Notes: generated by a model from the letters alone, not told the origin. DNA of 64,000 nucleotides from Candidatus Nomurabacteria bacterium (GCA_020632095.1 JACKGF010000001.1:198549-262548), one strand, 5' to 3'. Positions 1 through 64,000 are shown, numbered from the stretch's first letter. Made by a program: numbers and translations.

Positions 1-741
1 AGACAAATCGACTATAACGAAGATTTTGAAAAAGATTTAACGATTGAAGAAAATTGGCCAATCAAGAAAAGCGGCGATAGAAACTGGTGGGTCTCTTCAG
101 GGGCTTATCTCTACTACCAGGACGGGGTAGGAAAAACCATTCAAGGAAACCTAGACGCTTCAGATGAATGGGTCGACAAATTTTATCGTGCCAACGCCGC
201 AGACACTGCCAATGGCTACCGTCCACAAAACATCTTTCGTCTTGTCTACAAAAAACGTGCGCGGGATTTTACTCAATCAGTCTACGGAAAAATTAATTAT
301 TACGAGATAAGCGATAGCGAAAACCGTAACGCTTCAAACGGTATACTTCTGTTTAACCGCTATCAAGATGAATTTTCTTTGTATTACGCTGGAGTAAGAG
401 TTGATGGACAAGCTGTAATTAAGAAAAAACTTAATGGTACATATTCCACTCTAGCCGTATCACCGTTGTTCGCCGGCCAATACGATAGAGAGAAGAACCC
501 TAATCTGATTCCACTCGATACATGGATCGGTATCAAAACTGTAGTCACTACTTTAGATAAAAAATCGACTAAAATTAGTCTCTACACTGACGTTGGCCGA
601 ACTGGTAATTGGACTCTAGCACTTGAAGTAGTAGATGACGGTAAGCAATACGACAAAGCTATCACTAGAGCTGGCTACGGCGGAATTCGAACTGATTTTA
701 TGGATGCCTCATTCGACGACTTTAGTTTCAAGACACCTTAA
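1..741 (+). CDS. 3' portion of a gene that begins upstream of the window; hypothetical beta-rich (lectin/glucanase-like?) protein
   Basis: Frame 1 is open from base 1 to the stop at 739-741. The ORF track shows only the internal Met at 379. No recognisable catalytic motif. Confidence 0.5.
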   Translation, partial: RQIDYNEDFEKDLTIEENWPIKKSGDRNWWVSSGAYLYYQDGVGKTIQGNLDASDEWVDKFYRANAADTANGYRPQNIFRLVYKKRARDFTQSVYGKINYYEISDSENRNASNGILLFNRYQDEFSLYYAGVRVDGQAVIKKKLNGTYSTLAVSPLFAGQYDREKNPNLIPLDTWIGIKTVVTTLDKKSTKISLYTDVGRTGNWTLALEVVDDGKQYDKAITRAGYGGIRTDFMDASFDDFSFKTP

Positions 742-746
742 CCCTT

Positions 747-1385
747 ATGTCACAACTAAATCTTATCTTCGATTTCGATGGCGTAATCGGTGATACCTGG
801 GATTCTGTAGTAGTAGCAAATGTAAAAAACAATAATCTTAGCGGCCCTGAAGAGGCAATCTCAGGAATGAATAAATATTTTTCAAGCCGACCGGACCACG
901 CAAAGGATACAACTCTTTCTAATGAAGTGCTAAAAGAAAGAGAATTAAGTACAATAGAATTTGGAAAAATTTTACTAAATGAAGGATTTGATTTATTTAA
1001 TGATTTTGTGCATGAAATTGAAAAAATTTCTACCCCAAATAAAGCAATCGTTTCAAGAGGATCCATCGTTTACATTGAACCAGCACTAGCCAAAACAAAC
1101 ATCAGTCCGACCCATATTTTAAGCTACGAAAACCATCACTCAAAAGAAGAAAAAATTGAGCAGGTTTGCAAAGACTGGGGAGTTAAAGTAAGTGAGGTAT
1201 ATTATTTTACTGATACTCTTTCTGATATTTATGAACTGCAAAACTTTATAGCAAAAGACAAGCTTATTGGCGTCACCTGGGGATTTTGCACCAAAGAACA
1301 ACTACTTGAGGAATTATCGCCCGATCACATTTTAGACACAGCCAAGGATTTTGACAAATTGTTTTATCCTAAACAAAAACCCTAA
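747..1385 (+). CDS. HAD-superfamily hydrolase
   Basis: N-terminal FDFDGVIGDT matches HAD motif I (DxDG). Size is typical of small HAD phosphatases. Confidence 0.6.
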   Translation: MSQLNLIFDFDGVIGDTWDSVVVANVKNNNLSGPEEAISGMNKYFSSRPDHAKDTTLSNEVLKERELSTIEFGKILLNEGFDLFNDFVHEIEKISTPNKAIVSRGSIVYIEPALAKTNISPTHILSYENHHSKEEKIEQVCKDWGVKVSEVYYFTDTLSDIYELQNFIAKDKLIGVTWGFCTKEQLLEELSPDHILDTAKDFDKLFYPKQKP

Positions 1386-1420
1386 AGTTTAATATCAATA
1401 TTTTTTGTTTGATGTAACTA

Positions 1421-1870
1421 TTGCTATATAATAATATTTACATGCGAAAAAATTTTCCTTACGTAGGTTCATCCTATCTATTTTTGATTAAAGACAACAA
1501 AATTTTATTACAAAGGAGATTCCAGACTGGTTTCCAAGACGGAAATTACGGAGTGCCAGCTGGTCACCTAGACGGAGGAGAAACTGCACGAGAAGGCTGT
1601 GTGCGAGAAATCAAAGAGGAAATTGGAATTGCAGTACTCCCTCATGACACTGAAGTTGTTCATGCATTATGCACCGCAAAAGGGTGAGCAGGACGAGAGG
1701 TTTGATTTCTTCATGACCGCTAAAAAATACACTGGTGAAATTAACAAATTGTGAACCAAACAAATGTGATGATTTGAGTTGGTTTCCACTTAATGAATTG
1801 CCTGAAAATACTGTTGATTACGTACGGATTGCGATTAAAAATTTCAGAAAAGGAATAATTATATTCAGAA
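1421..1870 (+). pseudogene. NUDIX hydrolase interrupted by two frameshifts
   Basis: Nudix box GHLDGGETAREGCVREIKEEIGI lies in the 1421-1687 frame, which stops at TGA 1685-1687. The protein continues as [23 protein letters not shown] in a second frame, then as [32 protein letters not shown] in a third frame, ending near 1870. Confidence 0.5.
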
Positions 1871-1975
1871 TATGGTTGGTAATTTAGCTTTTAGCTTGCA
1901 TTTTTTTCATCAAATTGACATATTAAAGAAGGAAGAAGAAAGTTACTCGTATCATCAACATTGGAGGTAACTAAA

Positions 1976-2128
1976 TGTCCAGCAAAGCAAAAATAAAATT
2001 TCGGGTCATACTTTTAATTCAGATATGTGGATTGACAAAAAGTTCATCGGTCATAGTGAAGAATACTTTGATGCTGACAGTCATCATTATCGGGCCGGGA
2101 GGTTCTGCACAACCAAAATCATCCTGGT
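1976..2128 (+). CDS. small ORF (50 aa) with a hydrophobic segment and strong SD
   Basis: GGAGG sits 7 nt upstream of ATG 1976. Translation is MSSKAKIKFRVILLIQICGL.... It overlaps the 2025..2225 ORF in another frame. Confidence 0.3.
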
Positions 2129-2225
2129 AGAACGCTGGAAGGACAATTCTAATGTGCGAGAAACTGTACGACTGGAAGAGCTACCAGAAGGAATTCAAAA
2201 CCAAATAAAAGCCACTTTTGCATAA
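2025..2225 (+). CDS. small hypothetical protein (66 aa)
   Basis: Balanced soluble-protein composition. It ends just before hairpin/T-run 2241-2281. No SD, and the start overlaps the 1976 ORF. Confidence 0.25.
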   Translation: MWIDKKFIGHSEEYFDADSHHYRAGRFCTTKIILVERWKDNSNVRETVRLEELPEGIQNQIKATFA

Positions 2226-2240
2226 ATTGGAGGTGATTTA

Positions 2241-2281
2241 GACACTTGAAGAGATACTTTGTATTCAGTGTCTTTTCTTTT
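2241..2281 (+). terminator. rho-independent terminator
   Basis: gacact...agtgtc stem followed by ttttctttt. Confidence 0.5.
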
Positions 2282-2385
2282 GTAAATTATTCACAGAAAA
2301 TATTCATAGAAAATATTTTCGTTTACATATATTCCATTTGATGGCACAATGATGATCTATTTATTTATTGTAATTTGACCTTGAT

Positions 2386-4983
2386 ATGCATAAGCGTTTT
2401 GAACATCAAGAAATTGAAACTAAGTGGCAACAGCAGTGGCGAACTGATGATATTTATAAAACCACTGACAATTCTGAAAAACCAAAAGCTTTTGTGCTGG
2501 ACATGTTTCCGTATCCTTCAGGAGAAGGTCTGCACGTTGGTCATCCGAAAGGTTACATCGCTACCGACATCTACTCTCGGTATAAAAGAATGACCGGCTA
2601 CGAAGTACTACACCCGATGGGTTGGGACGCTTTTGGTTTGCCAGCGGAAAACTACGCGATAAAAAACAAAGTGCACCCACGGGTAGCAGTTGAGAAAAAC
2701 GTTGCCCGCTTTAAAGAACAACTTGAAGTCTTAGGCTTTGATTATGACTGGAATAGGGAAATCAATACCACTGACCCTGCCTATTACAAATGGACCCAGT
2801 GGATTTTTATTCAACTGTTCAAAAAAGGTTTAGCTTACGAGAGTTACGAACCAATCAACTGGTGTCCGGGCTGTCAGACTGGATTAGCTAATGAAGATTT
2901 AGAGGCTGACGGTACTTGCGAGCGTTGTAATTCGGTTGTAGAAAAAAAACCGATGCGACAGTGGGTACTAAAGATCCGCGAGTACGCTGACCGCATGCTC
3001 GCAGACCTAGATACGCTAGAGTGGCCAGAGCATATCAAGGAAGCCCAGCGTAACTGGATAGGGCGCTCTGAAGGCGCAGAAATCGACTTCAAGCTGTCTA
3101 CTGGCGACACAGTGACAGTGTTTACCACTCGACCCGATACGCTCTTTGGAGCAACTTATATGGTCCTAGCCCCAGAACATCCAATTGTCACCGAACTTAT
3201 TAGGGGTCAGACCCCTAATGGAGTGAATTTGCAGAACAGGGGGGAGGTGGAGGAGTATGCGAAGGAAGTTGCCAACAAAAAGGAGATGGACCGACTCGAT
3301 GACACTAAAGAAAAAACGGGTGTGAAGTTAGAAGGTGTCACCGCCACCAACCCAGCTAACGGTGAAGAAATCCCGGTTTATATCGCCGATTATGTACTAG
3401 CCGGCTACGGTACCGGCGCCATCATGGCCGTGCCAGCCCACGATGAGAGAGACTTTGAGTTTGCTAAGAAGTTTAAGATTGAAATCAAAAGAGTTTTACA
3501 CGGCACCTTAAGTGAAAGCTCGGCATATGAGCTAGCAAACCAAAGAAATGAGGAGTTTGACTATAGTGCTGAAGTTGATGATAAAAATTTCAACCTAACA
3601 AAATACCGAACAAGTCTCGAAAAAACTCTTAATGATAAGTGGGATGAAGACTTGGAATCAGGCGCAATTTTAGGACGAGTTCTTGGGGGCAGTAACAACA
3701 AAACTATAAATCCACTTCCTTTACTTGATAACTTCATATTGAAAAACTCTAATGAGTTTGACGGAATGAGTCCTAAGGAAGCTGGAAAAGCAATCATCGA
3801 AAAAGTTGGTGGGAGAATGACTGCTACATACAAAATCAAGGACTGGGTATTTTCGCGACAACGGTATTGGGGGGAGCCGATTCCGATTGTGCATTGTGAG
3901 CAGTGTGGAGCGGTGCCGGTGCCGGAGGAGCAATTGCCGGTGACTTTGCCAGAGGTGGAGAATTATGAGCCGGCCGGCGACGGGCAATCGCCTTTGTCGA
4001 CGATTGAAGAGTGGGTGAACACTACTTGTCCTAAGTGTAGTAGAGCCGGCCGGCGGGAGACCAACACGATGCCGCAATGGGCGGGTTCTTCCTGGTACTA
4101 CTTACGCTACATGGACCCTAAAAATTCTGAGACTTTGGTATCAAAAGAAAATGAGAAATATTGGGCGCCAGTAGACGTATATGTAGGTGGGGATCACGCA
4201 GTTAGACACCTCATCTATGCTCGTTTTTGGCACAAATTCCTGTATGACATCGGTGTCGTATCGACGATTGAACCCTTCCAACGATTAGAGTTTCTTGGAT
4301 TTATCTTGGCTGAGGATGGACGCAAGATGAGTAAGCGGTGGGGGAACGTGATAAACCCAGATGATATTGTAAAACTAGTTGGGGCAGACACAATGCGAAT
4401 CTATGAGATGTTTATGGGACCATTTGAAAACACTATCGCATGGTCACAAGATGGTCTTGTCGGCGCTAGACGCTTTCTAGAGAGAGTCAATGGACTAACT
4501 GAGCATATTACAGATACTGAACCAAAAGAAACTACTGTTCAGCTACATAAAACTATTAAAAAAGTGTCTGAAGATATTGAAGGATTTAAATTCAATACCG
4601 CGGTGAGTGCCATGATGATCTTTCTCAATCAAGCAGAAAAAGGTGGACTCACTAAAGAAAGTTACCTGACATTCATAAAACTTATCGCCCCGTTTGCTCC
4701 CCACATCACCGAAGAACTTTGGTTGGAAACTGGAGGAAGTAGTATCCATCTAACTAATTTTCCAGTTTACAGTGAGGCACTAGCTAAAGATGAGTTAGTC
4801 ACAATTGGCGTACAAATTAATGGCAAAATGCGAGGAGAGATAACCATATCACCCGAAGCGACTGAAGAAGAGGCAGTGGAAACAATAATGAAAAATGGGT
4901 CGTTAGCTGACAAAATTACTGACCACAATATTAAGAAAATAATCTATGTTAACGGAAGAATTATTAACATTATTTTAACCTGA
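2386..4983 (+). CDS. leuS: leucyl-tRNA synthetase
   Basis: HIGH-type motif PYPSGEGLHVGHPKGY and KMSKS motif KMSKRWGN. Editing-domain signatures TTRPDT and AVPAHDERD are present. Length 865 aa. Confidence 0.95.
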   Translation: MHKRFEHQEIETKWQQQWRTDDIYKTTDNSEKPKAFVLDMFPYPSGEGLHVGHPKGYIATDIYSRYKRMTGYEVLHPMGWDAFGLPAENYAIKNKVHPRVAVEKNVARFKEQLEVLGFDYDWNREINTTDPAYYKWTQWIFIQLFKKGLAYESYEPINWCPGCQTGLANEDLEADGTCERCNSVVEKKPMRQWVLKIREYADRMLADLDTLEWPEHIKEAQRNWIGRSEGAEIDFKLSTGDTVTVFTTRPDTLFGATYMVLAPEHPIVTELIRGQTPNGVNLQNRGEVEEYAKEVANKKEMDRLDDTKEKTGVKLEGVTATNPANGEEIPVYIADYVLAGYGTGAIMAVPAHDERDFEFAKKFKIEIKRVLHGTLSESSAYELANQRNEEFDYSAEVDDKNFNLTKYRTSLEKTLNDKWDEDLESGAILGRVLGGSNNKTINPLPLLDNFILKNSNEFDGMSPKEAGKAIIEKVGGRMTATYKIKDWVFSRQRYWGEPIPIVHCEQCGAVPVPEEQLPVTLPEVENYEPAGDGQSPLSTIEEWVNTTCPKCSRAGRRETNTMPQWAGSSWYYLRYMDPKNSETLVSKENEKYWAPVDVYVGGDHAVRHLIYARFWHKFLYDIGVVSTIEPFQRLEFLGFILAEDGRKMSKRWGNVINPDDIVKLVGADTMRIYEMFMGPFENTIAWSQDGLVGARRFLERVNGLTEHITDTEPKETTVQLHKTIKKVSEDIEGFKFNTAVSAMMIFLNQAEKGGLTKESYLTFIKLIAPFAPHITEELWLETGGSSIHLTNFPVYSEALAKDELVTIGVQINGKMRGEITISPEATEEEAVETIMKNGSLADKITDHNIKKIIYVNGRIINIILT

Positions 4984-5003
4984 AACAAGTTATCCACAGA
5001 GTA

Positions 5004-5032
5004 TTGACCAATTCTAGTGAATATGTTATAAA
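5004..5032 (+). promoter_or_regulatory. sigma70-like promoter TTGACC-N17-TATAAA
   Basis: Hexamers read directly upstream of the 5084 gene. Confidence 0.35.
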
Positions 5033-5083
5033 GTGAGTCACGCATTGGAGATTCAACAAAAATACAACTACAAACCATAAAAT

Positions 5084-6109
5084 ATGATTTCATTTAAACC
5101 AAAACAAGTAACTAAAGCACTGCTAGAGGTATTACCTGAGCGAGCTCGTGACGTCCTTGAAAAACGTTATGGACTCGGAAGCACAGGTGACACTCTAACC
5201 TTAGAAGCGATTGGCCAATCGTACGGCATCACACGTGAAAGAGTACGACAAATTGAAAACTATGGTATTCAATCAATCCAGAAGTCTGAAGTGTACAAAA
5301 AAGACTATGATCTTTTTATCGAGATGCAAAAACTCATTGACCAATTGGGTGGTGGTTTAATTGCTGAACATGTACTACTTGAGGAATTGAGTTCCGACCC
5401 GATTGTTCGAAATCACCTATATTTTCTATTGGTAGTAGGTGACCCATTCTTTAAGAGCAAAGAAAACCCAAACTACTCTCACCGTTGGTTCACTGAAAGA
5501 GGAATTGCTGATTCAGTAGAAAAAGCTCTCCGAAATGTCCACAAAGGACTAAATAGAGACGAACTAGTAAGTGAAGCTGAGATATTAAGTCGTTTCAAGA
5601 ACGAATTAATTGAACTGGCTGATAAATACGATGAGGAGGTTCTGAAGCGATGGCTACAGATTTCTAAACAAATTGGTCGCAATCCGCTAGGGGAGTGGGG
5701 CTCAGCTGACAGTCCAAACGTAAGAGTTAAAGGAATTCGTGACTATGCTTACCTTACAGTTAAGCGACATGGTTCACCAATGCACTTCCGTGAAGTAGCT
5801 GAAACAATCAACGAACTATTTGATCACAAAGCGCATGTCGCCACTACCCACAATGAACTTATCAAGGATGCACGATTTGTTTTGGTTGGTCGCGGCCTAT
5901 ACGCTCTGACCGAGTGGGGATACACCACTGGTGTAGTTAAAGACGTACTACGAGAGATTCTAGCTCAGGAAGGACCACTTTCAAGAGAGGAACTTATCGA
6001 TAAGGTTCGCAAAGAACGATACGTTAAAGACAATACCATTTTAGTAAATCTCCAAGATACTAACTTATTTAAGAAGTTATCAAACGGCACTTACGCCATT
6101 GCTGACTAA
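5084..6109 (+). CDS. sigma-70 region-4 (HTH) domain protein with a long unrelated C-terminal region
   Basis: N-terminus LEVLPERARDVLEKRYGL...TLEAIGQSYGITRERVRQIE resembles RpoD region 4. No sigma regions 2 or 3 are present. Confidence 0.5.
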   Translation: MISFKPKQVTKALLEVLPERARDVLEKRYGLGSTGDTLTLEAIGQSYGITRERVRQIENYGIQSIQKSEVYKKDYDLFIEMQKLIDQLGGGLIAEHVLLEELSSDPIVRNHLYFLLVVGDPFFKSKENPNYSHRWFTERGIADSVEKALRNVHKGLNRDELVSEAEILSRFKNELIELADKYDEEVLKRWLQISKQIGRNPLGEWGSADSPNVRVKGIRDYAYLTVKRHGSPMHFREVAETINELFDHKAHVATTHNELIKDARFVLVGRGLYALTEWGYTTGVVKDVLREILAQEGPLSREELIDKVRKERYVKDNTILVNLQDTNLFKKLSNGTYAIAD

Positions 6110-6121
6110 GTCCACATCCCC

Positions 6122-6156
6122 AAAGGAGCGACGGAACCTAGTTCCGTCGCTCCTTT
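6122..6156 (+). terminator. strong hairpin terminator
   Basis: 15-bp perfect inverted repeat aaaggagcgacggaa/ttccgtcgctccttt. Confidence 0.6.
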
Positions 6157-6162
6157 GTTATA

Positions 6163-7503
6163 GTGTACAATATACGAAACATGGTTGAGCAAAACAAAAC
6201 ACTAGTTGCCTCACTTGCAGCACCCGTAATGCTGTTTTTTGCAATTGGAGTAATGGGGTTTGTGTTTTCAAGAATGAATGTAAATTTACAACCTATGCTT
6301 GCAGTCATCATTGCCATGACTCCAATTTGGTTACCATTCGCTCTGTTCCATATCTTATTTGAGCAATGGCAGTATGCAGCTAGAAGTAAATGGATTTATG
6401 ACAATGGTAGAGTAACCTTGCGTATTAAGCTTCCTCAAGAGGTCCTTAAATCCCCAGAAGCAATGGAAAGTGTGATGACACAAATCCATAACCCTAGTAG
6501 TGCTGATAACTTAATGCAAACCTACTTTGATGGTCGTCACCCCCTAAACAATAGTTTTGAATTAGCTTCAGTTAATGGCGAGGTACGTTTCTACATTAAC
6601 GTTCCTAGGAAGAAAGTTAAAAACGCAGTCGAAGCCCAACTATACGCACAATATCCCGGTATTGAAGTGATTGAAGAAAAAATTGACTATGCCGCCGAAA
6701 TCAAATGGGATCCTAAGAAACTGGACATGATTTCCTTTCACTTTGTTAAAAAAGATGATGATGCCTTACCGATCAAAACATATATTGATTACGGCCTTGA
6801 TAAAATTCCCGACGAAGAAAACAAATTTGAGCCAATGTCTCCAATGCTCGAACATATTGGTAAAGCCAAACCAACAGAACGAATTTGGATACAATTCATA
6901 TGCAAACCTCACGTTAAGAAAAGCTTAAAAACTGGTGATTTATACACCGTAGATTCATGGGAAAAAAGAGTTCAGAAAAAAGTTGACGAGCTAATGGGGC
7001 GCGACAATAATGGTCTTGGCCCAGAAGAAACTGACAATCGTCCAATGTTAACCATGTCTGAACGAGATACCATCGCTGCTGTCGAACGAAATGTTAGTAA
7101 ATACGCTTATGAAGTGGCAGTTAGGGCTATGTATATTGCAGAAAATGGTAAATTTGACCCAGAGATGATTAGTCCAATATTAAGATCTTTTGCCCAATAC
7201 GACATGATTGGCAGAAACCGAATCGGTATTACTTGGCGTACAGACTTTAACTATAACTTTTTTCAGGATTTTTCTGGCCGAAGAAAACTGTACTGGAAGA
7301 AAAAAGAGTTAGAAGCATACAAAGCCCGCTCATATCTACCGGGAGACGTAAAAACTTTTGCCGACAAAATGAAGGTTATGTCTGTTGAAGAACTAGCGAC
7401 CATGTATCACATTCCTGGAACATCAGTCATCACTCCAGCTATATCTCGAGTTGATTCCGTTCGAAAAGAGGCACCATCAAACCTACCAACAGGACTATTC
7501 TAA
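6163..7503 (+). CDS. hypothetical membrane protein (2 N-terminal TM helices plus a large soluble domain)
   Basis: Long ORF with hydrophobic N-terminal segments. No motif recognised. Confidence 0.5.
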   Translation: MYNIRNMVEQNKTLVASLAAPVMLFFAIGVMGFVFSRMNVNLQPMLAVIIAMTPIWLPFALFHILFEQWQYAARSKWIYDNGRVTLRIKLPQEVLKSPEAMESVMTQIHNPSSADNLMQTYFDGRHPLNNSFELASVNGEVRFYINVPRKKVKNAVEAQLYAQYPGIEVIEEKIDYAAEIKWDPKKLDMISFHFVKKDDDALPIKTYIDYGLDKIPDEENKFEPMSPMLEHIGKAKPTERIWIQFICKPHVKKSLKTGDLYTVDSWEKRVQKKVDELMGRDNNGLGPEETDNRPMLTMSERDTIAAVERNVSKYAYEVAVRAMYIAENGKFDPEMISPILRSFAQYDMIGRNRIGITWRTDFNYNFFQDFSGRRKLYWKKKELEAYKARSYLPGDVKTFADKMKVMSVEELATMYHIPGTSVITPAISRVDSVRKEAPSNLPTGLF

Positions 7504-7511
7504 ATATACTT

Positions 7512-8540
7512 ATGTATGACGATTTAATTAACCCAGAAAGTCACGACGACCTGAAAGAAAGAAAATCAAGTCTTTTTGTAACCCTTGGAAAAATAGTTGC
7601 TATTATACTAATTTGCGGACTCTTGTTTTTTCTGTGTCTATACACTTGGGCAAACACCAAAAATAAACCTTCAAATTATTTCCCTCTCAATCAACCAATC
7701 ACAATCTCACCTGGTACAGGAGTAAAGGGTATAACAAAAATTTTGGCAGAACAGGAAGTTGTTCAGTCTGAAACACTTCTCTATTATATTTTAGTTAGTT
7801 TCTATGACCCAACGCAAATAAAGGCCAGTACTTATGTTTTTGATAAACCACTTACCACAATAGAGGTTGCCGAACGCCTCACACAAGGCGATTTTGATAC
7901 GGACCTAATCAGGTTTACCCACTATGAAGGCGAGAGAGCAACTCAAATAGCAAAAAGGGCTTCAGATTTACTACCAAATTTTAATCCTGAGGAGTTTATT
8001 GTTAACGCTGAACCGGAGGAAGGTAGGTTGTTCCCTGAAACATATTTAGTCCCGCAATCATATGACGACAGAGAATTACTAACTTTAATGTTGGACACGT
8101 TTGAAGAGAAAACTGAACCCTTATCCGAAAAAATTAGTAGTAGTACCTTAACTAAAGAAGAAATTATTATTCTAGCTTCAGTAATAGAAAGGGAAGCCAA
8201 TTCACCAGAATCCAAGAAAATGGTATCAGGTATTCTGCAAAACCGAATGACAATCGGTATGCCTTTACAAGCTGACGCCTCAATTGAATACATTTTAAAC
8301 AAACCACTAGCTGAGTTGACTCCTGCTGATTTAGAAATTGATACTCCTTACAACACTTATTTGTATAAAGGACTACCGCCAACCCCAATCGGAAATCCAG
8401 GATTAGACTCTATTCTAGCTGTTCTTGAGCCGACTGAGTCAGATTATTTATTTTACATAACTGGCTACGATGGAGAGTTCCATTACGCAAAAACCTACCA
8501 ACAACACCTAGTTAATATCGAGCGATATTTACGACAATAA
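7512..8540 (+). CDS. mltG: endolytic murein transglycosylase MltG/YceG
   Basis: N-terminal TM helix. C-terminal signature PYNTYLYKGLPPTPIGNPGLDSILAVLEP...YLFYITGYDGEFHYAKTYQQH is typical of the YceG family. Confidence 0.8.
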   Translation: MYDDLINPESHDDLKERKSSLFVTLGKIVAIILICGLLFFLCLYTWANTKNKPSNYFPLNQPITISPGTGVKGITKILAEQEVVQSETLLYYILVSFYDPTQIKASTYVFDKPLTTIEVAERLTQGDFDTDLIRFTHYEGERATQIAKRASDLLPNFNPEEFIVNAEPEEGRLFPETYLVPQSYDDRELLTLMLDTFEEKTEPLSEKISSSTLTKEEIIILASVIEREANSPESKKMVSGILQNRMTIGMPLQADASIEYILNKPLAELTPADLEIDTPYNTYLYKGLPPTPIGNPGLDSILAVLEPTESDYLFYITGYDGEFHYAKTYQQHLVNIERYLRQ

Positions 8541-8562
8541 ACAGTCGTGTTAACTTTCCTGT

Positions 8563-9624
8563 ATGAATAACCCTAAAACAGTATTTGTCGGCCTTTCAGG
8601 TGGAGTAGATTCATCTGTTGCGGCTCTGCGACTTAAAAACCAAGGGTATAACGTAGTCGGAGTTTTTATCAAAGTTTGGCACCCCGACTTCATGGTTTGC
8701 GACTGGGAAATGGAACGCTTAGACGCCATGCGAGTAGCGGCTCATCTTGATATCCCTTTCCTTACCTGCGACGCTGAAGCTGACTATCGTGATGAAGTGG
8801 CCCACTATTTCATTGAAGAATATAGAGAAGGACGAACTCCAAACCCCGATGTAATGTGCAATCAACACGTTAAGTTCGGTGCTTTTTTACGCTTTGCTAA
8901 AGAACGAAAGGCAGACTTCATAGCCACTGGACACTACGCCAGACGAATTGAAGGTCCTAGCGGAGCTGAACTACACCGAGGAGTTGACCCTAATAAAGAC
9001 CAGACGTATTTTCTTTGGACATTATCAAACAAACAACTTGAATATTCACTTTTTCCAGTTGGGGATACCCCAAAAGAAGAAATTCGCCTTGAAGCTGAGG
9101 CAGCTGGTATACCAACCGCCACCAAAAAGGATAGTCAGGGAGTCTGTTTTCTGGGACACGTCGATATTCCTGATTTTCTTTCACACTACATTGATCTAAA
9201 GGTTGGTAATGTTTTAGATATGAATGGTAATGTTGTTGGTAAACACAAAGGCGCCTTGGTGTACACAACTGGCCAAAGACATGGGTTTACCTTAAACACA
9301 GCTGACCCAGCGCGAACAGAAATGTTTATCGTAGATAGAAACCTAAAACAAAACACCATAACAGTTTCTTCAAAACGTCCAGTAACTGAAAAAACATCAA
9401 ATTTCAAACTAATTAATAGTGTTTTAAGGGAGCCAATAGTGGCTGGAGAAACTGTGAGTATCCAAACTCGCTATCGCCAAGTGCCATTTGAAGCGCTAGT
9501 AAATGAAGTTGAAGAAAATTCAATTGTGATATCGCCAACCTCAATCACAGAAAAACCAGCCCTTGGTCAATCCTGTGTATTGTATAAAGACGAACTTTGT
9601 CTCGGAGGTGGTATGCTTACATAA
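8563..9624 (+). CDS. mnmA: tRNA 2-thiouridylase MnmA
   Basis: PP-loop SGGVDSS at the N-terminus, with conserved Cys and length typical of MnmA. Confidence 0.9.
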   Translation: MNNPKTVFVGLSGGVDSSVAALRLKNQGYNVVGVFIKVWHPDFMVCDWEMERLDAMRVAAHLDIPFLTCDAEADYRDEVAHYFIEEYREGRTPNPDVMCNQHVKFGAFLRFAKERKADFIATGHYARRIEGPSGAELHRGVDPNKDQTYFLWTLSNKQLEYSLFPVGDTPKEEIRLEAEAAGIPTATKKDSQGVCFLGHVDIPDFLSHYIDLKVGNVLDMNGNVVGKHKGALVYTTGQRHGFTLNTADPARTEMFIVDRNLKQNTITVSSKRPVTEKTSNFKLINSVLREPIVAGETVSIQTRYRQVPFEALVNEVEENSIVISPTSITEKPALGQSCVLYKDELCLGGGMLT

Positions 9625-9703
9625 CAATAGAAAGGACGATTATGGAATAATCATCCTTTTAGACCGTATTAAAGTACAAAACCGTTCATTCAAAAATAAT
9701 TTT

Positions 9704-10540
9704 ATGCCTATCAAAATCACCAAAGCTGACGGTTCAACTGAAATTTTTAAAGTAGAAAAACTTAGACGTTCATTGCGTCGCGCTGGTGCAGACCCTGAGG
9801 AAGTTAGTCGCATAATTACCCAAGTAGACAAAGACCTCTACGACGGAATCCAAACTCAAGAGATTTACCGAAACGCTTTTTCACTGCTCAGGAATAGTCG
9901 CCCTACAGCGGCAGCCCGCTACTCACTAAGAAGAGCTTTATTTAACCTTGGACCATCAGGTTTCCCATTTGAAAAATTTTTAGCTAGACTATTCAATACT
10001 GACGGTTACGAAACAGTGACCGGTATAATTCTAAACGGTAAATGTGCCCCTCATGAAATTGATGTTGCAGCCTATAAAGCTGATCATAGTTTTATCGGTG
10101 AAGCTAAATTTCATTCTAGACCTGGAGTTAAATCTGATCTACAGGTCGCCTTATATTCTTACGCCAGACTACTCGACTTACGCGAAGCTAAAATTTGCCC
10201 CGAGGACATTTGTGGCGTAAAAGAATTTTGGCTTATTACCAACACAAAATTTACCTCAACGGCGCTAGATTACGGCAACTGCGTTGGACTCAAAATGCTA
10301 AGCTGGGACTTCCCAAAAAACAATAATCTGCATGACCGTATCCAAAGAGCCGGAATTTATCCCATCACAGTTTTGCAAAATCTCTCAACCTCACAAGCTG
10401 AAACCCTTATTTCTTACGACATCATTCTGTGTCGCGACATAATTGAAAGAATTGACGTTCTACAACACTTACATTTATCAAAATCAAAACGAGAAACCTT
10501 GTTGAATGAGGTAAATGAGATCTGCAGGACCAATATATAA
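9704..10540 (+). CDS. ATP-cone domain fused to a restriction-endonuclease-like (Mrr-type PD-(D/E)xK) domain
   Basis: MPIKITKADGSTEIFKVEKLRRSLRRAGADPEEV is an ATP-cone. The later GEAKFHSRPGVKSDLQVALYSY is REase-like. The track ORF begins at 9563 inside mnmA; ATG 9704 is the likely start. Confidence 0.6.
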   Translation: MPIKITKADGSTEIFKVEKLRRSLRRAGADPEEVSRIITQVDKDLYDGIQTQEIYRNAFSLLRNSRPTAAARYSLRRALFNLGPSGFPFEKFLARLFNTDGYETVTGIILNGKCAPHEIDVAAYKADHSFIGEAKFHSRPGVKSDLQVALYSYARLLDLREAKICPEDICGVKEFWLITNTKFTSTALDYGNCVGLKMLSWDFPKNNNLHDRIQRAGIYPITVLQNLSTSQAETLISYDIILCRDIIERIDVLQHLHLSKSKRETLLNEVNEICRTNI

Positions 10541-10631
10541 GCATTCACTTATTCCATTTTGTCAATGTTTAAGCGAATTTTCCTTGTGATATACTCATTT
10601 CATTAATCAATTCAGCAAAACATAAATACGT

Positions 10632-11201
10632 ATGGCAGAAGTAAATCAAGACGGACAGAAGACACTAGTAGCTTTTGTGGTCGGACTCCTTATCGGTGGT
10701 ATGTTAGTCTGGGCTTTTTCTGGTCCAACTGCAGACGCTCCTAACAAGAGTGACGATACTAAGACTGAACAAACAGACAAGAATACTGATGATAAACCAA
10801 ACGCAAATACTGATGACAAGAAAGAGACTACTAAAGAAGACACCAAAACAACCCCTGTTGAACCAGCCCAAAAACTAGAAGTGGGAGATGGAAAGATTTC
10901 TGTTCCAGATCAAGAGGCAAGTATGGCAATTAAGCTTGATAGTGCAACTTACCCTGTTAGTGAAGGATGGATCGGAGTTCGTGAATACAATAACGAACAA
11001 CTTGGTTACATTCTTGGAGTCGTACGGTTTAGTGAGTCACAAGGTCTAGTACCAGCAGAAATCATCTTGCAACGAGCTACAACACCAGGCCGTGATTACG
11101 CTGTAGTTATCTACACTGAAGATGGTGATCATAGCTTCAATTTAGCTAACGACGTTCAAATCGACAAAATCTTCGACACTTTCAAGGCTACTTCAAAGTA
11201 A
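10632..11201 (+). CDS. membrane-anchored protein with K/T/D-rich low-complexity linker
   Basis: N-terminal TM (LVAFVVGLLIGGMLVWAF), then a charged low-complexity stretch, then a C-terminal globular part. Confidence 0.5.
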   Translation: MAEVNQDGQKTLVAFVVGLLIGGMLVWAFSGPTADAPNKSDDTKTEQTDKNTDDKPNANTDDKKETTKEDTKTTPVEPAQKLEVGDGKISVPDQEASMAIKLDSATYPVSEGWIGVREYNNEQLGYILGVVRFSESQGLVPAEIILQRATTPGRDYAVVIYTEDGDHSFNLANDVQIDKIFDTFKATSK

Positions 11202-11230
11202 ACAAGAAGTTTAAAATAAAGACTAGTTAT

Positions 11231-11269
11231 GAAAATGGTCGGAAATGCTTTGCATTTCCGACCATTTTC
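11231..11269 (+). terminator. hairpin terminator
   Basis: 18-bp inverted repeat gaaaatggtcggaaatgc/gcatttccgaccattttc followed by a T-rich stretch. Confidence 0.6.
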
Positions 11270-11311
11270 ATAATTTTCTGCTCAATATATCAATCCTTAT
11301 AGATTACAAAA

Positions 11312-11320
11312 TGTTATACT
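11312..11320 (+). promoter_or_regulatory. extended -10 (TGtTATACT) 6 nt upstream of ATG; leaderless-type promoter
   Basis: Read directly upstream of the 11327 gene. Confidence 0.35.
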
Positions 11321-11326
11321 ATCTTT

Positions 11327-12112
11327 ATGTCTGAATACACTTACAAATATAATCCGAATCGGAGTTCGGAGTGGAATTATGGCGGAGCAAAGTGGAAGTT
11401 GTCGCGTTCAAAAATTGATTTTTTCTTTGAATGTCAACGTTGTTTTTATGTCGATAATGTACTAGGAACTAAGCGTCCGGGATTTCCGTCGTTTAATCTC
11501 AACATTGCAGTTGATGAACTTTTTAAGAATGAGTTTGACATTCATCGTAAAGACGCTACTCCGCACCCAATCATGACTGAATACAGAATTGACGCCGTAC
11601 CATTTCAACACAAAGAAATGGATACTTGGCGTGACCCGTTTGTAGGAATCATGCACAAGCACGCTTCAACTGGCTTAGTAGTGAGTGGGGGAGTCGACGA
11701 TATTTGGGTCACACCACAAAACAAGCTAATTATAGTTGACTACAAATCTACTTCTAAAGAAGGAAAGATTGATAAACTGGGAGACAGTACATGGGAGAAG
11801 CAATACACTCGTCAATTAGGCGTTTACCGTTGGCTGTTAGAGCAAAACGGCTTTGAGGTTGAAGAGACTGGCTATCTGGTCTACGCTAACGCCAGTAAAG
11901 ACCGACCTTCATTCGACAATAAGCTTGAGTTTGAAACCACACTTGTGCCAGTACAAACCTCGGTTGATTGGATTGAAGAAACTTTACAAAATATTCAGGT
12001 CTGCCTCAACCGTACTGATATTCCACCCTCTGGTGACACTTGTGAATTCTGTCCTTACAGGGAAGCTTGTGGTAAGAAATTATTGGCTATTCACCAAAGG
12101 AATAAAGTTTAA
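11327..12112 (+). CDS. Cas4/RecB-like PD-(D/E)xK nuclease with predicted Fe-S cysteines
   Basis: IIVDYKST motif (E/DYK). N-terminal ECQRC plus C-terminal CEFCPYREAC give a 4-Cys pattern typical of the Cas4/AddB nuclease domain. Confidence 0.6.
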   Translation: MSEYTYKYNPNRSSEWNYGGAKWKLSRSKIDFFFECQRCFYVDNVLGTKRPGFPSFNLNIAVDELFKNEFDIHRKDATPHPIMTEYRIDAVPFQHKEMDTWRDPFVGIMHKHASTGLVVSGGVDDIWVTPQNKLIIVDYKSTSKEGKIDKLGDSTWEKQYTRQLGVYRWLLEQNGFEVEETGYLVYANASKDRPSFDNKLEFETTLVPVQTSVDWIEETLQNIQVCLNRTDIPPSGDTCEFCPYREACGKKLLAIHQRNKV

Positions 12113-12117
12113 ATAAA

Positions 12118-12375
12118 ATGAACAACTTCACTATTAGGGTTCAGGAAATTGTAAAAAAAATTCCGCGCGGTGAAGTACGGTCATATAAAGAAGTGGCTAC
12201 TGAAGCTGGTAATCCACTAGCGGCTAGAGCTGTAGCCAATATTATGGCCAAAAATTATATTCCTGACATACCATGTCACCGGGTTATTAGGAGTGACGGT
12301 ACTTTAGGTGGATATAATCGCGGTGGAGAAAAAGCTAAAAAGCACTTGTTAGCTGGCGAAGGTATTGTAATATAG
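12118..12375 (+). CDS. MGMT-family DNA-binding domain protein (O6-alkylguanine alkyltransferase C-terminal domain)
   Basis: PCHRV active-site motif and the surrounding helix-turn-helix region. Only 85 aa. Confidence 0.65.
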   Translation: MNNFTIRVQEIVKKIPRGEVRSYKEVATEAGNPLAARAVANIMAKNYIPDIPCHRVIRSDGTLGGYNRGGEKAKKHLLAGEGIVI

Positions 12376-12379
12376 AGAT

Positions 12380-12691
12380 ATGTCGAGTGAATTTGAGCTC
12401 AAAATCCTAAAGGACAAAATAACCGCTCTCGCCACTGAAAAAGAGCAGTTGGTTCATAGTCTGACATTAACGGAACGTGAAGAGCAGGCGGAGCTTGAAA
12501 AGGTTAATAGAGAATTTAGCATAAGAGCTTCAACCATTAAAGGGAGACAAAGGAGTGTAGACAGTGAATTAATAAATACTCAAAGAACTTTGGACAGTTT
12601 GGAAAGACGAATCCAAGTTGAACAGAAAAAGAAAGAGGCTGAAGAAGTACAACGAAAAGATAATGATGATATGAGGCGTCGTTTAAGATAA
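12380..12691 (+). CDS. coiled-coil hypothetical protein
   Basis: E/K/Q-rich heptad-like sequence. Confidence 0.4.
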   Translation: MSSEFELKILKDKITALATEKEQLVHSLTLTEREEQAELEKVNREFSIRASTIKGRQRSVDSELINTQRTLDSLERRIQVEQKKKEAEEVQRKDNDDMRRRLR

Positions 12692-12695
12692 GTTT

Positions 12696-13292
12696 ATGTA
12701 TACATACAAAATTGAACAAGCCACCAAAGCTGCAGCCTTATTACACCAAGATCAGTTACGCAAAGGTGAAGTTGCACTACCATACATTACACACTTGGTT
12801 GGGGTAACTATGATTTTGCGAGACTACACCGATGATGAAGATACCTTAGTAGCTGCACTACTACATGACACAATTGAGGATACGGACTACACCTTAGAAG
12901 AACTTAAGGCAGATTTTGGAGAAAAAGCTGCCCTTTACGTCGACACCGTTTCAGAACATTGGTATGAAGGAGAAAATAAACTTCCTTGGCTAGAAGTTAA
13001 GAAAAATTATGCCAAACAATTACGAAAAGGTCCGATTGAAGCAGTTATGATTGCGGCCGCTGACAAAATACACAACTTTCGCTCAGCGGTAGACGAATAT
13101 TTTGACAACCATCAACGTTTCATCAAAGACTTTGGTCCTCACCTCGAAAGCCGTATTGAAGCCTACCAATGTATTGCTAACGCTATTAACAGTCGCCTGC
13201 CAGATGGTATAGTTCACGAGTTCAACCACACATTTCAAGCCTATAAAAATTTTATCTTCGATGTCCAAGAAAACTACAATAAGAACAGTTAA
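12696..13292 (+). CDS. stand-alone RelA/SpoT-type HD hydrolase (small alarmone hydrolase-like)
   Basis: ITHLVGV...AALLHDTIEDT matches the SpoT HD motif H..x..LLHDxxEDT. Confidence 0.65.
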   Translation: MYTYKIEQATKAAALLHQDQLRKGEVALPYITHLVGVTMILRDYTDDEDTLVAALLHDTIEDTDYTLEELKADFGEKAALYVDTVSEHWYEGENKLPWLEVKKNYAKQLRKGPIEAVMIAAADKIHNFRSAVDEYFDNHQRFIKDFGPHLESRIEAYQCIANAINSRLPDGIVHEFNHTFQAYKNFIFDVQENYNKNS

Positions 13293-14580
13293 TAAAAAGT
13301 CTATCCCAGGATATTCATACATTACACAGGCAGGCGGAGTAGAGGAGTACAAACTAAACTTCAACGGTCTCAGAGTGCTTTACTTCAATCGACCTAACAC
13401 TGGAGTTGTTACAACTAATATTACTTACCTAGTGGGGGCTCGTGATGAAAAGCGAGGAGAGACCGGGGTAGCTCACATGCTTGAGCATATGTTATTTAAA
13501 CCAACCACCTTCGACTTAGCGGCTGGTATCAAATCTGGTAGCGCAGTTGAATTTGAGAGAAAAACTGGCTGCAACCTAAACGCTAACACTTGGAAAGACC
13601 GTACGACCTACTATTTCAATTATCCGGTTGAGTACCTTAATGAGGCTCTTAGAATTGAAGCCGAAAGAATGGAAGGGGTTGTATTGACCGATGAGGCACT
13701 TAAACCTGAACAAGGCAACGTTTTGAGCGAATTTGATATGTATAACGGTGAACCCGGCTTTGTTCTAGCGGTTCAGATGGTCGGTGTAGCTTTTCAGTCA
13801 CACCCTTATGGTCACGAAACCTTAGGTTACAGAGAAGATATAGAAGACTACACTGCAGCAAAACTAGAAGTTTTTTATCGTGACTACTACCGCCCTGATA
13901 ATGCCGTCATAATGGTGATTGGTGATATTGATAAAGAAACCGCCCTGACTGCTATTAAAAAGGAATTCGGGGATATTAAAAACCCAAATACTCCGATACC
14001 ACGCTTTGCAATCCGCGAACCAAAACAAGAAGGAATACGAAGAATTTCAATTGAGCGACCATCTAGTACAAATATTGTTTCTATCGGCTTTAAACATCAA
14101 GGTTTCCCGTCTGAAGATTGGTTTGTCACTAGTATCATGCTTGAAGTGCTGGCCTCTGGGCCAGAAAGCATCTTGCAGAAATTGCTAGTAGACACCGGCA
14201 AAGCTTCTAGTGTCGAATCAATGATTGAACCTGGTTCAGAAGTAAATCTAGCTTTCATAAACATAAACCTAGCCCCTGGACAAAATCATGACGAAATTGA
14301 ACATCTTACTCTAATAACTATCAAAGAACTAACTAATGACTTAATAACACCGCTAGTTAAAAAAGCCAAAGCTCACATTGTCACCAGTGAATTATACAGC
14401 CGCGATAGCTCATCCTTGATTGCTGGAGAATTAACCGAGTACGTTTCTTCTGGACAATGGGAAATCTACGGTAAAACTATTGAATTACTGGAGGCAGTAA
14501 CCGTAAAAAAAGTAAGAGATTGTCTAACAAATAGTTTTATACACAGCAACCTGACCATCGGTCACTTCATTGGAAAATAA
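13261..14580 (+). CDS. M16-family zinc peptidase (active subunit)
   Basis: Inverted zincin HMLEHMLF (HxxEH). The start overlaps the previous gene by 32 nt, so the start is uncertain. Confidence 0.8.
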   Translation: MSKKTTIRTVNKKSIPGYSYITQAGGVEEYKLNFNGLRVLYFNRPNTGVVTTNITYLVGARDEKRGETGVAHMLEHMLFKPTTFDLAAGIKSGSAVEFERKTGCNLNANTWKDRTTYYFNYPVEYLNEALRIEAERMEGVVLTDEALKPEQGNVLSEFDMYNGEPGFVLAVQMVGVAFQSHPYGHETLGYREDIEDYTAAKLEVFYRDYYRPDNAVIMVIGDIDKETALTAIKKEFGDIKNPNTPIPRFAIREPKQEGIRRISIERPSSTNIVSIGFKHQGFPSEDWFVTSIMLEVLASGPESILQKLLVDTGKASSVESMIEPGSEVNLAFININLAPGQNHDEIEHLTLITIKELTNDLITPLVKKAKAHIVTSELYSRDSSSLIAGELTEYVSSGQWEIYGKTIELLEAVTVKKVRDCLTNSFIHSNLTIGHFIGK

Positions 14581-14582
14581 TT

Positions 14583-15869
14583 ATGAAATTCAACATTGAC
14601 CGTAAAGAAACCTTTTCTTTCGCTACTATTACGCAAAAAAATGACCCCAAGGTTTCTGCTTTTATTACCATTGACATTCACCAGGAAAATTCCTTATCTA
14701 CTCAAGCTGCCCAGCTAATGTTTAGTGACGTACTTTTATCGGGCGCTGGAAAATATACTAGAGATGAATTTTTGAGTGCTGTAAATACGCTAGGTGCCAG
14801 CGTAGATGTTTCTTTAGGAAATGGTAATTTAACCATCACTTTACGTGCTAGTAGTCAAAATTTTAAAAAGTTATTGCCCTTGGTTGAAACCATGCTGACT
14901 ACACCAACATTTTCAAAAACCGAAATAACCAGAATTAAAAGCACTCTTACAAACGAATTACATGAAGCTAAGGAAAACAGTCGAGCGATTGCCTACGAAG
15001 AACTATTGAACACTATATACGGATCAGGAGACCGCAAATTTACTTATGAGATTGAAGAATTAATTTCTGCGTTACAAAGAGTAAATATTCAAAAACTTAA
15101 GTCTTTACACCAAGTAGTTTTGTCACAACCATGGACTTGTTCTGTTGCCGGTGACGATGATTATTTGGAAGCTTTTAAAAAGATGATAAGCAAAGTAAAG
15201 AAAAATTACTCTATTCCAAAAACTATTATAGGTATTCATCAACAAAAAACCCCGCAAAAGATTTGTACTCTAAAAAATATTCCCAGTAAACAAAATATCG
15301 ACTTCAATATTGGAGCACCTGTTCCAATTACCTTACATCACCCTGACTATATTCCATTAGCTATTGCGGTTGATGTTTTAGCAATGTGGGGTAATTTTGC
15401 TGGGCGACTAATGGAAACTGTGCGAATCGAGGAAGGACTAACTTACACTATATTCGGTAAAGTGGGAGGATTCACTGGTTCAGAACAAGGGTTCTGGCGA
15501 ATTTGGACTTTTTTCTCTCCGGACAAAGCTCTACAAGGTATTAAATCTACTTTTAATCAAATTGAAAAATTGTACAAAGAAGGAATTAGTGAGGCTGAAC
15601 TAACCAAGTTTAAAACGATTTTAAACACCCAGCAAATTTTAATTCAAGATTCAATCACCGGACAATTACGTGACCTACATGCTTACCATTGTCACCAATT
15701 CACTCTACAGGAAATGAAAGAACACAAAGAAAAAATAAATTCTGTTACACTGGAAGAGGTTAACGACGCGATTCGTACTTATCTAAACCCAAATACACTC
15801 ACTATCAGTGGAGCTGGTCCGGTCAACGCCGTTAAGAAAGACCTGCAAGCATTTATCAAATCAGTTTAG
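14583..15869 (+). CDS. M16-family peptidase-like protein (non-catalytic partner; no HxxEH)
   Basis: Adjacent paired arrangement typical of M16 peptidase pairs. Confidence 0.65.
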   Translation: MKFNIDRKETFSFATITQKNDPKVSAFITIDIHQENSLSTQAAQLMFSDVLLSGAGKYTRDEFLSAVNTLGASVDVSLGNGNLTITLRASSQNFKKLLPLVETMLTTPTFSKTEITRIKSTLTNELHEAKENSRAIAYEELLNTIYGSGDRKFTYEIEELISALQRVNIQKLKSLHQVVLSQPWTCSVAGDDDYLEAFKKMISKVKKNYSIPKTIIGIHQQKTPQKICTLKNIPSKQNIDFNIGAPVPITLHHPDYIPLAIAVDVLAMWGNFAGRLMETVRIEEGLTYTIFGKVGGFTGSEQGFWRIWTFFSPDKALQGIKSTFNQIEKLYKEGISEAELTKFKTILNTQQILIQDSITGQLRDLHAYHCHQFTLQEMKEHKEKINSVTLEEVNDAIRTYLNPNTLTISGAGPVNAVKKDLQAFIKSV

Positions 15870-15934
15870 TAGACATGATTATTAAATAATCTTTAGTTAA
15901 CTTTCAAACCCTAACTATTTTTGTTCAAAATATT

Positions 15935-18409
<2,475 letters not shown>

Positions 18410-18441
18410 AGTAGGTAAATATAGAATGGGAAGTCTTGAGA

Positions 18442-19908
18442 TTAAAAAGACAAAAACTCTTGTTTAAAATCATTAACAATTACTTCAATATCTTTTCTGA
18501 CCACATCGTCAAAAACACCTGAACGAATAGTATACAAAACCTTGATGTAACGACTTTCTAACAACTTCAAAAGATAAGCCTTGAACTCACTCCATTGTTC
18601 TTGTGATATATCATCAAAGAATCCATTTTCCACAGCATAAAAAAGTACCGTTTGTTCTGGATAGGTAACATTTGTATGCTTTGGTTGCTTTAATAATTCC
18701 AACAACAAATCACCTCTATGAATATTTTTTTTGACTGCTTCACTCACTACCGTTTCGAGCTGGGACAATTTCTGTAGCTCCTTATGTTGTGCCAAAGCGA
18801 GTCTAATGCCACCAATCACATTTTTCAAAACTGCTGGTTGCACCTGAGAACCGATTCGAGACACTGACAACCCAACATTAACGGCCGGCAAAAATCCTTT
18901 CTGGTATAGACCTCGCTCAAGATAAATTTGACCGTCAGTAATTGAAATAATATTGGTTGGAATAAAAGAAGTAATGTCGCCTTCCTGTGTTTCTACAATT
19001 GGCAAAGCGGTAAGAGAACCGCCACTCTGGTCATCTGACAATTGCGCCGCTCGTTCTAACAAACCAGCGTGCAGTGAAAAAATATCACCAGGATAAGCTT
19101 CTCGCCCTGGTACGTGACCAAGAATTAAAGAAATATCACGGTAGACTTTAGCATGCTTAGAAAAATCATCGTAAACAATCAAGGCATCACGACCAGTGTT
19201 ACGAAAGTGTTCAGCTATAGTACAACCAACAAAAGGGGCAAGATATTGTGATAAAAATGAACTGCCAGCCGTAGCGGCTACAACCGTAGTGTACAAAAAG
19301 GCGTTATTTTGCTCAAAGGTATCTACCAACTCTTTAACTTTTTGTTCCCGCTGACCACACAAAACATACACGCAATAGACTGGGACTTCAGCTTTTTTTT
19401 GATTTAGAACAATGTCAGTTGCAATGGTACTTTTACCTAATTTTCTATCACCAACAATCAATTCTCGTTGCCCACGACCTAGAGGGAGCATGGTGTCAAT
19501 AATCTTAATACCAGTAGTTAACGGGCGAGTAACGGGCTTACGATTAATGGTTGGAGGAGCTTGTAAGAAAACTGACATATCATTTTCAAAACTAATTGGA
19601 CCAAGTCTGTCAATTGGGTTACCAAAACCGTCGATTATTCGACCCAGATATTTATCTGAGACTCCAACAGAAAAAGACTTTCCGCTACGATATAGCAATC
19701 TCGTCGTGTCAAAATTTTCATCATAAAAAAGCACTTCGACTACCTGCTCGGTAAATCCAATCACTAAAGCGACAGGCTGACTGTCTTCATCATTTAAAAC
19801 CTCATGAATAAAAACTTGTGACAAACCTTCCACTTTCCCAACACCAGAATAAAAACCGACTATTCGTCCACAATCTTCATTAATTACATCACGAGAATTA
19901 CTAGTCAT
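18442..19908 (-). CDS. atpA: F-type ATP synthase alpha subunit
   Basis: Walker A GDRKLGKST. Confidence 0.95.
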   Translation of the reverse strand: MTSNSRDVINEDCGRIVGFYSGVGKVEGLSQVFIHEVLNDEDSQPVALVIGFTEQVVEVLFYDENFDTTRLLYRSGKSFSVGVSDKYLGRIIDGFGNPIDRLGPISFENDMSVFLQAPPTINRKPVTRPLTTGIKIIDTMLPLGRGQRELIVGDRKLGKSTIATDIVLNQKKAEVPVYCVYVLCGQREQKVKELVDTFEQNNAFLYTTVVAATAGSSFLSQYLAPFVGCTIAEHFRNTGRDALIVYDDFSKHAKVYRDISLILGHVPGREAYPGDIFSLHAGLLERAAQLSDDQSGGSLTALPIVETQEGDITSFIPTNIISITDGQIYLERGLYQKGFLPAVNVGLSVSRIGSQVQPAVLKNVIGGIRLALAQHKELQKLSQLETVVSEAVKKNIHRGDLLLELLKQPKHTNVTYPEQTVLFYAVENGFFDDISQEQWSEFKAYLLKLLESRYIKVLYTIRSGVFDDVVRKDIEVIVNDFKQEFLSF

Positions 19909-20278
19909 GATTTAAATCGTTTAGTTGCTGTCTAATTTGAGCGATAACCGCTTCCTTTTCTTGCTTGGACTCGATTTGGGCACGCTCATTAATATTGGCG
20001 GCAATTTCCTCCGCTTCCTCAATAATGGACTGGGCATGCTTCTTAACCTTGATTAATTCTAACCTTTCTTTCTCTTGTAATTCTGCACTTTTTTTATCAA
20101 GCGTTTCGCGTTCGGTACGTACTAACTGTAATTCTTTTTCATCTTTTTCAATTCTGGTAATAATTGGTCGATAGACAAATTTAGTGAGTAAAAATAACAA
20201 AAGACCGAAGTTAACTACTTGAGCTAACAATAGACCTAAATCAATCCCTAAATTTCCTAAAAATTCCATAAAAAACAA
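19901..20278 (-). CDS. atpF: F-type ATP synthase b subunit (short, 125 aa)
   Basis: N-terminal TM then a charged coiled coil. Overlaps the atpA start by 8 nt. Confidence 0.7.
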   Translation of the reverse strand: MFFMEFLGNLGIDLGLLLAQVVNFGLLLFLLTKFVYRPIITRIEKDEKELQLVRTERETLDKKSAELQEKERLELIKVKKHAQSIIEEAEEIAANINERAQIESKQEKEAVIAQIRQQLNDLNHD

Positions 20279-20324
20279 TGTTCAGTTTGAACTATACCTA
20301 CCCCAACATCGCTTCCAACGATCA

Positions 20325-20540
20325 CTAAGGAACGAACTTGAGGATAAGAGCGATCACTAATACATAAATAGCGATTGCTTCAGCAAAAGCGATAGCAATA
20401 ATCATCGCTACTTGAATCTTTTCTGAGTTGTCTGGATTGCGAGCCATAGCCAGTAGGGCAGCGGCACCAATAATACCAATTGCTAAAGCCGGACCGATAG
20501 AACCGATGGCAATAGCGAAAGCTGATGGATCTAGAGTCAT
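20325..20540 (-). CDS. atpE: F-type ATP synthase c subunit
   Basis: Two-helix hairpin with the conserved acidic residue (AFAEAIAIY). Confidence 0.9.
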   Translation of the reverse strand: MTLDPSAFAIAIGSIGPALAIGIIGAAALLAMARNPDNSEKIQVAMIIAIAFAEAIAIYVLVIALILKFVP

Positions 20541-20616
20541 ATAAATAAAAGTACTTACTAATGATTATTAATAGTATTGTAACAGGTAATAGACAAGTCT
20601 ATTCGATTTATCCTCC

Positions 20617-21357
20617 TTAATATGAATGTTTGCCCGTACTGGATTTGATGTATGTCAAAGCCAACATACTAAAAATCAAGGCTTGGATTGAACCGATGAA
20701 TACTTCCAAAATCATGAAAGGAATCGGGATTATATAAGGTATTAAAAAGGCAATAACTAAAAGCAACACTTCACCGGCAAAGACATTTCCAAAAAGTCGA
20801 AAAGAGAAAGACAGTACTCTCACTGACTCAGACAAAACTTCAAAAAAACCTAGCACGAAATTAACTGGTCCTGAAAAGTTAATGAAACGTTTTAAGTATT
20901 TACCAAAACCAAGTGAACTAATTGAAAAATACTGGATGAAAGTAACTGTTACCAGCGCTAGAGCTAGGGTGGTGGTTAGATCACTGTTCGGTGAGCGTAG
21001 CAAAGAAACCTCTCTGCCTTCAATCATAACAAAAAATGAACCTAGGAAGCCGGGGACCAAAGCAATCATATTTGAAGTTACGATAAACAGAAAAAGAGTG
21101 GCGATAAGAGGTAGGACCTTCTTCGATAAATTTCGGTTGTGGGTGATAGAATCGGTAATAGTAAGAGCTTCATACACAACTACAAACCAACACTTCAAGA
21201 AGATGCTTCTATTTTCATTTTCATTCCGCCGTAGGTAAAAACTCCAACTAGCTAAACCTAAAACCAAGGTGACAATAATCGACGTTAAGAAAGTATTGGT
21301 GAGTAAAAAACCAAACAAAGACAATACATATTCTGGCTGTAAGCTAATATTCATCAT
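20617..21357 (-). CDS. atpB: F-type ATP synthase a subunit
   Basis: Polytopic membrane protein ahead of c. The conserved Arg region is present. Confidence 0.8.
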   Translation of the reverse strand: MMNISLQPEYVLSLFGFLLTNTFLTSIIVTLVLGLASWSFYLRRNENENRSIFLKCWFVVVYEALTITDSITHNRNLSKKVLPLIATLFLFIVTSNMIALVPGFLGSFFVMIEGREVSLLRSPNSDLTTTLALALVTVTFIQYFSISSLGFGKYLKRFINFSGPVNFVLGFFEVLSESVRVLSFSFRLFGNVFAGEVLLLVIAFLIPYIIPIPFMILEVFIGSIQALIFSMLALTYIKSSTGKHSY

Positions 21358-21599
21358 ACTTCGTCATCAGATTTAATTAATGGTATCAGCATGTGGTACA
21401 CCTCATAAATTGTGACTGAGATACCAGCTACAATACCCAAAACCAGAAATAGCGGGGGAGTATGCAAATGCGAATCAATCCACATCCCCAAAAAAATAAA
21501 TCCCGCCAGTGAAGCTACAATCAGAAACCCAAGCTGAAGAGCAATCGATAATGCATAAGAAATTTTAAACCCATTTTTCTGAGACATAATTTTAGACAC
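21354..21599 (-). CDS. small 2-TM protein at the head of the atp operon (AtpZ/AtpI-like)
   Basis: Position and topology only. Confidence 0.35.
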   Translation of the reverse strand: MSKIMSQKNGFKISYALSIALQLGFLIVASLAGFIFLGMWIDSHLHTPPLFLVLGIVAGISVTIYEVYHMLIPLIKSDDEV

Positions 21600-21745
21600 C
21601 TTCGCTAAGAGAAAGTATCAACTTTCATAATTGTATCATGAGCATACCTCTAATATGGTGGACGAATAAAACCCCCTACATTTAACATAATCTAAGATCC
21701 TACACTTTAATGTTTTGATCTTACTCAAAAATTAACAAGCATATT

Positions 21746-21771
21746 AAAAGCCGTCCCTAAAGACGGCCTTT
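21746..21771. terminator. bidirectional hairpin terminator
   Basis: gccgtc-cctaaa-gacggc flanked by A-run and T-run. Confidence 0.5.
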
Positions 21772-21803
21772 ATCCATATTTATTATGGACACAGCCACTG
21801 CTA

Positions 21804-22115
21804 TCACATAATTGTGAGTAGCACTTTATCACGTGGCTTCTGACATAAACCAACTGCCTCATCAACCCATCTGGCCAAACTGATAACATTTATCGCTTGT
21901 AGCTCACCAAGCACCGACCTCAATTCGGCAGTCAAGAAACCGACTAGACCAAGACCTCCTGGGGTAGCCATGCAGTTGCCATTTCGATCAGAGTAGCCGC
22001 ACCTGCAATAGACCCAGCCACCATTGCTGAAACTAAAATTGAACTGCATCTTCCGACCAACACCCAAATCGAGTACCAAATCTATTTCTTGCGATTTCTG
22101 GTTTTTTACGACCAT
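21804..22115 (-). CDS. hypothetical small protein (103 aa), slightly GC-richer, abutting IS30
   Basis: AAGGAGAT SD sits 6 nt before the ATG. No recognised motif. Confidence 0.45.
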   Translation of the reverse strand: MVVKNQKSQEIDLVLDLGVGRKMQFNFSFSNGGWVYCRCGYSDRNGNCMATPGGLGLVGFLTAELRSVLGELQAINVISLARWVDEAVGLCQKPRDKVLLTIM

Positions 22116-22210
22116 AACTATCTCCTTTTCATAAGATGTGTGGATGCTATAAAAAATTTATAAGCAAACTCGCTGTCACACGAACTAGCTCAGACGCAAT
22201 ACGTTTAGAA

Positions 22211-23214
22211 CCCCCAGACACCTTTGAAGTAGGACAGCTATAAAGTAAATTAGCTGTCTATGAAAACATACAGACACATACAATTTGAGGAGCGTTTCGT
22301 AATTGAAAAGTTATTGAACGCAGGGAGTTTGATCAGAGAAATAGCCATCTTCCTCAAACGTAGTCCCAACACCATCAGTCAGGAACTAAAGAAGAATAGG
22401 GTTAATGGAGTCTATGACGCCAAGCAAGCCCAACTAAAAGTAAGTCAACGTCGTTGGCGGGCTAAACGTCAGTGTCTCAAGGTGGCTCTAGATAGTTTCC
22501 TGATTCGTTTCGTAGAAGACAAATTGGAGAAGAAGTGGACCCCTAAACAAATCAGTGGACATCTCAAACGAGAGCTCGGTGTTACCTGTTCCGCCAAAGC
22601 TATATACAAGTTCATAGAAAGTCGTGGTCTGGAATATCGACTATTCTGGCGTTGGAACAAAAAGAAAAGTGGTCCGAAACGGACCACACATAAACCAGCT
22701 GATGATGGCCGTAAATATATAGATATTCGTCCTCTTGGTAGCCATGAGCTAGGTCACTATGAACTAGACTTCATTGTCTCTAAGTACAGTCCATACGTAC
22801 TTCTAGTGGCTACTGACCGTTTAACTAAATACAGCTTGGTACGTCAGTTACCCAATAGAAAACGCCACACAATCAGTGCAGCGTTCTCTAAAATGTTTAG
22901 CAATATTATAGTCAAGAGTATCACCACCGACAACGACATTGCATTCCGTCACTGGACGGAACTAGAACAAATCATACAGGCTCCAATCTATTTCTGCCAC
23001 CCTTATCATTCTTGGGAGAAGGGACTGGTAGAGAATACTAATCGTTGGATTAGATGCTTTGTTCCAAAGCGGAGAGACATTGCGTCTGTTACTCAAGAAG
23101 AATTGAATGAGATTCATGCCTTCTTGAATGACCGACCGAAAGAGTGTATTGATTTTAGGATTTCGAGTGAGTATTATTATGAGCAATCTGTCCTACTTGA
23201 GGGGTAGCTGGAGG
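22211..23214 (+). mobile_element. IS30-family insertion sequence, apparently intact (~1.0 kb)
   Basis: Imperfect 27-bp terminal inverted repeats: cccccagacacctttgaagtaggacag (22211-22237) and ctgtcctacttgaggggtagctggagg (23188-23214). They bracket a single transposase ORF. Confidence 0.75.
22260..23207 (+). CDS. IS30-family DDE transposase
   Basis: N-terminal HTH (IQFEERFVIEKLL...SQELKKN) and C-terminal HSWEKGLVENTNRWIRCFVPK motif. Confidence 0.9.
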   Translation: MKTYRHIQFEERFVIEKLLNAGSLIREIAIFLKRSPNTISQELKKNRVNGVYDAKQAQLKVSQRRWRAKRQCLKVALDSFLIRFVEDKLEKKWTPKQISGHLKRELGVTCSAKAIYKFIESRGLEYRLFWRWNKKKSGPKRTTHKPADDGRKYIDIRPLGSHELGHYELDFIVSKYSPYVLLVATDRLTKYSLVRQLPNRKRHTISAAFSKMFSNIIVKSITTDNDIAFRHWTELEQIIQAPIYFCHPYHSWEKGLVENTNRWIRCFVPKRRDIASVTQEELNEIHAFLNDRPKECIDFRISSEYYYEQSVLLEG

Positions 23215-23384
23215 AAACAAATGCAAAACACACCTTACATAACTATTTAAATTTATTCAAGCTTGATACATTGACTTTTTTTGCTTAAGATAGTGGAAAT
23301 AGGGAAGTAGGTTAAAATCTGGAGTCAAATCGACTCTTTTATTTAATAATACACATTTTTCTACTTAACAATTAACCAATCATC

Positions 23385-25328
23385 ATGACCGGAAACGACA
23401 TTCGCAAGAAATATTTAGATTTTATGGCTAAAAAAGGCCATGCGGTTATTCCGTCGTCGGCGCTGGTTCCGGAAAACGACCCGACCACACTCTTTACGGG
23501 AAGTGGTATGCAACCAATGGTTCCGTATTTGCTAGGGGAAACACACCCTAAAGGCACCCGAGTGACCGACTCTCAGAAATGTTTTCGAGCGGACGACATT
23601 GAGGAAGTAGGGGACAATCGTCACACCACTTTCTTTGAAATGCTTGGTAATTGGTCTTTTGGCGATTATTTCAAAGAAGAACAAATTTCTTGGATGTTTG
23701 AGTTCTTGACAGAAGAACTCAAACTAGATCCAAGTAGACTATATATAACAACCTTTGGTGGTGATGAAACGGCTGGTATTCCGCTTGATGAAGACGCGCC
23801 TAAATTTTGGCAAGCTCTTTTTGCTAAACAGGGTATAGAAGCTATAATCGCTAATATCGGTAGTGAGGCAGATGGCTACCAGAGGGGGATGCAGGAAGGA
23901 GAAAGAATCTTCTCTTATGAATCAAAGAAAAACTGGTGGAGTAGAGCTGGCGTTCCGTCCAATATGCCAGCTGGTGAGCCGGGTGGTCCTGATTCTGAAA
24001 TGTTTTATGACTTTGGTACCGAACACGATAAAAAATGGGGTGAACATTGTCATCCAAACTGTGACTGCGGTAGATTTGTCGAAATCGGCAACAACGTTTT
24101 TATGCAATACGTCAAAAATGACGACGGTACGTTTACAGAACTCAAAAACAAGAACATTGACTTTGGAGGGGGACTAGAGAGAATCGCAGCCGCGGTCAAT
24201 AATAATAGTGATGTTTTTAAAATTGATCTACTCTGGAAAGTAGTGGAACAAACTCAAACTCTGTCCGGCAAAAAGTACGAGGATAATCTAGAAGCCTTTA
24301 GAGTTATTACAGATCATATCCGTGGAGCAGTATTTATGATTGGCGATGGTATTGCGCCAGGTAACACAGAACAAGGTTACTTCGTTCGTCGATTATTACG
24401 TCGAGCGGTGCGTTTTGCAGACGTACTTGGAATCCCTGCGGGAGAGCTCAAAAACCTCGCTGAAAGCGTAATTTCGACTTATGAGAGCCACTATACCAAC
24501 CTAACAGACCAGCGGGAAGCAATAAAACGCGCCATAACACTAGAAGAGGAACAATTCCGAAAAACCTTAGAGAATGGTCTGAAACAATTCAACAAAATTT
24601 CTCTACAGATTCATGTTGAAACTACTATAATTGATGGGAAAAAGGTTATCGATAAGAGTAAACCGCCTGTTAGCATAAAGTCTATTAGTGCCGAAAATGC
24701 TTTTGAACTGTTTACCACCTATGGTTTTCCTATTGAGCTAACCGAGGAAATAGCCAAAGAAAAGGGATTAGTAGTCGATAAAGTTGGCTTTGAAAAACTA
24801 ATGGTCGAACACCGTGAAAAATCACGAGCAGGTGCTGAGCATAAATTCAAAGGGGGATTGGCCGACAATTCTGAAATAGTTGTTCAATACCACACTGTTA
24901 CCCACCTCATGTTGGCGGCCTTACGACATTTTCTTGGTAGCCACATTCACCAAGCTGGCTCTAACATTACTGGCGAGAGACTGCGTTTTGACTTTACTCA
25001 TCCAGAAAAAGTGGAGCGAGAAACATTGGATAAAATAGAAGACTGGGTAAATACTGCGATCAAAACTGGAGGGGAAGTAAGAATCGACATGATGTCGAAA
25101 ACTGAAGCTGAGGACGACCCTACGGTTGAAGGTAGTTTTTGGGACCGTTATCCAGATGAAGTTAAGGTTTATACTGTCACCGGAAATGACGGGACGGTCT
25201 TTTCACGTGAGTTGTGTGGTGGACCCCACGTGAACAAACTCGAAGAAATCACAGGTACTTTCAAAATTCAAAAAGAAGAATCATCCTCCGCTGGAGTCCG
25301 CCGTATCAAAGCTGTCTTACAAAAGTAA
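23385..25328 (+). CDS. alaS: alanyl-tRNA synthetase, short form lacking the C-terminal C-Ala/oligomerisation region
   Basis: Class II catalytic core (FRADDIEEVGDNRHTTFFEMLGNWSFGDYFK) and editing HxxxH motif HTVTHLMLAALRH. Only 647 aa. Confidence 0.9.
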   Translation: MTGNDIRKKYLDFMAKKGHAVIPSSALVPENDPTTLFTGSGMQPMVPYLLGETHPKGTRVTDSQKCFRADDIEEVGDNRHTTFFEMLGNWSFGDYFKEEQISWMFEFLTEELKLDPSRLYITTFGGDETAGIPLDEDAPKFWQALFAKQGIEAIIANIGSEADGYQRGMQEGERIFSYESKKNWWSRAGVPSNMPAGEPGGPDSEMFYDFGTEHDKKWGEHCHPNCDCGRFVEIGNNVFMQYVKNDDGTFTELKNKNIDFGGGLERIAAAVNNNSDVFKIDLLWKVVEQTQTLSGKKYEDNLEAFRVITDHIRGAVFMIGDGIAPGNTEQGYFVRRLLRRAVRFADVLGIPAGELKNLAESVISTYESHYTNLTDQREAIKRAITLEEEQFRKTLENGLKQFNKISLQIHVETTIIDGKKVIDKSKPPVSIKSISAENAFELFTTYGFPIELTEEIAKEKGLVVDKVGFEKLMVEHREKSRAGAEHKFKGGLADNSEIVVQYHTVTHLMLAALRHFLGSHIHQAGSNITGERLRFDFTHPEKVERETLDKIEDWVNTAIKTGGEVRIDMMSKTEAEDDPTVEGSFWDRYPDEVKVYTVTGNDGTVFSRELCGGPHVNKLEEITGTFKIQKEESSSAGVRRIKAVLQK

Positions 25329-25374
25329 ATATCCCACAAAAACACATGTGGGGGTCAATTATCGATTCAAGACC

Positions 25375-25383
25375 TGATATAAT
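25375..25383 (+). promoter_or_regulatory. extended -10 TGaTATAAT 6 nt upstream of ATG (leaderless-type)
   Basis: Read directly upstream of the 25390 gene. Confidence 0.35.
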
Positions 25384-25389
25384 AAGAAC

Positions 25390-26622
25390 ATGTCATTTTT
25401 TGGACTAAAAATTTCTTCCGACCGTTACGGGGTAGTTATTGATATTGGCTCCGGTAGCGTCTTAGCGTCAATAGTCCACTCAAACTCCAAGCTTGCTAAC
25501 CCGACTATCGTCTGGTCTCACCGAGAACATGCCCCCTTGCGTAATATAGACTCTTTAGAACAAAGCTCAAAAGCAGTTTTAACATCACTTGTAAATGTTT
25601 CAATGATGCTTGATGCCGAAGGCAGAAAAGTATTATATGACTACGATAGTAGTGCCAAACTTACCGAACTCCAGTGCGCTATCTCCGCTCCTTGGTCATA
25701 TACTGTAACCAAAACCATCAACTACAACCAAGAAAATGATTTTACCATCACTGAAAATCTGATGGGAGATTTAATGATCGCAGTTCAAGAAAAAATAACT
25801 CATGAACTTAATGAAAATGAAGAGGTTAACAATCTTGGTCTTGAGGTTATTGTTCAATCAACCATGGAGATTCTTAGTAACGGTTACCGAGTTAAGAACC
25901 CAGAAGGGGAGCGAGCAAAACAATTTTCACTTTCCTACGCTAGTGCCGTCGCTCAAAAATACCTAGTTAATGCCATTGACGAAATGTGGAGTAAACTCTT
26001 CGTAGGAACAATCAACAAAAAACTCTCATTTATAATGGTTTTGTATAACATAACCAGAGAAATTCTTCCTAACTCATACGATGTTTGTCTAGTCGATATT
26101 ACCTACGAAGCCACCGAAATCGGGATTGTACGTGACGGGTCACTACAGTACTGCACTCATACTCCTTTCGGCATTTTTTCACTAACTAGAGAGATTTCAG
26201 CCATCACTGGAGTTCCCCTACACGAAGCTTTTGGATATTTACACTCTGATACCCCATACTCATTCATGAAAGCTCTTACCGAATCTAAAAAAATGGAAGT
26301 GGAAAAAGTTTTTGACGCCTACATTGAAAAAGTCAGTAATCTTTTCCATGAAACTGGCGACGATCTTTCAATTCCTAAAAAGATTTCACTCCACACCGAT
26401 CTTAATAGTGAACCGATATTTTTAGACTTGATAGAGAAAGCCGCTAAACGAAATCTCAAAACCAACCCGCTCATAACTCCTATCTCAAGAGAAATCGTTC
26501 GAAAATTCTACGCCCCAACCACTAATACTTCTCCTATTAACATCCCGACTGATACCGCTCTACTACTGTCGGCGCAGTTTTTCCACAAACCAAACCCTGA
26601 GCAAACTTATGAGTACAAATAA
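25390..26622 (+). CDS. actin-fold ATPase (FtsA/PilM-like)
   Basis: Phosphate-1-like VVIDIGSGSV and phosphate-2-like CLVDITYEATEIGIV motifs. Confidence 0.35.
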   Translation: MSFFGLKISSDRYGVVIDIGSGSVLASIVHSNSKLANPTIVWSHREHAPLRNIDSLEQSSKAVLTSLVNVSMMLDAEGRKVLYDYDSSAKLTELQCAISAPWSYTVTKTINYNQENDFTITENLMGDLMIAVQEKITHELNENEEVNNLGLEVIVQSTMEILSNGYRVKNPEGERAKQFSLSYASAVAQKYLVNAIDEMWSKLFVGTINKKLSFIMVLYNITREILPNSYDVCLVDITYEATEIGIVRDGSLQYCTHTPFGIFSLTREISAITGVPLHEAFGYLHSDTPYSFMKALTESKKMEVEKVFDAYIEKVSNLFHETGDDLSIPKKISLHTDLNSEPIFLDLIEKAAKRNLKTNPLITPISREIVRKFYAPTTNTSPINIPTDTALLLSAQFFHKPNPEQTYEYK

Positions 26623-26646
26623 GGAGCTATACTGTAATATATACCT

Positions 26647-27990
26647 ATGACACAAAAATGGAATTTACAAGACATTCGACCTGCTGAACCGCGTAAGCGT
26701 AGAATGCCACCAAAAGAAGTAAGAGAAATGCAAACCAATGAAAATGGTGTTGTTTCTAGACCAGCCGAAAGAGAACATATTCCAAGTATTATTATTGAAG
26801 ATGGTCGAAAAAAAGATTCTAATCGCTTAATTATCTCAATTATTCTTTTTGTTGTTATTGTGGGTGGAGCAGTCGGACTCAGTGCCATACTAGGCAAGAC
26901 TGAACTAACTGTCTACCCAGAATACCGCGAACCAAATATTAATGCAGAATTTACCGCCTACCCAGACAAACGTACCGGTTCACTAAGTTACGAAATAATG
27001 ACCCTAGAAGCTACTAGTGAAAGTCAGGTCAAAGCCTCCGGAAAAGTTGAAGTGAAGGAATTAGCAACTGGAATGATAGAAATCATCAAGACCACTCCGG
27101 GTGCTGAAAGATTAATTAAGAACACTAGATTTCGTACTCCAGCTGGTCTAGTTTACCGAATCAAAGAATCAGTGGTTGTACCAGGCGCTGTAAAAGACGG
27201 TGAAGGTGCTTCTGTACCAGGTACTATTCAAGCTGAAGTATTCGCCGATGAAGTAGGTGAACAATATAATGTTTCTGCAGGAACCACCTTTGATGTTCCA
27301 GGCTTCAAAGAAGGAGGCTTTACCGACCTATACAACGCCATTTCTGCTCGCAATACAGTACCTTTTAGCAATGGCTTCGATGGTCCACAGTTCCAAATTG
27401 ACGAAAGCGAACTAAACACGGCTCGACAACAACTTCAGGTTGACCTTAGAAATAATTTGTTAGCTAGAATCGACACGGAAAAACCAGCTGATTTTATAGC
27501 TTTCAAAGACGCAGTTGCAATTACCTATAATCAATTAACCCCGGTTCAAAACGGCCAGGACTTAGTGACGATCAGAGAGCAAGCTATTCTACAAATTCCA
27601 CTTTTCCAAGCCATTGAATTTGGTTCATTCTTAGCCCAAGAATCAGTCACTACTTATGAAGGTAACCCGGTTCGGGTCGACGACCCGTCGGTTCTAACAT
27701 TCCGCTACACATCAGCTACTACTAGCTCTAGTGTAATAGCCAATGAGCCGTCATTGACCTTTAATTTATCTGGAAAACCTTTGCTTATATGGGAATATGA
27801 TATAGAAAAACTTAAGAAAGACTTAGCCGGATTACCTAAGACGGCTATCAATAACGCTATTTTGGCCTACCCAGGAATCGACGGAGCTAAGGTCCACATA
27901 ACACCATTCTGGCAGCGAACTTTCGCTGAGAAACCTGAGGATATTTTAGTCGTAGAAGAACTGAAGCAAATTCAGAAGCCAACCGAGTAA
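26647..27990 (+). CDS. bitopic membrane protein with large extracytoplasmic domain, hypothetical
   Basis: Charged N-terminus, a single TM (LIISIILFVVIVGGAVGL), then a long soluble domain. Confidence 0.5.
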   Translation: MTQKWNLQDIRPAEPRKRRMPPKEVREMQTNENGVVSRPAEREHIPSIIIEDGRKKDSNRLIISIILFVVIVGGAVGLSAILGKTELTVYPEYREPNINAEFTAYPDKRTGSLSYEIMTLEATSESQVKASGKVEVKELATGMIEIIKTTPGAERLIKNTRFRTPAGLVYRIKESVVVPGAVKDGEGASVPGTIQAEVFADEVGEQYNVSAGTTFDVPGFKEGGFTDLYNAISARNTVPFSNGFDGPQFQIDESELNTARQQLQVDLRNNLLARIDTEKPADFIAFKDAVAITYNQLTPVQNGQDLVTIREQAILQIPLFQAIEFGSFLAQESVTTYEGNPVRVDDPSVLTFRYTSATTSSSVIANEPSLTFNLSGKPLLIWEYDIEKLKKDLAGLPKTAINNAILAYPGIDGAKVHITPFWQRTFAEKPEDILVVEELKQIQKPTE

Positions 27991-28059
27991 ATTACCCACA
28001 CCCATCATCCGTCATTAGTTGACGGATGATGTTATATTTGTTAGACTCACCCTCGTTTA

Positions 28060-28287
28060 ATGGATCAAGACATATCAGCGGTTAAAGACGACTTAGTATA
28101 CGGTGTTGTAGACGAAGCTCTACCTAACGCACTTTTTCGTGTCACAGTAGAAGGGTCGGATGAGACTGTTCTTGCTTATCTAGCCGGACGAATGCGAAGA
28201 TTTCGTATTCGAGTACTGGTTGGAGACAAAGTTGGCATGGTAACCGATCCATACGGAGGTAAAGCAAGAATCACAAAACGTCTCTAA
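28060..28287 (+). CDS. infA: translation initiation factor IF-1
   Basis: S1-like fold sequence ([14 protein letters not shown]...[13 protein letters not shown]). Operon context. Confidence 0.9.
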
Positions 28288-28297
28288 AAAAGCATTT

Positions 28298-28414
28298 ATG
28301 AAAGTACGATCATCAGTAAAAAAAATGAGTCCGGACGACAAAATCGTCAAACGACGAGGTGTTGTTTTTGTTATTAACAAAAAGAAGCCCCGACATAAGC
28401 AAAGACAAGGTTAA
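28298..28414 (+). CDS. rpmJ: ribosomal protein L36, zinc-ribbon-less variant
   Basis: [38 protein letters not shown] aligns with L36. The usual Cys/His ligands are replaced by S/D/N. It was missed by the ORF track because it is shorter than the cutoff. Confidence 0.85.
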
Positions 28415-28421
28415 AAAATAT

Positions 28422-28799
28422 ATGAGAATTTCTGGTATTACAATTCCTGACGAAAAACAATTAGCTTACGCACTAACCGCTGTGTTTGGTATTGGTCTAT
28501 CTCGTTCAAAGGATATCCTCGATGAACTCTCTATCGAGCAAACAAAAAAAGCAACCGACCTAACCACTGACGAAGAAAACGCGATTCGCGAAAAAATCGA
28601 GGCTTTTACAACCGAAGGTGAGCTTAAGAGACTTGTAGCTGCTAATATTAAGCGTCTTAAAGACATCGGTTCATACCGCGGTTCAAGACACGCTAAGCGA
28701 CTACCAGCTCGTGGTCAGCGTTCTAAGACTAACGCACGTACTCTAAAGGGTGCTAAGAAGACTATGGGAAGTGGACGACGTAAGCTCGAAAAGACTTAA
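28422..28799 (+). CDS. rpsM: ribosomal protein S13
   Basis: MRISGITIPDEKQLAYALTAVFGIG. The track ORF starts 63 nt upstream inside rpmJ. Confidence 0.9.
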   Translation: MRISGITIPDEKQLAYALTAVFGIGLSRSKDILDELSIEQTKKATDLTTDEENAIREKIEAFTTEGELKRLVAANIKRLKDIGSYRGSRHAKRLPARGQRSKTNARTLKGAKKTMGSGRRKLEKT

Positions 28800-28833
28800 T
28801 ATTTATTCATCAATTTCATTAACGTAACGACAC

Positions 28834-29265
28834 ATGGGTAAGAAACGTATCATGAAGAAGAGTGGGGGTTCTGATGTAGCGGGTACATCACGAGCGCTCA
28901 ATCGAATTCCAAAACGAAAGTTAGCAACTGGAAAACTAAACATCCTAGCTACTTTTAATAACACCTTATTAACTCTCTGCGATCAGAAAGGTAATACAGT
29001 TATGGCTGCTTCTAGTGGAGCGCTAGGGTTCAAAGGTTCTCGTAAGAGTACACCTTTTGCTGCCGCTAAGGTTGGTGAAATAATCGGTGAAAAAGCTCAG
29101 CAAATGGGCATGAAGGACGCTGAAGTAGTTGTTCGTGGAGTCGGCGCTGGTCGAGAGTCAGCTCTCCGAGCATTTTCTGGAAAAGGTATCGGTATCATCA
29201 AGATTTCTGATATGACCCCAGTACCATTTAATGGCCCACGTGCTCCTAAGTCACGTCGAGTATAG
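28834..29265 (+). CDS. rpsK: ribosomal protein S11
   Basis: Conserved S11 core sequence. Confidence 0.9.
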   Translation: MGKKRIMKKSGGSDVAGTSRALNRIPKRKLATGKLNILATFNNTLLTLCDQKGNTVMAASSGALGFKGSRKSTPFAAAKVGEIIGEKAQQMGMKDAEVVVRGVGAGRESALRAFSGKGIGIIKISDMTPVPFNGPRAPKSRRV

Positions 29266-29275
29266 TTTTTATTTT

Positions 29276-29887
29276 ATGAAAATCGGACCAAGATTCAAAA
29301 TTGCCAAGCGACTCGGAGCCCCAATCTTCGAGAAAACTCAAACTCCTAAGTTTGAATTATCTGTCGCTAGAAGCGCAAACCAACGCCGAGGACGACGTCC
29401 AGGTCAAATGAGTGACTACAAACGTCAACTTACAGAAAAGCAAAAAATGCGATTCACTTACGGAATCACAGAAAAGCAACTGCGACGTTACGTTGATAAT
29501 GCTGTAGAAAAAAGTCACCAACCGGTAGCGGTACTGATGGCTCGTCTAGAAACTCGTCTAGACAGTGTTATTTACCGAATGGGTCTAGCCAAAACTCGTC
29601 GTCTAGCTCGTCAAATCGCTTCTCATGGGCACATCTGTGTTAATGGTAAGAAGATGACCATTCCTTCACACAAAGTTAAAGTTGGTGATGTTATATCTAT
29701 CCGTGAGGGTAGTCGTCAAACTGGACTCTTTGTAAACCTAGGTGAAACCTACGAAGCTACTGCGGTACCAAGCTGGTTGACCTACGATGTGAAGAAAATG
29801 GAGGGAGCGATGAAAGCAGAACCAGTCTTTACTGCAACTGAAGCCTTGTTTGATCCAGAACAGGTGATGGAATATTACAGTCGATAG
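29276..29887 (+). CDS. rpsD: ribosomal protein S4
   Basis: Start reassigned to ATG 29276, after the rpsK stop. S4 N-terminus and S4 RNA-binding domain are present. Confidence 0.9.
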   Translation: MKIGPRFKIAKRLGAPIFEKTQTPKFELSVARSANQRRGRRPGQMSDYKRQLTEKQKMRFTYGITEKQLRRYVDNAVEKSHQPVAVLMARLETRLDSVIYRMGLAKTRRLARQIASHGHICVNGKKMTIPSHKVKVGDVISIREGSRQTGLFVNLGETYEATAVPSWLTYDVKKMEGAMKAEPVFTATEALFDPEQVMEYYSR

Positions 29888-29928
29888 GATTAGAGGTTTA
29901 CAAATAATAATTAAGTTCAAATACAATT

Positions 29929-30888
29929 ATGTTGGAAACAAATGTCACTCTCCCATCAAAGCCCCGGGTTATCTCTGAGGAGAACAACCACGGTATCTTT
30001 GAAATCGACGGCCTTTACCCTGGCTACGGTCATACTCTTGGTAATTCACTACGTCGAATCATCCTGTCTTCACTACCAGGAGCAGCTATTACGCAAGTAA
30101 AAATTGACGGTGCTGAACATGAATTCTCTACTCTAAGCGGGGTAAAAGAAGATGTTATCACTATCTTACTCAATCTTAGAAAGGTCCGTTTGCACATGCA
30201 CTCAGACGACCCTATGGTTATCACTCTCAAGAAGAGTGGTGCTGGTATGGTCACAGCAGCCGATATTGATGCTCCTTCACAAATTGAAATCCTTAACGGA
30301 GATCAACATATCTGTGAAATTACTAATGGCAGCACTAAGCTAAACATCGAAATAACTATAGAACGAGGTCTTGGTTATGTACCACGTGAAGTTCACCAAA
30401 AGAACAAGATGGAAATCGGAGCAATCGCGCTAGATGCTGTCTTTACACCTATCCGTCGCGCTAACTACGAAGTAGAGAACATGCGTGTTGGAGACCGAAC
30501 TGACTACAACCGACTTCGAGTCACTATCGAAACTGATGGCACCTACACTGCCAAGGAAGCGCTTGAGAAAGCAATTGAAATCATGATTCATCAACTAAAG
30601 TCAATCATCGGTTTCCAAGATCAACATCAAGAGACTGCCGCACCTGCGGTTGAAGTAACTGAAACAAAATCAGAAGAACCAGATCAAGAAGTACTCAAAA
30701 CTCGGATTGAAACACTTGATTTGACCAGTCGAACATTACAAGCACTTGAGGAAGCAAGTATCCGAACTATCGGAGGACTTGTGCGAAAGAAAAAAGATGA
30801 TATTCTAGCGCTCGATGGGATTGGACCAAAAGGTCTAACCGAAATCGAGGATCTCCTCGCTAAGATGAAGCTCAAACTAGAAAGTTAA
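29929..30888 (+). CDS. rpoA: DNA-directed RNA polymerase alpha subunit
   Basis: N-terminal dimerisation-domain signature (GHTLGNSLRRIILSSLPG). Confidence 0.95.
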   Translation: MLETNVTLPSKPRVISEENNHGIFEIDGLYPGYGHTLGNSLRRIILSSLPGAAITQVKIDGAEHEFSTLSGVKEDVITILLNLRKVRLHMHSDDPMVITLKKSGAGMVTAADIDAPSQIEILNGDQHICEITNGSTKLNIEITIERGLGYVPREVHQKNKMEIGAIALDAVFTPIRRANYEVENMRVGDRTDYNRLRVTIETDGTYTAKEALEKAIEIMIHQLKSIIGFQDQHQETAAPAVEVTETKSEEPDQEVLKTRIETLDLTSRTLQALEEASIRTIGGLVRKKKDDILALDGIGPKGLTEIEDLLAKMKLKLES

Positions 30889-30892
30889 TTTT

Positions 30893-31249
30893 ATGAGACA
30901 CTCAAACAACACACGAACCCTCAGCCGATCAAGAAGTCAGCGAACCGCTCTGATTAGTGGTTTGGCGGTGTCTCTTATCAGAGACGGACAAATCAAGACA
31001 ACTTTAGCTAAAGCTAAAGAACTACAGCCAAACATCGAACGACTAATCACTCACGCAAAAACTAATACAGTTCAAGCGCGTCGTCTGGTTGCGTCTAGAT
31101 TAGGTGAGCCGAAAGACGAAATAATCCAAAAGCTTTTTACTATTATTGCACCTACTTTTTCAGAAAGAAACGGTGGTTACACCAGAGTTATTAAACTCGG
31201 AAATACTTCACCTGGTCGCGAGGAAGCTATAATTGCTTTTGTTGAATAA
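30893..31249 (+). CDS. rplQ: ribosomal protein L17
   Basis: L17 signature and operon position. Confidence 0.9.
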   Translation: MRHSNNTRTLSRSRSQRTALISGLAVSLIRDGQIKTTLAKAKELQPNIERLITHAKTNTVQARRLVASRLGEPKDEIIQKLFTIIAPTFSERNGGYTRVIKLGNTSPGREEAIIAFVE

Positions 31250-31254
31250 TTATT

Positions 31255-31614
31255 ATGACTACCGAAACTACTAACAAACGAATCATTGATGCAACCGGGA
31301 AGCGCCTAGGAAAGGTAGCTACAGAAGCTGCGGTCATCATGATGGGCAAGGACCAGCCAAATTTTGCTAAGCACATCATAGCTGATGTTGAAGTCGAGAT
31401 TACAAATGTGAGCAAGCTTGATATTCCAGAAGGAAAGAAAGGTGAAATCTATCAAAGTTATTCCGGATACCCAGGGGGAAGAAAAACAGAAACTTTAATT
31501 CATCTTGCCGAACGACGTGGCTACGATGAGGTCGTGCGACGAACTGTTGGTGGCATGCTTCCAGACAACAAACACAAGAAGCGTCTATTGGCCAAATTAG
31601 TAATCACTGAATAA
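31255..31614 (+). CDS. rplM: ribosomal protein L13
   Basis: L13 signature. Confidence 0.9.
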   Translation: MTTETTNKRIIDATGKRLGKVATEAAVIMMGKDQPNFAKHIIADVEVEITNVSKLDIPEGKKGEIYQSYSGYPGGRKTETLIHLAERRGYDEVVRRTVGGMLPDNKHKKRLLAKLVITE

Positions 31615-31621
31615 ATTTATT

Positions 31622-32032
31622 ATGTCCGCAACTAAAACAGTAGTCTATGTAGAAGGAATTGGACGTCGCAAGACGGCTTCTGCGAGAGTGCGACTAACTC
31701 CAGCTTCTGCTACCGTAATTACCGTTAACGGTAAGGAGTTGAATGCCTATTTTCAAAATCTATCACACCAAAAGGATGTTCAGTCAGTACTAGATACTAA
31801 GGACGCTGGGATCGAAAACTACACTATCTCAGCTCACGTAGTGGGAGGAGGAATTTCTTCACAAGCGGAAGCAATTCGTCTTGGTATTGCACGCGCCCTA
31901 GTAAAAGAGAAAGCTAGTCGACGTGGTGCCCTCAAGGCCGAAGGCTTCCTAATGCGCGACCCACGTTCAGTCGAACGAAAGAAGTTCGGTCTCCGCAAAG
32001 CCCGCAAGCGACCAGCCTGGTCAAAACGATAG
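31622..32032 (+). CDS. rpsI: ribosomal protein S9
   Basis: C-terminal ...RKARKRPAWSKR. Confidence 0.9.
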   Translation: MSATKTVVYVEGIGRRKTASARVRLTPASATVITVNGKELNAYFQNLSHQKDVQSVLDTKDAGIENYTISAHVVGGGISSQAEAIRLGIARALVKEKASRRGALKAEGFLMRDPRSVERKKFGLRKARKRPAWSKR

Positions 32033-32161
32033 CAATTTGTCGTTTTGTCCGATTCTGACGTGAGTCAGGAATTCACGATGACGTCTAGGCAAGGGAATAG
32101 AAGGGAATTACTCACCACAAAAATACCTGTCAGACAAAGTTAATTCAAGAAATCTGAAAAC

Positions 32162-32184
32162 GCTCCCCCTTAGGGAGCTTTTTT
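32162..32184 (+). terminator. rho-independent terminator after the ribosomal protein cluster
   Basis: gctccc-cctta-gggagc followed by tttttt. Confidence 0.6.
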
Positions 32185-32360
32185 AGCTAGTTATCGGTTC
32201 TCATATTTTGAGAACAAACCAGCGTCTCTATGTTTCAGACGCTATTCTAGTAAACTATGTAAAATTTGGTAAAAAATATACCCATTCAAAAATATTGTAA
32301 AAACTCTAAATAGATGTGTGTTATTATTTTATGGTTAACTATAATAATCATTCTGTCGGT

Positions 32361-33764
32361 ATGTCTTTACGAAAATCACTAGCTTTAGTTTGTGCTGCAC
32401 TCATTATTATTTCAAGTATTCCTTCAGTTGTTAAGGCAGAAGGAAAGGTGCCAAATGTTGAATCATCACAGGATCAGGACGTCAGTCAAAAAAAAGCGGC
32501 AAAATTAGCTAAGCCTTTTGAAAATAAAAAACCACAAGTATCAGTAACAACTAGTCCTTCTGTTGCTCGGAGTTTTATTTCTAGTGCTAGTGCAGTTGTG
32601 AATGAAAATTTAATCCCCAATGGAGATTTAGAGGACATGACTGGAGAAGAACCGACTTCATGGGGTAGAGGTGGATATGGTCAGAATGTACGTGAATATA
32701 CCTATCCGGTTGCTGGTTCAGGTGGTATAGGTAAGGCTGCTCAAGTATCTATGTCAGAATATACAGACGGAGATGCGCGATGGTACTTTACACCCCTAAC
32801 TCTTTCGCCAGGAGAATATGTATATACCGACATATTTAGCTCAGATATCCCAACTATCATTGAACTTCAACTAAAAAAAGCTGATGGTAGTTATTCATAC
32901 ACAGACATAAAATTTCTTACAGCAACAAACGGTTTTGAAACTAGTTCCGTTAATTTTGTAGTACCAGCCGGTACACAAGATGTTACGGTATACCATTTGA
33001 TCCAAGAGGTTGGAACACTTACTTTAGATTCAGCAACCCTTACGGCTGTTGAGGAAGTTCCTCCACCTCCACCACCTGTTCCAGTACCACACCAAGGAAT
33101 CTTTCAAACCGGGGGTGTCTCTTTACGCTTCGATGATGGTTGGTTATCACAATACACCGCTGCACTACCAGCCATAAAAGAGGCAGGCTTCAAAGCGACT
33201 TTTTACATCACGACACAACAAATTTTTGATAACGGCTACGATGGATTTGTTAGTATTCAACAGATAAAAAATCTTTACGCTGATGGCATGGAAATTGGTA
33301 ATCATACCCGCACCCATCCACACTTAACAGATTTGACAGCTCGACAACAAAAAGCAGAAATAACTGGTGCCTCAAAAGATTTAGCTTCATGGGGAATTCC
33401 GTCAGTAGCCAGTGTTGCATATCCTTATGGAGAATACAACAATACAACGATAAACAAAGTAAAGAAAGATGGTCTTAAAAGTGGAGCTACGACCAATAAC
33501 GGCAGCGTAAACCCATACACAAATCCGTATGTTTTAAACGGTAGTACGGTACTCAAGACAGATTCAGTAGCAAACGTCAAAAACAGGATTGATGCAGCGA
33601 TGGAAAACAAGGAGTGGTTAATCCTTTCGTTTCATAGAATAGACTACAGTGGTGATCTTTATAGCTATACACCTGAAGACTTCTCAGCCGTCATAGATTA
33701 CTTAAAATCTCAAAAAGTACCTGTAGTGACAGTTTCTACCGGAGTAAAGGATTTGGAAGTTTAA
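32361..33764 (+). CDS. secreted polysaccharide deacetylase (NodB domain) with N-terminal beta-rich domain and poly-Pro linker
   Basis: Signal peptide MSLRKSLALVCAALIIISSIPSVVKA. PPPPPVPVP linker. NodB motifs FDDGW and GNHTRTHPH. The track ORF starts 45 nt upstream. Confidence 0.75.
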   Translation: MSLRKSLALVCAALIIISSIPSVVKAEGKVPNVESSQDQDVSQKKAAKLAKPFENKKPQVSVTTSPSVARSFISSASAVVNENLIPNGDLEDMTGEEPTSWGRGGYGQNVREYTYPVAGSGGIGKAAQVSMSEYTDGDARWYFTPLTLSPGEYVYTDIFSSDIPTIIELQLKKADGSYSYTDIKFLTATNGFETSSVNFVVPAGTQDVTVYHLIQEVGTLTLDSATLTAVEEVPPPPPPVPVPHQGIFQTGGVSLRFDDGWLSQYTAALPAIKEAGFKATFYITTQQIFDNGYDGFVSIQQIKNLYADGMEIGNHTRTHPHLTDLTARQQKAEITGASKDLASWGIPSVASVAYPYGEYNNTTINKVKKDGLKSGATTNNGSVNPYTNPYVLNGSTVLKTDSVANVKNRIDAAMENKEWLILSFHRIDYSGDLYSYTPEDFSAVIDYLKSQKVPVVTVSTGVKDLEV

Positions 33765-33976
33765 TTTATTATCTCTTATATGACCAGGTAATTAAATACT
33801 TTTAAACTTCATACTGTTCAGAGTGACAGTATTAATCACACCTAGCACTTCTGCATTAAGTGTGATTTTTTAGTTACTATTATGCAAGCATGGTTAGTTT
33901 CATAAACAGAACAATCAATCATTGTCCGCTCTCTTATAGTTTCCTTAGGCAGGACCTAGGGATTACTTAATCTTGA

Positions 33977-34005
33977 CTAGTGACATTTTACACTTTCTGT
34001 TTTAT
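33977..34005 (+). promoter_or_regulatory. candidate promoter GTGACA-N17-TATACT
   Basis: Read upstream of the 34055 gene. Confidence 0.3.
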
Positions 34006-34054
34006 ACTCACACGCAGTAGCACACCTATAGACAACAAACTTGAGGGGTAAAAA

Positions 34055-34549
34055 GTGAAAGCACTACAATTATTTGCTGACTGCTGGTATATATTACTCG
34101 TAATCTCCTGTCTCGTAGTAGGTGCAACGTGGCTTGCACAGATAGAAGAGGAGAACATGCTAAGGGGACCAGCTCCGTCATTTTACAGCACAGAACAGTA
34201 CACACCTTTCTCTACATGGTTGGTCTTGGCGCTGTTTTCAGTACTCACCTTTATAGCTTCGGCGGGGACAGCGATATTCCTATTGTTGTCACCACACACG
34301 CAAAAGGTGGTGGCATGGACTCTCGAAACCATATCTAGTTGGTGGTGGTTATGGCTCGCTATCCTGATCGTAGCGATATTTCTCTTCATAGCAGCGGAAA
34401 TAGGGGAGGCACAAAATGAAGAAGCGGAGGTGAAGCAAAGAAAAGAAATGGTTATACCCAAATGGGCATTGATTACGACTGTGTTGCTGTCGCTTATCTT
34501 ACTCATTGTTTCATGTATCCACTACCTGTTCACAGTCAACCTAAGCTGA
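34055..34549 (+). CDS. hypothetical polytopic membrane protein (GTG start)
   Basis: GAGGGG SD; about 4 hydrophobic helices. Lies in a GC-elevated block. Confidence 0.5.
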   Translation: MKALQLFADCWYILLVISCLVVGATWLAQIEEENMLRGPAPSFYSTEQYTPFSTWLVLALFSVLTFIASAGTAIFLLLSPHTQKVVAWTLETISSWWWLWLAILIVAIFLFIAAEIGEAQNEEAEVKQRKEMVIPKWALITTVLLSLILLIVSCIHYLFTVNLS

Positions 34550-34568
34550 TGCGAACAAAGCATCAAAG

Positions 34569-34598
34569 CGGCCGATTTATCGGCCGTTGTTTCATTTT
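34569..34598 (+). terminator. hairpin terminator
   Basis: cggccgat-tta-atcggccg followed by ttgtttcatttt. Confidence 0.5.
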
Positions 34599-34638
34599 AT
34601 AGCTTCATATATCGAGACGTGAGACTTCAGCAGCATTT

Positions 34639-34691
34639 TTGATATTAAAGCTTATTAGCTTTATAATGTAGAAAGTATGGTGAATATGAAA
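34639..34691 (+). promoter_or_regulatory. duplicate copy of the grpE promoter and first codons (TTGATA-N17-TATAAT then ATGGTGAATATGAAA)
   Basis: 34658-34691 matches 36694-36727 at 31 of 34 positions. It encodes only MVNMKGNGERVN before a stop. Confidence 0.6.
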
Positions 34692-34780
34692 GGTAATGGG
34701 GAGAGGGTTAATTAAAGCTTGAACTGCAGAGGAGGAGGTAATGGGGAGAGGTCCGAGAGGTAATGGGGAGAGGTCCGTTA
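34692..34780 (+). repeat. iteron-like direct repeats: ggtaatggggagagg at 34692, 34737 and 34759 (the last two as tandem 22-bp units)
   Basis: Exact 15-mer three times. Units 2 and 3 extend to the 22-bp ggtaatggggagaggtccg(aga/tta). The unit resembles the outer end of the inverted repeats listed next. Confidence 0.7.
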
Positions 34781-34823
34781 TAATGCCAGAATCTGTGTTG
34801 TAATTTTAGAATGGGGTTTAATA

Positions 34824-35165
34824 TTAGAACACACAAAATGCACAAATAACGGACGTATCCCCATTAGCCCGTATCCCCATTAGCCAGATTTGACGCAACA
34901 CCATCATGAGCATCCTCACACACTCCAGCTCTTTGTTGACCTGGTAGTATGAATAGGCACTTTGTAGACGACCTGTTAAAAGACCGAAGTTGCCTGCCAC
35001 ACGCAATTCAGCTTGCTCCGTGTCTGGTTCAAACTCCTCGCCCTTCTGGTCGGCACCTTGCACCTGCCGTTTAAGCTGCTGCTGAACGGCCTCAGAGGAG
35101 AAGTTTGCAACCAGGACAGCTACGAAAACCTCGATACCGGATCTTACTTTTTGTGGGTTAAGCAT
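34824..35165 (-). CDS. hypothetical small cytoplasmic protein (114 aa) inside the repeat-bounded element
   Basis: AGGAGAT SD before the ATG of MLNPQKVRSG.... The track's longer 34824..35240 form lacks an SD. About 50% GC. Confidence 0.45.
   Translation of the reverse strand: MLNPQKVRSGIEVFVAVLVANFSSEAVQQQLKRQVQGADQKGEEFEPDTEQAELRVAGNFGLLTGRLQSAYSYYQVNKELECVRMLMMVLRQIWLMGIRANGDTSVICAFCVF
34844..34885 (-). repeat. left terminal inverted repeat of a 1.78-kb element; contains an internal tandem duplication of cgtatccccattagcc
   Basis: Its reverse complement, ggctaatggggatacgggctaatggggatacgtccgttattt, matches 36580-36624 at about 41 of 45 positions. Confidence 0.65.
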
Positions 35166-35251
35166 TTTGTATCTCCTATTCAGAGGAAAAGAGAACCTTA
35201 CGTAACTAGATATTACTACTTTCATCCATAATAAGAGCATTATATTTGTAA

Positions 35252-35297
35252 TATGTCAATATTTTCGCAACTAGATTGATAGCGATCAATATTGACA
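35252..35297. promoter_or_regulatory. 11-bp perfect inverted repeat atgtcaatatt/aatattgacat with 24-bp spacer, between divergent genes
   Basis: Each arm contains TTGACA, pointing outward toward one of the two genes. An inner palindrome ttgatagcgatcaa sits in the spacer. Confidence 0.5.
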
Positions 35298-35383
35298 TTT
35301 GTAGTAAATGACGTACTATCTAGTTATTAAACCGTTCTTTTTTCCGTCGAATGACGGGTTTCTTTTATTTTTGGAGTTAGACA

Positions 35384-35977
35384 ATGGTCAACAATATTCC
35401 ACGCATCATAGCCACGCTTGCTGCTTCTCTCATTCTGTTTTACGGTTCGCCAAGCAACGCGGTACCGACGGAAGAAAGCGCTGACCTGAAAACCAGCGTC
35501 GTTTCTCAGCCAGTCCCAGCCAGTGACAAGAAGGAGTCAGTGATTCTAGTTAGTGATTACTTCTGGGAATCTGAACTACCCAACGAATGGAGCAATGGCA
35601 GTCCGATTATTGTTAACATGAAAAACCCTACTTATGACTCTCCAGTCATGAACAGGCCTCCGAATGAAGCGCGGCCGAGCTGGGTCAATATGAGACGATC
35701 AATTAGCCAATTCACTCGCAACCTGTACTACCAAGTAAGTGTCATGTTGTGTACATACATGGTTGAGTCCAGAGAGGAATACATAACCGGACTTAGTGAC
35801 AAGACAAAAATTGATCCTGACTATGTTAGACACCTAATCCTCGATCATATACAAAGAATAAGTGAGATAAAAAATGTCATGCAAGCAAAACGATTGGATG
35901 AACCGGAGCATCTTCGATTTCATTCACTGGTGGCCAAACATTTGAGCGAAGTGAAGCTACTCGAAGGGATGCTTTAA
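35384..35977 (+). CDS. hypothetical secreted protein (197 aa)
   Basis: GGAG SD. Signal-peptide-like N-terminus IIATLAASLILFYGSPSNA. Confidence 0.5.
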   Translation: MVNNIPRIIATLAASLILFYGSPSNAVPTEESADLKTSVVSQPVPASDKKESVILVSDYFWESELPNEWSNGSPIIVNMKNPTYDSPVMNRPPNEARPSWVNMRRSISQFTRNLYYQVSVMLCTYMVESREEYITGLSDKTKIDPDYVRHLILDHIQRISEIKNVMQAKRLDEPEHLRFHSLVAKHLSEVKLLEGML

Positions 35978-36003
35978 CACCATCTTTTTACAGACAAACA
36001 ATA

Positions 36004-36035
36004 CAGCGCGCCGACCACAAGGTCTGCGCGCTTTT
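36004..36035 (+). terminator. hairpin terminator
   Basis: agcgcgc...gcgcgct followed by ttt. Confidence 0.5.
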
Positions 36036-36301
36036 ACATTATTAATCTGACTCTATTATTTTTCGTCGAAATCTCAGTTCATATATCAGTTCAACTACCG
36101 AATTTACTTAGACTAGAGTGCAACCGGTCTTCCTGAAGAATAATTACCTCATTTTCTATCGAAATTATGACTTTTCTACCCATCTAAGCAGCTTCAATTT
36201 TGACATCAAACTTCTCTTGCTTTACATTCAAAGCAGTTACATTGGTCATTAAAATCAAAACCTGATTAATTACAGTAGTAAATAACCTGCAGGAGAATAT
36301 A

Positions 36302-36643
36302 ATGGATAAGCAATTACTGATCGCACTTTTTCCGTTCTTAACAGGACTGTTCGCATATAACGCGATAAATCTCGCTTTTAGTTGTGTTGGGTGTCATGAA
36401 AATTCTATATTTTCTCCAGATGAATGGAAGAGAATCACTATTTTTTCACTAGGACTACTTATAGTGTCAGCTGCCCTGAAAGCCTTTACATCATCATCGA
36501 TAGAAACACAAGTAGTAACAATGGGCACACTAACCTTCCTTCGAGATACATGGTTCTTATCACTAATTGTGTTGATTGGCTCAATATTTGAGGCCAACGG
36601 GGATACGAGGCCAACGGGGATACGTCCGTTATTTATTCGATAA
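36302..36643 (+). CDS. hypothetical membrane protein (113 aa) whose C-terminus is encoded by the right inverted repeat
   Basis: AGGAGA SD and 3 hydrophobic helices. The last ~20 codons run through 36580-36624. Confidence 0.45.
   Translation: MDKQLLIALFPFLTGLFAYNAINLAFSCVGCHENSIFSPDEWKRITIFSLGLLIVSAALKAFTSSSIETQVVTMGTLTFLRDTWFLSLIVLIGSIFEANGDTRPTGIRPLFIR
36580..36624 (+). repeat. right terminal inverted repeat (tandem gaggccaacggggatac x2 then gtccgttattt)
   Basis: Pairs with 34844-34885. Confidence 0.65.
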
Positions 36644-36675
36644 GTGTTGCGTAATGTTTCCAAAAGCAAAATTTT

Positions 36676-36704
36676 TGACATTTAGGTCTTCTGGCTTTAT
36701 AATG
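36676..36704 (+). promoter_or_regulatory. grpE promoter TTGACA-N17-TATAAT, 8 nt before ATG
   Basis: Perfect consensus hexamers. Essentially a leaderless transcript. Confidence 0.6.
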
Positions 36705-36712
36705 CGAAAAGT

Positions 36713-37315
36713 ATGGTGAATATGAAAAATAATGACGACGATTTCGAAACTGAAATCACCAACGAGGACGGAAATGATATTGAATTACCCGAGTTAGAGG
36801 ATATTGAGGAACGCACGGAGGATAAAATTAAGAAATTAAGACAAAAATTATCCGAGTGTGAAGAGGAGAAAAAAGCGATTTTGGATGAGTCACAACGAAC
36901 GAAAGCTGACTTCCTAAACGCCCGCAAACGACTAGAAGACGAAAGGGCACGCGACCGCATCCGTTACCGCAAGCAACACGTTGAAGAGTTACTACCACTG
37001 TGTGACAGTTTTCAGATGGCCATGAGTAATAAAGAAGCCTGGGAGAAGGCGGACCCAGCTTGGCGGGTCGGAATTGAAGGAATTCACAGTCAATTACTGA
37101 ATATACTCAATTCTTATGGAGTAAAGGCGGTATCGCCAGAAGGCGAGGTTTTCAGCCCTCATCAACACGAAGCGATTGGCACCGAAGACGTCGAAGATGA
37201 AGCACTACACGACAAGATAGTTAGTGTGGTACAAAAAGGTTACGAGATGACTACGGGTGACACGACAGAAACTATCAGACCAGCCCGAGTCACCACTGGA
37301 ATAAAGATTAAGTAA
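36713..37315 (+). CDS. grpE: nucleotide exchange factor GrpE
   Basis: Acidic N-terminus, coiled coil, GrpE C-terminal domain. Sits upstream of dnaK. Confidence 0.85.
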   Translation: MVNMKNNDDDFETEITNEDGNDIELPELEDIEERTEDKIKKLRQKLSECEEEKKAILDESQRTKADFLNARKRLEDERARDRIRYRKQHVEELLPLCDSFQMAMSNKEAWEKADPAWRVGIEGIHSQLLNILNSYGVKAVSPEGEVFSPHQHEAIGTEDVEDEALHDKIVSVVQKGYEMTTGDTTETIRPARVTTGIKIK

Positions 37316-37428
37316 GTAAACGAACGTAGCGACTATTGCGAACTTATGTCCGAATTTGCGCGTTTCAAGCGCAAACTCCTGGACGAACTAGACCTGACAA
37401 TTAATTAGAAATATTGTATACAAAATAT

Positions 37429-39333
37429 ATGGCAAAAATACTTGGAATTGACCTAGGAACAACTAACTCAGCCATTGCTGTTATCGAAGCAGGCGAGCCA
37501 GTTATTATTGAAAATAGTGAGGGTACCAGAACTACACCATCGGTCGTAGCTATTTCGAAAACTAACGAGCGACTAGTGGGACAAATCGCTAAGCGACAAG
37601 CAGTTACCAACCCCACCAACACCATTTATGGTATTAAGCGCTTCATGGGCCACAACTACGATGACGAAGTAGTTACCAAAGACAAAGACATCGTTCCTTA
37701 TGAAATCAAGAAGGGAGCTGACGGTGGAGCAGTGGTAGTGATGGATGGTAAAGAATACCGTCCGGAGGAAGTTTCAGCTATGATTCTGACCAAGCTTAAG
37801 AATGACGCTGAATCAAAACTCGGAGAAAAAATCACCGAAGCTGTTATTACTGTACCAGCCTATTTCAACGATGCTCAACGCAAATCAACTCAAGACGCGG
37901 GAAAGATTGCCGGACTAAATGTCCGTCGTATCATCAACGAACCGACTGCAGCCGCTCTAGCTTACGGATTTAACAAGAAGAAGGACGAGAAGTTAGTAGT
38001 CTACGACTTCGGTGGTGGAACCTTTGACGTCAGTGTGCTAGAAGTGGGTGATGACGTGATCGAAGTTCAATCGACTGACGGTGACGCTCACATGGGAGGA
38101 CGAGATATTGACCAAGGTATCGTACGATTTCTAATTGACGAATTCAAAAAGTCAGAAGGAATTGATTTAGGTAAAGACAAGCTAGCCTTGCAACGTCTAG
38201 ATGAGGCCGCTGAAAAAGCTAAGCATGAACTCTCATCAACTACTGAAACCAACGTAAATATTCCATTCATTTCCTCAAACGCTGAAGGTCCAAAACACAT
38301 GGACATCAAAATGACCCGCGCAAAACTGGAAGAACTGTCACATGAATTTGTTGACAAATCTATCGAAATCACTAAGCGTGCGCTGGAAGCTTCTGGACTA
38401 AAGAAAGAAGATATTGACGAAATTATCCTAGTTGGAGGGCAGACTCGCATGCCAGCTATTCAGAATGCGGTGAAGGAGCTATTTGGTAAAGAACCAAACC
38501 GAACCATCAACCCAGACGAAGTGGTAGCTCTCGGGGCAGCAATTCAAGCTGGTATTTTTCAAGGTGACGTACAAGACATTACTCTAGTAGACGTTATTCC
38601 ACTTTCACTTGGTATTGAAACTATGGGTAGTGTAAACACTAAGTTAATTGAAAAAAACACTCACATCCCAACCAAGAAGCAACAAGTCTTTTCAACGGCC
38701 GCCGACAATCAAACCTCTACCGAAATTCACATCGTACAAGGAGAACGACCAATGGCGAGCGACAACAAATCTCTTGGGCGCTTTGTCCTAGATGGTATTC
38801 CACCAGCTCCGCGTGGCGTGCCACAGATTGAAGTAACTTTCGATGTTGATAGTAACGGTGTACTCAATGTGACCGCCAAAGACAAATCAACCGGCAAAGA
38901 GCAATCTATCCGTATCGAAGCAACTTCAGGTCTAACTGACGAAGATATAGAAAAAATGAAGAAGGAAGCAGAAGACCATGCTGAAGAAGATGCTAAGAAA
39001 AAAGAAATTATTGAAGTTCGCAATCAAGCTGAACAGCTAGTCTACACCGCTGAGAAATCCCTAAAAGACCACGAGAAGGAAGTACCAGCTGATGTTAAAA
39101 CTGAGATTGAAGAGAAAGTTAAAAGCCTGAACGAGGTAAAAGAAAAAGACGACAAAGCAGCTATCGAAACCGCCACTGAAGCACTCTCAAATTCACTACA
39201 AAAAATTGGTGAAATAATGCAAAAAGCGGCCGAGGAAGCAGCCAAAAAGACTGAAGGAAACGAAGAAAAGAAAGATGACGAACCAGTCGTACATGAAGCT
39301 GAAGAGGCTGACTCCGACAAGAAAGACAAGTAA
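37429..39333 (+). CDS. dnaK: chaperone DnaK (Hsp70)
   Basis: [26 protein letters not shown] and the rest of the Hsp70 signature. The track start at 37414 is 5 codons upstream. Confidence 0.95.
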
Positions 39334-39338
39334 TTGAG

Positions 39339-39385
39339 AGGGAAGCGGTGGCGCAAAATCTTCGATTTTGCGCCACTTTCCCCTT
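39339..39385 (+). terminator. strong hairpin between dnaK and dnaJ
   Basis: 13-bp perfect stem gtggcgcaaaatc/gattttgcgccac then tttcccctt. Confidence 0.6.
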
Positions 39386-39436
39386 AATGCTACAATCAAA
39401 TCATTATTCCATCACTAGAGCATTTCGCACTTAATT

Positions 39437-40504
39437 ATGAAAGACTACTACACAATTCTCGGTCTTGAAAAAGGCGCCCCCAAAGACGAAGTCAAAAAAG
39501 CCTTTCGTAAAATGGCGGCTAAGTACCATCCCGACAAAAAAACCGGTGATGAGGAAAAATACAAAGAAATCACTGAAGCCTATGCTGTATTGAGTGATGA
39601 TAAGAAAAAAGCCGAGTACGATACCTACGGCCACGCCTTTAGTAATAGTGGTGGGGGAGGAGCGGGAGGGTTTAACTGGCAGGATTTCCAAGGTGCACAA
39701 GGCGGTTTTGGAGGACAAGGTTTCGAATTTGATATAAATGACATTTTCCAAAACTTTGGTTTTGGTGGCGGTGGACAACAAGTTCAACGAGGACGTGATG
39801 TTTCCATTGACATCAATTTAAAGTTTGAAGAAGCGATTTTTGGTGTGACCAGAAAACTATTAATCACCAAAAACAATACCTGTGTACACTGTGACGGCAC
39901 TGGGGCCAAAAAGGGAACTGAGATGAGTAGTTGTACAACCTGTGGTGGCAATGGAAAAGTACGCGAAACCAGACAAAGTATCATGGGTAGCTTTACCACT
40001 GTCCGTGAGTGTCATGTCTGTAACGGTACTGGTAATGTACCCAAGGAGCGTTGTGGACACTGTGCTGGAGCGGGGATTGCTCGTACCGAAGAAGAAATTT
40101 CTATCAAGGTACCGGCCGGTATCAGTAACGGAGAAGTAATTCGTATGACTGGTCGCGGTGAAGCCGTGTCAAATGGACAACCAGGTGACTTATACATCAA
40201 GGTCCATGTCGAAGCTCACAAGAGTATCCGGCGCGACGGCTCAACTCTTACTATTGCGCTACCTATCAAGCTAACCGACGCATTACTTGGAGCCACTTAT
40301 ACCGTCACCACTCTAGACGGTAACGTTGATATTAAAATTCCAGCTGGTATTGCTCACGGTGAACTAATTCGTATTAAAGAGAAGGGTGTCCCTGGCGACC
40401 GTGGCCGTGGTGACTTCATGGTCAAAATCTCCATCGAAACCCCGAAGAAACTTTCCAAACAAGCCACCAAATTGGTTGAACAACTACGCGAGGAGGGTAT
40501 ATAA
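39437..40504 (+). CDS. dnaJ: co-chaperone DnaJ
   Basis: J domain with HPD, a G/F-rich region, and four CxxCxGxG zinc-finger repeats. Confidence 0.9.
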   Translation: MKDYYTILGLEKGAPKDEVKKAFRKMAAKYHPDKKTGDEEKYKEITEAYAVLSDDKKKAEYDTYGHAFSNSGGGGAGGFNWQDFQGAQGGFGGQGFEFDINDIFQNFGFGGGGQQVQRGRDVSIDINLKFEEAIFGVTRKLLITKNNTCVHCDGTGAKKGTEMSSCTTCGGNGKVRETRQSIMGSFTTVRECHVCNGTGNVPKERCGHCAGAGIARTEEEISIKVPAGISNGEVIRMTGRGEAVSNGQPGDLYIKVHVEAHKSIRRDGSTLTIALPIKLTDALLGATYTVTTLDGNVDIKIPAGIAHGELIRIKEKGVPGDRGRGDFMVKISIETPKKLSKQATKLVEQLREEGI

Positions 40505-40547
40505 CAAACAGCGGGCTTGGGAAAAGATAAATCTTTTCCCAAGCCCG
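40490..40547 (+). repeat. dnaJ 3' end plus terminator hairpin, copy 1 of a 58-bp direct repeat (copy 2 at 41129-41186)
   Basis: gaggagggtatataaca.acagcgggcttgggaaaagataaatcttttcccaagcccg. Perfect 17-bp stem terminator at 40512-40547. Confidence 0.8.
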
Positions 40548-40560
40548 CTGGCCTTTAGGC

Positions 40561-40845
40561 CTACATCAGGTCACCAGTCTTTTCGCACGAGACTGACTGC
40601 TGGTCAACCATATCTGGCAGTCTTTCGAGAATCATACCCAATCTCACCATGATTGCCTGAAACAGAGTTAGCAATCCCGTAAATGCAAACGCCGCCGCAC
40701 AAGCTCCATAAACAGCTGAGGACACTTGTGTTTCAACTATAATAGAGATAAATATCATGCCCATGGAAGCGAAGAAATACAAAGTGGAAACAAGCGTACT
40801 TCTGACTAAATTCCTCTTCTCTTCTTGAATTGAAAGAACCTTCAT
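40561..40845 (-). CDS. small 2-TM membrane protein, hypothetical
   Basis: GGAGG SD upstream of the ATG. Confidence 0.4.
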   Translation of the reverse strand: MKVLSIQEEKRNLVRSTLVSTLYFFASMGMIFISIIVETQVSSAVYGACAAAFAFTGLLTLFQAIMVRLGMILERLPDMVDQQSVSCEKTGDLM

Positions 40846-40909
40846 TTTTTTCCTCCAAAAGAATTAAAATATTTCTTAAAATTATACACACAAACCTGCT
40901 TTTGTCAAT

Positions 40910-41143
40910 ATGCACCAACCTCCACGTTTTGATTTTGAAGACAAAAAATTTCCTGACAGTGATTTTGCGCTGCACGAACAAATCATTGAAGACCGTGGTA
41001 GTCGGTACTCAGTTAGCTATGGCCAGGTGGGGAGCAGGGAAGACATCAAACTTTTTCTTAAACAACTCAAGCAAAACAAAAAATACGCCAGCGCCACCCA
41101 CAACACTTGGGCCGCTCGCATTAGCCACGAGGAGGGTATATAA
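40910..41143 (+). pseudogene. chimeric gene fragment: 5' 75 codons of yigZ fused in frame to the last codons (EEGI*) and terminator of dnaJ
   Basis: 40902-41128 is nearly identical to 41611-41842 (one 3-nt indel, one substitution). It then switches to the dnaJ-end repeat at the microhomology acgaggag. Confidence 0.65.
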
Positions 41144-41306
41144 CAGACAACGGGCTTGGGAAAAGATAAATCTTTTCCCAAGCCCGTAACAATTATTCTT
41201 ATTATTCTTTAATTTCCTGGAACTAACAATCTTTTTTTCTAAACATCAACCGCTTTAGCAATCTCATTTATCTGTTGCGGTACTCATGTAAATGAGTCAT
41301 GAAAAG

Positions 41307-41510
41307 TTAACGATCTTCTTCTGTCATCTGCGACGTACCTTCAGCTAATTCAAGCAGTGCATTTAACGCCTTGACAGTAGTTGCCGCTTCCTGCACGAAA
41401 AGCACAAAAGCTAGCTTCATCCTGTACAACCGCACTATGGCAACAATCGCCACAATAGTCATCACAACAAAACCGATAAGACAAATAGTCGCAAGAGTGT
41501 TCATTTTCAA
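41307..41510 (-). CDS. small single-TM protein (67 aa), hypothetical
   Basis: AAGGA SD, a hydrophobic core, then a charged tail. Confidence 0.35.
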   Translation of the reverse strand: MKMNTLATICLIGFVVMTIVAIVAIVRLYRMKLAFVLFVQEAATTVKALNALLELAEGTSQMTEEDR

Positions 41511-41540
41511 TTCCTTTAATCAAAAAATGTTTTGAATTAC

Positions 41541-41573
41541 AAGGGATGCTACTTGAGAGGTAGCTGGGGGGGT
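41541..41573 (+). mobile_element. solo IS30-family terminal-repeat remnant
   Basis: gctacttgagaggtagctggggg matches the right end of the intact IS30 (tcctacttgaggggtagctggagg at 23191-23214). Confidence 0.4.
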
Positions 41574-41618
41574 ACAAAATCCTTGCTATATTATACATAT
41601 AATATTATAATTGTCAAC

Positions 41619-42038
41619 ATGTCGCACCAACCTCCACGTTTTGATTTTGAAGACAAAAAATTTCCTGACAGTGATTTTGCGCTGCACGAACAAATCATTG
41701 AAGACCGTGGTAGTCGGTACTCAGTTAGCTATGGCCAGGTGGGGAGCAGGGAAGACATCAAACTTTTTCTTAAACAACTCAAGCAAAACAAAAAATACGC
41801 CAGCGCCACCCACAACACTTGGGCCGCTCGCATTAGCCACGAAGGTGTGATCTACGAAACCAAAGCCGACGATGGTGAAACCGGAGCAGGGATGGTCATT
41901 CTTCGAATCATGCAAAAAGAGCAGGTGACCAACTGTGTAATTTGTGTCACGCGCTGGTTTGGGGGAGTGAAGCTGATGGGGGACCGCTTCAAACATGTCC
42001 AAGACGCCACCAAATACGCTATTGATTCATTCTCCTAA
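41619..42038 (+). CDS. yigZ: YigZ/IMPACT-family protein (UPF0029)
   Basis: ASATHNTWAARISHE...DDGETGAGMVILRIM...CVTRWFGGVKLMGD matches the IMPACT N-domain signature. Two TATAAT boxes at 41598-41611 lie 7 nt before the ATG. The track ORF starts at 41532, but ATG 41619 is the likely start. Confidence 0.8.
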   Translation: MSHQPPRFDFEDKKFPDSDFALHEQIIEDRGSRYSVSYGQVGSREDIKLFLKQLKQNKKYASATHNTWAARISHEGVIYETKADDGETGAGMVILRIMQKEQVTNCVICVTRWFGGVKLMGDRFKHVQDATKYAIDSFS

Positions 42039-42088
42039 TCTGGTGAGAACGTGTTTTCTTACGGTCAAAGTAACCTATAATATTACAA

Positions 42089-42574
42089 ATGAGCTGGATA
42101 TACGTTTTTGATTTTTTGACTGAAATTGCATTTTTGCTTTTGGTATTTACTCTGGCTTTGTGCTTTGCGATTTTCGTCGGCCGACAAGCCATTATGAACT
42201 TAATATTTGGTCTATATCTGGCCCTATTAATTTCAATTGAATTTCCGTACTACGACACTATTTTCAAAGGTTTGACCAGCGACCATACGCAGGCTGGAGC
42301 CAAACTCGGATTCTTCCTCTTTATTACCACTCTCACCACCACACTCTGCTATCGCGTCATGCCCTCCGAATTTAGAGAAAAACGCTTTGAAAGTATACCC
42401 AAAAAGGCCATCCTGGCTCTGGCGGCTACGATTTTAGTGATGATATTTAGTTTTAATGTCCTGCCGGTCACTGAATTCCTCACCCCTAGTACCCCCATCC
42501 AATCCCTCTTCGCCCCTGAAGCCTACTACTTCTGGTGGCTCCTAGCCCCGTTGGTGGTTTTGTACTTTGTATAA
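42089..42574 (+). CDS. hypothetical polytopic membrane protein
   Basis: Four hydrophobic helices. Confidence 0.5.
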   Translation: MSWIYVFDFLTEIAFLLLVFTLALCFAIFVGRQAIMNLIFGLYLALLISIEFPYYDTIFKGLTSDHTQAGAKLGFFLFITTLTTTLCYRVMPSEFREKRFESIPKKAILALAATILVMIFSFNVLPVTEFLTPSTPIQSLFAPEAYYFWWLLAPLVVLYFV

Positions 42575-42577
42575 AAA

Positions 42578-42627
42578 ACGCGGCCTTTTGGGCCGCGCAC
42601 GGTTGAAATGCAACCGTTCATTTTTTT
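42578..42627. terminator. two consecutive hairpins serving convergent genes
   Basis: cgcggcc-tttt-gggccgcg and acggttg-aaatg-caaccgt followed by a T7 run. Confidence 0.55.
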
Positions 42628-43109
42628 GCTTCTTCTTGAGCTCGCTTATTCAAAAGCTCGGCAATTCGATTATCATACTCGTCCCAGTCGATACCAAATT
42701 TTGCACACATTTCACGCTCTTGCTGTGAGGCGTACTGGTGGCACTTGAAGTATGGACAATCTGGATCATCGCCAGGTTCTGAAGCGTCACCTGGTTTCCG
42801 ACGTGAGTCATACTCCATGTCGAACTCATCGATCATCCGGTTTGTTATTCCGGCCTCCCAACAGAGAGGAATTTCTGACAGCTCGTGAAAAGCGATCAGA
42901 TATTCCATCCGCCAGTCACCCATATCCGATACAAGGATGACAAGTGATCCGAATATGTTGTAGTAATAGTCACCAACGGTATTATACCGTTGTTTTTTGT
43001 GATCAATTACCTTTATTTTGAAATCTGGATGTTTCCGGGTCGAACTATATCGTTCATCCCAGAAATTACTCCAGAAGCCAATCCACAACCCATCAATACT
43101 CTTAAACAT
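42618..43109 (-). CDS. hypothetical protein (163 aa)
   Basis: Intact ORF with no recognised motif. Contains Cys/His pairs (CPYFKCH). Confidence 0.45.
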   Translation of the reverse strand: MFKSIDGLWIGFWSNFWDERYSSTRKHPDFKIKVIDHKKQRYNTVGDYYYNIFGSLVILVSDMGDWRMEYLIAFHELSEIPLCWEAGITNRMIDEFDMEYDSRRKPGDASEPGDDPDCPYFKCHQYASQQEREMCAKFGIDWDEYDNRIAELLNKRAQEEAKK

Positions 43110-43187
43110 TGAGACATCTCCTTGATATCACATTGGTTTATTTAACTATAACATAAATATCACAAAATATCAAGCTATGCACAAAAA

Positions 43188-43655
43188 ATGGTTTTGACTA
43201 CTTTACAAAAAATGTATTCTATGTTACATTTAAAGTACTTATATATGGAATACGCTGATAACAAAACAATGCAGTTTGGCATTCACTATATGCTTGATGG
43301 TTATAAGGCAGACAAAGATGCCTTGGCTGACAAAGCAGGTCTTATAAATATCCTTGAAACTCTGCCAGGCAAGGTTGGTATGCACACTATTTCTACTCCG
43401 GTAGTGGTTGAAGTAGGACCAAACAACAAGAAAGATCCGGGTGGGATTAGCGGTTTTGTTTTGGTGGCGGAAAGCCACATTAGCTTTCATACTTTTCCGG
43501 GCAGAGGCTTTGTTACTATTGATGCCTATACCTGCAACGATACTATAGATAGTGACAAGATAACTCAATATTTTACTGATTTCTTCAAAATTAAAGAATC
43601 TGATGTGAAAGTAATCAAGAGAGGTACTAAATACCCTGTTGAAAATATCCAGTAA
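43188..43655 (+). CDS. speH: S-adenosylmethionine decarboxylase proenzyme (pyruvoyl type, SpeH class)
   Basis: VAESHISFHTFPG is the autoprocessing/cleavage motif ES|HxxxHTxPE. The true start is probably an internal Met (43245 or 43269). Confidence 0.7.
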   Translation: MVLTTLQKMYSMLHLKYLYMEYADNKTMQFGIHYMLDGYKADKDALADKAGLINILETLPGKVGMHTISTPVVVEVGPNNKKDPGGISGFVLVAESHISFHTFPGRGFVTIDAYTCNDTIDSDKITQYFTDFFKIKESDVKVIKRGTKYPVENIQ

Positions 43656-43704
43656 TAACAACTAATTTACTATTAATTACAGAATAGGACTTAATAAATT
43701 ACTC

Positions 43705-45054
43705 ATGAGAAATCTAAGTCAAACTAATTCCAGTAACCCTATGCGGATACTGTTTGTTTCTGGTGAACTAATTGGATCAGCTCTTATTCATCGTTTAATA
43801 AATGAAGGTTGTGAGATCAAACTTTATATAAAACACATTGACCGAGCTTCTTGTTTTGAAGGGATAGTAGAAAAAATTAGTGACTGGGAATCAGAACTAG
43901 ACTGGGTAGGAAAGGAAGGTCTAATTATTTTTGATGACATTATTTTTTCGGGGGCACAAGACAAACTCCGAGCTGATGGATACAGCGTAGTCGGTGGTGA
44001 TTCTAATAGCGACAAACTTGAGCTAGATAGACACCTATTTCAAGAAATTCTTAGAAAACACAATTTACCAATATTACCATCCTATGATTTTGAAACTCCT
44101 GAAGAAACAGAGTCTTTTGTAAAGAAAAATCCCGGACCTTGGGTTTTAAAACAAAATAGCCATATCGGAAGGCTGAATTACGTAGGAGAAAGAAATGACG
44201 GTGAAGACGTTATTAGTATGTTACAGGTCTACAAAGAGCAAGAAATTAAAGAGATACATCTTCAGAAACGTGTCAAGGGAGTAGAAATTGGAATTGCTCG
44301 ATACTTCAATGGCACAGACTGGGTAGGCCCGATTGAAATAAATCTTGAGCACAAACGTCTTTTTAACGGTGACATCGGGCCACTAACCGCCGAAATGGGT
44401 ACGGTTATGTGGTATGACGACAATGAAGAATCGGCTCTTTTTAGTGCGACTTTAAAAAAAATCAAGCCTTGTCTTAAAGAAATAAATTATAAAGGGGATA
44501 TTGATATTAACTGCATAGTTGAAGGTAAGGATATTTGGCCACTTGAAGCAACCACTCGCTTTGGTACACCAGCTATTGCCCTCCAGTGCGAACTACACAC
44601 ATCACCCTGGAGTGAATTTTTAAAAGCGGTTGCTGATGGAGAATCCTACAACTTAAAATACAATAAAGGATATGGGGTGGTTGTTGCTATAGCAGTCCCA
44701 CCGTTCCCATTTGCACCAGCTTTTTTTGGTGACTCAAATTCGAATGTTGAGACATCACAAGGAGTAAGTATTTTCTTTAAAGAAGACTTGTCTGCACAAG
44801 AACAAAAACAAATCCATCTGGAAGAAGTTTCGCGAACAATAGATAAAAATCAAATCGAACGCTACTACCTTTCAGGTAAACATGGTTATGCACTATATGT
44901 AACTGGTCACGGAAAAAACGTGGCAGAAGCTCAGAAATCAGCCTATCGTGTTGTTAGTAAAATTATAATTCCAAGAATGTATTACCGAACCGACATTGGA
45001 GACAAATTTATCAAAACAGAACATCAACAACTTATTGACTGGGGATGGCTTTAA
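43705..45054 (+). CDS. PurD-family ATP-grasp ligase (phosphoribosylamine-glycine ligase-like)
   Basis: EHKRLFNGDIGPLTAEMG resembles the PurD QDHKR..GD.GPNTGGMG motif. EATTRFGTPA resembles EFNCRFGDPE. Confidence 0.6.
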   Translation: MRNLSQTNSSNPMRILFVSGELIGSALIHRLINEGCEIKLYIKHIDRASCFEGIVEKISDWESELDWVGKEGLIIFDDIIFSGAQDKLRADGYSVVGGDSNSDKLELDRHLFQEILRKHNLPILPSYDFETPEETESFVKKNPGPWVLKQNSHIGRLNYVGERNDGEDVISMLQVYKEQEIKEIHLQKRVKGVEIGIARYFNGTDWVGPIEINLEHKRLFNGDIGPLTAEMGTVMWYDDNEESALFSATLKKIKPCLKEINYKGDIDINCIVEGKDIWPLEATTRFGTPAIALQCELHTSPWSEFLKAVADGESYNLKYNKGYGVVVAIAVPPFPFAPAFFGDSNSNVETSQGVSIFFKEDLSAQEQKQIHLEEVSRTIDKNQIERYYLSGKHGYALYVTGHGKNVAEAQKSAYRVVSKIIIPRMYYRTDIGDKFIKTEHQQLIDWGWL

Positions 45055-45088
45055 TATTTTTCAATTTTAACTGATAAACTTAAAAATT

Positions 45089-46024
45089 ATGACTTGGTTT
45101 CTAGTAGCGCTAATTGGTCCGTTGCTTTATGCAATGACCAATCATATAGATAAACATCTTCTAGGAAAATACTTCAAAGAGGGTGGCGTTGGTACTCTGA
45201 TGCTTTTCTCAGCATTATTGTCTGTTTTATTACTACCAGTGGTACTAGTGGGTGAAATAATCGTACACGGACATGCTTCAGTTTTTAGTATTGGTTGGGG
45301 AAACACTCTTGCTTTATGTGTCACAGGACTACTTTATGCCCTTTTAGTATGGAGCTACCTGAAGGCCTTAGAAGAAGCAGAAGCTTCTGTAACGATAGTT
45401 TTTTACCAATTAGTACCTGTTATTGGCTATATCCTCGGTTACTTTATACTCGGAGAAACTCTTTCTCAAATGCAGCTTATTGCGATGGGAATTATCATTT
45501 TTGGTACCAGTATCATAGCTATAGAAATGGATAGTACTGATGGTTTTAAACTCCGTCGTAGAACAGCCATGTATATGACCACCGCTGCTACCTGTTGGGC
45601 TTTAAGTTCTGTCATATTTAAAGCGGTCGCTTTAGAGGAGAATGTTTGGGTATCACTATTCTGGGAGAACGCTATGTTAGTTATAGTTGGTATATTTTTT
45701 TTCATCTTCATTCCAACTTACCGAAAGCATTTTTTATCGGCTCTAAAGAACAACTCGGCTGCCATACTTTCACTTAACGTTACCAACGAGGTTCTATACA
45801 TGACAGGGAATGTAATTGTCTCCTTTGCTTTTTTAATGGCACCTATCTCACTTGTGCTACTTACTGAATCGTTCCAACCAATCTTCGTGCTAGCAATAGG
45901 TGTTTTTTTAACAATATTTTTTCCCGATCTTGGCTCTGAAAAAATTGAAGCAAAACATATGATACAAAAAATTATTGCTATCACTATCACAGGTATAGGA
46001 ACCTACCTACTTCTCTCTGCTTAA
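45089..46024 (+). CDS. EamA/DMT-family transporter
   Basis: Ten hydrophobic helices in two EamA-like halves. Confidence 0.7.
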   Translation: MTWFLVALIGPLLYAMTNHIDKHLLGKYFKEGGVGTLMLFSALLSVLLLPVVLVGEIIVHGHASVFSIGWGNTLALCVTGLLYALLVWSYLKALEEAEASVTIVFYQLVPVIGYILGYFILGETLSQMQLIAMGIIIFGTSIIAIEMDSTDGFKLRRRTAMYMTTAATCWALSSVIFKAVALEENVWVSLFWENAMLVIVGIFFFIFIPTYRKHFLSALKNNSAAILSLNVTNEVLYMTGNVIVSFAFLMAPISLVLLTESFQPIFVLAIGVFLTIFFPDLGSEKIEAKHMIQKIIAITITGIGTYLLLSA

Positions 46025-46098
46025 GATATACACTGTAAACAAAAATGGCTTGCATGTCTCTGCTATACTTTTAACTAAGTGAGCAGAGTTTACATTTT

Positions 46099-46509
46099 AT
46101 GCAACACCTTAGAAAACACATTTTACCATACGTTATTATTCCGCTCTTGATTCTGGCTGTTTCGTCTTCATATTACAAATTTATGGTTTTACACGACACG
46201 ATTGTTTCCTACGAAGGCTATTGTGACGAAACCACAGAAAGTTGTTTCGTAGGTTGTGAAGAAGAGATAAACAACCAAGCAGATTGTCCAGAAGATTCAG
46301 TTTATTATTTTACAGAAATCGAGCGAAAAGCATCCAATTTAATAAAACTTTGTGGGGATAGCATAATTGACTGCGAGACTGCTGATTATTGTCCAGAATC
46401 GGAATTTGACTGTACAGTCACATATTGCGATCCGAAGTTTGATTTAGACGAATTTACTGGAGAAACTCTGTGCGAGTCAACGACTCAAATAAACCAGCTA
46501 AACAATTAG
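46099..46509 (+). CDS. membrane-anchored Cys-rich (14 Cys) acidic protein
   Basis: N-terminal TM, then an extracytoplasmic D/E/C-rich domain. Confidence 0.45.
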   Translation: MQHLRKHILPYVIIPLLILAVSSSYYKFMVLHDTIVSYEGYCDETTESCFVGCEEEINNQADCPEDSVYYFTEIERKASNLIKLCGDSIIDCETADYCPESEFDCTVTYCDPKFDLDEFTGETLCESTTQINQLNN

Positions 46510-46513
46510 TCCT

Positions 46514-48190
46514 ATGAATTGCTATCTGTATCCCGAACCATCACTCTTTTTTTTCACCTATGATTTGCCTGGATTACTGTATTATTCACACATTCCAACC
46601 ACTATAGTTGCTTTGCTGGTAGGTTTTTTCGTGTTCTTAAACGCAAGACACTTACTGCTAAATCGTTTGTTACTTTTAATTGCAGTCTGTTTTTCATCAT
46701 ATACATTTATAAGTTTAATCGCCTGGACAAATGTACACGGAGATTTGATTTTATTTTTATGGCCACTATTCGGTATTTTACAAGCATTTATTTCAATCTT
46801 TAGTATATATTTTATTTATGTCTTTCTAACAAAAGAAGATGTTAAAAATAAAATCAAGTTGGTGTTTATTGCACTCTTAACTCCTGTTCTTTTACTAGCT
46901 CACACTGACTTAAATGTTAGCGGATTTAACATTACCTACTGTGATTCATTTGGTTATGAAGGTGTACCATTCAAGATTTATTATACATCGCTTGGCGTTT
47001 TAGCCATGATTTGGATTTTATGGCTACTAGTTACTCACCACAAAACAGCTGAAAATAATTTCAAGAAACAAATCGTACTGATGGGTACTGGGATTGAATT
47101 TTTCCTTTTTAGTTTTTTTACAACCTCATTTATTTCCACTTATTTAGCTGGGATAGGAGTTCTTCATAACTCAAGTTTGGAGTTTTATGGCATGCTAGGA
47201 ATGATGGTGTTTATGATGTTTATTGGTATTTTAATGGTTCGTTTCAAAACTTTTCATGTTGGAATGGTTTCGTCACAAGCCTTGGCTATCGCTTTAATTG
47301 TGCTAGTAGGTTCACAATTCACATTTGCAGACAATACCACGAGTGTTGTTTTGACCTCAATTACCTTAATTATCGTCGGGGTATTCAGTATTCTCTTAAT
47401 CAGAAGTGTTCGAAAAGAAATTAAACAACGTGAACAAATTGAGCACCTAGCGGGTAGTCTCGAAAAGGCAAATGCTAGACTCAAAGCTTTGGACAAACAA
47501 AAGTCAGAATTCGTCTCAATCGCTTCACACCAACTCCGTAGCCCGATTACTGCCATTCGTGGTTATGCTTCACTATTACTTGAAGGAAGTTACGGTGATA
47601 TGCCAGAAAAAGCTATGGAGCCGTTAGATAGAATTGAAGAATCATCCAAGCTAATGGCTTTGGCGATCGAAGACTATTTGAATGTCTCTAGAATAGAATC
47701 TGGAAACATGAAATACAATCTGTCTGATTTCAATCTTAGAAATGAAGTAGAGCATGTTTGTGATGACCTCCGCGGTGAAGCGCTTAAGCAAGGCCTAGTA
47801 TTATTGTTCCGAACCGACCTAAATAGCGCTGGAGTCGTCAATGCCGATATTGGTAAAACTGTTCAAGCTGTTCAAAACCTAATTCTTAACTCCATCAAAT
47901 ACACCAAGAAAGGGACTATAAAAGTTATTGTCCGTGACATTATTGTCCGAAAAAGAATTTACGTCGACATCATCGACACTGGCATCGGCATGAATCAAGA
48001 AACTCTGAATACAATCTTCCAAAAATTTGAACGGGCAGAGAATGCCAACACAGCCAATGTGCATGGTACCGGACTAGGACTATTCGTTTCTCTTAGCATG
48101 ATTCAAGCTATGGGTGGCACTATCACAGCTCACTCAGAAGGCGATGGTAAGGGTTCTAGATTTACCCTAGAGCTACCACTCGCAATGTAG
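46514..48190 (+). CDS. sensor histidine kinase with multi-TM N-terminal sensor
   Basis: H-box HQLRSPITAIRGY, N/G boxes, and about 7 N-terminal TM helices. No adjacent response regulator. Confidence 0.8.
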   Translation: MNCYLYPEPSLFFFTYDLPGLLYYSHIPTTIVALLVGFFVFLNARHLLLNRLLLLIAVCFSSYTFISLIAWTNVHGDLILFLWPLFGILQAFISIFSIYFIYVFLTKEDVKNKIKLVFIALLTPVLLLAHTDLNVSGFNITYCDSFGYEGVPFKIYYTSLGVLAMIWILWLLVTHHKTAENNFKKQIVLMGTGIEFFLFSFFTTSFISTYLAGIGVLHNSSLEFYGMLGMMVFMMFIGILMVRFKTFHVGMVSSQALAIALIVLVGSQFTFADNTTSVVLTSITLIIVGVFSILLIRSVRKEIKQREQIEHLAGSLEKANARLKALDKQKSEFVSIASHQLRSPITAIRGYASLLLEGSYGDMPEKAMEPLDRIEESSKLMALAIEDYLNVSRIESGNMKYNLSDFNLRNEVEHVCDDLRGEALKQGLVLLFRTDLNSAGVVNADIGKTVQAVQNLILNSIKYTKKGTIKVIVRDIIVRKRIYVDIIDTGIGMNQETLNTIFQKFERAENANTANVHGTGLGLFVSLSMIQAMGGTITAHSEGDGKGSRFTLELPLAM

Positions 48191-48227
48191 TCCCACTGTT
48201 GGCCATTTTATACTGAACGCTACTCTG

Positions 48228-48236
48228 TGGTAATAT
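48228..48236 (+). promoter_or_regulatory. extended -10 TGgTAATAT 6 nt before trpS ATG (leaderless-type)
   Basis: Read directly upstream of trpS. Confidence 0.35.
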
Positions 48237-48242
48237 AAAAGT

Positions 48243-49187
48243 ATGTTTACCGCAAAAAAACGCCTATTAACAGGCCTGCAGCCGTCTGGCGCTCTTCATA
48301 TTGGAAATTACTTTGGTGCCTTAAAACCATTTTTAGACATTTACGAAGATTTCGACAGCTTCCTAATGATTGCTGACTATCACGCTCTCACCACCTTGCG
48401 CGACCCAGAACTACTAAGAAAAAATACGATTGATATTGTGCGTGACTATCTAGCAGTAGGGATTGATCCAGAAAAAGTGGTTGTTTGGAGGCAGTCAGAC
48501 AACCAAGACCATACTGAGCTAGGATGGATTCTTAATTGTATGGTAACAGTACCTTTTCTGATGCAAGCGCATTCATATAAAGATAAAGTAGCCAAAGGAA
48601 TTGAACCAAACGCTGGTTTGTTTACCTACCCGATACTCCAAGCGGCTGATATTGCCTTATATAATGCTGATGTGGTACCAGTTGGTGAAGACCAGCGACA
48701 ACATTTGGAGTACTCTCGCGAAGCAGTCGGGAAATTCAATCGAGCCTACGGTGAGATTCTTAAACCTGCAGCCGAAATGATTTTGGCCGGAGTTGGTGTT
48801 GTGCCGGGAACTGACGGACAAAAGATGAGTAAGAGCTACGGCAATACCATACCATTGTTTGGCACAACGAAAGAAATCGAAAAAGCCGTCATGAGTATTG
48901 TAACAGATTCAACTGGAGACCGCCCCGAGAATGTCTACGCCATTCACCGACTACTGAAATCAGCTGAAGAACTCGAGCCTATTTATGAAGCCAACAAAGG
49001 TCGCTATGGCGATCTGAAGAAAATTCTAGTATCGGATTTAGAAGAATTTATTGCCCCCATGCGCGAAAGGCGAGCCAGCATTACCGATGATGAAGTGGCT
49101 GAAGTCCTAACTGCTGGTGTCAGGAAAGCCAAGGAAGTATCGAGTGTTACTTTGGACAGAGTCAGGAAAGCGATTGGTATTGACTAA
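48243..49187 (+). CDS. trpS: tryptophanyl-tRNA synthetase
   Basis: HIGH motif (GALHIGNY) and KMSKS. Confidence 0.9.
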   Translation: MFTAKKRLLTGLQPSGALHIGNYFGALKPFLDIYEDFDSFLMIADYHALTTLRDPELLRKNTIDIVRDYLAVGIDPEKVVVWRQSDNQDHTELGWILNCMVTVPFLMQAHSYKDKVAKGIEPNAGLFTYPILQAADIALYNADVVPVGEDQRQHLEYSREAVGKFNRAYGEILKPAAEMILAGVGVVPGTDGQKMSKSYGNTIPLFGTTKEIEKAVMSIVTDSTGDRPENVYAIHRLLKSAEELEPIYEANKGRYGDLKKILVSDLEEFIAPMRERRASITDDEVAEVLTAGVRKAKEVSSVTLDRVRKAIGID

Positions 49188-49243
49188 ATCTGAACCTTTA
49201 GTATATTTTGGGTTGTAATGCAATCCAATGAGGAGGTTTCGCC

Positions 49244-49564
49244 ATGAATTTTAAGCTACCTTATAAGTTCTTCCCCAGTAAAAAAAGTAAAAAGATTGAA
49301 AGAATTAAAGGAATAATCACAATCCTTTCCAATAATCTTTATCCCTACCCATATTATGTTGAATATTTAAAACATGGATGTGGCGAAACTGTCCTGAATT
49401 TTCAAGTATCACCAGAAAAGAACGAGGGGCCGAGCGGGGACTTGATTAAGGAGTTTTGTAATCATCTGTCGAACAATATTACTGAATTGATTGGACCTGA
49501 ATCGGCTCTTGTAGAAGTAATCGAAACTGAAACATCTTCATTTAGGATAAGAGTAGTACTTTAG
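49244..49564 (+). CDS. hypothetical protein (106 aa)
   Basis: GGAGG SD. No motif recognised. Confidence 0.45.
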   Translation: MNFKLPYKFFPSKKSKKIERIKGIITILSNNLYPYPYYVEYLKHGCGETVLNFQVSPEKNEGPSGDLIKEFCNHLSNNITELIGPESALVEVIETETSSFRIRVVL

Positions 49565-49570
49565 GAGATT

Positions 49571-50038
49571 ATGATGCTAGCCTTTAAAATGATTGTTTAC
49601 AGACTTAAATTGTGGCTGGTATATACTGCAAAAAGAATCTGTACTCACAAAAAGCTTCCTTCTAAGTTTGACCGTTGTTTAGAGCTAAGAGACGAAAAAC
49701 TTAGCCCCCTCGAAATACTAATGAAGGAAATCAGATTCGTTGCGATTAATGTATATGCTAGGGACATTGAATATCTTTCAGAACTGGGACCAAAAGGTAA
49801 CAAGACCCAGTTCAAGCTAGTCGCAATCGATATCGGCATGGATGACCACGAGAAAGGACATGAATTTGTTAAGCCGTTTCGGAAATACCCACTACTGTGG
49901 CTGGTTCAAGATTTCGTCAATTATCTAACCCGACACTTTAAAGGGTTTCCTGCCCTAAAGAACGCAGTAATTAAAATCATCCCCACATACACAGGTGATG
50001 ATACGGAATCAAAGTTTGTGATTGAGGTCAGCTTTTAA
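49571..50038 (+). CDS. hypothetical protein (155 aa)
   Basis: Follows the previous ORF 6 nt downstream. A terminator follows. Confidence 0.45.
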   Translation: MMLAFKMIVYRLKLWLVYTAKRICTHKKLPSKFDRCLELRDEKLSPLEILMKEIRFVAINVYARDIEYLSELGPKGNKTQFKLVAIDIGMDDHEKGHEFVKPFRKYPLLWLVQDFVNYLTRHFKGFPALKNAVIKIIPTYTGDDTESKFVIEVSF

Positions 50039-50057
50039 TGACCAGAGTCACACAACA

Positions 50058-50089
50058 GGCAGCTTCCTTCGGGAGGCTGTTATTTTTTT
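50058..50089 (+). terminator. rho-independent terminator with UUCG loop
   Basis: cagcttcc-ttcg-ggaggctg followed by ttattttttt. Confidence 0.6.
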
Positions 50090-50099
50090 GATTGACGAA

Positions 50100-50400
50100 A
50101 AGTGTTAAGCGATATAACCTTAGATAAACCGATGAGGTCCTGACAAGACGGAGGTATAAGGAATAGGAAGGTGGATGTGATTTTTCGTCGGAAAATTCAC
50201 ATCCACGAAGTAGGGTGGCACCGCGACCAATGCAAATTGAATCGCCCCTGCAAATGTTAAGTGAGTGAACGAGCGAAGCGACTATCACAAACTTACATCC
50301 CGATTTACTTATAACCTAAAGTAAATTGCTGGATGCAAGCGGTGCCAACCAAAGTCAAATTCGTATCTTGCTTTCACTCCAGACGGAGTGCTTTTTATTT
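50100..50400 (+). promoter_or_regulatory. T-box-like riboswitch leader (candidate Asp/Asn-type) upstream of aspS
   Basis: AAGTAGGGTGGCACCGCG at 50207-50224 matches the T-box consensus AAUUAGGGUGGNACCGCG at 17 of 18 positions. A stem-III-like hairpin (50170-50206) precedes it. CGATGAGG (K-turn-like) and ctGACAag (Asp codon plus A) lie upstream. The complement gcggtgccaacc sits at 50338-50350. An intrinsic terminator, cactcc-agac-ggagtg-cttttt, is at 50375-50397. Confidence 0.45.
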
Positions 50401-50421
50401 AAATATAATAAATTACGAATT

Positions 50422-50697
50422 ATGGAACAACCACCAAAAAAGCCAACATCAAATTCTGAACAAAATCCAGAAAAAATTACTTATCAAACACTCGACGAAA
50501 TAAAGGCATCTATTTTTACTGCAGATAATGGTGGAGCAATAATTGTTGGAGACGAGCTTTTTTACACTACAACAAGCAAAAATACTACTGAACGATTGAG
50601 AGGACTAGAAAATAACGGATTCACAGTAGAAATTACAACCCGACAAGCAGAAGAGGGTGTGCACGACGTTTACGATATAAGAATTACTAAAAACTAA
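50422..50697 (+). CDS. small hypothetical protein (92 aa) between the leader and aspS
   Basis: Starts at MEQPPKK. The track's 50326 start would lie inside the leader RNA. Confidence 0.4.
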   Translation: MEQPPKKPTSNSEQNPEKITYQTLDEIKASIFTADNGGAIIVGDELFYTTTSKNTTERLRGLENNGFTVEITTRQAEEGVHDVYDIRITKN

Positions 50698-50702
50698 CCA
50701 CT

Positions 50703-52106
50703 ATGAAACGAACACTTATTGCTGAACTAAGCAAACATAAAGGAGAGACGGTTGAAATTAAAGGCTGGATTAATGTAGCGCGTGACCAAGGTAAGATGGC
50801 TTTCTTTGATATCCGCGATCGCAGTGGGTTTGTCCAGGGAGTGGTTTTTGGTAAGCCAGAGGTGTTAGAAATTGCCAAAACTCTTAAGTCAGAATTTGTA
50901 GTTGCTATCACAGGGGTAGTTAACGAGCGACCAGCCAAAATGATAAAGGAAGGAGTAGTAAATGGCGACATTGAACTTGAAATTACCGCCATCGAAATTC
51001 TTAACGCCGCTGACACTCCACCTTACGACCTAACCGAAGACACCAGTGGAATTGATGAGGAAGTGCGACTTAAGCATCGTTCCCTTGACCTACGAACCGA
51101 ACGAATGCAACGCAACATGCGCGTTCGTAGCGAGTTTGTGCGTCGTTGTCGGAACTACCTAATGGAAAGAGATTTCTGTGAAATTGAAACTCCACTCCTA
51201 ACTGAGTCGACTCCGGAAGGTTCACGTGACTTCGTCGTACCAAGTCGACATAACCCTGGAAAATTCTACGCTCTACCTCAATCACCCCAGCAATACAAAC
51301 AACTCCTGATGAACGCAGGCTTTGAACGCTACGTACAGATTGCTCGGGCTATTCGTGACGAAGACCTAAGAGCCGACCGCGGTTATGAACACACTCAAGT
51401 CGACGTCGAAATGTCCTTTGTTGAGCGTGATGATGTAATGAACATGATCGAGGGTATGATTATCGAAACGGTCGAGAGTATGGGACATACCATAAAACAG
51501 AAACCTTTCCCTCGAGTAACTTATGCAGAATCAATGGCCAAATACGGTGCTGATAAATTCGACATGCGAACAGAAGAGGATAAAGAAAATAAAGTTCTGG
51601 CTTATGCTTGGGTAATTGATTTTCCTTTCTTTGAAAAAACCGACAAAGGCACTTGGACTTTCACCCACAATCCATTCTCCATGCCAAAAGCAGAATTTTT
51701 GGAAGATTTAATGAAAGGTGAAAATATTGAGAATATTTTAACTTCTCAATACGATCTGGTTTGCAACGGTTACGAAGCTGGTGGTGGCAGTATTCGCGCG
51801 CACAAACCAGAAATAATCAAAGCGGTATACAAAGTGATGGGTAACACTGATGAAGAAACGGAAGAAAAAGTTGGTCATATGTTAGAGGCTTTTCGTTACG
51901 GCACACCACCACATGGTGGTATCGCGCTTGGTGTAGAAAGGAATGTAATGAACCTAACTGGCGAAGAATCACTGCGTGAAGTTCAAGCTTTCCCAATGAC
52001 CCGCAAAGGCCAAACAGCTGTTATGACCGCACCTAAGCCACTTACCATAGACCAACTCCTAGAACTAGGATTATCAGTTAGAAAACAAGATAATGACAAA
52101 AATTAA
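50703..52106 (+). CDS. aspS: aspartyl-tRNA synthetase, compact form without GAD insertion
   Basis: QSPQQYKQLLM and RDEDLRADR motifs. N-terminal OB fold. Length 467 aa. Confidence 0.9.
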   Translation: MKRTLIAELSKHKGETVEIKGWINVARDQGKMAFFDIRDRSGFVQGVVFGKPEVLEIAKTLKSEFVVAITGVVNERPAKMIKEGVVNGDIELEITAIEILNAADTPPYDLTEDTSGIDEEVRLKHRSLDLRTERMQRNMRVRSEFVRRCRNYLMERDFCEIETPLLTESTPEGSRDFVVPSRHNPGKFYALPQSPQQYKQLLMNAGFERYVQIARAIRDEDLRADRGYEHTQVDVEMSFVERDDVMNMIEGMIIETVESMGHTIKQKPFPRVTYAESMAKYGADKFDMRTEEDKENKVLAYAWVIDFPFFEKTDKGTWTFTHNPFSMPKAEFLEDLMKGENIENILTSQYDLVCNGYEAGGGSIRAHKPEIIKAVYKVMGNTDEETEEKVGHMLEAFRYGTPPHGGIALGVERNVMNLTGEESLREVQAFPMTRKGQTAVMTAPKPLTIDQLLELGLSVRKQDNDKN

Positions 52107-53529
52107 CACCACCAATAAAACTCTAGCTGACATACCGGCCAAGTACTGTCGGATTATTTTAACTGAAGATAATACTAATTGGCACAGACTAGTTGAAACA
52201 AAAGAAGGCGGCCTTGAATATCGAATGGGAGCTGGTAAGCGGAAAAACGCCACACCACGAACCTTCCGTACTTTAGTACGATTAATCGTACTACAAGCGA
52301 AAACTCATCAACTAGAAAATATTGCGATTCACCTCGGAGCTATGGGTTGTCCGAAGCTGGAAGCGATGGGGGAGGAGTGGTTTTTCCGCACCTTGTCCGA
52401 AAACCTACAACTCGCTCAGTACGAATTTAATGTGTACAAAACTAAGCCTGATAAAACTAAAAAGCTGCAAGAGATTTTGGTATGTGGGATAAGCTCACCG
52501 GTTGAAAAGCAGAGCTTTTCAACCGGCCTCACCATCGGTGAAGGCGCTAACATCACCCGCGACATCGCCAACACCCCCAGCGACGACATGACACCGAGTC
52601 TGCTAGCCAAAGCTACCCAAAACGCTCTCAAAGGCACCAAAGCCAAGGTGAAAATTTTCGACCAAAAAGCAATCACCAAAGAAAAAATGGGTCTGTTGTT
52701 AGCAGTTGGAAAAGGAGCTTATGATCCGCCAAAATTTATTGTAATTGAATACTGGGGAGCAGGTAAACCTACTGGCAATAAAAAGGATTCTAACTTAAAG
52801 CCAATTGCATTGGTCGGCAAAGGAATCACTTATGACAGTGGGGGGCTCAACGTGAAGCCGTCAGGCTCAATGCATGAAATGCACCTTGATATGTCTGGTG
52901 GAGCCTCTCTCATTGGCACCATGTACGCCATCGCCAAACTTGGTCTGAAGAAAAATGTCGTAGCCTTTATTCCCGCCGCCGAAAACTCTATTTCAGCCGA
53001 AAGTATGCGCGCCGGTGACATCGCCACTTCCATGTCTGGCCAAACAGTAGAGATTCTTCACACCGACGCCGAAGGCCGCCTAGTACTAGCCGACGCCATG
53101 ACTTACGCCGCTAAGTACTACACCCCATCAGTCATGCTCGATGTCGCCACCTTGACCGGAGCCTCACTGGTTGCTCTCGGTCAACAAGCTTCAGCCATCA
53201 TGACCAAGAACCAATCTCTGCAAAACACTTTGGTCGAACTAGGAGAAGAAACTGGCGATCTAATGTGGCCGTTACCACTCTGGGAAGAATACAAAGCCTC
53301 ACTTAAAAGCACTCGAGCGGACTTAGCCAACATTGCTACCAACTTCTCAAGATTTGGTGGGTGCATTGAAGGAGGCACTTTTCTCTCTTTCTTCGCTCCC
53401 AAAAAGACTCCGTGGGCACACATCGATATCGCTCCGCGCATGGACAGCATCCCGAGCGACAAGCTAGCCAAAGGCGCCACCGGAGAACCAGTGCGAATGC
53501 TAGTACGGTTCGTCGAAACCTATAAGTAA
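52093..53529 (+). CDS. pepA: leucyl aminopeptidase (M17)
   Basis: VGKGITYDSGG and NTDAEGRL signatures. Confidence 0.85.
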   Translation: MTKINTTNKTLADIPAKYCRIILTEDNTNWHRLVETKEGGLEYRMGAGKRKNATPRTFRTLVRLIVLQAKTHQLENIAIHLGAMGCPKLEAMGEEWFFRTLSENLQLAQYEFNVYKTKPDKTKKLQEILVCGISSPVEKQSFSTGLTIGEGANITRDIANTPSDDMTPSLLAKATQNALKGTKAKVKIFDQKAITKEKMGLLLAVGKGAYDPPKFIVIEYWGAGKPTGNKKDSNLKPIALVGKGITYDSGGLNVKPSGSMHEMHLDMSGGASLIGTMYAIAKLGLKKNVVAFIPAAENSISAESMRAGDIATSMSGQTVEILHTDAEGRLVLADAMTYAAKYYTPSVMLDVATLTGASLVALGQQASAIMTKNQSLQNTLVELGEETGDLMWPLPLWEEYKASLKSTRADLANIATNFSRFGGCIEGGTFLSFFAPKKTPWAHIDIAPRMDSIPSDKLAKGATGEPVRMLVRFVETYK

Positions 53530-53534
53530 ACTCT

Positions 53535-54164
53535 ATGGATATTTCACAAATTCAAAAACAAATCTTGGAGTCTGATGAATTTGTTTTATCTGAAGCACAG
53601 AAAGTTCGCTATTTATATGGACTTAAAAAAGAAATGCGTTACAACCAGACTCGGACCGAAACCATCCGCACCGAATCAGTTGCAGAGCATATCTATGGTA
53701 TGTGTATTGTAGCTAACTATTTTCTGCCTCTTGAAGATCCAAAAAACAAATTGAATCAGGGTGATGTCTTCAAACTCATCTCTTGGCATGACGCCGACGA
53801 AATCGAAACCGGCGACATTCTCGGTCAAAGCAAAACGCAAACCGACCGTGACAATGAAATAATCGCCATGAAAACGGTAATCGAAAATACACCTGCTCAC
53901 ATGCAACCAGAAGCATTGCGACTAATGAAAGACTATGAACTCCAATCAACACCCGAAGCTAGATTCGTAAAAGCCATTGATAAAATTGAGGTGTCGTTTG
54001 AAATTTTTGACGATAACTATCGAGAAATTTTCAAAAAGCTCCACACCAGACGCCAAGATAACGACAAAACGAAACTACCATATATCCAAGATTACCCTTA
54101 CATCCTAAGATTCTGCCAAGTAATTTCCGATGAAATAGATAGACTAGGTTTTTTTGTAAAATAA
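53535..54164 (+). CDS. HD-domain phosphohydrolase (YfbR-like)
   Basis: ESVAEHIYGM...WHDADEIETGDI HD motif. Confidence 0.65.
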   Translation: MDISQIQKQILESDEFVLSEAQKVRYLYGLKKEMRYNQTRTETIRTESVAEHIYGMCIVANYFLPLEDPKNKLNQGDVFKLISWHDADEIETGDILGQSKTQTDRDNEIIAMKTVIENTPAHMQPEALRLMKDYELQSTPEARFVKAIDKIEVSFEIFDDNYREIFKKLHTRRQDNDKTKLPYIQDYPYILRFCQVISDEIDRLGFFVK

Positions 54165-54189
54165 TTGCTATTAGTTACACAACGAAAAC

Positions 54190-54218
54190 GGGCGCGTTGA
54201 CTAAAAGTCAACGCGCCC
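54190..54218. terminator. bidirectional hairpin
   Basis: 12-bp perfect stem gggcgcgttgac/gtcaacgcgccc. Confidence 0.6.
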
Positions 54219-54228
54219 TTGTTGGTTA

Positions 54229-54861
54229 TTACGGATACATGCCCACCGTACCAGCAACAAAAAATTCCCGGGACGTTCTTCTCAAATCATCAGGCAAAGC
54301 CCCAGTGAGATAGTAACGACTACTTTTAGAAGCCTGAACCTTGGTACTCCTGTGAAAATAATGATCGACTATACTTGTCCGGAAACTCCTCAAGAACTCG
54401 AGGACATTGTAGTCACACGAGCCGAAGAAAGTCACCAGCCCGCCGTCTTTGAAACCCTTGACCATTTCGACAAAGGCCACGGCGGTGGGGTAGTCACCCC
54501 TCAGCCTTTCATAATGACCGGTTTCAGCCTGAGTACAGGACTCGAGTTTTTTCGTGACTGAAAACCAGCGAGCATACCGCAAGAGACCATCCGGCAGGTC
54601 AATGTTGTGATGAAGCATCCGAGCACCCTTAACCTCAATCCAGATGCAGTTCTGGCAATGCTTGTCCATCTCTGCCTGGAAGTTGTAATTACTGATGACA
54701 CCAGGACGTAGACCGCCCGACACGACCCTGTGCCTGGTGGCCATACCTGGGTCTTTAGCCAGTGCCACCGCCCAATCATCTTTACGAACTTGGATCATGA
54801 GCACAAACGACAGACGGTTGCTCATCACTTCACTTGTACCCTTAAGTCTTTTAGTCATCAT
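54229..54861 (-). CDS. hypothetical protein with a possible PD-(D/E)xK-like core (…D…IEVKG…); compositionally foreign (about 50% GC)
   Basis: GC clearly above neighbours. No family recognised. Adjacent to the IS30 remnant. Confidence 0.45.
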   Translation of the reverse strand: MMTKRLKGTSEVMSNRLSFVLMIQVRKDDWAVALAKDPGMATRHRVVSGGLRPGVISNYNFQAEMDKHCQNCIWIEVKGARMLHHNIDLPDGLLRYARWFSVTKKLESCTQAETGHYERLRGDYPTAVAFVEMVKGFKDGGLVTFFGSCDYNVLEFLRSFRTSIVDHYFHRSTKVQASKSSRYYLTGALPDDLRRTSREFFVAGTVGMYP

Positions 54862-54981
54862 ACTTCTCCATTAGAAAAATTTAGGAAATACAACATATTT
54901 TTTGATGAACTGCTATAATTTTTATAGCATATTCAGTGTTGCTTGTCAATAGTAAATAGCCTAAATTCAATAAGTAAGTGC

Positions 54982-55114
54982 AACACTTTAATATAATTAA
55001 AGTGTTATGCAATACAACCATTTATCAATAGAAGAGCGCGAAAAAATCCAAGAACTTCTCTGGCAAAAGAAATCCATCAGACAACTAGACAAACGGGGAT
55101 TTTTTGTTAGATAA
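54982..55114 (+). mobile_element. remnant of a second IS30-family element: terminal hairpin plus truncated transposase N-terminus (35 codons)
   Basis: MQYNHLSIEEREKIQELLWQKKSIRQLDKRGFFVR* parallels the IS30 transposase N-terminal HTH. It is preceded by the palindrome aacactttaat-ata-attaaagtgtt. Confidence 0.5.
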
Positions 55115-55170
55115 ATAACAGCTACTAAAAACTTTGTTATATAATGGCAAGATAATGTTAGAATTAACAC

Positions 55171-55902
55171 ATGACTGCCACGGCTTTTGCTATTAAAACT
55201 GAGACCTTTGAAGGTCCGATGGAATTGTTGATTGAACTCGTTGAAAAACGGAAACTTTTGATTAATGACATATCGCTCGCTAGGGTAACCGATGAGTACA
55301 TGCAAACCGTCAGCGCCATGCAGGAAATGTCACTACCAAATACAGCACAGTTTATCAGTCTGGCTGCTACACTACTTTTAATAAAATCTAAGTCACTTTT
55401 ACCAGTCTTGGATTTAACTGATGAAGAAGAGGCCAGTATTGAAGATTTGGCTGAAAGATTAAAAAAATACCAGTTATACCGCGATGCCGCTCTAGAACTA
55501 CAAACCAGATTTGGCACTAAAAATATGTACGATCCGGAGTACATTCCACCGCGTGAACCCATTTTCACACCTGACATTTTCTGTTCAACCGAAGAATTAA
55601 GACAAGCTATGTACCGAGTGTTGTCTAGTCTACCTAAGAATGAACCTAAACAAACAGCTAAAGTCCGTCCCACTATCTCACTCGAAGACATGATGAGTAA
55701 GCTTCAATCCAGAATAGAGCGACAAATGCAAACTCGTTTTTCTGATATTCGTGCTACTGAAACCGAACACAAGAATGTGATCGTTGGATTTTTGGCGATT
55801 CTTGAGCTATTTAAGCAAGGAAACATAATAATCACCCAAGCAAGTAGATTTGATGATATTCACCTTGAATTAGAACAAGCCAAGACTCCCAAATACTATT
55901 AG
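55171..55902 (+). CDS. scpA: segregation and condensation protein A
   Basis: FEGPMELLIELVEKRKLLINDISLARVTDEY. Confidence 0.8.
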   Translation: MTATAFAIKTETFEGPMELLIELVEKRKLLINDISLARVTDEYMQTVSAMQEMSLPNTAQFISLAATLLLIKSKSLLPVLDLTDEEEASIEDLAERLKKYQLYRDAALELQTRFGTKNMYDPEYIPPREPIFTPDIFCSTEELRQAMYRVLSSLPKNEPKQTAKVRPTISLEDMMSKLQSRIERQMQTRFSDIRATETEHKNVIVGFLAILELFKQGNIIITQASRFDDIHLELEQAKTPKYY

Positions 55903-55957
55903 CTATCCGTGCAAAACCACAGTGAAAAACTTAGCTATTCTGTGTTAAAATGCCAAC

Positions 55958-56482
55958 ATGACACTCGATGTTCTGATCGAAGGGCTGCTTTTCTATAAAG
56001 CAGCCCCTCAAAACAAACAACGTCTAATGAAGCTTTTCTGTGTCGGGCAGGAGGAATTTTCGGCTGCTTTACAAACTCTCACTAACAGACTGCAGTCTGG
56101 TGGCACCAGGCTGACTGAAACCGAAACCGAAATCCAACTAGTAACAGCTTCCGAATTATCAGAATTCATCGAAGCTCAACGCAAAAGTGACTTTACTGGC
56201 GATATTGGTAAAGCAGGGGCAGAAACACTAGCTATCATCCTTTATAAAGAGCCTATTTCTCGAGTAGAAATTGATCGAATCCGCGGGGTTAATTCTTCTT
56301 TTATACTACGCAACCTATTAATGCGCGGTCTTATCCTTAGAGAATCTATCACCGGTAACGGTTACCAGTTCCGCATCACACCAAATCTACTAAATCATCT
56401 AGGTGTTACGAATAAGCAGCAATTACCGCAATTTTCAGAATTCCTTAATGCCATCGAAGCCTTTGATATTAATCCAACATGA
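55958..56482 (+). CDS. scpB: segregation and condensation protein B
   Basis: Tandem winged-helix protein of matching size downstream of scpA. Confidence 0.8.
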   Translation: MTLDVLIEGLLFYKAAPQNKQRLMKLFCVGQEEFSAALQTLTNRLQSGGTRLTETETEIQLVTASELSEFIEAQRKSDFTGDIGKAGAETLAIILYKEPISRVEIDRIRGVNSSFILRNLLMRGLILRESITGNGYQFRITPNLLNHLGVTNKQQLPQFSEFLNAIEAFDINPT

Positions 56483-57474
56483 TAGAAAACAAAGAACTAT
56501 TCATCATAGAAAATGATGAACCAACCACCAAAAACACTTTCCCAATAATTGCTCAATTGGGAATATTATCGTTGGTTTTAATAGGTATTTTTACCACCTT
56601 ATACCTAAGTAGGTCTGATGGTAACGTCTTGACCAACGAGACGCCGCAAAACCAAACTTATGAAGCAAATATTCCTGTAGTCCCACAAAAAATTGAGGAT
56701 ATTTCTTTAACTGCTAACGCGGCTTACGTCTGGGATGTTCGATCTCAAAGAGCCTTATATTCAAAGAATGCCACCGAGGAATTACCATTAGCTTCAATCA
56801 CTAAGCTAATGACTGCGCTCCTTACTTACGAACTAATGGGACAGGATGAAAAAGCTACTATTTCCGCCAACGCTATAAAGCAAGAGGGAAGTAGTGGTCT
56901 TTCGGTTGGTGAAAGAATGGGTATTGAAGAGTTGACAGAATTGGCTTTAGTGTCTTCATCAAATGATGCTGCTTATGCTTTAGCAGCTAATGTAGGGGAA
57001 CTGCTCGGCGACCAAGACCCCACCTCACAATTTGTTCAAGCTATGAACATCAGAGCTGAAGAACTTGGCCTAACAACACTGCACTACAAAAACATGACTG
57101 GACTAGATATCTCGACCACTGTACCCGGTGCTATCGGTAGTGCTAAAGATATTTCCTTTCTTATGGAATACATAATTACCAATTACCCTGAAATACTCAA
57201 GCCTACCCAACAAAGTGCAGCCAGAATCTACAACACCGCAGGTTCTTATCATGAGATTAACAACACTAACGAAATTGCTTTAGAAATACCAAATTTAATT
57301 GGTTCAAAAACTGGTTACACTGACCTAGCCGGAGGAAATCTAACCGTTGCCTTTGACGCTGGTATGAACCGACCAATTATCATTACGGTACTTGGTTCAA
57401 CTCGTGAAGAACGCTTTTCTGATGTCCTCAAATTAGTAGATGCTGTACAAGAATCAGTCGGTCAGAATAATTAA
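56479..57474 (+). CDS. serine-type D-Ala-D-Ala carboxypeptidase (S11 / PBP5-like)
   Basis: SITK (SxxK), SSSND (SxN) and KTGYT (KTG) motifs after an N-terminal TM/signal. Confidence 0.8.
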   Translation: MIENKELFIIENDEPTTKNTFPIIAQLGILSLVLIGIFTTLYLSRSDGNVLTNETPQNQTYEANIPVVPQKIEDISLTANAAYVWDVRSQRALYSKNATEELPLASITKLMTALLTYELMGQDEKATISANAIKQEGSSGLSVGERMGIEELTELALVSSSNDAAYALAANVGELLGDQDPTSQFVQAMNIRAEELGLTTLHYKNMTGLDISTTVPGAIGSAKDISFLMEYIITNYPEILKPTQQSAARIYNTAGSYHEINNTNEIALEIPNLIGSKTGYTDLAGGNLTVAFDAGMNRPIIITVLGSTREERFSDVLKLVDAVQESVGQNN

Positions 57475-57475
57475 T

Positions 57476-58534
57476 ATGGAATCAACCTTACTCAGTGTCC
57501 TTGTGCCAGCCCTTCTTTCTTTTACGATTGGTATAGCCATCACACCCGTTGTCACACATTTTTTGTATAAATATAAAGTCTGGAAAAAACAGGGCGGGAA
57601 GGTGGCCATGGGTGGCCATGAAGCTACCGAATTCAATCGTCTTAAAGGTGGAGAAGAGACCAAAACCCCACGTATGGGTGGAATTATTATTTGGTTAAGC
57701 GTTCTTTTGACTCTCGCTTTTACTTATTTGATGGCTTTAATTTTACCAAATTCCTTCTTTCCAGACTTCGATTACTTAACTCGCTCACAAACCCTTATCC
57801 CTGCCACCACCTTATTGATAGGAGCACTAATTGGCTTTCTTAACGATTTTTATGATGTGACAAAAAACGGTCAAGGGATTCGCTTATCAATTCGCCTCGG
57901 TCTTATCACTGCCTTATCAAGCTTTCTCGGTTGGTGGTTTTATACCAAGTTAGGTGTTACCAGCATTAATATTCCTTTTGACGGCAGTTTTGAAATAGGT
58001 TTTCTAATAGTCCCATTTTTTGTACTCTTAACCCTTGGGCTTTACGCCAGTGGCGTAATTGATGGTATTGACGGCCTATCGGGTGGCGTGTTTGCCGCAA
58101 TTTTTAGTGCCTATGCAGGTATAGCTTTCATTCAATCCCAATTCGACCTGGCTGCCTTTTGTGCGACAGTAGTTGGTGGAATACTAGCTTTCTTATGGTT
58201 CAATGTACCTCCAGCCCGTTTCTGGATGACCGAAACTGGCTCGATGGCTTTAACCCTCTCGCTAGCCACTGTTGTTTTTATGACTGACACCTTAGGCGAA
58301 GGAAACGGTATACTATTATTACCAATTGTTGGCCTACCTCTTGTTGCCACGGTAACATCAAATGTTATTCAAATATTTTATCGTAAAGCCACTGGTAAGA
58401 AATTTTTCCGTATCGCCCCAATACATCACCATTTTGAAGCAATTGGCTGGCCTTCCTATAAGGTCACCATGCGTTACTGGATTATTAGTATTTTCTGTGC
58501 TGCTGTGGGTGTTATTCTAGCCTCACTAGCATGA
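57476..58534 (+). CDS. mraY: phospho-N-acetylmuramoyl-pentapeptide transferase
   Basis: KTPRMGGIIIW and the rest of the polytopic MraY signature. The track start 57440 overlaps the previous gene; ATG 57476 is preferred. Confidence 0.9.
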   Translation: MESTLLSVLVPALLSFTIGIAITPVVTHFLYKYKVWKKQGGKVAMGGHEATEFNRLKGGEETKTPRMGGIIIWLSVLLTLAFTYLMALILPNSFFPDFDYLTRSQTLIPATTLLIGALIGFLNDFYDVTKNGQGIRLSIRLGLITALSSFLGWWFYTKLGVTSINIPFDGSFEIGFLIVPFFVLLTLGLYASGVIDGIDGLSGGVFAAIFSAYAGIAFIQSQFDLAAFCATVVGGILAFLWFNVPPARFWMTETGSMALTLSLATVVFMTDTLGEGNGILLLPIVGLPLVATVTSNVIQIFYRKATGKKFFRIAPIHHHFEAIGWPSYKVTMRYWIISIFCAAVGVILASLA

Positions 58535-59649
58535 GTACCAACAAACCTAAATCAGTTGACACAGTACTTATCGCCATTATCGGACTAATGGTAGCTGGCG
58601 GATTTTTAATTTTTTCTTCTGCATCACTTGGCTTAATGGCCCGTGGCGGGGCCAGTTTTGGCTCAGTCGCTTTCAACCAATTTGTCTTTGGGGTGCTGGG
58701 TGGAGGTGGAGTATTACTACTCGTAAGTAACATTTATTATAGGCAATGGCGAAAGTACGCTTTCTATTTGTTTTTTGTATCACTATTCTTAACCCTAGCT
58801 GTTTTTATTCCTGGTATCGGCATGTCACACGCTGGTGCTACTCGTTGGCTCGACATCGGCATCACCACCATCCAACCATCAGAATTTCTTAAAATAGGCT
58901 TCGTGGTTTATCTAGCTACTTGGCTATCAGGTGTTCATAACAAAATTGAATCATTCAAATACGGATTACTACCATTTATGGGTATTGTGGGAGCAGTTGG
59001 TTTTGTAATGCTTCTTCAACCAGACACAGACACTTTTATGATTATGGGCTTTGCTGGTATGGCTATGTATATGACAGCTGGCGCAAAGTGGAGGGACTTA
59101 GCTTTAATTATGCTAGGGGCAATTATTATGTTGGCAGTAGTAGCATTCGCCAGACCATACATCATGGACCGTCTCACTACCTTTATGCATCCAGAAGCCG
59201 ATCCTCTTGGTAGTGGTTACCAAATTCAACAGTCATTAATTGCTGTTGGTTCTGGTGGTATCTCAGGGCGTGGATTTGGACAGAGTATTCAAAAGTTTGA
59301 ATACTTACCAGAACCAATTGGAGACTCTATTTTTGCTGTTTACGCAGAAGAATTTGGTTTTATTGGCACCATGATGTTAATAATAAGCCTAGTCTTTCTA
59401 ACTCTCCGTGGCTACAAAACTGCTACTCAATCAAATGACATTTTCGGCACGCTATTGGTGATTGGCTTCATGACCATAATTATTGCTCAATCTTTTCTAA
59501 ATATCGCCGCCATGGTTGCCTTAGCTCCACTCTCCGGCCTACCTTTGCCTTTTATTAGCCATGGGGGGACTTCACTAATGGCCACTCTGGCTTCACTCGG
59601 TATAGTTTTAAACGTGTCTAAATACCGAACTTTTAGAAAGTTGTCGTGA
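58531..59649 (+). CDS. ftsW: SEDS-family peptidoglycan glycosyltransferase FtsW/RodA
   Basis: Ten TM helices, SEDS motifs, and position between mraY and murG. Confidence 0.8.
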   Translation: MSTNKPKSVDTVLIAIIGLMVAGGFLIFSSASLGLMARGGASFGSVAFNQFVFGVLGGGGVLLLVSNIYYRQWRKYAFYLFFVSLFLTLAVFIPGIGMSHAGATRWLDIGITTIQPSEFLKIGFVVYLATWLSGVHNKIESFKYGLLPFMGIVGAVGFVMLLQPDTDTFMIMGFAGMAMYMTAGAKWRDLALIMLGAIIMLAVVAFARPYIMDRLTTFMHPEADPLGSGYQIQQSLIAVGSGGISGRGFGQSIQKFEYLPEPIGDSIFAVYAEEFGFIGTMMLIISLVFLTLRGYKTATQSNDIFGTLLVIGFMTIIIAQSFLNIAAMVALAPLSGLPLPFISHGGTSLMATLASLGIVLNVSKYRTFRKLS

Positions 59650-59663
59650 TACACTAGTCAGAT

Positions 59664-60776
59664 ATGAGAATTGGTTTTGTTGGCGGTGGAACAGGTGGAC
59701 ACTTTTACCCACTTACCGCCGTCGCTTATGAATTAAACAAGAGTGATGTTCAACCAGAATTATTTTATTTTGGTCCTTCACCTTATGATAAAGAGTTACT
59801 AACCAAACTCAATATTCGTTACATTTACTGTCCGGCTGGTAAACTTCGGCTATATTTTTCTATTCAAAATCTAGTTGATATTTTTAGAAACTTTTCCGGA
59901 ATTTTTCTAGCAATCTGGAAACTGTACATAATTTATCCAGATGTAATTTTCAGCAAGGGAGGGTATACCAGCGTACCAATTCTTATAGCTTCTAGATTAT
60001 TAAGAATCCCTGTAGTTATTCATGAGTCAGATGCTGTCCCAGGCAGAGCTAATCAACTAGCGATTAAATTCGCTCGCTATATAGCGATTTCTTACGATGA
60101 CGCCGCGCAGTTTTTTCCTCCGGAAAAAACTGCGCTCACTGGTATCCCGCTTCGCCCAGAAATCAAAACCGTTCCGATCAATCCATTCGAAACCCTTGGA
60201 ATTCCACAAGACAAACCATTGATTTTTATCACTGGAGGTTCACAAGGTGCCGAGCGCATTAATAATGTTATTGTCCGCTCACTAGCTACCCTGTTACCAC
60301 ACTACAGAATCTTCCATCAAACTGGCCCAACTAATCTTGAAAACCTACGTCTTACCGCTCAGAGTTTACTGACTGACTCACCTCTACAGGATAGTTATTA
60401 TCTTCAAGGTTCAGTCAACGCTGAAATGTTTTCAAACTTACTATCAGCCGCCTCACTAGTCATTACCAGAGCCGGTAGTACAACCTTGTTCGAAATTGCC
60501 TATAAAGGCAAACCAGCAATTATCATCCCAATCCCCGAAGACATTAGTCGAGACCAGCGTACGAACGCTTACGCCTACGCTCGCAGCGGGGCCGCTACTG
60601 TCATAGAAGAACACAATTTCACTGAACACTTGCTTGAACAAGAAATAAACACTATTATCAAGGATCCACAACTTTACGCCAACATGTCTAAGGCGGCCAA
60701 AAATTCCTTCGTTGAAGGAGCTAGTCAAAAAATTGCCAGCATTCTAATCTCAATCGGAACCGAACATGGATCATAA
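59664..60776 (+). CDS. murG: UDP-GlcNAc:lipid I N-acetylglucosaminyltransferase MurG
   Basis: GGTGGHFYP N-terminal motif. Confidence 0.9.
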   Translation: MRIGFVGGGTGGHFYPLTAVAYELNKSDVQPELFYFGPSPYDKELLTKLNIRYIYCPAGKLRLYFSIQNLVDIFRNFSGIFLAIWKLYIIYPDVIFSKGGYTSVPILIASRLLRIPVVIHESDAVPGRANQLAIKFARYIAISYDDAAQFFPPEKTALTGIPLRPEIKTVPINPFETLGIPQDKPLIFITGGSQGAERINNVIVRSLATLLPHYRIFHQTGPTNLENLRLTAQSLLTDSPLQDSYYLQGSVNAEMFSNLLSAASLVITRAGSTTLFEIAYKGKPAIIIPIPEDISRDQRTNAYAYARSGAATVIEEHNFTEHLLEQEINTIIKDPQLYANMSKAAKNSFVEGASQKIASILISIGTEHGS

Positions 60777-62238
60777 AACACAACCTATAGTCACCAGATT
60801 TGCCCCTTCACCAACCGGCTTTATGCATATTGGTGGGGTACGGACAGCACTATTTGCTTATCTTTTTGCCCGTAAAAATAACGGTACTTTTATATTACGT
60901 ATTGAAGACACCGACAAGTCACGTGAAGTTACTGGTTCAATTGAACACATTCAAGAATCACTTAAATGGATTGGAATTGATTGGGACTATGGTCCCACCA
61001 ACCCAGGTAAATACGGCTCATGCTTACAATCAGACCGGCTAGATATCTATAAAAGCTACGCGCTTAAACTTATTGAAAAAGGGCTAGCATATCCTGACCC
61101 TTACACCGCTGCAGAAATGACCACCTTTCGTGAATTAGCAGACACAGAAAAAAGGCCATTTCTATACCGCAACCACCGACCAACCGAATTCGGTGAGTGG
61201 GATGGTACGGAGCCACTGCGGTTTAAAGTACCTGAAATCAAACGCTACACTTGGCAGGACCAAGTCCGCGGCGAACTAACCGCCGGCGAAGAAATGCTCG
61301 ATGATTTTATTATCATGAAATCTGATGGTTACCCAACCTACAACTTCGCTCATATTGTTGATGACCTAGAAATGGAAGTAACTCATGTCATGAGGGGAGA
61401 AGAATTTATTTCTAGCATGCCGAAATTTCTTAGCTTGTATGATGCATTAGAAATTCCTTACCCAATCTTCGTCACTCTACCACCCATCATGGGACCAGAC
61501 GGAAAGAAAAAACTTAGTAAGCGAGACGGTGCTAAAGATTTATTGGAGTATAAAAATGACGGTTACCTACCTGAAGCAATGCGAAATTTTCTCGCCTTAA
61601 TTGGCTGGAACCCGGGCGGAGAACAAGAAATATTTCCCAGTAACGAATCTGACAAAAGCTTATTCGATGCCTTTAGCTTAGAAAAAATCCAACGCTCGGG
61701 TGGAGCTTGCAACGAAGAAAAACTTCGTTGGATGAATCGTCAATACTTAGAGACACAATCTATCGATTTTCAAAACCAATACTTACTCGAAGCTATACCA
61801 GATTCTATAAAATCGCTATCCCAATACAGTGACGAAAAACTTCTGAAGATGCGTCCAATAATTTTTGAGCGTATTCACAACAAAGTTGAAATTAGGGCCG
61901 CCGCCGAAGCAGGGGAGTATGACTACGCTTTTTCAACACCAAAATACGAAACAGAAATACTTAAGTGGAAGAATGATGATTCAGTCAGTAGCGCAGTACC
62001 GAGACTGGAAAAAGCTCTAGAAATACTGTCAGAAGCCGATTTTGACTCTACAGACACTATTAAATTAGCCTTATGGCCCTACGCTGAGGAAGTAGGGAAG
62101 GGCGAGTTGTTGTGGCCACTACGGACCGCGCTCTCAGGCCGAACACAGTCCCCAGACCCTTTTAACATTGCTTATATTATCGGAAAAGAGGAAACTATCT
62201 CCCGAATCAAAACAGCATGTGATAAAATAAGAGGGTAA
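60766..62238 (+). CDS. gltX: glutamyl-tRNA synthetase
   Basis: HIGH motif (PSPTGFMHIGG) and KLSKR. Confidence 0.9.
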   Translation: MDHKTQPIVTRFAPSPTGFMHIGGVRTALFAYLFARKNNGTFILRIEDTDKSREVTGSIEHIQESLKWIGIDWDYGPTNPGKYGSCLQSDRLDIYKSYALKLIEKGLAYPDPYTAAEMTTFRELADTEKRPFLYRNHRPTEFGEWDGTEPLRFKVPEIKRYTWQDQVRGELTAGEEMLDDFIIMKSDGYPTYNFAHIVDDLEMEVTHVMRGEEFISSMPKFLSLYDALEIPYPIFVTLPPIMGPDGKKKLSKRDGAKDLLEYKNDGYLPEAMRNFLALIGWNPGGEQEIFPSNESDKSLFDAFSLEKIQRSGGACNEEKLRWMNRQYLETQSIDFQNQYLLEAIPDSIKSLSQYSDEKLLKMRPIIFERIHNKVEIRAAAEAGEYDYAFSTPKYETEILKWKNDDSVSSAVPRLEKALEILSEADFDSTDTIKLALWPYAEEVGKGELLWPLRTALSGRTQSPDPFNIAYIIGKEETISRIKTACDKIRG

Positions 62239-63545
62239 TGCACAAGAGACTGTTCGTAGCCTTTTTAATTGGGGTTTTATTGCCACAAATATTACTTGTC
62301 ACTCCGCCAAGTGTTTTTGCAGAGTCTGAAATTGATAAACTTAAAACCCAAATTCAAGATCGTGGTGACAGACTAGCTGAGATCGAAGCTGAAATCGCCA
62401 AATTTGAAAACGAACTAACAAAAGTAGGTGGCGAAAAGAAGACCTTGCAATCAGCCATCAACAAACTTGAAATCGAACGCAAAAAAGTAAATGCTGAAAT
62501 CACTCGCACAGAAAATCTAATTACTTCCACTGATCTAGAAATCAATAAGTTAATTCTAGAGATAAACCGAACTGAAGATGATATAGCCAAAACTGAAGCC
62601 GCTATTGGTGCAATTATTCGAGCCGAGTATAAAGCAGGGAATGAAAGCTTGGTCGAGTTAGTCTTAGAACACGATAGACTGTCAGAAGTTTGGAGCACTT
62701 TTGGGGCTTTCGAAAATATTCGTAATACTTTATCTTCTAAAGTATCAGAACTGGGTACTTTCCATGATTTGTTAGAAGAACAAAGAGGTACTAGCCTGAA
62801 CAAACGAAAAGAGTTAAGTTCTCTTAAAAACCAATACTCAGGACAAAGTGAAGTTTTAGTAAACAACAAACAAGAGCAAGCAAAACTACTTGAAGTTACC
62901 AAGAGTGAAGAGCGAACCTATCAACAACTCCTAGCCGAACAAAAAACTGCTCAGGAACAAATTCTTAAAGAATTGCGTGACTTTGAGTCAAAACTCCAAT
63001 TTTATCTTGATCCAAGCACCGTGCCAGTACCAGGTACTCAAGTTTTCTCTTGGCCTTTAGCCAGCTTTGTTGTTACTCAATATTTTGGAGGTACAGAGTT
63101 TGCTGCTCGTAATGCTTCCGTCTATGGTGGTCGCGCCTATCACCCTGGGGTCGACTTGGGCGCACCTCGTGGCACTCCTATTCTAGCTCCACTAACCGGA
63201 ACAGTAAGAGCTATTGGTAACACTGACGCAGTACCAGGATGCTATTCTTGGGGTAAATGGACTCTGATTGATCACGCCAACGGACTCTCTACGCTCTACG
63301 CTCACCAAGATGTGATTGGGGTTTCACCGGGCCAAAAAGTTAACACTGGTGACATTATTGGCTACGTCGGCAACACTGGCTACTCGACTGGACCACACCT
63401 ACACTTTACAGTTTATGCCAAAGGCGGAGTAACTGTGCGTAAATTTAACGAAATCAAGACTGTTACTAGCTGTGGCCCAGCCACCACCCCAATCGCCGCT
63501 ACTGACGCCTACCTTGATCCAATGCTTTATTTACCTCCAGAGTAA
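62238..63545 (+). CDS. M23 (LytM) peptidase with N-terminal coiled coil (EnvC-like)
   Basis: Signal/TM, a long coiled coil, YHPGVDLGAP...GYSTGPHLHFTVY M23 motifs. Confidence 0.8.
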   Translation: MHKRLFVAFLIGVLLPQILLVTPPSVFAESEIDKLKTQIQDRGDRLAEIEAEIAKFENELTKVGGEKKTLQSAINKLEIERKKVNAEITRTENLITSTDLEINKLILEINRTEDDIAKTEAAIGAIIRAEYKAGNESLVELVLEHDRLSEVWSTFGAFENIRNTLSSKVSELGTFHDLLEEQRGTSLNKRKELSSLKNQYSGQSEVLVNNKQEQAKLLEVTKSEERTYQQLLAEQKTAQEQILKELRDFESKLQFYLDPSTVPVPGTQVFSWPLASFVVTQYFGGTEFAARNASVYGGRAYHPGVDLGAPRGTPILAPLTGTVRAIGNTDAVPGCYSWGKWTLIDHANGLSTLYAHQDVIGVSPGQKVNTGDIIGYVGNTGYSTGPHLHFTVYAKGGVTVRKFNEIKTVTSCGPATTPIAATDAYLDPMLYLPPE

Positions 63546-63560
63546 AAATAGTAGAGATAT

Positions 63561-63597
63561 GAAACAGCTCTCATGATGATGGGCTGTTTTTGTATTC
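63561..63597 (+). terminator. hairpin terminator
   Basis: aacagc...gctgtt followed by tttg. Confidence 0.4.
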
Positions 63598-63632
63598 ATT
63601 ATTACTTCATCAACAAATGCTATAATGTTTAA

Positions 63633-64000
63633 ATGCCCAATATTTCAGCCACACAAATTATTATTTTAGGGGGTGGTGGTGACTTGAGTCAGCGCAAACT
63701 ACTGCCAGCCTTACTTGATTTATTCACCAGAAAGAAACTGCCAGAAACTTTCAATATTATTGGTCTAGCCCGTACCCCGAGGACAGACGAACAGTACCGC
63801 CAATTTGTCGCTGAAGCGATTGAAGCCCACTGTACCAACCATAATCACACTCTTCAAAATGTAATGGATTTTTGTGAACATGTTTCTTATGTTCAAGGTT
63901 CGTTTGACGACATCGAAAGTTATCACCGGTTAAATGAAGCTATCTCAAATTTTGATTCAACAAACTCTATAGCTTGCAATCGGCTGTTCTACCTAGCGGT
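63633..64000 (+). CDS. zwf: glucose-6-phosphate dehydrogenase, 5' part (continues beyond the window)
   Basis: ILGGGGDLSQRKLLPALLDL NAD(P)-binding motif of G6PD. Confidence 0.75.
   Translation, partial: MPNISATQIIILGGGGDLSQRKLLPALLDLFTRKKLPETFNIIGLARTPRTDEQYRQFVAEAIEAHCTNHNHTLQNVMDFCEHVSYVQGSFDDIESYHRLNEAISNFDSTNSIACNRLFYLA

What the first reader, a model, noticed from the sequence alone, without database searches (positions are those of the whole stretch)
50100..50400. T-box-like leader with Asp-compatible specifier upstream of aspS, with an atypical terminator and an intervening small ORF
The stretch 50207-50224 is a 17 of 18 match to the T-box consensus. Its UGGC is compatible with a tRNA G73 discriminator, as in tRNA-Asp and tRNA-Asn. 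A stable hairpin precedes it and a K-turn-like CGAUGAGG lies upstream. Two things are odd. The sequence complementary to the T-box (gcggtgccaacc) lies about 110 nt downstream with no U-run, and the actual intrinsic terminator is a separate hairpin at 50375-50397. A 92-aa ORF also sits between the leader and aspS. I could not fold Stem I convincingly by eye.
Basis: partly seen in the sequence, partly recalled or inferred. Interest (0 to 1): 0.55.

Follow-up and report, generated by a model that had tools for sequence, protein, structure and literature searches.

The report
Asp T-box leader, terminator rewired
This is a real tRNA-sensing "T-box" RNA switch in front of the aspartyl-tRNA synthetase gene of a tiny uncultured (CPR) bacterium; it belongs to an unusually small T-box type that standard databases miss, and in this genome an inserted RNA element has split its stop signal, so it may no longer control the gene.

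Summary
Window 50128-50249 (+) is a genuine T-box sensor. It has a K-turn, a very short Stem I with the Asp codon GAC in its terminal loop, Stem III with purine flanks, the exact T-box core AGGGUGGCACCGCG, and an 8-bp antiterminator with a UGGCACC bulge.

Rfam gives only 26.4 bits against a gathering score of 93. A model built from 20 relatives, without the window, scores it 60 bits (E 1.5e-14). The same leader lies upstream of aspS in 100 of 145 Patescibacteria/Paceibacteria loci, with strong covariation.

Relatives have a canonical terminator that re-uses the antiterminator 3' strand. The window does not. About 108 nt, including an 81-nt structured repeat also found between grpE and dnaK, sit in the old terminator loop. 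A further 13 nt give the old 3' strand and U-run a new local partner (hairpin 50375-50390). A 12-nt complement of the T-box (50339-50350) is unique to this species.

Equilibrium folding shows the hairpin forming whether or not the antiterminator is locked. tRNA control is therefore either weakened or lost, or it runs through an unproven relay.

The 91-aa ORF looks coding but has no homologues. I rate the finding a new variant of a known kind.

The parts
50058..50089 (+). Intrinsic terminator of the preceding trpS and small-ORF unit: a 10-bp hairpin followed by a U7 run. It marks the 5' boundary of the aspS leader unit.
   Evidence: sequence
50092..50120 (+). Putative leader promoter: TTGACG, a 17-nt spacer, then TAACCT. 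It ends 7 nt before Stem I.
   Evidence: The same TTGAC[G/T]-N17-TA(A/C)NCT motif sits at the same distance from the K-turn in relatives L001, L081, L084, L086, L087, L090, L093, L104 and L150 (sequences). This is inferred from position and conservation. The generic sigma-70 scan did not call it.
50128..50155 (+). Ultrashort Stem I: ACC-GAU-GA-G-GUC[CUGACAA]GAC-G-GA-GGU. It consists of a K-turn, a 3-bp helix and a 7-nt terminal specifier loop. It has no distal platform.
   Evidence: Table of 60 unique homologous Stem I variants. Helices 1 and 2 show compensatory changes.
50142..50144 (+). Specifier codon GAC (Asp), followed by the conserved A.
   Evidence: GAC is found in most relatives, GAU in several, and AAC (Asn) in at least 7. 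A relative's tRNA-Asp has the anticodon GUC.
50156..50170 (+). Short purine-rich linker ending in GGAAG (the RRRxG motif). It leaves no room for Stem II or the Stem IIA/B pseudoknot.
   Evidence: Sequence; the motif is described in PMC7583486.
50171..50206 (+). Stem III: 10 + 5 bp, -22.2 kcal/mol, followed by GAA.
   Evidence: helix 3 covaries in the family
50207..50226 (+). T-box sequence GAAGUAGGGUGGCACCGCGA. The bulge UGGCACC is at 50216-50222; its UGGC would pair with the tRNA 3' end G73-C-C-A.
   Evidence: G73 in the tRNA-Asp of L111
50212..50249 (+). Antiterminator. Helix A1 pairs 50212-15 with 50246-49. Helix A2 pairs 50223-26 with 50242-45. A cap hairpin lies at 50228-39. Energy is -14.3 kcal/mol. 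It is the minimum-free-energy fold of the nascent RNA up to position 50338.
50250..50257 (+). GCAAAUGU, a remnant of the upper 5' strand of the ancestral terminator. It is identical to L098 and differs by one base from L004.
   Evidence: alignment
50256..50337 (+). An 81-nt structured repeat (the 'module') sitting in the former terminator loop. It has a long irregular hairpin H1 with tandem G-A motifs and a second hairpin, H2.
   Evidence: Model R1 scores it 95.5 bits. 19 of 24 pairs show compensatory changes. A second copy lies at 37307-37387.
50339..50350 (+). GCGGUGCCAACC, a cis complement of the T-box (pairs 11 of 12 with 50213-50224). It replaces the antiterminator in the minimum-free-energy fold once it has been transcribed.
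   Evidence: Duplex energy is -23.9 kcal/mol against -12.1 +/- 2.9 in shuffles, reached by 2 of 2000. It is absent from all other leaders.
50364..50371 (+). UAUCUUGC, a probable remnant of the upper 3' strand of the ancestral terminator.
   Evidence: Inferred by eye from comparison with relatives' ...AUAUUUGC AGGGGCG. This is weak evidence.
50372..50384 (+). A 13-nt insertion, UUUCACUCCAGAC. It supplies a new local 5' strand (CACUCC) and loop for the old terminator 3' strand.
   Evidence: alignment; sequence
50375..50400 (+). Stand-alone terminator-like hairpin CACUCC-AGAC-GGAGUG (-8.5 kcal/mol) plus CUUUUUAUUU. Its 3' strand and U-run are homologous to the relatives' terminator 3' strand.
   Evidence: Pairing probability is about 0.99 both with and without a locked antiterminator.
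50422..50697 (+). 91-aa ORF between the leader and aspS. Its codon usage matches real genes, but it has no homologues.
   Evidence: Codon score is 0.447 against 0.451 +/- 0.124 for real genes. The only match among 5.8 billion protein clusters is the ORF itself. It has no Pfam hit.
50703..52106 (+). aspS, a class II aspartyl-tRNA synthetase of 467 aa. It is the regulated gene.
   Evidence: Pfam PF00152 and PF01336

Best explanation
Window 50128-50249 is a genuine T-box sensor for tRNA-Asp. It belongs to a lineage of aspS leaders that is widespread in Paceibacteria-type CPR bacteria.

How the family works, inferred from T-box knowledge plus the anatomy shown here. The GAC in the terminal loop of a K-turn-anchored ultrashort Stem I pairs with the GUC anticodon. 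The UGGC of the T-box bulge pairs with the uncharged G73-CCA end. That stabilises the antiterminator, so RNA polymerase reads through a terminator that would otherwise form from the antiterminator's 3' strand.

In this species that last step is broken. About 108 nt have been inserted into the terminator loop: an 81-nt structured repeat plus a 12-nt complement of the T-box. A further 13 nt give the surviving 3' strand and U-run a new local partner. The only element that still competes with the antiterminator is the new cis complement (50339-50350). The hairpin with its U-run (50375-50400) forms independently of the sensor.

My commitment is as follows. The sensor probably still binds tRNA-Asp and toggles between the antiterminator and the helix with the distal complement. 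Control of aspS read-through is most likely weakened or lost, with the hairpin acting as a leaky constitutive attenuator ahead of the small ORF and aspS.

What is shown: the identity of the element, its homology, the covariation, the insertion anatomy, and the lack of equilibrium coupling. What is inferred: tRNA binding, the regulatory outcome, and the order of the insertion events.
For: Identity of the element:
- Rfam's T-box is the only hit in the window and aligns the core and the antiterminator.
- Family model R2, built without the window, scores it at 60.0 bits, E 1.5e-14, full length, and gives no other hit in 64 kb.
- 100 of 145 aspS loci carry the motif upstream.
- On the family alignment 93.7% of cells are paired and 13 of 19 pairs show compensatory changes. 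None of 500 shuffles reaches this, and slid controls give 43-55%.
- 60 distinct Stem I variants keep the K-turn and the loop NNGAY-A.
- tRNA-Asp(GUC) with G73 is found in relative L111.

Canonical terminators in relatives: -18.6 to -37.5 kcal/mol.

The remodelling:
- The alignment places the window's GGAGTGCTTTTT on the relatives' GGGGCGATTTTT. L001 has GGAGTGATTAAT at that position.
- The module is a repeat.
- The module is absent from the grpE-dnaK spacer of six relatives.
- The sequence is identical in four assemblies.

Decoupling:
- The terminator hairpin has probability about 0.99 with the antiterminator locked or free.
- Accessibility of the small ORF's initiation region is 0.47 against 0.56 in the two states.

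The T-box is dispensable in this clade: close relatives L003, L092, L095 and L097 have aspS 9-19 nt after trpS and no T-box.
Against: - The 11-of-12 complement of the T-box is unlikely by chance (2 of 2000 shuffles). It looks like an adaptation that a dead switch would not need.
- The H1 5' half (50263-50277) can pair with 50360-79, which includes the terminator's 5' strand, at -18.0 kcal/mol. Only 47 of 2000 shuffles reach this. That pairing is topologically possible only when the T-box-to-distal helix is open, so a relay cannot be excluded.
- aspS is presumably essential and sits behind the hairpin, so read-through must occur somehow.
- Equilibrium folding ignores co-transcriptional kinetics, the bound tRNA and proteins.
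- No relative shares this architecture, so covariation cannot test it.
Confidence: 0.75

Rival explanations
1. The switch is rewired but fully functional and works as a relay. Without uncharged tRNA-Asp, the distal complement (50339-50350) strips the T-box out of the antiterminator and closes the module into a compact domain, and the hairpin 50375-50390 terminates transcription. With uncharged tRNA, the antiterminator is locked and the distal strand stays free. The H1 5' half (50263-50277) can then pair with 50360-50379, which sequesters CACUC and prevents termination.
For: - The T-box-to-distal duplex is -23.9 kcal/mol, reached by 2 of 2000 shuffles.
- The nascent-RNA fold switches from the antiterminator to the distal helix exactly when 50339-50350 emerges.
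- The pairing of H1 with the pre-terminator region is -18.0 kcal/mol, reached by 47 of 2000 shuffles. It crosses the distal helix, so it is allowed only in the tRNA-bound state.
- The terminator's energy advantage falls from 7.3 kcal/mol in the free state to 3.1 kcal/mol with the antiterminator locked.
- The sensor is intact, and aspS lies behind the hairpin.
Against: - The partition function still gives the terminator about 0.99 and the H1-to-pre-terminator pairing 0.01 when the antiterminator is locked.
- H1 is a local hairpin that forms long before its competitor is transcribed.
- A similar downstream complement to the module's 5' end is not significant in most other copies (p = 0.07 to 0.53, with only L002 at 0.009).
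- No second species has this layout.
Confidence: 0.3
2. The T-box acts on translation. Its state controls access to the start of the small ORF, and aspS follows by translational coupling, as in actinobacterial ileS T-boxes.
For: - The ultrashort Stem I resembles the translational class (PMC7583486).
- AAUUCGUA (50358-65) can pair with UACGAAUU (50414-21) directly before the AUG.
- The small ORF's stop codon lies 5 nt before the aspS ATG.
Against: - The unpaired probability of positions -22 to -1 is 0.47 against 0.56 in the two sensor states, and positions +1 to +15 are unchanged.
- There is no Shine-Dalgarno sequence to sequester.
- All relatives use terminators.
Confidence: 0.07
3. The match is a chance resemblance to the T-box consensus and there is no riboswitch.
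For: The Rfam score of 26.4 bits is far below the gathering score of 93, and the window-wide E-value is only 0.069.
Against: - The family model scores the window at 60 bits, E 1.5e-14.
- The same element lies at the same locus in 100 of 145 relatives.
- The structure covaries.
- The specifier matches the gene.
Confidence: 0.01

Closest known systems
Transcriptional (class I) T-box riboswitch, Rfam RF00230 (for example B. subtilis tyrS or glyQS)
   Same: The window shares the K-turn at the base of Stem I, a specifier codon read by the tRNA anticodon, Stem III with RRRxG and AA flanks, the 14-nt T-box with a UGGN bulge, and the two-helix antiterminator. The relatives also have an intrinsic terminator that re-uses the antiterminator's 3' strand.
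   Different: - Stem I has no specifier internal loop, AG bulge or distal T-loop platform. The codon sits in a 5-9-nt terminal loop.
- The window and its nearest relatives also lack Stem II and Stem IIA/B.
- The scores of the window and of the 15 relatives tested are all below Rfam's gathering score.
- In the window the terminator no longer shares a strand with the antiterminator.
Actinobacterial ileS T-boxes with short or ultrashort Stem I (class II, translational; Sherwood et al. 2015, as reviewed in PMC7583486)
   Same: Both have a truncated Stem I that lacks the elbow-binding platform and keeps the K-turn. Some CPR relatives (L005, L013, L083, L035, L063, L098) also carry elements resembling Stem II and Stem IIA/B.
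   Different: - The CPR leaders end in terminator hairpins with U-rich tails, not Shine-Dalgarno sequestrators.
- Many, including the window, have no Stem II domain. The review says this domain is essential for tRNA binding when Stem I is truncated.
- The specificity is Asp or Asn rather than Ile.
glyQS-type T-boxes (no Stem II)
   Same: Stem I is joined to Stem III by a short unstructured linker.
   Different: glyQS keeps a full-length Stem I with the platform. The window has neither a platform nor Stem II.
Staphylococcal glyS T-box 'stem Sa' insertion (PMC9177973)
   Same: Both are lineage-specific structured insertions inside the antiterminator/terminator domain of an aaRS T-box, and both were missed by standard tools.
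   Different: Stem Sa is 25-50 nt, sits in the antiterminator, and keeps the terminator coupled. The window's insertion is about 120 nt, carries a repeat that is also found elsewhere in the genome, and separates the terminator's strands.
tRNA-Asn-responsive T-box upstream of a non-discriminating aspS and gatCAB in Clostridium acetobutylicum (Saad et al. 2012; cited from my own knowledge, not checked here)
   Same: Several CPR relatives (L011, L027, L036, L047, L098, L104, L108) carry AAC instead of GAC in the aspS leader.
   Different: The window itself carries GAC (Asp). Whether these AspRS enzymes are non-discriminating was not tested.

Membership tests
T-box riboswitch (RF00230 and related) | Conserved T-box sequence forming the 5' side of an antiterminator with a 7-nt bulge UGGN-ACC | tested here: met
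   AGGGUGGCACCGCG is at 50212-25. Helices A1 and A2 pair 8 of 8. The helices are 99% paired across 50 homologues.
T-box riboswitch (RF00230 and related) | Specifier codon in Stem I that matches the amino acid of the regulated gene, followed by a purine | tested here: met
   GAC-A at 50142-45, upstream of aspS. Relatives carry GAC, GAU or AAC followed by A.
T-box riboswitch (RF00230 and related) | K-turn (GA motif) at the base of Stem I | tested here: met
   ACC-GAU-GA ... GA-GGU. The C-stem covaries.
T-box riboswitch (RF00230 and related) | Stem I distal platform (AG bulge plus distal loop, interdigitated T-loops) that binds the tRNA elbow | tested here: not met
   Stem I is 28 nt long with the codon in the terminal loop. 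The Rfam alignment deletes 71 Stem I positions. All 60 variants are equally short.
T-box riboswitch (RF00230 and related) | Stem III with 5'-RRRxG and 3'-AA purine flanks (discriminator domain) | tested here: met
   GGAAG, then Stem III (50171-50206), then GAA. The motif is defined in PMC7583486.
T-box riboswitch (RF00230 and related) | Mutually exclusive terminator (or sequestrator) that shares the antiterminator's 3' strand | tested here: not met
   The feature is met in relatives. In the window the complement of AAUCGCCCCUGCA is missing. The hairpin 50375-90 forms with probability about 0.99 in both sensor states.
T-box riboswitch (RF00230 and related) | Discriminator-base match: the N of UGGN is complementary to N73 of the cognate tRNA | tested here: met
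   The bulge is UGGC. tRNA-Asp(GUC) of relative L111 ends ...GGUGC-G, which gives G73. The window's own tRNA-Asp is not in the window.
T-box riboswitch (RF00230 and related) | Score at or above Rfam's gathering threshold | tested here: not met
   26.4 bits against 93. Fifteen homologous relatives also fail.
T-box riboswitch (RF00230 and related) | Binds uncharged cognate tRNA and rejects charged tRNA | not testable with these tools
   This needs binding and transcription assays.
Class II (actinobacterial, translational) T-box | Truncated Stem I together with Stem II (S-turn) and the Stem IIA/B pseudoknot | tested here: not met
   Only 15 nt (50156-50170) separate Stem I from Stem III in the window. 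Some relatives do have AGUAGA plus a CCGGG...CCCGA element.
Class II (actinobacterial, translational) T-box | Sequestrator helix that hides the Shine-Dalgarno sequence | tested here: not met
   There is no SD sequence, and the accessibility of the initiation region is nearly the same in both states.

The most novel reading that the evidence does not exclude
CPR (Paceibacteria-type) bacteria may carry a previously undescribed minimal class of transcriptional T-box. It would sense tRNA-Asp, or tRNA-Asn in some lineages, using only a K-turn-anchored anticodon-like loop and the discriminator domain. It would have neither the Stem I platform nor Stem II, which current structural work treats as indispensable alternatives.

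In this species the switch may have been rewired into a new topology. A cis-encoded mimic of the tRNA 3' end (GCGGUGCCAACC) would act as an anti-antiterminator. It would relay the decision, through an inserted structured module, to a physically separate terminator.
Probability: 0.3. Interest if true: 0.75.

Novelty: new variant of a known kind. Interest (0 to 1): 0.55.

Why it matters
T-boxes are regarded as mainly a feature of Firmicutes and Actinobacteria (PMC2494555). None of my full-text searches found a paper that links T-box riboswitches with CPR, Patescibacteria, Parcubacteria or Saccharibacteria.

A conserved aspS T-box in about 100 CPR genomes extends the known range of the mechanism. 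Rfam's gathering threshold misses it in the window and in all 15 relatives tested.

The family also raises a mechanistic question. The literature says a truncated Stem I needs Stem II to bind tRNA, yet many of these leaders have neither a platform nor Stem II.

The window's copy is a natural experiment. It shows either how a riboswitch dies, with an insertion splitting its terminator, or how an expression platform can be rebuilt from new complementary segments.

In practical terms, annotation pipelines need a dedicated model for this class.

Tried and rejected
1. I looked for a canonical terminator in the window, meaning a complement of the antiterminator's 3' strand followed by a U-run. There is none. 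The best long-range duplex of 50238-58 with 50360-94 is only -5.4 kcal/mol.

2. I considered the distal helix itself as the terminator. I rejected this because it is followed by AAAGUCAAAUUCG with no U-run, unlike the relatives' tails.

3. I tested for equilibrium coupling between the sensor and the hairpin, and between the sensor and the small ORF's initiation region. Neither was found. The T-box-to-distal probabilities printed used a register that was off by one, so I do not use them.

4. I considered CUGGAUGCAAG (50329-39) pairing with the terminator's 5' flank as a second antiterminator. The duplex is -13.4 kcal/mol, but forming it would require breaking the module's H2 stem, and it gains no population in the partition function.

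5. I asked whether the module is a riboswitch-like P1 switch with a conserved downstream complement. The complement is not significant in most copies.

6. I asked whether the GAC in the module's H1 loop is a second specifier. I rejected this because the GAC-to-GAU change in L098 is accompanied by a C-to-U change on the opposite strand (a C-C mismatch becoming U-U), and L063 has G-C at that position. This is by eye from the alignment and the L063 sequence, and it indicates a structural contact rather than a codon.

7. I looked for the module in Rfam. There is no + strand hit over 50256-50337 at E <= 10.

8. I looked for homologues of the small ORF and found none.

9. I looked for T-boxes in front of leuS, alaS and trpS in the window and found none.

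10. I looked for natural variation within the species. Four assemblies are identical.

Full report
**Context.** The window comes from a CPR bacterium. Its AspRS (467 aa, 50703-52106; Pfam PF00152 and PF01336) is 82-87% identical to proteins from MAGs labelled Nomurabacteria, Kaiserbacteria, Paceibacteria and Patescibacteria. The small ORF is annotated in NCBI as a hypothetical protein of a Candidatus Nomurabacteria bacterium, on a 997-kb contig. The window also holds leuS, alaS and trpS. trpS, two unannotated ORFs and a strong terminator (50058-50089) precede the region of interest.

**Checking the observation.**
- The T-box core AGGGTGGCACCGCG occurs once, at 50212-50225.
- Rfam finds nothing at gathering level. 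In permissive mode RF00230 is the only family with E <= 1 in the whole window: 26.4 bits against a gathering score of 93, E 0.069 window-wide and 8.6e-4 locally. The alignment fits the T-box, the bulge and both antiterminator helices well, but deletes 71 positions of Stem I.
- Stem III (50171-50206, -22.2 kcal/mol), the antiterminator (-14.3) and the hairpin 50375-50390 (-8.5) with CUUUUUAUUU are all present.
- GCGGTGCCAACC at 50339-50350 pairs 11 of 12 with 50213-50224. It is the only such 12-mer in the window besides the T-box's own antisense.
- The ORF is 50422-50697, 91 aa.
- Four independent assemblies carry the identical 666 nt.

**It is a real T-box and belongs to a large family.**
- A simple motif search found GGGTGGCACCGCG upstream of aspS in most of 160 related loci. 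Counting loci with at least 150 nt upstream, 100 of 145 have it.
- The common architecture runs in this order: a conserved promoter-like TTGAC[G/T]-N17-TAANCT; a K-turn; a 3-5-bp helix; a 5-9-nt terminal loop containing GAC-A; a linker, or Stem II plus a IIA/B-like element; Stem III; the T-box and antiterminator; and a long terminator that re-uses AAUCGCCCCUGCA and is followed by a U-rich tail.
- I tabulated 60 different Stem I sequences from 82 loci. The K-turn is constant, while the helix changes freely and stays paired (GCAG/CUGC, GCGG/CCGC, CCAG/CUGG, ACCC/GGGU, GUGG/CCAC, GCU/AGC). The window's GUC/GAC fits this pattern.
- The loop codon is GAC in most leaders, GAU in several (L020, L022, L084, L109, L149) and AAC in at least seven (L011, L027, L036, L047, L098, L104, L108).
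- A covariance model built from 20 relatives, without the window, scores the window at 60.0 bits, E 1.5e-14, over its full length. It gives no other hit in the 64 kb, and one leader per related locus.
- On the 50-sequence alignment 93.7% of cells are paired and 13 of 19 pairs show compensatory changes. None of 500 shuffles reaches any measure, and slid controls give 43-55% paired. That alignment is fitted to the model, so it leans towards the structure. The Stem I table and the raw sequences agree with it.
- A tRNA-Asp(GUC) in relative L111 has G73, as UGGC requires.

**How the family departs from textbook T-boxes.** Stem I has no specifier internal loop and no distal platform. In this it resembles the 'ultrashort' actinobacterial ileS leaders. 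Those leaders are translational and depend on Stem II and the IIA/B pseudoknot; the review states that truncated Stem I barely binds tRNA without Stem II (PMC7583486). The CPR leaders end in terminators. Some have Stem II/IIA-B-like elements (L005, L013, L083, L035, L063, L098). The window and its closest relatives (L081, L086, L087, L093, L104, L150, L001) have only a 13-30-nt purine-rich linker. In the window 15 nt (50156-50170) separate Stem I from Stem III. The discriminator-domain motif RRRxG-Stem III-AA is present as GGAAG...GAA. I found no paper linking T-box riboswitches with CPR, Patescibacteria, Parcubacteria or Saccharibacteria. Older surveys list Firmicutes, Actinobacteria, Chloroflexi, Deinococcus-Thermus and a few Proteobacteria (PMC2494555). 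TBDB was built from Rfam-model hits plus an Actinobacteria-only class II search (PMC7778990).

**What is different in the window.** Up to ...AAUCGCCCCUGCAAAUGU (50257) the leader is collinear with its relatives. The sequence then diverges, and homology resumes at GGAGUGCUUUUU (50385-50396). MAFFT aligns that stretch with the relatives' terminator 3' strand GGGGCGAUUUUU, and L001 has GGAGUGAUUAAU there. Three new elements lie between these points.
- An 81-nt structured element at 50256-50337.
- The T-box complement at 50339-50350.
- A 13-nt stretch, UUUCACUCCAGAC (50372-50384), whose CACUCC pairs perfectly with the old 3' strand GGAGUG.

No other leader has a downstream complement of the T-box.

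**The 81-nt element is a repeat.**
- A second copy lies at 37307-37387 in the grpE-dnaK spacer.
- Model R1 finds further copies only inside aspS T-box leaders of other genomes. In L035/L122, L063 and L098 the copy is at the tip of Stem II. In L002/L085 it lies between IIA/B and Stem III. L040 has a partial copy after the terminator.
- 19 of 24 pairs show compensatory changes across 7 copies. This is a small set, and it was partly used to define the structure.
- Six relatives have grpE-dnaK spacers of 13-43 nt with no module, so the window's dnaK copy is a lineage-specific insertion.
- Rfam gives no + strand match over the element at E <= 10.

**Does the sensor still control anything?**
- Nascent-RNA folds contain the antiterminator up to position 50338. 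As soon as 50339-50350 is available, the T-box-to-distal helix replaces it. That duplex is -23.9 kcal/mol against -12.1 +/- 2.9 for shuffles, reached by 2 of 2000.
- The hairpin 50375-50390 has pairing probability about 0.99 whether the antiterminator is locked (with the bulge held open to mimic bound tRNA) or free.
- The accessibility of the small ORF's initiation region hardly changes, at 0.47 against 0.56.
- One possible relay exists. The H1 5' half (50263-50277) can pair with 50360-50379, which includes the terminator's 5' strand, at -18.0 kcal/mol; 47 of 2000 shuffles reach this. That pairing would cross the T-box-to-distal helix, so it is allowed only in the tRNA-bound state. Locking the antiterminator cuts the terminator's energy advantage from 7.3 to 3.1 kcal/mol.
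- The relay pairing nevertheless gets only about 1% of the ensemble. H1 forms locally long before its competitor is transcribed. Comparable downstream complements are not significant for most other module copies.
- Close relatives have lost the T-box outright, with aspS 9-19 nt after trpS (L003, L092, L095, L097). T-box control of aspS is therefore dispensable in this clade.

**Verdict on mechanism.**
- The element is certainly a T-box sensor of the CPR aspS family.
- I put about 0.45 on regulation being weakened or lost, with a leaky stand-alone attenuator and a sensor that toggles without consequence.
- I put about 0.3 on a working relay.
- I put about 0.07 on translational control.
- The remainder goes to kinetic or factor-dependent coupling that I cannot model.
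- The main argument against simple decay is that two new, specific complementarities (T-box to distal, and CACUCC to GGAGUG) appeared in the same short insertion-bearing stretch. Template-switch mutation could create such inverted repeats without selection, so this is not decisive.

**The small ORF.** Its in-frame codon-usage score of 0.447 equals the mean of real genes in the window (0.451 +/- 0.124), and the other two frames score about -0.55. It has no homologue in the 5.8-billion-cluster protein database, no Pfam hit, no relative in the 160 loci, and no similarity to the neighbouring small ORFs or to the unrelated ORF at the same position in L013. It is probably a real, species-specific gene co-transcribed with aspS. 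Other relatives also have unrelated genes between the T-box and aspS, at distances of 356-1093 nt.

**Novelty and score.** As an individual element it is a member of a known kind, the T-box. As a class, combining an ultrashort Stem I, frequent absence of Stem II, a transcriptional output, CPR hosts and Asp/Asn specifiers, it appears undescribed and is missed by Rfam. The window's split terminator with a cis complement of the T-box is unique among about 100 homologues. I rate it a new variant of a known kind, with interest 0.55.

Noticed in passing
window 37307-37387 (+); also window 50256-50337, L035 3726-3806, L002 3754-3837, L098 2702-2803, L063 3705-3786, and a partial copy at L040 90-178: An 81-nt structured RNA repeat with no Rfam match. 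H1 is a long irregular hairpin, AAGU-GA-GUAA[ACGAGCGUAGCGACUA]UUAC-GA-ACUU, with tandem G-A motifs. H2 is a covarying hairpin. One copy sits in the grpE-dnaK spacer of this genome only. Every copy found in other genomes lies inside an aspS T-box leader. Its function is unknown; it could be a mobile element, an expansion segment or a protein-binding site.
   Followed up: partly
L011, L027, L036, L047, L098, L104, L108 (Stem I loops): At least seven aspS leaders carry AAC (Asn) instead of GAC in the specifier loop. This suggests that some lineages sense tRNA-Asn, as would be expected if the AspRS is non-discriminating and feeds GatCAB. The presence of asnS and gatCAB was not checked.
   Followed up: partly
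Relatives, 8-12 nt after the terminator (for example L013 3596-3603, L006, L083, L084, L150, L090, L004, L002, L001): A third copy of the terminator's 5'-strand motif (UCCUGCR, UCUACA or UCCUAUG) follows the terminator. By eye it covaries with the terminator sequence of each genome. It could pair with the terminator's 3' strand in read-through transcripts. The window lacks it.
   Followed up: no
L003, L092, L095, L097, L012, L014, L054-L056 and others: In about 20 related loci aspS follows trpS by only 8-33 nt with no T-box. The trpS-aspS synteny is widespread, and the T-box leader has been lost repeatedly, or gained in between.
   Followed up: partly
window 50223/50245 compared with L030 and other relatives at 54-57% AspRS identity: The A2 pair next to the T-box bulge is G-C in the window's clade (CGCCCC) and G-U in the more distant clade (CGUCCC): 25 against 23 sequences. 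The review describes a terminal G-U wobble pair of helix A2 as the steric sensor of aminoacylation. I have not confirmed that it is this pair.
   Followed up: no
L081, L084, L086-L089, L098, L104, L082, L001 (tails after the terminator): Many relatives' terminators are followed by interrupted U-tracts such as AUUAUUGUUUC, AUUGUCGUUUC and AUUAAUCGUUUC rather than a clean U-run. This may reflect different termination requirements of the CPR RNA polymerase.
   Followed up: no
window 1386-2385: About 1 kb upstream of leuS has no ORF longer than 88 aa and is AT-rich in part. Rfam, the tRNA scan and both custom models gave no significant match there (model R1 gave one chance-level match, E 4.8, at 1389-1467).
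   Followed up: no
window 49244-49564 and 49571-50038: Two ORFs of 106 and 155 aa lie between trpS and the aspS leader. They have no Pfam hit and lower codon-usage scores (0.15 and 0.25) than typical genes. The trpS-aspS interval seems to collect lineage-specific small genes.
   Followed up: partly
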